Shown: positions 1-64,000 of the stretch, one piece after another | Position numbering within the stretch: the first letter of the stretch is position 1 | Layout: each line of letters starts with the position of its first letter | Assembly: GCF_009914755.1 (NCBI RefSeq) | Contig: NC_060930.1 | DNA length: 64,000 nucleotides | Reading direction: 5' to 3' (one strand) | Source of the DNA: the human T2T-CHM13v2.0 reference genome, Homo sapiens | Position numbers and translations under genes: made by a program | The notes under the pieces: generated by a model | What the model saw: only the letters and a program-made list of their open reading frames with translations | Databases searched by the model: none | Told to the model about the DNA's origin: nothing

Positions 1-155
<155 letters not shown>

Positions 156-284
156 TAGTAGAGACAGGGTTTCGCCATGTTGGCCAGGCTGGTCTCAAAC
201 TCCTGACATCAGGTGATCTGCCTGCCTCGGCCTCCCGAAGTGCTGGGATTACAGGCCTGAGTCACTGTGCCCGGCCCATTTTCT

Positions 285-442
285 TTTTTTTCTTTTTTTT
301 TTTTTTTTATTATACTCTAAGTTTTAGGGTACATGTGCATATTGTGCAGGTTAGTTACATATGTATACATGTGCCATGCTGGTGCGCTGCACCCACTAAT
401 GTGTCATCTAGCATTAGGTATATCTCCCAATGCTATCCCTCC
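285..442 (-). mobile_element. L1HS Ta-subfamily, extremely 5'-truncated (3' UTR end plus poly-A)
   Basis: Minus strand reads GGGATAGCATTGGGAGATATACCTAATGCTAGATGACACATTAGTGGG...CCCTAAAACTTAGAGTATAATAAAA, with the Ta-diagnostic ACA and the 3' G. TSD CCCATTTTCT at 275-284 and 443-452. Confidence 0.9.
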
Positions 443-1229
443 CCCATTTTCTATTTTTAGAAGAATCAGGCTTTCCAGATTTTGGTCAGTTCCTAGTTCC
501 AAGAACTGATCAAAGTTAGCCACCAGATGGAGCTCAATCTTATCTTAACTCCATCCCCAGCTTGTTCTTTAAAAGACAAACTGGAAAGGCCTTTTTTCTC
601 CTTTATGCTAGTTTCCAAAGCACATTTCCTATAAATAATCACATTTAGGAAGGGAAAGGACAAAGGGGAAAACTATTAAACTTATCTATCCACATGATTC
701 AGCAAAACTGTCAACTCCGCAAGGCAAGACTTAGAACCCATCTGTGTAGCCAGTGAGAACTCTACACCCATTCCCAGCCTTATCCTGCTGCCAAACCATA
801 CCACAGTGTGTCAGGGAATAAGAGCTACTTTTCCTTGCTTGGTCCTAAATGGATTCACTCGTTTGTGTGGGGTTTTTTTAAGTCAGTAAAGGAAAAATTC
901 AGAACTCCAAAAAAGTCTCTATATAGTTTACATAAGATGATATTGGTGATAATTAGATACTAATCACATTAATTTCTCAGATTCACTGCTCTTGAGGACT
1001 TCTTTTCTTGAAATATATGAAAATTCAGAACTCTGAAGAAAAAGAGGGACCTGATGATAAAGAGACCTGATTCCCTCATTTATACCTGAGATAATGGATG
1101 GTATCACTAACAAACCAACTTTTCATTGATCAACTAAGCACTGAGAGCCACACCTCTTCTATTCTCTAAAAATAATTACAAAGATGAGCATGCAGAATGT
1201 GTTATGACAAAGAGCAATATATAATTTTA

Positions 1230-2978
<1,749 letters not shown>

Positions 2979-4462
2979 CTTGGGCCGGGCACGGTGGTTC
3001 ACGCTTGTAATCCCACCACTTTGGGAGGCCAAGGTGGGTGAATCACTTGAGGTCAGGAGTTCAAGACCAGCCTGGGCAACATGGTTAAACCCCATCTCTA
3101 CTAAAAATACAAACATTAGCTGAGCATACTGGTGCATGCCTGTAGTCCCAGCTACTCAGGAGGCTGAGGCAGGAGAATCACTTGAACCTGGGAGGCAGAG
3201 GTTGCGGTGAGCTGAGATCATGCCACTGCACTCCAGCCTGGGTGACAGAGTAAGACTTCGTCTTAAAAAAAAAGTTTTCTTTGAGCAGGGTGCAGTGGCA
3301 CACACCTGTTTTCCTAGCTACTCAGGAGCCAGAGGCAGAGGATCACTTGAAGCCAGGAGTTTAAGGCTGTAGAAGGGTATGATGGCATATGTGAATTAGC
3401 CACTGCACACCAGCCTGAACAACATAGTATAGTAAGACCCCCATCTCAAAAAAAAAAAAAAAAAAAAGGTAATTACTGACAGGTGGTAGAGGTAGGGAGT
3501 GTTTAGATAATGGAAAAGCCTAGCCTAATAACACAGCCTAGTAGACGGTCTTAAAGTTTTCAGCCCCAATTAAACCTAAATAGATTAAAATATCCAATCA
3601 TTTCTTGCATATCAGAGACACACTCAGTACAAAAGGACATAATCCTTTTTCAGCCACAGACAGACAAATGGATTAGGCATAAGAATAAAATCTAGGTCAG
3701 TCACAGTGGCTCATGCCTGTAATATCAGCGCTTTGGGAGGCGAAGGCAGGCAGATCACTTGAGGCCAGGAGTTCAAGACTAGCCTGGCCAACATGGCGAA
3801 ACCCCACCTCTGCTAAAAATACAAAAATTAGACAGGCATGGTGGCACATGCCTGTAGTCCCAGCTACTCAGGAGGCTGAGGTGGGAGAATCACTTGAACC
3901 CGGGAGGCGGTAGTTGCAGTAAGCGAAGATTGCACCACTGCACTCCGGCCTGGGCGACAGAGTGAGACTCCATCTCAAAAAAAAAAAAAAAAAAAAAAAA
4001 AAAGAATAAAATCTGGGCCAACTACAGTGGCTCCTGTAATCCCAGCACTTTGGGAGGCCAAGGCGGGTGGATCATTGGAGGCCAGGAGTTCAAGATCAGC
4101 CTGTCCAACATGGCAAAACCCTGTCTCTATTAAAAATACAAAAATTAGCCAGGCCATGGTGGCTCATGCCTGTAATCCCAGCTACTCCAGAGGCTGACAC
4201 ATGAGAATCACTTGAACAAGGAGGCAGAGGTTGCAGTGAGCCATGATCACGCCACTGCACTCCAGCCTGGGTGACAGAGTAAGACCCTGTCTCATAACAA
4301 ACAACAGAAAAAAGAAAAAAAACGGCCAGGCACTGTGACTCACACCTGTAATTCCAGCACTTTGGGAGGCTGAGTGGGGCAGACCACAAGGTCAAGAGGG
4401 AAACCATCATGGCCAACATGGTGAAACCCCATCTCTACTAAAATACAAAAAATTAGCCAGGC

Positions 4463-5985
<1,523 letters not shown>

Positions 5986-6399
5986 CACGAACAGCTGAAG
6001 TGGCAATGTTTAAGTAACATCTGGTAGACTTTAACATGAATGTTATTAAGCAGGAAATTATGATCTTTTAAGTTGGAACATGTAATGTTAATCCTTTTGC
6101 ACCAAAATATCTCTTTAAGTCTAAATTATCCACTTTTTTTTTTAATTCTTCGTAGAGATAGAGGTTTCGCTTTGTTGCCCAGGCTGTTCTTGACTTCCTA
6201 ACTTCAAGCAATCCTTCTGCCTCAGCCTCCCAGAGTGCTGGGATTATAGGCATTTGCCACCGTGCCTGGTGTACCCAGTTTCTGTTATCAACAGAATGCA
6301 GTGGTGTATGGTTGCTAAAGGGTCCCAAGATCAGGACCTACGTTAAGGTGGATTTTGAATTATTTAAAATTCTGATTTTGTTTTATTTTTAATTAATCT

Positions 6400-6570
6400 T
6401 TGGGGGAAGGATGGGAGGGGGGTGAGGGTTGAAGAAGTAAACATTGTACCTATTGGATACAATGTTTAATATTTGTGTGATGGGCACACTGGAAGCCCAA
6501 ACCTCACTATTACACAATACATTCATGTAACAAGCCTGCACATGCACCTCCTGAATCTATTTTTAAAAAT
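6400..6570 (+). mobile_element. Old primate L1 (L1PB/L1PA13-16-like) 3' end; target of the EIF3E retrocopy
   Basis: GGGCACACTGGAAGCCCAAACCTCACTATTACACAATAC..CATGTAACAAGCCTGCACATGCACCTCCTGAATCTA matches L1 3' termini. Confidence 0.7.
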
Positions 6571-6577
6571 TTAATTC

Positions 6578-8063
6578 TCTAGCACAGACTCCCTTTTTTT
6601 GGTAAGATGGCGGGGTACGACTTAACTACTCGCATCACGCACCTTTTGGATCGGCATCTAGTCTTTCCGCTCCTTGAGTTTCTCTCTGTAAAGGAGATAT
6701 ATAAAGAAAAGGAATTATTACAAGGTAAATTGGACCTTCTTAGTGATGCCAACATGGTAGACTTTGCTATGGATGCATACAAAAACCTTTATTCTGATGA
6801 TATTCCTCATGCTTTGAAAGAGAATAGAACCACAGTTGTTGCACAACTGAAACAGCTTCAGGCAGAAACAGAACTAATTGTGAAAATGTTTGAAGATCCA
6901 GAAACGACAAGGCAAATGCGGTCAACCAGGGATGGTAGGATGCTCTTTGACTACCTGGCGGACAAGCATGGTTTTAGGCAGGAGTATTTAGATACATTCT
7001 ACACATATGCAAAATTCCAGTATGAATGTGGGAATTACTCAGGAGCAGCAGAATATCTTTATTTTTTCAGAGTGTTGGTTCCAGCAACAGACAGAAATGC
7101 TGTAAGTTCACTCTGGGGAAAGCTGGCCTCTGAAATCTTAAAGCAGAATTGGGATGCAGACATGGAAGACCTTACATGGTTAAAAGAGACCATAGATAAT
7201 AATTCTGTGAGTTCTCCACTCCAGTCTCTTCAGCAGAGAGCATGGCTCGTTCACTGGTCTCTGTTTTCTTCAATCACCCCAAAGGTTGTGATAATATTGT
7301 TGATCTCTTCCTTTACCAGCCACAGCATCTTAATGTGTCCACACATTCTTCACTATTTGACTACAGCAGTCATAGCAAACAAGGATGTTCGAAAACGTTG
7401 GCAGGTGCTAAAAGATCTAGGTAAAGTTACTCAACAGGAGTCTTACACATATAAAGACCCAATTACAGAATTTGTTGAATGCTTATAGATTAACTTTGAC
7501 TTAGATGGGGCTAAGAAAAAGCTGAGAGAATGTGAATCAGTGCTTGTGAACGACTTCTTGGTGGCTTGTCTTAAGGATTTCATTGACAATGCCCATCTCT
7601 TCATATTTGAGACTTTCTGTCACATCCACCAGTGTATCAGCATTAACATGTTGGCAGACAAATTGAACATGACTCCAGATGAAACTGAAAGGTGGATTGT
7701 AAATGTGATTAGAAATGCAAGACTGGATGCCAAGATTGATTCTAAATTAGGTCATGTGGTTATGGTAACAATGTACTCTCACCCTATCAGCAAGTGATTG
7801 AAAAGACCAAAAGCCTTTCTTTTAGAAGCTAGATTTTGGCCATGAATATTGAGAAGAAACTTAATGACAATAGCAGGTCAGAGGCTCCTAACTGGGCAAC
7901 TCAAGATTCTGGCTTCTACTGAAGAAACATAAGGAAAAGATTTTAAAAAAACTCTAAAAGAAAGATGAAATAATAAAACTATTATATAAAGGGTGACTTA
8001 CATTTTGGAAACAACATATTGAGTGTAAATTGTGAAGAATTGGAATAAAATTGACTGATTCAA
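6578..8063 (+). pseudogene. EIF3EP1: EIF3E (Int-6) full-length processed pseudogene
   Basis: [32 protein letters not shown]... from 6607; frameshift after about codon 219; original stop TGA 7920-7922; AATAAA at 8044. 13-bp TSD AAAAATTTAATTC at 6565-6577 and 8064-8076 after a TTTT/AA site. Confidence 0.95.
6643..6685 (-). CDS. KHDC1: KHDC1 second coding exon (43 nt), antisense within EIF3EP1; encodes (E)[13 protein letters not shown](R)
   Basis: Acceptor ttttctttatatatctcctttacag| and donor AAG|gtgcgt. Phase 1 start matches the phase 1 end of exon 1. The peptide continues the recalled KHDC1 long-isoform sequence ...[21 protein letters not shown]... Confidence 0.85.
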
Positions 8064-8386
8064 AAAAATTTAATTCACAAAAAAATTTTAATCCTTTTGA
8101 GCTAATTATAGATTCACATGTAGTTGTAAGAAGTTACAAAGAGGCTAGGTGCAGTAGCTGACGCCCATGATCCCCGCACTTTGGGAGGCCGAGGCAGGCA
8201 GATCTCTTGAGGCCAGGAGTTTGAGACTAGCCTGGCCAACATGGCAAAACCCCATCTCTACAAAAAATTAGCAAAGCATGGTGGCACATGCCTGTAATTA
8301 CAGCTACTTGGGAGGCTGAGGCATGAGAATCACTTGACCTGGGATTACAAGTGTAATCCCAGCCATAGGCTGGGTGCAGTGGCTCA

Positions 8387-8796
<410 letters not shown>

Positions 8797-9335
8797 TTAC
8801 TTTAACATACATTTATGGATCTATTGTCTCTTTCCCTGTTCTAAAACTTTAAATTTCACAAGAATGAAGATTTTGCTGTCTTGTTTCCTGCTGTGTCCCC
8901 AGCATAAACAGCATAAAGAAGTGCCATAAGATAGAAATTTTTGTTTTCTGTTCACCAGTATATCCACAGCACCTAGAACAGCATCTGCTTTAGACTTATT
9001 AGATGAAGACTTAAAAAAAAAAGGAACAGCACTTCTGCACATATTTAGCACTTGATACATATTTGTGGAATAATTTCTATCATAACTAGCAGCTACTTCC
9101 TAATTTGATATGTAGCATCCCGTATTAACAGGACTTTTGTGAATGGAGAGGACATCTATTTATTCTTTGTTATGTGCCAAATATATTTGTATTAATCATA
9201 ACTCTTAATATTCCTTTAAAATTAAATAATTGTTTCCACAGCTCTTAAAATAGAATTTAGGAACCTAGCAACATGCCACTCATCCATTAACAGTGATAAA
9301 TTATTTAATTTTATAAACTTTTCATTAAAGTAACT

Positions 9336-10056
9336 GATATAGTTTGGATATGTGTACCTGCCCAAATCTCATGTTGAATTGTAATCCCCAGTGTTGGAGG
9401 TGGGGCCTCACGGGAGTTGACTGGATCATGGGGGCAGCTTTCTCATGAATGGTTTAGCACCATCCACTTGGTGCTGTTCTCATGATAGTGAGTTCTCATG
9501 GTGTCTGGTCATTTAAAAGCATGTGGCATGGCTCACACCTGTAACCCCAACACTTTGGGAAGCCAAGGTGGGCAGATTGCTTGAGTCCAGGAGTTAGAGA
9601 TCAGCCTGGTCAACATAGCAAAACCCTGTCTCTCTGAAAAATATAAAAAGTCACCAGGTGTGGTGGCACACACCTGTGGTCCCAGCTACTTGGGAGGCTG
9701 AGGTGGGAGGATCACTTGAACCGGGAGTTGGATGTTGCCATGAGCCAACATCCCAGACACTGCACTCCAGTCTGGCGACAGAGCAAGACCCTGTCTCAAA
9801 ACAACCACAATAACAAAAAGCTGTTGACACCTCCCCTGCAACTTCTTGCTCCTGCTCTGGCCATGTGATGTGCCTACTCCTCTTTCATCTTACACCATGA
9901 TTGTAAGTTTCCTGAGGCCTCCCCAGGAGCCAAGCAGATGCCAGCATCATGCTTCCTGTACATCCTGCAGACTCTAGAGCCAATTAGACCTCTTGTCATT
10001 ATAAATTACCCAATCTCAGGTATTTTTTTTACAGCAATGCAAGAATGCACTAATAA
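9336..10056 (+). mobile_element. MST-family MaLR solo LTR interrupted by an Alu (9529-9820)
   Basis: TGATATAGTTTGGATATGTGTACCTGCCCAAATCTCATGTTGAATTGTAATCCCC start; ATAAATTACCCAATCTCAGGTATT...ACTAATA end. Confidence 0.85.
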
Positions 10057-10138
10057 CGAATCTAGGTCGGGCACAGTGGCTCACGCCTGTAATCCCAGCA
10101 CTTTGGCAGGCCCCAGGCAGGAGGATTACTTGAACTCA

Positions 10139-10984
<846 letters not shown>

Positions 10985-13029
10985 CTACTCAGGAGGCTGA
11001 GGCAGGAGAATCACTTGAACCCAGGAGGCAGAGGTTGCAGTGAGCCAAGATCATGCCACTGCACTGTAGCCTGGGTGACAGAGTGAGACTCCATCAAAAA
11101 AAAATTAAACACACACATACACAAATCTAATGTATCAGATATCCTTAAATGCTTCTAACACTGAAAATGAGATGAATATCACAACTAGAATGGTTATCAC
11201 ATTATACATAAGTGGGTTGCAAAAACTGATTTTATTATACACGTATACTTTTTAATTTACATTTGGATTCAAACTTTTTTTATTATACACTCCTGGCATA
11301 TGTAACATTCAGATAGTTCTCTTTCTAGCACTATGATAATCTCATCAGATCCCAAGAGTTGGGGAGGAGGACTTGATTTCAGACTATCCAGTTTGCAAAT
11401 CCACATCACATATGCCTTTACGAATTATTTTGAATAGGTAGTATGCATTACACAAACACTATACAGTGAAGTCTTTTTCAACCTCTCTCAGTTAATTATA
11501 TCTTCTCAAAACTATTCTACGCAAACACAAAGACATATGTACTATATGTTTTTGTTTTTGTTTTGAGACAGAGTCTCACTCTGTCACCTAGGCAGAGTGC
11601 GGCAGTGCGATCTCAGCTCACTGCAACCTCTGCCTCCTGAGTTCAAGCAATTCTCCTGCCTCAGCCTCCCAAGTAGCTGAGATTACAGGCACGTGCCACC
11701 ATGCCTGGCTAAATTTTGTACTTTTAGTAGAGATGAGGTTTTGCCACGTTGGCCAGACTGGTCTCAAACCCCTGACCTCAGGTGATAGGCCCACCTCGGC
11801 CTCCCAAAGTGCTAGGATTACAGTCATGAGCCATCATTACCAGCCTACTATATATATATTTTTTAACACTGTATACAATACACACAGTTTGCACCTTTTT
11901 TTTCTTCATTTAATAATGTATCTTGAGGATTGTTGCATTTGGCACTTCATCTAAATACAAATTATTTTTTCTCCCACTAAAATATAGATTTCATGATGAT
12001 GAGCACTTATCTTTTCACTGCTTTTTATTTTTAAATGTGTTTTTCTGTTGTTTCATGAATATTTAGTTTGTATGCTATCTTTTGCCTTTGTCAGTAATGC
12101 TGTTGCAATCAATATCCTTGTACACGTCAATTCTTACAAGTAGGAGTATAAATACAGGATGAAATTCCAAACGTAGATTTGCTGTGTCAAGGGGTGTGTA
12201 CCTTTCCAATTGATAAGGTATTGCCAAATGTCTTCCCATTGAGGTTGAACCAATTTATATACTCACTAGCCTTGTTGCTAACATTATAACACAAGAAGCA
12301 TTAAAATTGATTTTTGAACAAAATCAATGTATATGCTTTTAAGTGTTCTTTCTTTTTAAAAAATCATTATTGGAAAATGCAAGCAGGAATACATGGCAAG
12401 CAGAGCCCATGCAATGGCCAGAATTCCTACAGCAGAAATGACTTCAACATTTGTTTATAAAGATTTTCTCCAAATGATTTGTTGAAATAACTTGAGTCTT
12501 CAAGGTTTAATTTTCCAAATGTTGGCTCAAACCTGCACTGAAATTCTGGCCTACGGTGTCCTAGCAAAAATCTCCCTTTGCAAGATGCTGAGGTATATTG
12601 GCAAAACCGCAGATCACATGACTCCGGGAGTTTGAGACCAGCCTCGCCAACATGGTGAAATCCTGTCTCTACTAAAAATACTAAAATTAGCCGGGCATGG
12701 TGGGGCATGCCCGTATTCCCAGCTACTCAGGAGGCTGAGACAGAAGAATCCTTGAACCTGGGAGGCAGAGGTTGCAGTGAAGGTGACAAAACGAGACTCT
12801 GTCTAAAAAAAAAAGTAGAGGTCAAGGCAATCATTCCTAGGGACCAGGTAGAACCCAACTGGAGAGGAAGATGACACAATTCAACATGCTATGGAGGAGG
12901 GAGAGTAGGTTTTATCCAGGATCACATGGGACAAATGCAAGGACAGGCTCAAGTTTCCCACATGCAGCATTTCTCAATCCCATTTTCCTTGGCAAGAGTT
13001 CTTCCCATTACTAGGCTATTCCAATATAG

Positions 13030-13383
<354 letters not shown>

Positions 13384-13649
13384 TAAGATGTTATTAGAGA
13401 CAGGATTCCGCTCTGTCACCCAGTCTGGAATGCAGTGGTACAATCATAGCTCACTGCAGCCTCCAACTACTTAGCTCAAGCGATCCTCCCGCCTCAGCCT
13501 CTCAAGTAGCTAGGATTATATGGAGGAGCCACAGCCTGGGAAATTTCTAAGTAAACATATACTATTACACTCCTTACGGGGAGGAAGAGGAGGAGTGTGG
13601 GATGTCGAAGACAGAGGATGCAACTTGTAGAGAGTAAGTGAATGAAGGG

Positions 13650-14470
13650 GGAATTCCGGCAAGGAATTGCCGACTTGAGGCTGACTTCATCTTTCAGGGT
13701 CCACGAGGCTGGTGTCAGACCTATTGGGAGACCCTCTGCGTTAGTGAGAAAAACGGCAAGAAATGGGAGCACGCGGAAACCTCCAAGACTAGAGCCACCA
13801 GATGCCACCGACAGCACGCAGCTGGACCAGCACGGGGGAGGGCCTTCGTGGGTCGAGAGCTCGCTCGGGAGATAGTTGGTGCTTTTCTTTCAGGAGAAGA
13901 ATCCCTGGCGGAGTCTGACCGTTCTCTGGCGCACAGCCCCGGGGGTGGGCACAGCAGCCGCCCCTGCTGAAGGGACTGACGCCTCCGACGACCAGCAGCC
14001 AAGTTAAACGCACTGTTCCGTGAGCAGCTTTGTTGGAGACAGCGCGGTTCACATTCTCTTCCAACGGAGCCGCTGACTGCGGAGCTGGGAGGGGACGTGA
14101 CAGAACCCAGCCATCCAACGTCCCCCCACCCCTCCCCAGCTGGGACCTCCGGCTGCTTCCGGGCTGCGCTGGGTGGCGTCAAGGAGCCGCCCCTCTGGGC
14201 CGCGTCCCTCCCTCACGCCCTGCACACTGGCCCTGTGTGGCCGGCGGGGCCGCCTAAAAGGGCGGAAGGATGCAGGGGCGGAGGGGGCTCGGGATTGCAC
14301 GCCTAGCTCAGACCCCCCAGCCAGGACCCCTCGCGCTGTTGGACACGCCAGCCTCCCGACCCTGCGGCTCCTACGGGAGGTGACAAGGACCCTGCCAACC
14401 TGGCCTGAATGGCCCAGTTTGATACAGATCAGGTTTTCAATGAATGAGACCGCGGTGTGGTCTAGGCGGA
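13650..14470. promoter_or_regulatory. Non-repeat CpG/GC-rich island inside KHDC1 intron 1
   Basis: Many CG dinucleotides and GC boxes in unique sequence, against AT-rich, CpG-depleted flanks. Confidence 0.6.
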
Positions 14471-15695
14471 GGGATGAGAGGAGGGGATTCTGCTGGGATA
14501 AGTGGGGGCGGGGTAAGGAGGGGATTCTTTTCCTGGGCTGAGGAGAACGCAGGGACAAAGTACACAGGGGTAGTTGAGTGAGCAGGTGAGGCCCTAGGCT
14601 GGTTCCCCACCTTCTCAGGATCGGAGCCACTCACTTCCTGGTACTCTCTGCAGTCTCCTGGCGTTAAATAACATCCCTTTGCTGGAGACTCTGGATTCAC
14701 ATCCATAATCGCAGCCTCCCCTACTCATCCCCTCACGCTTCCCATGAACTAACCTTGAAGGACCCGACCAGAGCCCTGACCTCCGTCCCACACACCTGCT
14801 ACATGGAAGGTGTTCTCCACATCAGTTCAAGGCAGTGTCACTCTTCAGGATGTTCAGGCTCTAAACCTTGGACTCCTCCTCCAGATTTCTCTCTCCTTCC
14901 TTCTCCTTGTCTCTCCCTTGCACTTACGGTTCACTTTTCCTTCGTAGCTTTGTAGCTCATTCCCCCTTCCACTTTCCACACCACCTTCTGGTCTGTTAAT
15001 TAAATATTACCTGGTTTCCACTGACACCTTCCCTGGGTTCCCAATTGAAAATCACAACATCATCCTCCTCCTCTGCTTTTTTTCTCCAAATTATATCCTC
15101 ACCCAATTATGTGTTATTCTCATTAATCTTGCTTAATTAATTAGCAGACATTATTAATGCCTGTTTCCCCTATCACCACCACTAGACTATGAACTCCTAA
15201 GGACTCCTTCCTTCCACCACTGTTGTACTCGCTTCACCTAGAACTGCTTGGCACATACAATGTGCTCCATAAATATTTGTTGAATGAAAGACTAGACACA
15301 ACTTAGGATTCACTCCCCCATGTGGCATCCATAAGCCCTGTATGCAGGTAAAATGTCAGTGGGTTGACTAAATACTGGAAGTGGAAAAAACTTCACCTCT
15401 TTGGTTTGCAGTTGTCTAGGATATTTAGGCCAATGGAAAATCCAGTTTTCCTTAGAATTAAGCCAGTGCCGCCAGACTTGCCAGTTTACCATGCTTGTCT
15501 GACTGGTCCTCAGCATGGGTCATACGTGTCCAATGAATTCAAACAAAATCTTGAGAAGACACGAACCTTGCCCTTCGGCTGGGCGCGGTGGCTCACGCCT
15601 GTAATCCCAGCACTTTGGGAGGCCGAGGCAGGCGGATCACGAGGTCAGGAGATCGAGACCATCCTGGCTAACATGGTGAAACCCCGTCTCTACTA

Positions 15696-15908
<213 letters not shown>

Positions 15909-16980
15909 CTACACAGAGTTTTGAACAGGCATTTTAAAATCAACAATATATTATTTACAATTTTGTTAGTATACATAACTCTAACTCACTGTTAAAAATC
16001 ACCTGTCTTTATATCCATTAAATGACACTTGCATATGCTCCAATTTTTCACTAATGATTTCGAGAGCATTCTGGGACACAGGTGTCTGGACCTTTCATAA
16101 GTAAACAGAATTCCTAGCGACGGAATTGTGTATGCAGTATGGAAACACCTTATAATATACTGTCCTGGATATTGTAAAGGTGAACCAACATTCTGTTAAA
16201 TTTAGAGCAAGTTGCAGAAAACTATATGATACTTAATTCTGTGCTATATGTATAATGGTTTCTTAGGGTTTTTTAAATTTTTTTTTTCTTAGAGACAGTG
16301 TCTCACTCTCTTGCCCAGTCTGGAGTACAGTGGCACAATCACAGCTCACTGCAGCCTCGACCTCCTAGGCTCAAGTGATACTCCCACCTCACCTCCCAAG
16401 TAGCTGGGACTACAGGCATGTGCCACCATGTCCAGCTAACTTTTTTTTTTATATAAGAGAGAGGGACCCCACTACGTTGCCCAGGTTAGTCTTGAACTCC
16501 TGGGCTCAAGCAATCCTGCCTCAGCCTCCCAAAGTGCTGGCACTACAGGCATCAGCCACTGCACCCTGTCTGCTGCCATATATAATGTACATTTTAAGAA
16601 CTCTATATAGATTCATTTATGTATATGTTTAGAAAAAAATTCTGGAATGGGCTGGGTGCAGTGGCTCACACCTGTAATTCCAGCACTTTGGGAGGCCGAG
16701 GTGGGCAGATCATGAGGTCAGGAGTTTGAGACCAGCCTGACCAACTGGTGAAACCCCACCTCTACTAAAAAAATACAAAAATTAACTGGACATGGTGGCA
16801 CACACCTGTAATCCCGGCTACTCAGGAGGCTGGGGCAGGAGGATCACTTGAAGCCAGGAGGTGGAGGTTGTGGTGAGCCGAGATCGTGCCATTGCACTCC
16901 AGCCTGAGCAACAGAGCGAGACTCTGTCTCAAAAAAATAGATAAAAGAAAAGAAAAGAAAATCTGGAATGAATCAAAATA

Positions 16981-17392
16981 CAGTCATGCATCATTTAACA
17001 GGGATTCATTCTGAAAAATGCACTGTTAGGAGATTTCATAGTTGTGCAAACATTATAGAGTGTACTTACACAAACCTAGATTGTATAGCCTACTATACAC
17101 CCAAGCTATATGGTAAAAGCTTATTACCCCTAGGCTACAAACCTGTATGGCATATTATACAACTGAATCCTGTAGGCAACTGTAATACAATGGGTAGTAC
17201 TGTACCTTTTATAGGACTGGCAGTGCAGTAGGTTTGTTTACACAAGCATCATGCCAAACACTTCATGTGTTGTGCTGTCACCATTCTGATGGTTACGACG
17301 CCACTGTTATAGGAATTTTTCAGTTCTATTATAGTCTGATGGGACCATTATTGTATTTGAGGCCCATCATTGACTGAAATGTCATTATGTGA
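16981..17392 (+). mobile_element. Tigger3-family DNA transposon fossil
   Basis: CAGTCATGCATCATTTAACAGGGATTCATTCTGAAAAATGC...GAGTGTACTTACACAAACCTAGA matches Tigger3/MER7. Confidence 0.75.
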
Positions 17393-17394
17393 TA

Positions 17395-18960
<1,566 letters not shown>

Positions 18961-19713
18961 TAAAGGTACAATGTATAAAATATCCTGCCACACATTAAAA
19001 TACATACATATACATACATATAAAATATGCATATATTACATAAAATTTATTTGGGTAGAGCTGGAAGACTGAGAGCCATGAATGGGAGAGGCTTTTCATG
19101 TTTTATTTTTATAAATATATGTAATAGAGGCAGGGTCTCACTATGTTGCCCAGGCTGGTCTTGAACTCCTGGGCTCCAGAGATCTCTCCCACCTTGGTCT
19201 CCCAAAGTACTAGGATGACAGGCGTGAGCCACTGCGCCAGCCACTTTTGTTCACATACCCTTTTATATCTTCTGAATTTGCTACAATGACATATATTACA
19301 TACTTTAAAACAAAAATTAAGTAAAATCAAAGAAAAGGTTGGCAACATAATGAGTGGATTGCTAGACTTAGCCTAATAATTGGCTCGGGTTTCACAGAAC
19401 TGGACTGTGAAACAAGGTCCAGTTTCCTTTCTGAATCTATCAGTCACCAACATAGCTGGTCTGGGATGCGTTTTCTTTGGAGGTCTTTGAAAACTACTAA
19501 AACCCAAAGTATCAAGATATATCCTGGTAATATTTTTGCAATTCTGGGAACATATATAACAAATTGCATCCCATTCCAGTATTAAAATAAGTATAGAAGC
19601 CAGATGCAGTGCTTCACACTTGTAATCCAAGCACTTTGGGAGGCTGAGGTGGGCAGATCACCTGAGGTCAGGGGTTCAAGACCAGCCTGGCCAATATGGT
19701 GAAACTTCATCTA

Positions 19714-19881
<168 letters not shown>

Positions 19882-20297
19882 TCAAAAATATATATATAAT
19901 ATAAAAAATATAGAGAGAGATAATAAAGAAACAAATTTGAAGTCATGGAATTCGCCTTTCTTAAACTGGTTTCAATGAAACTTATCTATTTTGTATTCAC
20001 TACAATCATAAGGAGACAACATAGCATAAGAGCCAAGATTCAAACCTCAACTTTTCCATTTACTGGATGAGTGACTTTAGATAAGTTTTTTAGTTTCTCT
20101 GTGTCTGAAATTCAAGGCAGTAATCAGAGAACCAATCTCATGGGCTTCTTTGAATATTGAAGAAGAGCACACATCCAAAACAGAAAGGACCTGGCACTTG
20201 AGCAAGCCCTCAAAGGTTAACAAATAAATTTTTAAGATATTCTAGCTACTTTTAAAAGTTTTTAGCATTTAAGAGAATATAATATATTGGATTTTGA

Positions 20298-20632
<335 letters not shown>

Positions 20633-21429
20633 TAAGTCTGTAAGTTTTGGGTTATTAGTTATGAAAGCAGGTACATATGCATTTAGTGTTTTTATTGCGG
20701 AAATGTTAATTAGTAGTCATAAATTAAGTAATCAGGGATTAAACAAAATGAGTATTCTTTATCTTCAACCAGAATGAATCTTTCCATATAGCTCCCTGAA
20801 TCCTCACCCTTCCTGCCTCCTGCTCCTACTTATACTCCTCCTTCTACCAGAAACTGCTCCCCTCCACCAGAGCTCTAAATCACAACCCCTCTGCTTTCAC
20901 TGGGGCTTGGAGGCTGCTACCTCTAGACTCTCCCTCCCACTGCATCAACTCTGCCCTCCCTCACCCGACACCCCGAGTAATTAAGCTCCCTCTTCCCCCA
21001 GCCTCTCCGTTCCCAGCTATTTCCCCATCCCAACAAAAATTACCCAGGTTTTCCCATCCAGGAGCATCAGTTCTGCTTACTAAAAACGTCCACTAAACAT
21101 ATTCCACATGCATCCCCATTTAAATTTTTCAACTCACTCCAACCTGGTTTCTGAGAATCTCACTCCTGCAACTGAACTGCTTGTGCTAAAGCTAGCAGTG
21201 AGCCCTGTGGTTCACAAACCAAGGAGCTATTTCATGCCCTCATCTGACTGGACTGCTGGACAGAATTCCCCAGAATAGATAATACCCTCCTTCTAGCTTG
21301 GGGTGGGGGTTGGTGCCCCGGGGCAGTGGGGGTGGGAGTTGAAGACTATTTAGAAAATTTTCACTTAGCTGGGCGTGGTGGCTCATGCCTGCAATCCCAA
21401 CACTTTGGGAGGCCGAGGCAGGCAGATCA

Positions 21430-21696
<267 letters not shown>

Positions 21697-21850
21697 CTAC
21701 CTTTTGAAAATGTTTTTCCTTTTACCCTGGAAAGAACACTGATCAACACTAAACTAATGTAAATTATTTATTATATAACCATTAGAGCAGCCGGGCAAGG
21801 TGGCTCATGCCTGTAATCCCAGCACCCAGGAGGCTGAGGCGGGTGGATCA

Positions 21851-22087
<237 letters not shown>

Positions 22088-22409
22088 TTAATTAAATAAA
22101 ATCATTAGAGCATTATTTAAAAGCTGGAGTTTGCAATTACTTAAACCATTACAGATTTAAGAACAATTGCCCACACACACATCCATTTCCCTGTCCTCAT
22201 CTTTCATGGCACAAACAGAACTGGGGTCTTGGCCTCTTGATCCCCAGGCCAGCAGGCTTTCCGCAAGCAACGCCGTCCCTGCCTGAGATTCCCTCAGGCC
22301 CCAGCCTTAAACGGAGTGCCCAGAGGCCCATGAAGAACCGTGCAACCGCCTGGCTCGTGCTCTGGCTAAAAAGAGAGCAGCTGATCATATGCATGCCTTG
22401 TGGAGATGA

Positions 22410-23830
<1,421 letters not shown>

Positions 23831-24099
23831 TCTCCTAGGGTATCTAAGTGACGGGGCAGACCCGCAAAAGAGATTTAGTGGAAGATGGCCCCCTAGAGGA
23901 GCTGGCCTGGGATTCCTGGGACTTCTAAACCTACAGTGCACAAATGTCCTAGATTTTCCACCTTTGGTTGCTTCTAGCCACAATCTTCCTTCCCAACCAC
24001 ATCTTGCCCTTTCTACTCACAAACCAGGAGGCACACCCAGGGTTTTTTTTAACATGGTGATTTGCAGAACTGTCCTAGGCCTTCAGACTAAGGAGCTGG

Positions 24100-25149
24100 A
24101 GTGATCCTGAAAGATCCCGGAAGCGAAACTCGCCTTTCCGGGCACCTGGGTGAAGGAAGCTTTTCCTACCAGGGCCCCTAAAGCCACTCACCTCGATTTC
24201 TGCGGATCCAAAGGTGGAAAGACACTGTCCCGATCAGGAGCATCGCAAGGGTCTGGAGAAAGGGCCATCCATAAATGAAGATCAGGACTCCGTATTCTGA
24301 GACTGTTTCAATCACAAATAAGACTCGGAACAGCCTCTGGAAGGCCGACAGCATTTCGCGTTTCTGGCCTGGGAAAGTAAGGGTGCGCTAAGGCACGAGT
24401 AGTACAGCTCCTCCCGCCACCGCAGAGCCCGCCGGCGGGAAGAGACCAGACACCGACGGAGAAGCGAAGTTCAGGACGCGAAGGAAAGGGCCACTTCGGG
24501 TCGGGGTCAACCCAGACTGGACCAATGCACAGTCTAGGTGGATTAACGCGCCACCGCGAGAAGTGGGCACGGGACCACATGCGGCTGGCAAGACGTCCCA
24601 GGGCTCAAGCTCCAGGCTCGGTCACCAAACAACGGTGATAACATCCACAACGCCACGTAAACCATCTTTGGGCCTTGATCGTTTTCCAATAACCGACTGA
24701 ACTGAGGGCGTGACCAAACGACAAGAACCGGAGGAGAGGACCCGGAGAACGGAGCAGCATCCCGCCGCCCGCCTCCAGGAAAGCCCGAGGCACTGCAGCA
24801 GGAGGGTCTGGGCTCCGCGCCTTAATTACACCGCCCTGGACCCGCCTCTTCCGCCGCTCGCTCCTCTGACCGGCACCCGAAGGTGCTGTCCCGCCCACGG
24901 ACTCGCTCACACTCCGTTTCTTCGATCCTTTAGACGACTTTTTACCGTTCAGGGATGCTCTCCGTTACCGCCTCTGCCATTTGGTTGCCCTCCCTGCGGT
25001 CCAAGGGCCTGGAACACTCCCCAGGGCTGCCAGGCCAGCGCTTTCCAGGGGCTCCAGCCTACAGCGCCGCCACCTGGGGCTGGAGCCAGAAACGCAGGGG
25101 CCGGGGGCTCACCGGCTGCCAAGTAGAGGGCGTCGAAAATGGGGCTGGG
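24100..25149 (-). promoter_or_regulatory. KHDC1: KHDC1 promoter / 5' UTR CpG island (proximal half)
   Basis: CpG-dense unique sequence with GC boxes (CCGCCC) around and upstream of the first coding exon. The exact TSS is not determinable from sequence. Confidence 0.8.
24192..24354 (-). CDS. KHDC1: KHDC1 first coding exon (long isoform, hydrophobic N-terminus)
   Basis: ATG at 24354 (cgcgaaATG) encodes MLSAFQRLFRVLFVIETVSEYGVLIFIYGWPFLQTLAMLLIGTVSFHLWIRRNR plus 1 nt, then a strong donor GAG|gtgagt. Matches my recalled KHDC1 N-terminus. Not in the supplied ORF track. Confidence 0.9.
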
Positions 25150-29238
<4,089 letters not shown>

Positions 29239-29960
29239 GAAAATGGGGCTGGGGTGTGGGCGGCAGAAAAATGGAACCCATGCATCCTCTGAGGAAGCCA
29301 GGATCCATCCTCAAAGCCCCGGAGCTCCCAGGCCGCCTCACCCTGCCTCCGGCTCCGCGCTCCCCCGCCCTTCTCGGGAACCTGCGAGCAGGCACTGGGC
29401 CCGGCGGCGGGACTCAGACCCATGTGGGCGACGCGCCTTCGCGGGCTGTCGGCTTAGCTCGTGACCCCCTAGGAGAAAACTGAGGCTCCCGGGACCAGAA
29501 CAGATGAGTTTGGAGAGGAGGGAACTTGAACTTGGGTCCAATGCTCGATGGCTCCAAGGTCCGCGCCGTCCCTACCATAGCAGATTCACCGTTCGAGCGT
29601 TCCATTTTACACACACGAATCCGCGCGGGGCAGGAGGAACAGAGCGCAGATACGCGGCGGCAGCGGCTTCGCTGGGCACTGGAAGGCCGGTGGGCTCCTC
29701 CCGGGCCACCCTCTCCCCGCCCAGCACACTCAGGCGCCCGCCTCTGCTCTGCGCCTCGGCTGCTCCAGGTGCTGGTGCCAATGTATAGCCTAGGCCTCTC
29801 TCGCTTCTCCGACCCCTGGTGTTGGGTGTCCCCTGGCGATCGCGGGAACCCTCAGAGCAGCGGAATGGGATCTGTGCGGGACGGAGCGCGAGCCCCAATC
29901 CCTGTGGCTTTAAAACTCCCCGGCGCTTAGGTTATTCGATGCCCACCAGCCTTACCGATT
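29239..29960. promoter_or_regulatory. CpG island, distal half (displaced 4.1 kb by the L1 insertion)
   Basis: CpG-dense unique sequence starting exactly at the right TSD. Confidence 0.75.
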
Positions 29961-30764
29961 TAGGTAAAGGAGTAAATAAATTGGCACCTGTAAGACAAGA
30001 GTCTCAACTACAGATAGTGGCAGGACACTGCAGCTCCTGACTTACAGCCCTGAATTTGGATGGCTCCTTCACAATTCGCCAGAGCTGCTAGGAGGAGCGG
30101 GGACGTGGGAACAGATAGGGAGGTAGTATGTGGAAGAGTAAGTGCCAGGAGGACCTTGGTTAGAGCCCTGACTTGGCCATTTACAAGTTGTGTGATCTTG
30201 GACAATTTACTTTTGTGAGCCTGGGTGTTCCAACTTGAAAAGGAATATAATTATTTTTTCCTTGCAACAATGGAGGTGGGGAGGTAGTATTTGAGTGCTA
30301 CTAGGCATAAACTAGTATGGGCATTTTGCATGTTAGGGTTTCACTGGAAATGCCTCCTTTCTGACTGCCCCCTATACACGCACACACACACAATCTATTC
30401 TGTTCCCTCAATGGTGAGTAAGGAAGGATAGAGGAAGCCTCTTTCCTCTTAGTGTACCTTCCTTGCCACCTTGCATTTACAATAGCTACTTCTAGGCACT
30501 GAACCATATTTTTAAAGACTCTTCTCCTCTCACTGTTGCTTGATGTTACATGGATTAATAGGTATAGGATCCAAGGTTCAGGGCAGTCAGAGAGTTTTAT
30601 AGACATATTTTTTTTCAGTTATTTCAAGGTCAGACACTAACCCTAAGGCAACATAAGGCATACTAATTAGAGCAAGGAATTTACCCCGAGATCCATGCTA
30701 GCTTCATGAACTCTATGCTTGTTCGTTAAATATGCATATATAGCTTTCAGCATACTATCTAAGG

Positions 30765-30972
30765 CAGTGCTGTTCAATAGACGTTCCTGCAGTGATGGAG
30801 ATATATATAAAATTGTGTTGTTCAATATGGTAGCCACTAGCCACATGTGGCTGTTGAGCTCCTGAAATGTGGCTGGTGCTATGAGAAATTGAATTTTTAA
30901 TTTTATTTAATTTTAAGTAAGTTAAATTTAAATTGCCAAATATGACTAGTAACTAATGTATTGGACAGTGTA
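30765..30972 (+). mobile_element. MER3 (hAT-Charlie)
   Basis: CAATATGGTAGCCACTAGCCACATGTGGCTGTTGAGC..TGAAATGTGGCT with degenerate terminal inverted repeats. Confidence 0.8.
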
Positions 30973-32533
30973 ACTCCAAAGAATTCATTACCTTCCTTAT
31001 CTCCCCAAAAATAGTAAGCACAGATTTAAAACTTAGCAAATTTTGTCATAAACCTTGAATAGACAACCAAAAGCCAAATAAAATATTAAATTGAAACTGG
31101 AATCCTTTCAATATTACTCCCTACTGAATGAATTGTGGACCCAGCTTTGCAAAAGAATAACAAGAAGAAAAGCTAAGATGAGGGGAGATGGTGTTCGAAA
31201 TGATGATTGGGTCTGGGCACAGTGGCTCACACCTGTAATCCCAGCACTTTGGGAAGCAAAGGTGGAGGCGGGCAGATGGTTTGAGCCCAGGAGTTCGAGA
31301 CCAACCTGGGCAACATGACGAAACCCCGTCTCTACAAAAAAAATTTAAAATTTTTTTTAAAAATTAGTTGAGCATGGTGGCATATGATTTTGGTCCCAAC
31401 TATGAGGGAGGCTGAGACAGGAGGATCGCTTGAGCCAGGGAGCTCAAGGCTTCAGTGAGCTGAGATCATGCCACTGAACTCCAGCCTGGGTGACAGAGTG
31501 AGGCCCTATCCCCCCCAAAAAAAAAAAAAAAAAAAAATGAGGACTGGGGAGGTACTTGCTAGCTTTTTCTTTTGTTATGCATGTTACAAAGGTCCACAAA
31601 ATGGCTTACAATTACAAAGGTCTCTTTTTCTTTTATATTACTCATCTGTAAGCTGTCTTTACTCTTGTACCCAGTGAATGTAGCAGCCCCATCTAGGACA
31701 TGCCAGTCTTATGGCAGAGGAGAAGACATACACTTCTGTGATATGAAGCTTGGTTATGTAACAAATGGAGAGAGAAGTATATATACTTCTTCCTCAAAGA
31801 GGGGGAACGAAAGAAGAATTAAAGAAAACAGCCTGCATGTCCATCATAGAAAATGAGTTAAATAGAGCCATACAATATACTAGAGAGCAACTAAAAAATG
31901 AACTAAAACTGTGATACATCCATATGATATAATATTACTCAGCAATGAAAAGAATTAAGCTATCAAGCCAAAGAAAGGCATGGAGGAACCTATATTGCTA
32001 AGTGGAAAAAGCCAGTCTGTAAAGGTAACATACTGTATGATTCCAACAATATAACATTCTGGAAAAGGCAAAAATATTAGGTTGATGCAAAAGTACTTTA
32101 TACAACCTAATATAAGTGATAGTAAAAACATCAGTGGTTGCTAGTGGCTTGGGGAAAAGGGGAAGGATGAATAGGTGAAGTGCAAGATTTTTTAGGGCAG
32201 TGAAATTATTCTGTATCATATTATTAATGGTGGCTACATGACATTATGCATTTATCAAACTATAGAACTTTATAACACAAAAAGTGGACCTCAATGTATG
32301 CATATTAAAAAGAAATCATTTAGGAGGTTGGGAGAACCCAGACAAGAATTCAGACTCTGGCCAGGCACAGTGGCTCACGCCTGTAATCCCAGCACTTTGG
32401 GAGGCTAAGGCAGGCAGATCCTGAGGTCAGGAAATCGAGACCATCCTGGCTAACACAGCGAAACCCTGTCTCTACTAAAAATCCAAAAAATTATCTGGGC
32501 ATGGTAGCAGTCGCCTGTATTCCCAGCTACTCA

Positions 32534-32683
<150 letters not shown>

Positions 32684-32774
32684 TTATAGTTACGTTAAAC
32701 AACACCCTTAAAGGGGCAGGGTGAAAGTGCTGACATAAGTAACTTTGGAAGTGAATGGAGTTGGTAAGACTATA

Positions 32775-32777
<3 letters not shown>

Positions 32778-32824
<47 letters not shown>
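32778..32824 (+). repeat. Pure (A)47 tract
   Basis: Counted directly; not attached to an Alu or L1 3' end. Confidence 0.95.
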
Positions 32825-32828
<4 letters not shown>

Positions 32829-32871
32829 CACGTAAGAACTGTACTCTAGTTGATAAAGTTAAATCCTGATA

Positions 32872-33885
<1,014 letters not shown>

Positions 33886-34099
33886 CTGCTATACAAAAAT
33901 ACTGCAATTGAATAATTAAGTAAATGGTTGGTGGATGGTGGGAGCCAGGTTTCTCACTGTTGGATTGGGAATTTACAGATAAGCAATGATCTATGATCTA
34001 TACCACATAGAATGATATATGTGGTCATGGATTAGAGTTGGAGATATCAGTAAGAAATCATTTTTAATTTAATAACACAGTGAAACACTGTCTCTGCTA

Positions 34100-34586
<487 letters not shown>

Positions 34587-34625
34587 TAGCAACAAGCACA
34601 CCTAATACTCAGATTTTGGTTTCTA

Positions 34626-35465
<840 letters not shown>

Positions 35466-36070
35466 TGAATATCAACGATCTGAGAATGAAAGTGCATTTT
35501 TAAAAAAGAATATCCACGAGTTCATATCAGTATAAATAAATCCACAAATTAATATATGAAGAAAAGATGAATCTCCTGTGCAGAAAAATCTTAAGTAAAT
35601 AAGTAGATACTTCATCCTAAGAGAGGAAGAGCATAACTCCTCACTCCTTAAGTGTAGGCAGTGCCTGTTGATTTTCTTCAAAAGAATACAGAATGGAGAA
35701 GGGGTGGGGAAGAGTAACTTTACAGTGGAGAATCCTGACAAACGCTACCTTAGCCAGGTGATCAATGTGAACAGTCATACAACATGCTGATAGTGTGCAC
35801 CCTTGATATGATGTGATGAAAATGGTACTTTAGGCCAGGCGCAGTGACTCACGCCTGTAATCTTAGCACTTTGCGAAACTGAGACGGGCAGATTGCTTGA
35901 GGCCAGGAGTTTGAGACCATCTTGGCCAACATGGTAAAACCACATCTCTACCAAAAATACAAGAATTAGCCCAGTTGGCCGGGCGCAGTGCCTCACGCCT
36001 GTAATCCCAGCCCTTTGGGAGGCCGAGGCGGGCGGATCACGAGGTCAGGAGATCGAGACAATCCTGGCTA

Positions 36071-36376
<306 letters not shown>

Positions 36377-36471
36377 TCATGCCACTGCACTCCAGCCTGG
36401 GTGACACAGCAAGACTCTCAAAAAAAGAAAAACAGTACTTTATCTCTGTGATCTTCCTCTCCAAAAATCTA

Positions 36472-36859
<388 letters not shown>

Positions 36860-37290
36860 TTAATTGTAAGAAATGTATTTGTTAACTATGTATATGATAC
36901 ACTTAATAATATGGGATGTTATTAGGCCAGGCGTGGTGGCTCCTGCCTGTAATCCCAGCACTTTGGGAGGCCAAGGCGGGCAGATCATGAGGTCAGGAGT
37001 TCAAGACCAGCCTGGCCAACATAGTGAAACCCCGTCTCTACTAAAAATACAAAAATTAGCCAGGTGTGGTGGCATGCGCCTGTAGAACCAGCTACTCAGG
37101 AGGCTGAGGTGGGAGAATCACTTGAACCCGGGAGACGAAGGTTGTAGTGAGTGGAGATCACACCATTGCACTCCAGCCTGGGTGACAAAAAAAAATAAAT
37201 AAATAATATGGGATGTCATTAACAGGGGAAACTGGGATTATGTAGTATGGAATGGTACTATCTGCTCAATTTTTTTTTTAATTTAAAACT

Positions 37291-38800
<1,510 letters not shown>

Positions 38801-38869
38801 AAGAACTTCTAAAACCTAAAATCTATTAATAAAAATTGAATAATTATAAAATACTTACAAATGAAATTA

Positions 38870-38983
<114 letters not shown>

Positions 38984-40007
38984 TCACCTCTATAAAAACA
39001 ATAATAATAATAAATTTAATTTTAATTTTTAAAAAATGATGTGATGTCTAGAATTTGCTTCAATCTGGATATGGGAAATATGATAAAAACAAGATTATTG
39101 ATAACAGGTGAAGCTAGATAATAGGTAAATTAAGTTCATTACACTGGTCCCTCTATCTTTGTCTGAAATATTTTGTTATAGAAAGTAAAAAAAAAATAAT
39201 TAATTTTTTTTAAAAAAAGAATGAGTTCTGCCGGGCGCGGTGGCTCACTCCTGTAATCCCAGCACTTTGGGAAGCCAAGGCAGGCGGATCATGAGATCAG
39301 GAGATCAAGACCATCCTGGCTAACACAGCGAAACCTCATCTCTACTAAAAATACAAAAAAATTAGCTGGGCATGGTGGCGGGCACCTGTAGTCCCAGCTA
39401 CTTGGGAGGCTGAGGCAGGAGAATGGTGTGAACCCAGGAGGTGGAGCTTGCAGTGAGCCAAGATTGCCACTGCACTCCAGCCTGGGCGACAGAGCAAGAC
39501 TCCATATCAAAAAAAAAAAAAAAAAAAAGAATGAGTTCAAATTCTATAGCCAGATACGGAAAGGAAAAAAGCTTGAGAGTAGGTTAAGAAGGGGTATTTT
39601 ACTTGTCATCTTATATCCTTCTCTACTGTGTGTGTATTAAAAAATACAGCATTAAGCCTGGGCACCGTGGCTCATGCCTATAATCCAAGCATTTTGGGAG
39701 GCCAGGGTGGGTGGATTACCTGAGATCAGGAGTTTGAGGCCAGCCTGGCCAACATGATGAAACCCCATCTCTACTAAAAATAAAAAAATTAGCCGGGCAT
39801 GGTGGTGGGCACCTGTAATCCCACTTACCCAGGAGGTTGAGGCAGGAGAATTGCTTGAACTGGGAGGCAGAGTTTGCAGTAAACTGAGATCGCGCCATTG
39901 CACTCCAGCCTGGGTGACAGAGCAAGACTTCGTCTCAAAAAAAAAAAAAAAATAGAAATCTTGGAATACATTTTAATAACAGAAAAAGCTCAACAGATAT
40001 GCATTTA

Positions 40008-40385
<378 letters not shown>

Positions 40386-41596
40386 TTATCATTGCTAGTT
40401 GTTGATATTGTTCTCTTCTTGCTTCACCTTTGTCTGCAATTACTCAAACTGCTGTGATAGCTGCTCCTCTTCTACAGAGCTGGAGTTCCGCATGGCTGGG
40501 GTTCAGTGTGCCAGGAAGCCCTTGGACCAATCAGACTCAGCAAGCTGACTCATGGCTGTTCTTCCTACATATGAGAAAAAATGTGACAATTCTTCCTATA
40601 TATGAGAATAATAGTTTGATAAATGACAACTAGGAGAGCACGGCACTCAAGTATTGAGCCATTCCCTTCCAAAAAAGAACTTCTACAACTTACAATCCAC
40701 AGGGTAGAGGGTAGGAGAAATGAGGAAATTAAATGTTCTTCAAAATCTTTATCTTCTGGCCAGGTGCAGTGGCTCACGCCTGTAATCCCAGCACTTTGGG
40801 AGGCCAAGGCAGGCAAATCATGGGGTCAGGAGTTCAAGACCAGCCTGACCAACATGGTGAAACCCCGTCTCTACTAAAAATACAAAAATTAGCAGGGAAT
40901 GGTGATGCACACCTGTAATCCCAGCTACTCAGGAGGCTGAGGCAGGAGAATCACTTGAACCCGGGAGGCGGAGGTTGCAGAGAGCCAAGATCATGCCTCT
41001 GCACTCCAGCCTGGGTGACAGAGCAAGACTCCATCTCAAAATAAAATAAAATAAAACAAAACAAAATAAAATAAGGATGCAATCAATCAGTTTAGGCCCT
41101 GGTAAAGAAAATGAAGTGTTCTTGACTTTGGCTACAAAGTACCTTAAAGGATCTTAGACCAACTGCAGAAGGAGGCTGACTGTACCCAGACTCCCACAGT
41201 TAATGAAGTTTGTCCTTATGTAAATGATGGTTATTATGCTGAAAGATGATTGGTAAATGAACTTGGAAGTTCTTCCCTTTTCTCTTTTCCTTTTATGTAT
41301 TTGATGATCTCTGGAGGAGTTTATGATGAAGACTGCTCTGAAAAAGTGTCCTAAAAATTCTAAGACAAAGGCTTCTTTGCCTCCTAAATAAGACACTGAA
41401 AAACAGCAAGCTTAAGAATCACCATAAATAAGATTCTAGCTCTACCTAGTGGCCAAAAATGGGATTAACCCCCTGAAATGAGGAATTTTACCAAATTTGC
41501 AAAAATGTGAGAGATCTTAACAGAAAATAGGGAGATAGAGGGGGACCCAAATGTTGTTAAAAGGACAGGCACTAGGTTAAAATACGTATGTATGGT

Positions 41597-45700
<4,104 letters not shown>

Positions 45701-45926
45701 AAAACAAAAAACAACAACAAAAAAACCCTGTGGTCAGATGTTCAATCTTTGGCCGGGAGTGGTGATTCACACCTGTAATCCCAACACTTTGGGAGGCTGA
45801 GGCAGGGGGATCACTTGAGGCCAGGAATTCAAGACCAGCCTGACTAACATGGCAAAACTTCATCTCTACTAAAAATACAAAAAAAAAAAAAATTAGCTGG
45901 GCATGGTGGCACACGCCTCCCAGCTA

Positions 45927-46034
<108 letters not shown>

Positions 46035-46548
46035 TCATAAAAATAAAAATAAAATAAAAAATTAGTCAAGTGAGATGGCATGTACCTACAGTTCCAGCTA
46101 ATTGGGAGGTAGAGGCAAGAGAATCTCTTCTGCTCAGGAGTTCAAAGCTATAGTGAGCTATGACTGTGCCACTGCACGCCAGCCTGGGTGACAGAGTAAG
46201 ACCCCATCTTGAGAAAGAAGAAAGAAAAGAAAAAGATGACCAAAAAGAATTGGCTGATTATCTCTCTACCATGGACTTAGTCCCTAACTAAAAATGAAGA
46301 AAGTTGGCTATTTACAACATGTAGAAAAACACATCAACAGAAACAATCCTTCATAGCAAACCCATGAAAATAAGAGGATATGGAATGGAAGGAAAACTTC
46401 ATAGTTAAGGTTGGCAGGTAAAATATAAGATGCTCAGTTAAATTGTATAAGTATCTCCCAAATACCTAATATTTAAGGATTTCTTTTCAACAATTGACAT
46501 CACAAAGTTAACAAATGGGTGACAGATTTGAAGAAGATACTTGTAATA

Positions 46549-46554
46549 CACACA

Positions 46555-46588
<34 letters not shown>
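46549..46588. repeat. (CA)n microsatellite
   Basis: Direct inspection; other CA/TG runs at 47041-47067 and 51971-51996. Confidence 0.9.
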
Positions 46589-46589
<1 letters not shown>

Positions 46590-46736
46590 CTAAACTAAAA
46601 GACATTGATATGTAAACCATGGAAGGAATCCTTGCAAATAAACAAAAACAGGATCTGGATCCCCATAAAATAATGGCCAAAGAACATGATTAGGTAATTC
46701 ACAGAAAGGGAAAATAAATGACTTACAAGTATATCA

Positions 46737-47021
<285 letters not shown>

Positions 47022-47022
47022 C

Positions 47023-47056
<34 letters not shown>

Positions 47057-47894
47057 ACACACACACAAATCTATTTTTTAAAAAATGATAGTAGGTAAGA
47101 CAAGCTTCAGCCCATTGCCCACCTTGTGGGTATAAAAGGGAAGCTTGATCACTGGTAGAGATTTGATAAAGACAAGTGTAGAGAGCTTCAGAAGTACCAC
47201 TCAGAGAGCTTGCCCTGTGTCCTCTAGAATTTGGGAATGGGGAGGCTGGTAACTGACCCATGCCTAACTAGTCCTAAGGCAAGAGGCTGGCCAGCTACCC
47301 TAGCTCCCACAAGCAAGAAGTGTCTTCAGTGAGAAGAGGTTACACGTCCATGAAAAGAGGAGCAAAGGCAGCTGCTTCCTGTGGACCAGATTGGAGCCAT
47401 CGTTTGTTGTCTTGAAAAGGACACCAGCAAGATGGCCCAGGCCAGCAGAGTGGATGTGGTGGAAGCACAAAGCAGGCAAGAAGAAAAAGAGCAAGGATTC
47501 AGTTCAAGAGATAAAGTGAGTGCTTTTGAGAGAAATCATGTTATGTGCCAGGCTGCAAAAATGATTAGACAGGGTTCCTGTCTCTGTGCTTTCCAGCCAT
47601 TGGAAGGTAAGTGGGTATTTAAATAATTTCAATATAGCGTGATGCTGAGGAGGTTAGATTTTATCCTGTAAGGCTCGGATGTCAGTGCCACTGAATGATT
47701 TAAGGGGATTTCACAATCAGATTTGGTGGCAATGTGAAATAGAGTTATGATGGGGCTAAATATGGAGGCAGAGAAAACAGTTAGATCAAAACATCAATTG
47801 CTGAATTCAAAATGAGTGTTAAGAGCCTGACCTAAGAAAGTGGTAGTAGATACGGAAAAGAAAAGGCAACGCAAGAAAAATCTGTGCAAGAGCC

Positions 47895-48044
47895 ACAACA
47901 GACAAAACAGGCACACAAGGATTAATATGAGATTTACAATCGTAGTACTTCCGATGGTCTTAACCCAAGTGACAGGGTTAAGATTTGCGAGGCCATCAGC
48001 AACTCCTGCAATTGCCTCAGTTCTTGGCACCAAATTTAAATGGG
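47895..48044 (-). mobile_element. Isolated HERV-K(HML-2) env TM-subunit fragment (150 bp)
   Basis: Translates to [49 protein letters not shown], nearly identical to the recalled HML-2 Env membrane-proximal/TM region. Confidence 0.9.
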
Positions 48045-48348
48045 GGTGATAAAAAGAGTGAAAAATAACAAAATAAGATACTATTTTATTCATACAGTCT
48101 GACCAAAAAAACTGGGTATATGAAAATTTTGAGAATGGGAAGAAACTGACACAATGCATTTTTGGCAGAAACGAAGACTGGTACAGACATTCTGGTGCTC
48201 AATGTACTCATATTTAGTAAAATTGGTTATGAAAACCATAAACATATCCTACATCACAGAAAGCACACTCCGAGAAAATTATCTGAGAAATTTCCCCATG
48301 TGCCCATAGAGGATACTCATCACAGCAGTTTGTAGAAGTAGGGAACTA

Positions 48349-48682
<334 letters not shown>

Positions 48683-49134
48683 TCAAAAAAATAAATATTC
48701 CGGGCCCAGTGGCTCACACCTGTAATCCCAGCACTTTGGGAGGCCAAGCCAGGTAGACCACAAGGTCAGGAGTTCGAGACCAACCTGGCCAATATGGCGA
48801 AACCCCGTCTTTACTAAAAAATACAAAAATTAGCCGGACATGGTGGCGCGTGCCTGTAGCCCCAGTACTCAGGAGGCTGAGCCAGGAGAATCGCTTGAAC
48901 CGGGGAGGCGGAGGTTGCACTGAGCCAAGATCCTGCCACTGCACTCCAGCCTGGGCGACGCAGTGAGACTCCATCTCAAAATAAACAAATAAATAAATAA
49001 AATAAAGAAATAAATCTCCAGGCGCAGTGGCTCACGCCTGTAATCTCAGCACTTTGGGAGGCCAAGGCAGGCAGATCACGAGGTCAGGAGATCGAGACCA
49101 TCCTGGCTAACACGGTGAAACCCCGTCTCTACTA

Positions 49135-49395
<261 letters not shown>

Positions 49396-49557
49396 TTAAG
49401 GGGGTGGTATTATATTTTAAAAGTAAGAAAGAATTAAATCAGCCAGGCATGGAGGCTCACCCTGTAATCCTAGCACTTTGGGAGGCCAAAGCTGGAGCAC
49501 CATTTGAGCCCAGGCATTTGAGATAAGCCTGGCCAACATGGTGAAATCCCCTCTCTA

Positions 49558-49782
<225 letters not shown>

Positions 49783-49815
49783 TCATATACATACACAGAG
49801 CCATACAATATTTTA

Positions 49816-49950
<135 letters not shown>

Positions 49951-50607
49951 TTAGTCAGGCGTGATGGTGCGCACCTGTAGTCCCAGCTACTCGGGAGGCT
50001 GAGATAGGAGGAGATTGCCTGAGCCCAGCAGGTCAACGTTGCAGTGAGCCATGGATTGCACCACCGCATCCAGCCTGGATGCCATAGCAAGACCTTGTCT
50101 CAAAAAGAAAAAAAAAAGATAACTAGACAGTGAAGAAACTAGACAAGGCTGGCCGGGTGCAGTGGCTCACGCCTGTAATCCCAGCACTATGGGAGGCCGA
50201 GGCGGGTGGATCACGAGGTCAGGAGATTGAGAGCATCCTGGCTAACACAGTGAAACCCCTTCTCTACTGAAAAAACAAAATACAAAAAATTAGCCAGGCA
50301 TGGTTGCACGTGCCTGTAGTCCCAGCTACTCAGGAGGCTGAGGCAGGAGAATCGCTTGAACCCAGGAGACAGACATTGCAGTGAGCCGAGATCGCGCCAC
50401 TGCACTCCTGCCTGGGTGACAGCGTGAAACTCCATCTCAAAAAATAAATAAATACATAAATAAATGTCCTGAATCTGGTAACTGTGCTATACTTATGTAA
50501 GAGATGATCCTTGTTCTTAAGAAATACATACTGAAGTATTAGGCCGGGCGCAGTGGCTCACTCCTGTAATCCCAGCACTTTGGGAGGCCGAGGCGGACAG
50601 ATCACTA

Positions 50608-50886
<279 letters not shown>

Positions 50887-52286
50887 TCAACCTACTCTCA
50901 GATGGTTCCAAAAAATAATAATATATTACATATGTATGTGTATGAGAGAAAGGAAGAGAAATATGAGTGAGAAAATATATGTTGTGAAATGTTTATAAGG
51001 GTATATGGAAGTTCTTTGTATTATTTTATCTGTGAGTATGGAATTATTTCCAAATAAAAAGTTTAATTGTTTTGACATCAAAACACAACAAACTAAGAAA
51101 TTCATCGAAATATGGAAGGTGGCTGGGCGTGGTGGCTCACGCCTATAATCCCAGTACTTTGGGAGGCCAAGGTGGAAGGATGGCTTGAGCCCAGGAGTTC
51201 AAAATGAGGAAGAACTCGCCAGGAGCGGTGGCTCACACCTGTAATCCTAGCACTTCGGGAGGCCAAGTCAGGGGGATCACAAGGTCAGGAGTTCAAGACC
51301 AGCCTGGCTAAGATGGTGAAACCCCACCCGACTAAATTAGCCGGGCGTGGTGGCGGGCACCTGTAATCCCAGCTACTTGGGAGGCTGAGGCAGAGAATCA
51401 CTTGAACCCAGGGGGCAGAGGCTGCAGTGAGACGAGATCGCACCACTGCACTCCAGCCTGGGCAACAGAGCGAGACTCCATCTCAAAAAAAAAAAAAAAA
51501 AAAAATATGAGGAGGAACTCAAGTGATCCTCCCAGTTTAGCCTCCCAAAGTGCTGGGATTACAGGCATGAGCTGCCTCACCAGTCGCTTAGTCTTTCTTA
51601 TAAACCTTTTTTAACCTTAAAGAAATAATTTAAGAACTAATATCATTTGTGATGAAAAATGCTTATTTGAAGTTCAATATTTTCTTCAATTTCACCCCAG
51701 TTTTTCTTTCATCTATAAAATTCAAGTAAAACTAATTTCAATAATGTTCACATGTTAGTGGTAACAATTTCTAGTAGTAATGGGATGGGTGCTGTTTCTA
51801 CCTTCATCTTTATACTTTTCTGTTCTGCTTGAAATGTGTTACACTGCATTAACTCAACTTTACAAGAATAATTAAATGATCATCCCATAAACAGGAAAGC
51901 AAATATGTAAGTGCATCAAGTTTTTTAAGTTGTTGATTTCTGATGGTGGGGATGATCCTTATAACTAGGGGTGTGTGTGTGTGTGTTGTGTGTGTGTTTT
52001 ATTTTCAAAAAAAGATAGGAAGGCATCAAAATATATATGGTGCTCTGAACAAGAAACAAGTGTTTTATACAAGTGCCTCTTTCCTCCCAGTCAATATCCC
52101 CTAGGCCAGGTCAGGCACGGTGGCTCACGCCTGTAATCTCAGCACTTTGGGAGGCTGAGGCAGGCGGATCGTCTGAGGTAAGGAGTTCCAGACCAGCCTG
52201 GCCAACATGGTGAAACCCCATCTCTACTAAAAACACAAACAAATTAGACGGGTGTGTTGGTGAGCGCTTGCAATCCCAGCTACTCA

Positions 52287-52394
<108 letters not shown>

Positions 52395-53117
52395 TCACCA
52401 AAGAAAAAAAAAATTCCCTAAACCGAAATGTGATTCTCCAGATAGGTAGTGTCCTTGTCAATATGGTGGCAGGAGTTTTCGGCATGTCCTTGAGGGAAAC
52501 TAATAAGGGCTCCTCTAGGCTTCTCCAAAGCTGCTGAATGTGCTTTTTTTTTTTTTTTGAGACGGAGTTTCACTCTTGTTGCCCAGGCTTGAGTGCCATG
52601 GCACAATCTCAGGTCACCGCAACCTCCACCTCCTGGGTTCAAGCAATTCTCCTGCCTCAGCCTCTTGAGTAGCTGGGATTACAGGCATGCACCACCACGC
52701 CTGGCTAATTTTTTGTGTTTTTAATACAGAGAGGGTTTCCCCATGTTGGTCAGGCTGGTCTCGAACTCCCAACTTCAGGCGATCTGCCCGCCTTGGCCTC
52801 CCAAAGTGCTGGGATTACAGGCATGAGCCACGGCTCCCAGCCCCAGGGCACATTCTCTTGATCGTGGTGATGGTTTCATGGGTATATGTGTATATATATC
52901 GATAGTCAAAATTCATCAAATTGTACACTTTAAATATGTGTGATTTATTTCATCAATTATACCTCAGTAAATCTGTTGAAAATGCTCAAAAGCAAAACAA
53001 AATAAATAAACAACTAGATACCCGTACATATCTGTTAGAAAAGCTATCATTTTTGGCTGGCCACGATGGCTCACACCTATAATCCCAGCACTTTGGGAAG
53101 CTGAGGCAGGTGGATCA

Positions 53118-53662
<545 letters not shown>

Positions 53663-54679
53663 TTAGTAATATCTACAAAGTACCAAATAACAATAAAAAA
53701 TATTCCTATAAAAGCCCTGTAATAGAATGTTAAAATAGGGCTCTTTGTAGTTTAGCCTGAGGCCCCAAATCTAAGAAAAATAGATCCAAATACCCACACA
53801 TTCTATTAGAGGAAGCTAGAGCATCGATGGAGGGCTTGCAAAGGGCTTGCTTGGCAAAAATCCAGCTCTACCAGCATTAGCCCATCACCCAACTCCAGTC
53901 TATGTACAGAAGGCTAAAATTTTAATGAGACAGTAAGGATTTCTTTAGAAAGATTGTGTTCACTCCCATGAGAGAGGCAAGGGATACTTCCCCAACCTCC
54001 TCCCAAGCTAAGAGAGGGGTCTTCAGAACTACCAAGATATTTTGTTCTGTGTCCTCTAGAATTGATGGATCACAGAGTCTAGTAAATAGCTGATACCTGA
54101 AATAGTCTACAGGCAAAAGGCTGGCCAGCTGCCCCAGTGGCAAAGCAAGGGGAGGTGACTAGAGTGGAATAGGCGGTGCTTCCCCTGCCGGTGGGCAAAA
54201 GTGCATGGCCTAGAGAAGAGAGCCAGCGCGAGTCATCCTGAGAAGAAGTCAGCCCAAAGAATTCCAAGGAGAGCATACATCCACTCCAGCTTTTGCAGTC
54301 CTCTTAGGAGGTCTTCAGAGATCCCTCTACCAGGGCCCTCTAACAGCAGGTTACCATCAAGAGTGAAGAGACCTCAGATTGAGTGGTCATTTATGATGCC
54401 CTCTATCCCCTGGCTGATATGAAACTGTGCTGGACATTTTCGTTTCTGAAAGTGAACCCCACACCCCCTACCCCTACACACACACACAAAAAAGGCTGTG
54501 AAACCTCGTTGAGATTTCATTTAGGAGATGTGGAAGAGTAATTTGACTGAGCAAATTGAATGGTGAATAGTGAGATTTGTTTTGTTTTGTTTTGTTTTTT
54601 TGCATGCACTGAGCCAAATCCAACTCAATAAAAACTAGTTACACTGGTAATACCTATTAGATACAAAAACAAAACTTGT

Positions 54680-54895
54680 TTAACGTGTCACTAGGCCATT
54701 TTGTAATTTTGTGAACATCATAGAGTATACTAACATAAACTTAGATGGTATAAACTGCTACAACCCAGTCTATACGGTGTAGCCTATTGTTCCTAGTCTA
54801 CAAACCTTTACAGCATGTTATCATACTGAATACTGTAGGCAATTGTATGCATTCCATCATTGACTGAATCATCCTTACACGGCAGTGCATGACTG
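54680..54895 (+). mobile_element. Tigger3-family fragment
   Basis: GTGAACATCATAGAGTATACTAACATAAACTTAGATGGTATA...GCATGACTG. Confidence 0.65.
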
Positions 54896-55172
54896 TGTTT
54901 GAGTGCTTAACCACCTGCCAGATGCCTTTCTAAGCCTTTAACATATTAACTCCTTTGATCTTCACAACTTCAGGAGGTACTACAATTATTACCCTTATTT
55001 TCAGATGGAGAAACAAAAACACAAAGAGTGTATCTAAGGACATACAGCTACTAAGTTTTCATAATGCTCAGCCACTTCCTTGTAGATAGAACAAGCAAAG
55101 AAAGCTCCCCTTCTCCACAAACACAACCCAGAGCAATTCTTTTCCTTATTAGATTCATGTTTGTATCATTTA

Positions 55173-55574
<402 letters not shown>

Positions 55575-55585
55575 TTATTTTTAAG

Positions 55586-56080
55586 CCAGTGGCTCTCAAT
55601 CTTTAGTGTGCATCAGAATCACCTGGAGGACCTGTTAAACCATGGGTTACTAGGACCCACCCAAGAATTTCTGACTCAGTAGGTCTGAGGTGGATCTGAG
55701 AATCTGAATTTTTGTTTTTTTGTTTTGTTTTGTTTTGTTTTTGAGACGTTGTCTCACTCTGTTGCCTGGCTGGAGTGAAGTGGAGCAATCTGCCTCACTG
55801 CAGCCTCTGCCTCCCAGGTTCAAGCAATTCTCCTGCCTCAGCCTCCTGAGTAGCTGAGATTATAGGTGCCTGCTACCATGCCTGGCAAATTTTTTTATTT
55901 GTGGTAGAGACAGGGTTTCACCATGTTGACCAAGCTGGTCTCTAACTCCTAACCTCAAGTGAGGTCTTTCCAAAGTGCTGGGATTACAGGTGGGAGCCAC
56001 CATGCCTGGCCTGAGAATCTGTGTTTCTAACAAGTCCTCAGATGATGCTGGTCAAGGGGCCACTTTGAGAATGACGGTAT
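55586..56080 (+). mobile_element. MER5A interrupted by an Alu
   Basis: CCAGTGGCTCTCAATCTTTAGTGTGCATCAGAATCACCTGGAGG...TTTCTAACAAG..GATGATGCTGGTC..CACTTTGAGAA. Confidence 0.8.
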
Positions 56081-56418
56081 TAGGACCCTTAACTTCCTCA
56101 ACTTCAGTTTTCTCACTGATAAAATGGGCATAACAATAGTGATGTTGTGTCTATTAATGGAGACATGGAAGAGGAAGTGCTTAGTTAATTGTACAGCTAT
56201 AGAGGAACATGGTTAGCAATTACTATTATTGCACATTTGACTTTAAGAGTGAATGCTAGGCCAGACTCAGAGGCTCACACCTGTAATCCCAGGACTTTGG
56301 GAGGCCAAAGCAGGCAGATCATTTGAGGTAAGGAGTTTGACACCAGCCTGGCCAGCATGGTGAAACCCCATCTCTACTAAAAATACAAAAATTAGCTGGG
56401 CCTGGCAACCTATGCCTA

Positions 56419-56535
<117 letters not shown>

Positions 56536-56920
56536 TCACCAAAAAAAAAAAAAAAAAAAAAAAAAGCCGGGTACGGTGGCTCACATCTGTAATCCTAGCA
56601 CTTTGGGAGGCTGAGGTGGGTGTATCACCTGAGGTCAGGAGGTCGAGACCAGCCTGGCCAACATGGTAAAACCCCATCTCTACTAAAAATACAAAAGTTA
56701 GCCGGGCATGGTGGCGGGTGCCTATAATCCCAGCTACTCAGGAGACTGAGGCAGGAGATCACTTGAACCCAGGAGGCAGAGCTTGCAGTGAGCCAAGATC
56801 ACACCACTTGACTCCAGCCTGGGCAAAAGGGCAAAACTCCGTCAAAAAAAAAAAAGAAAAAAAGAAAAAGAAAGAGAGAGAGAGAAAGCAAGCAAGCAAG
56901 AAAGAAAGAACGGAAAAGAG

Positions 56921-57010
56921 AGGGAAGGGGAGGGGAGGGGAGGGGAGGGGAGGGAAGGGAAGGGAAGGGAAGGGAAGGGAAGGGAAGGGAAGGGAAGGGA
57001 AGGGAAGGGA
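56921..57010 (+). repeat. Polypurine (AGGGG)5(AGGGA)12 tandem repeat grown from an Alu tail
   Basis: Counted directly, downstream of the Alu at 56566-56870. Confidence 0.95.
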
Positions 57011-57389
57011 GCTGATGCTGCGCTACGGTAAGTGTAGATGTTTGATCTTTCAGACCTTACCATAGCAATCCATATTCAAATATGTGGGCATAAGGAGGGA
57101 CTCAATATCATATGGAATGAAGGGAAGACCATCTTCACGTGTTAACTCCTCATCCAATCTGCCAATACAATAAATTTTCTTATATATCTTGCCAAGAATA
57201 AGAATGTTTCCCACACATACATACACACACTGGAGTTTCACTGTATACAAATTGTTGTTGTTGTTATTGTTGAGATGGAGTTTTGCTCTTGTCACCCAGG
57301 CTGGAGTGGAATGGCATGATCTCAGCTCACTGCAACCTCCGCCTCCCAAGTAGCTGGGATTACAGGTGCCCGCCACCACACCTGGCTAA

Positions 57390-57569
<180 letters not shown>

Positions 57570-57645
57570 TCAGCTACCCAAAGTGTGAATATCCCACTGG
57601 GCTGATAGATGATAGATGCACCTGAAAGCAATAACTGTGATATAT

Positions 57646-57923
57646 GTTGTATGGCAGACAAACCTGAGAGCAGTAACTTAAGAAATGAAAGTTGCCATGT
57701 AGCACTTGCTGCCAGGTGGGTGCTAAATGAAGATGCTATATAAACGGCATGCTTTTTGCAAATGGTTGTTGTTCTCCTGTCCAGTCCACTGTCACTGGAC
57801 TGTCCCTGTCTATAAGTTCCCCCTAATAAAACCCTATGTCTCCTCCACTGGCTCCAGGTCTCTTCTTTGACTTCTTGAACCTGGTGCCATCCTTACTGAA
57901 GTTAATAGGGGTCTGGCACTACA
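57646..57923 (+). mobile_element. ERV solo LTR (probably ERVL class, family uncertain), internally deleted
   Basis: TG...CA ends, TATATAAA box near 57737, AATAAA near 57825, 3' end GTTAATAGGGGTCTGGCACTACA. Confidence 0.65.
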
Positions 57924-59706
57924 GCTGACTGTTGGAGATATATATTATTCCAAAACCTAGGCATTAAATGCAGGCAAATTAATTCATATCATGTTCAACT
58001 TTTAGAGAAATATCTAGCTATGACTAATCATGAGGAATTTTGTACTCACTGTATTTTTGCACTAATTTTTGTACTAACTATATTTGGCACTTTTAAGCTA
58101 AAGCCCCTTAAAAATGCAAGTAGGTGGTATCTCCCTTTATATCCTGCACACAAGATTACATTTGTTAAACTGCTGTGTCAGAAAGTTCTCCACATTGAGC
58201 CAGAATCTGCATCCACAAACTTCCAAACACTAGAACTTATTTTGCCTTCTAAAATATCACAGAATAGTTCATCTTTTGTTGATGATAAAGCCTTCAAGAT
58301 GTTAGACAGATGCCTTCTCTCACTGCACCCTAATCCTCCTTCATTCATCTTATGACATTATCTTAAAAAATTATGCTTACTGTTAAAGAAAATAATTCAA
58401 AATTAGTAAGCTTGCTTTTAGTTAAATAAAACAACTAATTTCCCTTCTTCAGGACATACTGAAGTTTTGCATGAAGGACATGACCCCTCAATCCTATTTA
58501 CATTACCAAATGACTTGCTGGTAGATAATCATATCTGAATTCAAAAGACTAAAAAGTTTCTCTTTGGAGTAAAAATTAAAGAAACAAGAATTACCTCAAA
58601 AAGTTCCCCACACTCCTGGCCCTTCTCTCTAACCCAGAGATCTGTGAACTACATTTTTTTCTTTCACACGCAGCACCCCTAGGCCATGCAACAAGTATTT
58701 GAACAAAAAGGAACCACTTCAGAAACTAGAAATGGGACCTTCAGAACCATGTGGGCTGAGAACCAGCCCTAGCTTTAGCCCTCAGCCTCCCAAATGTTCA
58801 AACCAAAATATGATAGCCATTACAAATAAGGCTGCAAAGGACATTCTTTATAAAACAATTCCTAGAAGGTTGGTTTTTTTGGGCGTTTTGTTTTTGTCTT
58901 TGTTTTTTTTTTGTTTGTTTGTTTTTTTCATTATCTCAGCTCATTGCAACCTCCCATTTCCCAGGTTCAACTGATTCTCCTGCCTCAGGCTCCCGAGTAG
59001 CTGGGACTACAGGCATACACCACCACACCTGGCTAATTTTCATATTTTTAGTAGAGATGGGGTTTTGCCATATTGGCCAGGCTGGTCTTGAACTCCAGAC
59101 CTCAAGTGATCCGCTCTCCCCGGCCTCCGAAAGTGCTGAGATTACAGGCGTGAACCACGGTGCTTGGTCTCCTAGAAGTTATCTTGAATTGTAGTGTTGA
59201 GATGCAGAATATCAGGAACTTTTTCCAAATGGCATTGGTTTAAATGTCTGCCAAACTCACAGGTGAAAAAATGCATTTAATTGTGTCGGTGTACATTTCT
59301 AAGCTAGAGGCTGAATACTTTCTCTCAGAAGCATGTGGGTTATTTGCATTTCTTCATTTGCTGATTGTTCTGTTATGATATACTTACTGAGGATGAGCGC
59401 GGTGGCTCACGCCTGTAATCCCAACATTTTGGGAGGCCAAGGTGGGCAGATTAGCTGAAGTCAGGAATTTGAGACCAGCCTGGCCAACATGGTAAAACTC
59501 TGTCTCTACTAAAAATACAAAAATTAGTTGGGTGTGGTGACATGTGCCTGTAGTCTCAGCTACTCAGGAGACTGAGGCAGGAGAATCACTTGAACCAGGA
59601 GACAGGGAGGTTGCAGTGAGCCAAGACTGAGCCACTGCACTCCAGCCTGGATGACAGAGCAAGATTCTGAAGAAAAAAAAAAAAAGAAAAAAGATATACT
59701 TCCTGA

Positions 59707-59935
<229 letters not shown>

Positions 59936-60509
59936 TGATCCGCCTGCCTCAGCCTCCCAAAGTGCTGGGGATTACAGACGTGAGCCACCTCGCTGGGCCT
60001 ACTTACTGATTTGTGAGAATTATTTAACTACTCATGTATTAGCCACTTGCTCGTCCTTATATTGCTGATTTGCCCCTCACCCCACCTCATTTTGACTTTT
60101 TTAAAAGAATAGAGGCCAGGCACGGTGGCTTACACCTATAATCTCAGCACTTTGAGAGGCTAAGGTAGGCAGATTGCCGGAGGTCAGGAGTTCGAGACCA
60201 ACCTGGCCAACATGGTGAAACCCCACCTCTACTAAAAATACAAAAATTAGCTGGGCGTGATGACACACACCTGTAATCCCAGCTACTCAGGAGGCTGAGG
60301 CAGGAGAATCGCTTGAACTGGGAGGTGGAGGTTGCTGTGAGCTGAGATTGTGCCACTGCCCTCCAGCCTGGGCAGCAGAGTGAGACTCCATCTCAAAAAC
60401 ATTAAAAATATAAAAAAAGAATGGGACTTTCCAATTTTTTTAGCTCCCTGATCTAGTATTATTTTGATTTATGATTTCTGCCTTTGATGTTGGGTTTATA
60501 GAAGCCTGA

Positions 60510-60752
<243 letters not shown>

Positions 60753-61674
60753 TAGCCAGGATGGTCTCGATCTCCTGACCTTGTGATCTGCCTGCCTCGA
60801 CCTCCCAAAGTGGTGGGATTACAGGTGTGAGCCACTGCGCCCAGCCTTTTCTACCAGTTCTTACATTTACATTTTTAATTTATTTTTTAATTTATTTTTT
60901 AGAGACAGGCTCTTGCTCCATCACCCAGGCTGGAGTGCAGTGGTACAATCAGAGCTGACTGCCAGCTTCCAACTCCCGGGCTCAAGCAATCCTCCCACCT
61001 ATCTCAGCTTTCCTGAGCAGCTGGTACTACAGGCATGTTCCACCACACCCAGCTAATTTCTTAATTTTTGTAGAGATCGGGTCTTGCTATGCTGCCCAGG
61101 CTGGTCTAGAACTCGTGGCCTCAAGCAATCCTTCCACCTTGGCCTCCCAAAGTGCTGAGATTACAGATGTGAGCCACAATTTTATTTTTAGTTTACAACA
61201 GGAACCTGGGGGTAGGGGGGTAAATCAAATAATCCTAAGTAATCATTAATCTTGGAAAATCAAGTTATAGGGCTTGAGTGAGAAGTGCCATCCTAACCAA
61301 CCAACATCTTCTCATCACCCAGATGTCAGTAGGCTCTGCCAGCCTACCCCACCCACAAAATCACCATCCTGAACATGGGATAGCCCCTGACCCCAGCACT
61401 TGATTATCTGTATTCTTTAAAAGACAGATGGGTCTGGGACTCTTCTCATCAAAATTTACTAAAGCTTCAAAAAGAGATAAATTGTCTATCTGTTCCTCTT
61501 TTTAGTTCTTTTCCCTCCCACAGACCCCAAGCCCTATTTTCTTTTGCCCTAATACTCCTGTTTCTTTTGCCCTACTTGTCCCCATTAAATTCCCATGCCT
61601 GTGAAAGAAGTTTAGGCTAGGAGCCCTATGTTGCACATTTTCTTCTCCTTTTATAGTGGTACAATGAAATATTA

Positions 61675-61975
61675 CAGTCATCTCTCCCTATCTGAGAGAT
61701 TTGTTTCAGCACCCCCTCTCCCATACCAAAATCCACAGATGTTCAAGTTCTTAATGTAAAATGACATGTTTACATATAACCTATAAACATCCTCCCCTAT
61801 ACTTTTTAATAATCTCTAGATTACTAACAATACAAATGCTATGTAAATAGTTACATTGTATTGGGGTTTATTTGTATCTTTACTGTTGCATTGTTATTGT
61901 TTTCTTTCTGAATATTTTTGATGGGAGGTTGGTTGAATCCGTGGTTGCAGAACAGCGGATACAAAGGTTTGATCG
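61675..61975 (+). mobile_element. MER2 (Tigger-type) DNA transposon fossil
   Basis: CAGTCATCTCTC..ATACCAAAATCCACAGATGTTCAAGTTCTTAATGTAAAATG...GGTTGGTTGAATCCGTGG. Confidence 0.8.
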
Positions 61976-62939
61976 TAGTTAATTTGGCTCTTTTGTTTTG
62001 TTTTACAGTACTGCTCCTTGCAGAACAGGGCTAACTCATGGGCAGTGATCCCAGGGTCAGCTAATTTGGCATTTTCATGAGGGTAAATCTTATCTATCCC
62101 CAATGCAACAATATTTAGACTGTTGAAGCTAGAAGGAAAAGAGGAATCCCATGAAACTAAGACCAGCTTTTGAGAATTGGAGTGAAGTTTGGAAAACCTG
62201 GTCCTTCCCTTTCTGCAGCAGAGATTGCAAAATGGCTACAAGACTTGGTGCAGCAGCCCCTCTCTGGACAAATTCCAACGCTGGAATTCTAGTGCCATAC
62301 AGATAACTCCTCGAAAAAAATATTTCTGCCTCTGATTAGTTACCATACAATTTAATATTCCAAATTTCTTTCATGTAAGTAACACCCCAGACACTTGTTT
62401 TCTGAAAATAGTCTCTGAAATCCTGAAAATGTTCGTGGGCCACATTGTCATTTTTGTTTTCTTCCTAAAACACCACTCCTGAGTATGTAGCAAAGCAGAC
62501 ACTCAACAAATATATATTTAAATTTTTTCTTTTTTTTTTTTTTTTTTTTTTTGAGGAGTCTAGCTGTGTCGCCCATGCTAGAGCACAGTGGCGCAATCTT
62601 GGCTTACCACAACCTCTGCCTCCTAGGTTCAAGCAATTCTCCTGCCTCAGCCTCCCGAGTAGCTGGGATTACAGGCGCCCTCCACCACACCCAGCTTTTT
62701 TCTATTTTTAGTAGAGACGGGGTTTCACTATGTTGGTTAGGCTGGTCTCGAACTCCTGACCTCGTGATCCGCCCACCTCAGCCTCCCAAAGTGCTGGAAT
62801 TACAGACGTGAGCCACCGCGCCCGACCTTCAACAAATATTTCAATAATGCCATTCAACAAATGAGTCGATGGGAACAGTGGAGAGACAGGGCAGAGCCAT
62901 TAGAGAAGAATCAGAATCCAAACTGATCCTAGGATCCTA

Positions 62940-63550
62940 GCTGCCAGGGACAGGGAAACAGCTTATCTGAGTGGTTCCGGGTGGTTCCATAGTCACCTCC
63001 TGCTCAAAACCTTTGGATGGGTTACCTTTGCTCTCTGCAAGGTCTGCGAGGCCCCGGGGGGAACTGCCTCGCTCCCGTTCCGGCCATGCCCCAGCCGGCT
63101 CAACCTTCTGGCCTAGCCACCATCCTGTTCCCAGGGCTGCACTTCCCTTCCTCCTCGCCTGGCTCACTGCTGCCGGTCACTCAGATCTCACCCAAGGTGA
63201 CTTCCTTGGGGGACCGTCCCTGACCTCCCTGCCCAGGTCTAGTCTCCAACATTTCAGCCTCCCAGCACAGCACCGGTGTTCATTTCTCGGATTCTTACAT
63301 CCATGTGGCTCCTAACCAGACCGGAAGCTCCCGGAGGGCCCGCCTGTCTACAGAGGTTGGGAGACTTGCTCCAGACCACCCTGCAGGTGGCTTCAGTCCC
63401 AGGAGACCTAACAGCGCCTGCCTCGGAGCCCACTTGGGAATGAGTTGGGCATAGGTGACCCCGCGGGGCCCTGCGAGGAACACCCACACCCACTCTGGCT
63501 TCCCCTCTCCCGCTCTATCAGCCCACCCAAAGGGTAAAAAGTCTCATAGG
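62940..63550. promoter_or_regulatory. GC/CpG-enriched patch, candidate regulatory element
   Basis: Elevated GC and retained CpGs in mostly non-Alu sequence; the left part may be L2-derived. Confidence 0.35.
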
Positions 63551-64000
63551 GCCCGGAAGGGCGCGGTGGCTCACGCCTGTAGTCCCAGCATTCTGGGAGG
63601 CCGAGGCGGGCGGATCACCTGAGGTTAGGAGTTGGAGACCATCCTAGCCAACATGGCAAAACCCGGTCTCTACTCAAAATACAAAAATTAGCCGGGCACG
63701 CCGGCGCGCGCCTGTAATCCCAGCTACCTGGGAGGCTGCGCAAGAGAATCGCTTGAACCCGGGTGTTGGAGGTTGCAGTGAGCCGAGATCGTGCCACTGC
63801 ACTACAGCCTGGCAACAGAGTGAGACTCCGTCGCAAAAAATAAATTAAAAATAAAAACATTTCATAGGGCCCCCAAAGAAATCACGTATACATTTAAATG
63901 TAAGACATAAATACCGGGAGGTGGTGTGATTGGTGGGATCTCAATTTCCTTAAATGGACAATGAGAATATTTTGAGAATTCAGTTAATAAAAGAGCCCAG

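What the first reader, a model, noticed from the sequence alone, without database searches (positions are those of the whole stretch)
6637..6715. KHDC1 coding exon built from the antisense strand of the EIF3E retrocopy, with retrocopy-specific changes on its splice signals
Seen: a 43-nt minus-strand exon (6685-6643) with a pyrimidine tract plus CAG acceptor and an AAG|GTGCGT donor, in frame with exon 1 about 17.5 kb away. Known/recalled: parental EIF3E reads ...RIAHFLD...EIYNEK, whereas this copy reads RITHLLD...EIYKEK. Inference: F>L (T>C at 6643) creates the exonic -1 G, and A>T (G>A at 6637) creates the +6 T, turning AAA|GTGCGC into AAG|GTGCGT. N>K (6705) adds a T to the polypyrimidine tract. 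The tract also appears to span the parental exon1/exon2 junction (recalled), so it would exist only in the spliced copy. This looks like step-wise exon birth from a 'dead' pseudogene read backwards.
Basis: partly seen in the sequence, partly recalled or inferred. Interest (0 to 1): 0.9.

Follow-up and report, generated by a model that had tools for sequence, protein, structure and literature searches.

The report
Known KHDC1 exon from backwards EIF3E pseudogene
A small exon used by long KHDC1 transcripts is cut out of the reverse strand of a dead EIF3E retrocopy, and two later point changes strengthened its splice donor, but the exon itself was already described in 2008.

Summary
On the minus strand, 6685-6643 is a 43-nt exon with a ...tttacAG acceptor and an AAG|GTGCGT donor. 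It lies inside a full-length EIF3E retrocopy (6581-8060, + strand). Comparison with the parental EIF3E exons on chr8 of the same genome confirms every base-level claim. The parental antisense donor is AAA|GTGCGC. The changes at 6643, 6637 and 6705 are on the retrocopy side. The parental exon1|exon2 junction (6696|6697) lies 11 nt upstream of the exon, inside the pyrimidine tract.

Predicted U1 pairing rises from -2.7 to -7.1 kcal/mol. The exon is in frame between exon 1 (ATG 24354) and the KH-domain exons, and it contributes the basic stretch [14 protein letters not shown]. The same peptide is in ape UniRef KHDC1 proteins.

The case is already in print: Baertsch et al. [quoted passage not shown] They report it open in chimp and rhesus, and present in marmoset with a splice-site indel. 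Only the naming of the donor-making substitutions is new.

Two caveats apply. The selected RefSeq transcript lacks the exon. The "tract exists only in the spliced copy" claim is weakened, because the parental genomic antisense strand is equally pyrimidine-rich (but C-rich). Step-wise causality is untested.

The parts
6643..6685 (-). 43-nt internal exon of long KHDC1 / C6orf147 / KHDC1-KHDC1L transcripts. It gives 13 whole codons and 2 split codons ([15 protein letters not shown]) and is wholly antisense to parental EIF3E exon 1 (codons 13-26).
   Evidence: hub gene table
6637..6642 (-). Intronic part of the donor, GTGCGT. The +6 T (6637) is retrocopy-derived by a CpG transition. The exonic -1 G is 6643.
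6686..6715 (-). Acceptor CAG (6688-6686) with its pyrimidine tract. 6686-6696 is antisense of the parental exon 1 end and 6697-6715 is antisense of the parental exon 2 start. 6705 is the retrocopy-side A>T (minus strand).
6581..8060 (+). EIF3EP1: a full-length processed EIF3E copy. All 13 parental exon segments align without introns. It has 80 substitutions in 1474 aligned sites and a broken frame.
6565..6579 (+). 5' copy of the 15-bp target-site duplication (14 of 15 identical to 8064-8078).
   Evidence: read by eye
8064..8078 (+). 3' copy of the target-site duplication. AATAAA lies at 8044-8049, and the A tail is almost gone or merged with the A run.
   Evidence: read by eye
24192..24354 (-). 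Coding part of the upstream exon 1 (54 codons plus 1 base; hydrophobic), with donor CGAG|gtgagt.

Best explanation
An L1-type retroposition put a full-length EIF3E cDNA copy, in reverse orientation, into what is now the long first intron of upstream-promoter KHDC1 transcripts. This happened in an early anthropoid. The reverse strand of the copy's first about 120 nt already carried a CAG preceded by a pyrimidine tract (the antisense of the purine-rich codons KEIYNEKE) and, 43 nt downstream, a very weak GT site (AAA|GTGCGC). Two transitions in the pseudogene lineage turned that site into AAG|GTGCGT: T>C at 6643 and a CpG G>A at 6637. One transversion at 6705 removed a purine from the tract. The spliceosome now includes the 43 nt as an internal exon. 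The exon joins a new hydrophobic exon 1 in frame to the KH-domain exons, adding a 15-residue, strongly basic linker (7 K/R). The same exon also rides in non-coding transcripts. Shown: the anatomy, the direction of the substitutions, the frame, annotation and published cDNA/EST support. Inferred: that the substitutions were needed for inclusion, that they were neutral accidents rather than selected, and that the long protein is made and matters.
For: The sequence and splice sites were read directly. Parental EIF3E exons were found in the same genome (25 matches, chr8 exon by exon). Alignments show AAA|GTGCGC in the parent and place the junction at 6696|6697. In the PDB, 4 of 4 matched eIF3e sequences gave E about 1e-132, and the printed best alignment has A11, F13 and N33 where the copy has T, L and K. 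The old chr3 retrocopy keeps -1 A and +6 C. U1 duplex energies are: parent -2.7, -1G alone -5.3, +6T alone -2.7, both -7.1 kcal/mol. The used donor ranks 3rd of 86 GT sites on the copy's antisense strand. The acceptor tract has 16 of 20 pyrimidines and ties for 3rd-7th of 97 AG sites. The spliced frame is open and carries the same exon-2 peptide as gorilla UniRef KHDC1 (237 aa; a 90% cluster of 13 members). Gibbon has its first 11 residues. A 15-bp target-site duplication and AATAAA are present. Baertsch et al. 2008 report 2 spliced mRNAs and 5 spliced ESTs for this exon, open in chimp and rhesus, and present in marmoset with a splice-site indel.
Against: The selected RefSeq transcript lacks the exon, and the exon is also in NR_ records (hub table). 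The one Macaca fascicularis UniRef model has a different 7-residue insert here instead of this exon. The gibbon model leaves the exon at another point. The N-terminal extension changes fast: 5 of 54 residues differ between human and gorilla in exon 1 against 0 of 102 in exons 3-4 (Fisher p = 0.004). That argues for weak constraint on the long isoform. Substitutions are not enriched on the splice signals: 5 lie in 6637-6715, 3 of them on signal positions, which by my own count make up about 32 of those 79 nt (substitution positions). The donor is still only moderate (-7.1 against -11.9 for the exon 1 donor and -14.0 for the consensus). The chr2 old retrocopy is too diverged to polarise the donor. 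No RNA-seq, MaxEntScan or SpliceAI was available.
Confidence: 0.8

Rival explanations
1. The exon is real at RNA level but has no protein-level role. It is a leader or lncRNA piece of upstream-promoter transcripts (C6orf147, the KHDC1-KHDC1L read-through), and the long ORF is open by luck.
For: The hub table shows the exon in NR_027005.4 and NR_173145.1 and absent from the selected NM_030568.5. Two of the 3 frames of the 43 nt are open. Exon 1 residues diverge 5 of 54 from gorilla against 0 of 102 in the KH part. The macaque model swaps in another mini-exon.
Against: The frame is kept across three splice junctions for 171+ codons. The same peptide is kept in the gorilla and gibbon models. The ORF is reported open in chimp and rhesus. 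Exon 1 has a hydrophobic stretch (19-residue Kyte-Doolittle mean 1.98 at residues 23-41) followed by a basic run, a membrane-anchor-like layout.
Confidence: 0.4
2. The three substitutions were fixed one after another by positive selection for inclusion of the exon (adaptive step-wise exon birth).
For: All three changes go towards consensus. The two other changes inside the exon (6672, 6678) are silent in the KHDC1 frame: AAT>AAC and AGA>AGG, read.
Against: Empirical neutral rates in this same copy are 9 of 38 CpG sites and 40 of 1433 non-CpG sites with a transition. These give about 0.7% for both donor changes at one given site. [quoted passage not shown] (abstract passage). There is no excess of changes on signal positions. 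The N-terminal extension is weakly constrained. Polarity at 6678 is ambiguous, since both old copies differ from both.
Confidence: 0.12
3. The exon works as a trans-acting antisense RNA. It is a 43-nt stretch complementary to the EIF3E mRNA just after its start codon, carried by KHDC1/C6orf147 RNAs.
For: 40 of 43 exon bases are complementary to parental exon 1. Kubiak et al. 2020 list host-gene exons taken from antisense retrocopies as trans-NAT candidates in general (passages).
Against: The stretch is short and mismatched. There is no evidence of co-expression or of any effect, and none was tested here.
Confidence: 0.03

Closest known systems
EIF3S6/C6orf148, Type Ib example 4 of Baertsch et al. 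2008 (BMC Genomics 9:466, PMC2584115)
   Same: [quoted passage not shown] Support is 2 spliced mRNAs and 5 ESTs. The paper's general remark fits here: such tracts come from antisense purine-rich Lys/Glu/Gly codons (parental KEIYNEKE). Seen: passages plus the whole of section 10.
   Different: In the text I saw, the paper does not name the bases that make the splice sites. The supplements could not be opened.
Other antisense retrocopy cassette exons: RPL21 in BRCA1, CYCS in RORA (same paper)
   Same: An intronic processed pseudogene in reverse orientation supplies an in-frame, alternatively spliced internal exon. The splice sites are unrelated to those of the parent gene.
   Different: Here the new exon comes together with a new first coding exon and an alternative promoter.
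Exonisation of antisense Alu elements by single-base changes that create or strengthen a 5' splice site (recalled from the Alu exonisation literature; no call)
   Same: A silent retroposed sequence has a ready-made pyrimidine tract on its reverse strand, and point mutations push a near-miss donor over the threshold.
   Different: The source here is a protein-coding cDNA copy, not a SINE. The tract comes from purine-rich codons across a spliced exon junction, not from a poly(A)/poly(T) run.

Membership tests
Processed pseudogene (L1-mediated retrocopy) | Colinear with the spliced parental mRNA, introns absent | tested here: met
   13 parental exon segments on chr8 align end to end to 6581-8060 at 90.5-100% identity.
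Processed pseudogene (L1-mediated retrocopy) | Target-site duplication and 3' polyadenylation signal or tail | tested here: met
   The 15-bp direct repeat 6565-6579 / 8064-8078 is 14 of 15 identical, and AATAAA lies at 8044-8049. The A tail is nearly lost or merged with the repeat's A run (read by eye).
Processed pseudogene (L1-mediated retrocopy) | Disabled reading frame | tested here: met
   8 stops in the parental frame, which is also lost after about residue 220.
Antisense retrocopy-derived exon of a host gene (Baertsch Type Ib) | Exon boundaries inside the retrocopy on the opposite strand, with canonical AG/GT that do not coincide with parental splice sites | tested here: met
   AG at 6687-6686 and GT at 6642-6641. 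The parental junction is at 6696|6697, 11 nt upstream of the exon.
Antisense retrocopy-derived exon of a host gene (Baertsch Type Ib) | Spliced transcript evidence | not testable with these tools
   No RNA data were available here. This rests on the RefSeq BestRefSeq records in the hub table and on 2 mRNAs plus 5 ESTs reported in PMC2584115.
Antisense retrocopy-derived exon of a host gene (Baertsch Type Ib) | In frame with the host coding exons | tested here: met
   Exons 1-4 spliced in a script give 171 codons with no stop, matching gorilla P0002.
Splice site created by post-insertion mutation | The derived state is in the retrocopy and the ancestral state in the parent and an outgroup | tested here: met
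   The parent has -1 A and +6 C, and the chr3 old copy has the same. Parental A11, F13 and N33 appear in the PDB eIF3e alignment. The chr2 copy is uninformative at the donor.
Splice site created by post-insertion mutation | The mutation changes splicing | tested here: inconclusive
   Only a U1 pairing proxy was available (-2.7 to -7.1 kcal/mol). No MaxEntScan, SpliceAI, minigene or orthologue DNA.

The most novel reading that the evidence does not exclude
After lying silent for many millions of years, the reverse strand of EIF3EP1 was switched on as an exon in catarrhines, chiefly by the -1 A>G change. The +6 change adds pairing only once -1 G is present. The resulting isoform tethers human KHDC1 to a membrane through a new N-terminal hydrophobic exon plus the basic linker from the pseudogene. 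This would be a convergent route to what mouse KHDC1A is predicted to do with a C-terminal transmembrane helix (passages of PMC2938380).
Probability: 0.15. Interest if true: 0.45.

Novelty: already known. Interest (0 to 1): 0.2.

Why it matters
This is a clean, fully traceable textbook case of new coding sequence arising from a dead pseudogene read backwards, with parent and copy in the same genome. The acceptor was largely ready-made from purine-rich codons joined by splicing. The donor needed two ordinary transitions. The principle and this very locus are in print since 2008, so the value lies in the added base-level detail and in a ready minigene design, not in a new phenomenon.

Tried and rejected
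1. Translating the whole retrocopy for the PDB search failed on stops. I used the open first 218 codons instead.
2. I looked in the human KHDC1 region for the macaque insert DKQEFKQ. There was no hit at up to 1 mismatch in the last 6 residues. At up to 2 mismatches there were 16 hits. Most are Alu-like (QEFK) or simple repeats, and one has splice-like flanks. It is a different mini-exon, not part of EIF3EP1.
3. The old chr2 EIF3E retrocopy was tried as an outgroup but is too diverged at the donor to use. The chr3 copy was usable.
4. I considered that the exon might be hominoid-specific, from the macaque model. I rejected this as unsupported: it is a single model, and PMC2584115 reports the ORF open in rhesus.
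5. Paper searches gave nothing on the splice-site bases. 'EIF3EP1' returned 0 papers. 'KHDC1'+'EIF3E' returned 2 irrelevant papers. 'C6orf147' returned 5, judged unrelated from titles and abstract starts only. 'C6orf148' returned 5, of which only PMC2584115 is relevant by title or abstract start.
6. Earlier findings of this scan were not open.
7. A third protein-database search for shorter primate fragments was not spent, because proteins cannot show the intronic +6 base.

Full report
**What is there.**
The minus strand reads ...ttccttttctttatatatctcctttacAG, then 43 nt (6685-6643), then GTGCGT (6642-6637). These are the ends of the RefSeq exon 6643-6685 in the hub table. That exon belongs to non-selected KHDC1 transcripts, to C6orf147 (NR_027005.4) and to the KHDC1-KHDC1L read-through (NR_173145.1). 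The upstream exon ends CGAG|gtgagt at 24192, so the intron is 17,506 nt.

**The retrocopy.**
- A search of the window's own genome with 6594-8060 found the parental EIF3E exon by exon on the minus strand of chr8, plus older partial copies on chr2 and chr3 (25 matches).
- A local BLAST places 13 parental exon segments end to end on 6581-8060 at 90.5-100% identity.
- There are 80 substitutions in 1474 aligned sites: p = 0.054, Jukes-Cantor 0.056, non-CpG only 0.050.
- The parental frame carries 8 stops and is lost after about residue 220.
- A 15-bp direct repeat flanks the copy (6565-6579 and 8064-8078, 14 of 15 identical), and AATAAA lies at 8044-8049 (read by eye).
- With a recalled primate neutral rate of about 1-1.2e-9 per site per year, 5-5.6% gives roughly 40-55 million years. 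This fits the published presence of the copy in marmoset.

- The first 218 codons match PDB human eIF3e at E = 2e-132. The printed alignment shows E3G, A11T, F13L and N33K in the copy.
- Against chr8 exon 1 and exon 2 DNA, the + strand changes are 6637 G>A (a parental CpG), 6643 T>C and 6705 T>A.
- On the minus strand the parental donor AAA|GTGCGC has become AAG|GTGCGT, and a purine 20 nt upstream of the exon has become T.
- The old chr3 retrocopy keeps -1 A and +6 C. The chr2 copy is too diverged there to use. So the derived states belong to the EIF3EP1 lineage.
- Parental exon 1 ends at window 6696 and exon 2 starts at 6697. The last 11 nt before the exon (ctcctttacag) are antisense of exon 1, and the rest of the tract is antisense of exon 2.

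**How much the changes matter.**

| Donor state | RNAduplex energy against the U1 5' end (kcal/mol) |
|---|---|
| Parental site | -2.7 |
| -1 G alone | -5.3 |
| +6 T alone | -2.7 |
| Both changes | -7.1 |
| KHDC1 exon 1 donor | -11.9 |
| Perfect consensus | -14.0 |

- The used donor ranks 3rd of 86 GT sites on the copy's antisense strand.
- In this proxy the -1 change is the main step, and the +6 change helps only once -1 G is present.
- The tract at -23..-4 has 16 of 20 pyrimidines (12 T). The antisense of the parental mRNA has 15 of 20 (11 T). The antisense of the parental gene, which runs into intron 1, also has 15 of 20 but only 5 T.
- So splicing of the parent made the tract T-rich rather than creating pyrimidine richness. 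The claim 'only in the spliced copy' is only half right.
- The acceptor ties for 3rd-7th of 97 AG sites by this crude count.
- By eye, the 6705 change also completes the only strict yUnAy pentamer (tttat, A at 6702, -17). The branch-point consensus is recalled, so this is a weak point.

**Chance or selection.**
- Within this copy, 9 of 38 parental CpG sites and 40 of 1433 other sites carry a transition.
- The prior chance of both donor changes at one given site is therefore about 0.7%.
[quoted passage not shown], a few such accidents are expected.
- Five substitutions fall in 6637-6715, and three of them are on signal positions. By my own count, signal positions make up about 32 of the 79 nt (substitution positions). 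That is no excess.
- The two other changes inside the exon (6672, 6678) are silent in the KHDC1 frame. Two sites carry no weight, and the polarity of 6678 is unclear.
- I read the changes as neutral decay that happened to make a usable donor.

**Coding status.**
- Exon 1 codes 54 residues from ATG 24354 and ends in phase 1.
- Joined in a script to the 43-nt exon and to the next two exons, the frame stays open for 171 codons. Those two exons were found through the Pfam PF16005 hits at chr6:74418731-74419153 and read in L013.
- The exon supplies [15 protein letters not shown]: 15 residues touched, 7 K/R and 1 acidic.
- A database search with the exon 1 peptide returned 3 proteins among 33 candidates. 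A second search with residues 1-80 of the gorilla protein returned the same 3 among 7 candidates.

| Protein | Length | State of the exon-2 peptide |
|---|---|---|
| Gorilla KHDC1 (cluster of 13 members) | 237 aa | Same exon-2 peptide |
| Gibbon model | 252 aa | First 11 residues, then a different junction |
| Macaca fascicularis model | 243 aa | DKQEFKQ in its place |

- The human counterpart of the macaque insert is a 22-nt candidate exon with acag|...|gtatgc flanks at window -24796..-24817.
- Such primate models may be projected from human annotation, so they are weak evidence of splicing.
- Against gorilla, exon 1 differs at 5 of 54 residues, exon 2 at 0 of 15, and exons 3-4 at 0 of 102 (Fisher p = 0.004). 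Gibbon gives 4 of 40 against 0 of 102. Macaque gives 5 of 54 against 1 of 102.
- The N-terminal extension is thus much less constrained than the KH part.
- Exon 1 has a hydrophobic stretch (19-residue Kyte-Doolittle mean 1.98 at residues 23-41) followed by the basic run. This is a membrane-anchor-like layout.
- Mouse KHDC1A is reported to carry a predicted C-terminal transmembrane helix (passages of PMC2938380).
- The selected transcript NM_030568.5 has no exon in the window (hub table), so the exon belongs to a secondary isoform.

**What is known.**
- Baertsch et al. [quoted passage not shown] I take the column order chimp, orangutan, rhesus, marmoset from the header of Table 3 and from the text.
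[quoted passage not shown] - EIF3S6 and C6orf148 are older names of EIF3E and KHDC1. This equivalence is recalled, but it is consistent with the locus, the 15 residues and the 237/238 aa length.
- The paper also notes that such tracts come from antisense purine-rich Lys/Glu/Gly codons, which fits here.
- In what I could read, it does not name the substitutions.
- Kubiak et al. 2020 (passages) count 18 retrocopies contributing to host coding sequence, and do not name KHDC1 or EIF3E in the main text.
- Searches for EIF3EP1 (0 papers), KHDC1+EIF3E (2, irrelevant), C6orf147 (5, judged unrelated from titles and abstract starts) and C6orf148 (5, only Baertsch relevant by title or abstract start) found no base-level account.

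**Verdict.**
- The sequence-level inferences are confirmed. Causality and order remain inferred.
- One sub-claim is weakened, and the coding status is conditional.
- The phenomenon and this very locus are already published. Only the splice-site substitution detail is an increment.

Noticed in passing
window 6570-6583, + strand: The retrocopy is also exonised on its sense strand. The hub table gives a KHDC1-AS1 exon starting at 6583. The AG before it (6581-6582) is the first two aligned bases of the retrocopy. The pyrimidine run before that (tttaattctct) is flank and target-site duplication.
   Followed up: partly
L015:5283-5304 minus strand (window -24796..-24817; chr6:74437183-74437204): A 22-nt candidate mini-exon (acag|...|gtatgc) keeps the same phase as the 43-nt exon. 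In human it would read D-KQVFKK-R. Its macaque counterpart (DKQEFKQ) replaces the EIF3EP1-derived exon in the one M. fascicularis UniRef model, P0003. I do not know whether it is annotated in human.
   Followed up: partly
window 24192-24354, minus strand: The exon 1 peptide of the long isoform changes unusually fast among primates: 5 of 54 residues differ between human and gorilla, against 0 of 102 in the KH-domain exons. Baertsch et al. call this exon 'from an unknown source'.
   Followed up: partly
P0004 (gibbon model), residues after GKTRC: The gibbon KHDC1 model leaves the retrocopy-derived exon early and reads through 31 extra residues upstream of the next exon. That stretch is open in human too (L013 ORF 1069-1500). 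This is either a different donor in gibbon or a modelling artefact.
   Followed up: no
G000:C2:165030845-165031336: A younger partial EIF3E 3'-end copy (93-95% identity) lies on chr2 as two adjacent pieces on opposite strands, which suggests an inverted or rearranged retrocopy fragment.
   Followed up: no
window 24640-24760, minus strand: In the transcript form with the long exon 24192-24799, an upstream ATG at 24760 opens a short ORF ahead of the main ATG at 24354 (read by eye). This could damp translation of the long isoform from that form.
   Followed up: no

What the first reader, a model, noticed from the sequence alone, without database searches (positions are those of the whole stretch)
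47895..48044. Orphan 150-bp HERV-K(HML-2) env fragment with no LTR, TSD or poly-A, ending just before the rec/np9 splice acceptor
Seen: a crisp, CpG-retaining segment of HML-2 env between two unrelated old-looking repeat-derived flanks, with no duplicated target. By my recollection of the consensus (...TGTCTGTTGTTAG|TCTGCAGG) the match stops 3 nt short of the rec/np9 acceptor and just before the portion present in SVA SINE-R, so it is not an SVA. Inference: capture of HERV-K RNA/cDNA, possibly an excised intron end, at a double-strand break in germline or early embryo where HML-2 is expressed, perhaps with a local deletion.
Basis: partly seen in the sequence, partly recalled or inferred. Interest (0 to 1): 0.75.

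Follow-up and report, generated by a model that had tools for sequence, protein, structure and literature searches.

The report
Orphan HERV-K env patch, chromosome 6
A 150-base piece from the middle of a HERV-K (HML-2) envelope gene sits alone in old non-viral DNA between KHDC1 and DPPA5, most likely pasted in when a broken chromosome was repaired in an ape ancestor; it is a tidy fossil of a known repair process and has no sign of function.

Summary
Window 47895-48044 (minus strand) is HML-2 env. It encodes the membrane-proximal and membrane-spanning part of TM (PDB 9nnd, E 7e-26). It is 98-99% identical to young proviruses over exactly 150 bases, with sharp edges.

A full provirus locus with both LTRs matches nothing else in the 64-kb window. 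No direct repeat abuts the junctions and there is no poly-A. Among the 40 scored genomic copies of this segment, it is the only one not embedded in a provirus.

It ends 3 bases before the canonical rec/np9 acceptor, where SVA SINE-R homology begins.

Its nearest relatives are two K111-type proviruses on the short arms of chromosomes 13 and 15. These carry a mutated acceptor, which weakens the "excised intron end" idea.

Best reading (about 0.6): a templated patch, probably from HML-2 RNA or cDNA, joined into a germ-line double-strand break. The closest analogues are class-2 templated sequence insertions and MuERV-L capture in mouse zygotes.

The empty site, microhomology, any local deletion, ape orthologues and human polymorphism could not be tested. 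This is a new member of a known kind, of low to moderate interest.

The parts
47895..48044 (-). 150-base internal fragment of HML-2 env. It corresponds to provirus locus L015 (sense orientation) 8347-8496 and lies about 97 bases upstream of the 3' LTR. It encodes TM residues about 138-188: the membrane-proximal region and the membrane span.
   Evidence: It is 98-99% identical to young proviruses. It carries one change that no other young copy has (sense position 21, window 48024). All three CpGs are kept.
47893..47896 (.). Junction at the 3' end of the fragment in the HERV sense. Provirus homology stops after ...CTGTTGT, 3 bases before the canonical rec/np9 acceptor and before the first base shared with SVA SINE-R.
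   Evidence: Junction homology to donor-type sequence is not above chance: 1785 of 5000 shuffles reach the observed score.
48043..48046 (.). Junction at the 5' end of the fragment in the HERV sense. Homology starts at CCCATTTAAA. No landmark of the provirus was recognised there.
   Evidence: In one search, 925 to 2542 of 5000 shuffles reach the observed score.
47484..47894 (+). Left flank: old non-HERV DNA with a single diverged paralogue at C6:38616976-38617252 (L012). The homology runs to within about 2-14 bases of the junction. In L012 an Alu sits at each end of the shared stretch.
   Evidence: Identity is 72-77%. CpG observed/expected is 0.28.
48045..48394 (+). Right flank: AT-rich sequence that is unique in this genome, followed by an Alu from about 48395. 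Its family is not identified.
   Evidence: Searches found no relative. Comparison with the L012 sequence beyond its Alu is not significant: 210 of 300 shuffles reach the observed score.

Best explanation
A short internal stretch of HML-2 env nucleic acid, from a K111-like source, was used as a patch when a chromosome double-strand break was rejoined by end joining. This happened in the germ line or early embryo of a hominid ancestor, in old DNA between KHDC1 and DPPA5. The template was most likely HML-2 RNA copied by a reverse transcriptase, or ready-made cDNA. The piece was cut short at both ends, so it carries no LTR, no integrase-type or L1-type target duplication and no poly-A. It has since drifted as neutral DNA, and nothing points to a function.

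Shown: identity, exact limits, orphan status, absence of LTR, TSD and poly-A, nearest relatives, and one private change.

Inferred: the break, end joining, the RNA/cDNA template, the cell type and the date.
For: - Sharp-edged 150-base match at 98-99% identity to young proviruses.
- No other HERV-K or LTR5 in the 64 kb, tested against a whole provirus locus at high sensitivity.
- Old non-HERV DNA reaches the left junction; the paralogue alignment runs to within a few bases of it.
- No abutting direct repeat and no poly-A.
- All 39 other scored copies of this segment are flanked by provirus on both sides, so this one is the exception.
- No identical donor exists in this genome. The 30-mer over the diagnostic sites is unique to the window, and only three places lie within one mismatch. 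One private change was found. It is therefore not a fresh copy of an extant locus or a cell-line event.
- These features match the published definition of class-2 templated insertions: no TSD, no poly-A signal or tract, NHEJ-type junctions (passages of PMC5110952).
- They also match MuERV-L internal pieces of 327 and 357 bp captured at breaks in mouse zygotes, which lack LTRs and TSDs, and two natural mouse examples (passages of PMC4516963).
Against: - No empty site could be examined, so microdeletion, microhomology and untemplated bases, the positive marks of end joining, are untested.
- Junction similarity to donor-type sequence is at chance level.
- Nothing in 150 unspliced bases tells RNA from DNA as the template.
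- Whether the two flanks were contiguous before the event is unknown.
- The date is loose. One change in 150 bases gives about 6.7 My at 1e-9 per site per year, with a 95% range of 0.17-37 My.
Confidence: 0.6

Rival explanations
1. The same kind of patch, but copied from DNA rather than RNA. Either a replication or repair polymerase switched templates to a provirus elsewhere and back (MMBIR/FoSTeS-like), or a free DNA fragment of a provirus was ligated into the break.
For: The fragment is unspliced and has no poly-A, so nothing requires RNA. K111-type copies lie in recombination-prone satellite DNA (passages). The TSIP review keeps template switching open.
Against: The nearest provirus on the same chromosome (C6:78.9 Mb, same orientation) differs at both diagnostic sites as well as the private one, so it is not the donor. 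The nearest relatives are on other chromosomes. In the experimental systems, the over-representation of highly transcribed ERVs argued for RT products. The single private change is G to A in a GG context, as expected for cDNA editing, but this is one site only.
Confidence: 0.2
2. Remnant of an ordinary integrated provirus that lost about 8.3 kb on one side and about 1.1 kb on the other through later deletions.
For: It cannot be excluded without orthologues. Proviruses with internal deletions exist; for example L036 joins two distant proviral parts.
Against: No trace of LTR or other internal sequence is found anywhere in the 64 kb. Both deletions would have to remove every LTR base within the time of about one substitution per 150 bases. 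Old host DNA abuts the left edge.
Confidence: 0.07
3. L1-mediated retrocopy of a partial HML-2-containing RNA by target-primed reverse transcription. This would be like a class-1 templated insertion, or like the retrotransposed rec/np9 loci at 2q32.1 and 5q15.
For: Such L1-made HML-2 loci exist (passages). According to the annotation supplied with the finding, the window is rich in processed pseudogenes. The sequence next to the insert on the + strand is A-rich.
Against: No duplication of 5 bases or more abuts the insert. There is no poly-A in the HERV sense. The A-rich stretch on the other side is only about 70% A beside an insert that is about 99% intact, and it begins with non-A bases. The junctions are not at a TTTT/A site.
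Confidence: 0.04
4. Assembly artefact, or an event private to the sequenced cell line.
For: Only one assembly was available.
Against: No identical donor exists in the same genome, and the copy has its own substitution. A fresh artefact or a new event would copy an extant locus exactly.
Confidence: 0.02

Closest known systems
Class-2 templated sequence insertions / polymorphisms (Onozawa and Aplan; PMC5110952, passages read)
   Same: A short stretch templated from a distant locus, with no target duplication and no poly-A signal or tract. It is thought to patch a germ-line or embryonic double-strand break, probably through reverse-transcribed RNA.
   Different: The donors listed in the passages I read were LINE-1 parts, cDNAs, intergenic or intronic sequence and mitochondrial DNA; HERVs were named there only as a possible source of reverse transcriptase. 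Here the donor is HML-2 env. Polymorphism and junction marks could not be checked.
[quoted passage not shown] 2015, PMC4516963, passages read)
   Same: An internal ERV piece of a few hundred bases, truncated at both ends, with no LTR and no integrase-type duplication. The ERV is one that is expressed in the early embryo.
   Different: In mouse the break was made by Cas9 and microhomology was seen at the junctions. Here the break is inferred, and microhomology is untestable or at chance level. The species and the ERV differ.
Endonuclease-independent L1 insertion at breaks (Sen et al. 2007, PMC1920257; seen only in the search listing and abstract)
   Same: Insertion without a target duplication, often truncated, at a pre-existing lesion.
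   Different: The inserted sequence there is L1 itself. Here it is retroviral env.
SVA SINE-R module
   Same: Derived from the same end of HML-2 env. The boundary lies at the rec/np9 acceptor.
   Different: SINE-R starts at the first base after TAG and runs into the LTR. The fragment stops 3 bases before that point and shares no base with it. It has no VNTR, no Alu-like part and no poly-A.
L1-retrotransposed rec/np9 mRNA copies at 2q32.1 and 5q15 (Schmitt et al. 2015, PMC4351823, passages read)
   Same: HML-2 sequence placed in the genome without the viral integrase.
   Different: Those are spliced and have target duplications. This fragment is unspliced intron-side sequence without a duplication.

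Membership tests
HERV-K (HML-2) env sequence | High nucleotide identity to env of HML-2 proviruses, and a TM protein match | tested here: met
   98-99% over 150 bases to young proviruses. PDB 9nnd_a residues 138-188, E 7e-26.
Integrase-made provirus or solo LTR | LTR sequence at the site | tested here: not met
   The whole-provirus locus L015 hits the window only at 47895-48044.
Integrase-made provirus or solo LTR | Target duplication of 5-6 bases abutting the element | tested here: not met
   No abutting direct repeat. The junction bases differ.
SVA element | SINE-R part (env tail after the acceptor plus LTR), VNTR and poly-A | tested here: not met
   SVA copies start at L015rc 8500, whereas the fragment is 8347-8496. 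The fragment segment has 90 first-look candidates against 1505 for the next 156 bases.
L1 target-primed retrocopy / class-1 templated insertion | Target duplication of at least 5 bases | tested here: not met
L1 target-primed retrocopy / class-1 templated insertion | Poly-A tract at the 3' end of the insert, and a TTTT/A target | tested here: not met
   The sequence at both junctions has no A tract in the HERV sense. On the other side there is only an impure A-rich stretch that starts with GGTGAT.
Class-2 templated insertion / RT-product-mediated break repair | Template from a distant locus; insert truncated at both ends; no TSD, LTR or poly-A | tested here: met
Class-2 templated insertion / RT-product-mediated break repair | End-joining marks at the junctions (microhomology, microdeletion, untemplated bases) | tested here: inconclusive
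   No empty site was available. Donor-to-flank similarity is at chance level. A possible loss of target bases could not be shown.
Class-2 templated insertion / RT-product-mediated break repair | RNA or cDNA origin of the patch | not testable with these tools
   The fragment is unspliced. The only hint is one G-to-A change in a GG context.
K111-type (K105/K111) lineage as donor | Shared derived bases with K111-type copies | tested here: inconclusive
   One shared site (sense position 108) groups the fragment with the C13 and C15 copies, with support 80/89. Those copies show the GAATTC duplication, 48-base satellite flank and mutated acceptor described for K111 (passages). The acceptor site itself lies outside the fragment.

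The most novel reading that the evidence does not exclude
The patch is a cDNA of the 3' end of the excised env (rec/np9) intron. A linear or debranched intron RNA ending at the acceptor was primed by a broken DNA end, copied for about 150 bases and joined, with 3 bases lost. That would make it a fossil of intron-RNA-templated break repair in the hominid germ line, and the mirror image of the splicing event that gave SVA its SINE-R module at the very same boundary.
Probability: 0.1. Interest if true: 0.5.

Novelty: new member of a known kind. Interest (0 to 1): 0.25.

Why it matters
If the reading is right, this is a natural human counterpart of the capture of embryonically expressed endogenous retrovirus pieces at chromosome breaks, which has been shown experimentally in mouse zygotes. 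It would be a dated trace that K111-like HML-2 nucleic acid was available in hominid germ-line or early embryonic cells.

It also shows that standard HML-2 catalogues skip such pieces by design. They require an LTR plus more than half of a gene, or two proximal genes each more than half matched without an LTR (passages). A census of orphan internal fragments could therefore measure how often this repair route left marks.

The fragment itself has no visible function and changes no gene model.

Tried and rejected
- **Naming the flanks.** Pfam on 11 stop-free flank frames gave nothing useful. A PDB search with a right-flank frame gave only designed Kelch proteins, whose low E-values come from summing six identical weak repeats (each with i-E above 10), so I rejected it. 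Own-genome searches with the flanks as DNA and as protein found only the window plus one left-flank paralogue. A 30-mer of the left flank with up to 3 mismatches found only those two places. No paralogue exists inside the window. My recalled impressions of which repeat families the flanks belong to conflicted with each other and are not used.
- **Flank contiguity.** I tried to show that the right flank continues the left-flank element, using the paralogue beyond its Alu. The result was not significant: 210 of 300 shuffles reach the observed score.
- **Junction microhomology.** At chance level.
- **The 134-residue open frame across the fragment.** About 3% of random placements in this window do as well, so it is not pursued.
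- **An old copy sharing the 'private' base.** The copy at C11:58953995 shares it but is only 87% identical, so it is a coincidence and not a donor.
- **Literature.** Searches listed no report of this locus or of natural HML-2 capture at breaks. This is not proof that none exists. No supplementary files were opened.

Full report
**What is there**

Window 47895-48044 (T2T chr6:74,509,895-74,510,044) is a piece of HERV-K (HML-2) env when read on the minus strand. Its translation is open and matches residues 138-188 of a solved HERV-K TM chain (PDB 9nnd_a, E 7e-26). This is the membrane-proximal region and the membrane span.

A DNA search of the window's own genome scored 40 of 90 first-look candidates. 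The matches are the known young proviruses at 95-99% identity and older ones at about 90%, nearly all over query bases 1-150.

BLAST of the 3.1-kb locus against nine proviral loci shows homology over exactly these 150 bases and nowhere else. The only other hits are Alu-to-Alu matches, plus a noisy 6-base extension for two loci. The printed junctions show a clean switch from provirus to unrelated sequence on both sides.

**What is not there**

- I fetched a 9.8-kb locus that holds a whole provirus with both LTRs (L015) and compared it with the entire 64-kb window at word sizes 11 and 7. The only proviral hit is 47895-48044. All other hits map to L015 183-244, which is host flank outside the LTR and of Alu type. 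The flanks and the wider window therefore hold no LTR5 and no other HERV-K sequence.
- No direct repeat abuts the two junctions.
- In the HERV sense the fragment is followed by a T-rich rather than A-rich sequence. On the other side there is an impure A-rich stretch (about 70% A, starting with GGTGAT), which does not fit a poly-A tail beside an insert that is about 99% intact.
- Among the 40 scored copies of this segment, the other 39 are flanked by further proviral sequence on both sides. One of them, L036, has an internal proviral deletion. The window copy is the only orphan.

**The 3' boundary**

In provirus coordinates (L015 in sense orientation) the fragment is 8347-8496. The next three bases are TAG, followed by TCTGCAGG. 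Schmitt et al. 2015 give the canonical rec/np9 acceptor as TGTTAG|TCTG (PMC4351823, passages).

The 156 bases that follow the fragment have 1505 first-look candidates in the genome, against 90 for the fragment. Of the 40 scored hits:
- 21 cover the query from base 1;
- 14 start at query base 4, the first base after TAG;
- 3 start at base 3;
- 1 starts at base 9 and 1 at base 11.

Three such places were fetched, and all three start their provirus homology at 8500. One showed 37-40-base GC-rich tandem units next to that homology, and another a run of 29 A after it, as expected of SVA. I fetched 3 of the 14.

The fragment stops 3 bases before the acceptor and shares no base with SVA SINE-R.

**Source and age**

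Against 39 other copies, the window copy differs from the youngest human proviruses at three sites and from its nearest relative at two.

- *Private site.* Sense position 21 (window 48024) is A only in the window among the scored copies. A genome-wide look-up of the first 30 bases with up to one mismatch found 27 places. The window alone is exact, and 25 carry the same single difference at that site. One old copy at C11:58953995 has the same base but is only 87% identical overall, so this is a coincidence.
- *Shared site.* At position 108 the window shares its base only with two copies, on the short arms of chromosomes 13 and 15, and with the oldest lineages.
- *Exact haplotype.* The 30-mer covering positions 89-118 is unique to the window. 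Only the chromosome 13, 15 and 16 copies lie within one mismatch.
- *Tree.* A maximum-likelihood tree of the 150 columns groups the window with the chromosome 13 and 15 copies. Support is 80/89, resting on one site, and the end branch is one change.

The two nearest copies are 98.2% alike over 3150 bases, including their flank, and about 95.4% identical to the K108-type locus. Their LTR is followed by GAATTC and 48-base tandem repeats, and they read TGG in place of TAG at the acceptor. Those are the marks described for HERV-K111 (passages of PMC3759726 and of PMC4351823). K111 is taken to be the human form of K105, which chimpanzee also carries (passages of PMC3228705).

One private change in 150 bases gives about 6.7 My at 1e-9 per site per year, with a 95% range of 0.17-37 My. 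All three CpGs are kept. With three sites this constrains little; that judgement is my own estimate, not a tool result.

The absence of an identical donor in the same genome speaks against a very recent event or an artefact.

**The flanks**

The left flank (47484-47880, and probably to within about 2 bases of the junction) has a single paralogue at C6:38.6 Mb, 72-77% identical. In that locus an Alu sits at each end of the shared stretch. Old host DNA therefore abuts the fragment on that side.

The right flank has no relative that I could find by DNA, protein, Pfam or within-window comparison. The PDB hits to designed Kelch proteins are an artefact of six summed weak repeats. I could not show that the right flank continues the left-flank element. 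Whether bases were lost at the site remains open.

**Mechanism**

The features shown are:
- a distant template;
- truncation at both ends;
- no LTR;
- no target duplication;
- no poly-A.

These are the defining negatives of class-2 templated sequence insertions, which are read as patches in end-joining repair of germ-line or embryonic breaks, probably through reverse-transcribed RNA. They also match the MuERV-L internal pieces of 327 and 357 bp captured at Cas9 breaks in mouse zygotes, and two natural mouse cases.

I therefore rate a break-repair patch from HML-2 RNA or cDNA at about 0.6. The rivals are:
- a DNA-templated version of the same event, about 0.2;
- an eroded provirus, about 0.07;
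- an L1 target-primed retrocopy, about 0.04;
- an artefact, about 0.02.

The positive marks of end joining could not be tested. Similarity between the flanks and the donor sequence beyond the junctions is at chance level: 1785 and 1033 of 5000 shuffles reach the observed score for the chromosome 13 K111-type donor at the 3' and 5' junctions.

The neighbourhood of germ-line and early-embryo genes (KHDC1, DPPA5, KHDC3L, OOEP, from the annotation supplied with the finding) and the expression of HML-2 in such cells fit the scenario. The expression statement is general knowledge and was not tested here. These points are circumstantial.

**The intron-end idea**

The 3-base proximity to the acceptor is real. 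Three things weaken the reading that the template was an excised intron.
- The nearest relatives are K111-type copies. Their acceptor is mutated, and they splice 7 bases further down. If the donor already had that mutation, the intron end would lie 10 bases beyond the fragment.
- The 5' end lies about 153 bases upstream of the acceptor. The fragment contains several AG dinucleotides, and the last lies about 55 bases before the acceptor. This is read from the sequence. A branch point, and hence a lariat tail, would be much shorter than 150 bases. This step is inference.
- One coincidence among the many landmarks of a provirus is weak evidence.

I keep it as the most novel reading, at about 0.1.

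**Comparison and novelty**

This works like a class-2 templated insertion or RT-product-mediated repair. On the features I could test it qualifies as one; the junction features remain untested.
- It is not a provirus or solo LTR, because the LTR and duplication tests fail.
- It is not an SVA, because it shares no sequence with SINE-R.
- It is not an L1-type retrocopy, because the duplication and tail tests fail.

Standard HML-2 lists leave out such short pieces by their inclusion rule. My two full-text searches listed no report of this locus or of natural HML-2 capture at breaks. That does not prove that none exists, and I opened no supplementary files.

I file it as a new member of a known kind, with interest 0.25.

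Noticed in passing
window 48024 (sense position 21 of the fragment): The one change private to the window copy is G to A at the first G of a GG pair in the viral sense strand. That is the context edited by APOBEC3G on cDNA. It is a single site, so it is only a hint.
   Followed up: partly
window 47794-48198, minus strand: The env reading frame stays open for 134 residues across both junctions and contains the TM span. About 3% of random placements in this window give flanks that are equally open, and no transcript is annotated here.
   Followed up: yes
L002 (G000:C13:5385361-5388510) and L006 (G000:C15:2098560-2101709): Two K111-type proviruses on acrocentric short arms. They are 98.2% alike including their flank. 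The LTR is followed by GAATTC and 48-base tandem repeats, and the rec/np9 acceptor is mutated. They are the nearest relatives of the fragment in this genome.
   Followed up: partly
L063-L065 (G000:C12:102049400-102051400, C2:232022200-232024200, C16:9198900-9200900): SVA copies begin their HERV-K homology exactly at the first base after the canonical rec/np9 acceptor (L015rc 8500) and skip part of U3 (8922 to 9287). This fits acquisition of the SINE-R module by splicing.
   Followed up: partly
L012 (G000:C6:38615476-38618752) against window 47484-47880: The only paralogue of the left flank in the genome, 72-77% identical. In L012 an Alu sits at each end of the shared 400 bases. The family is not identified.
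   Followed up: partly
L066 (G000:C11:58953795-58954344): An old HML-2 copy, 87% identical to the fragment, with GG to AA at sense positions 21-22 and many other G-to-A differences in this stretch. It may be a hypermutated provirus.
   Followed up: no
window 48150-48332, plus strand: A 61-residue frame of the right flank gives low whole-sequence E-values to designed six-bladed Kelch proteins in the PDB. Each repeat alone scores about 10 bits (i-E above 10), so the total is an artefact of identical repeats in the targets.
   Followed up: yes
window 47824-47843 and 48096-48115: A 20-base direct repeat, 80% identical, lies 51 bases outside each junction. It is too diverged and too far from the junctions to be a target duplication of a young insert. 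Its meaning is unknown.
   Followed up: no
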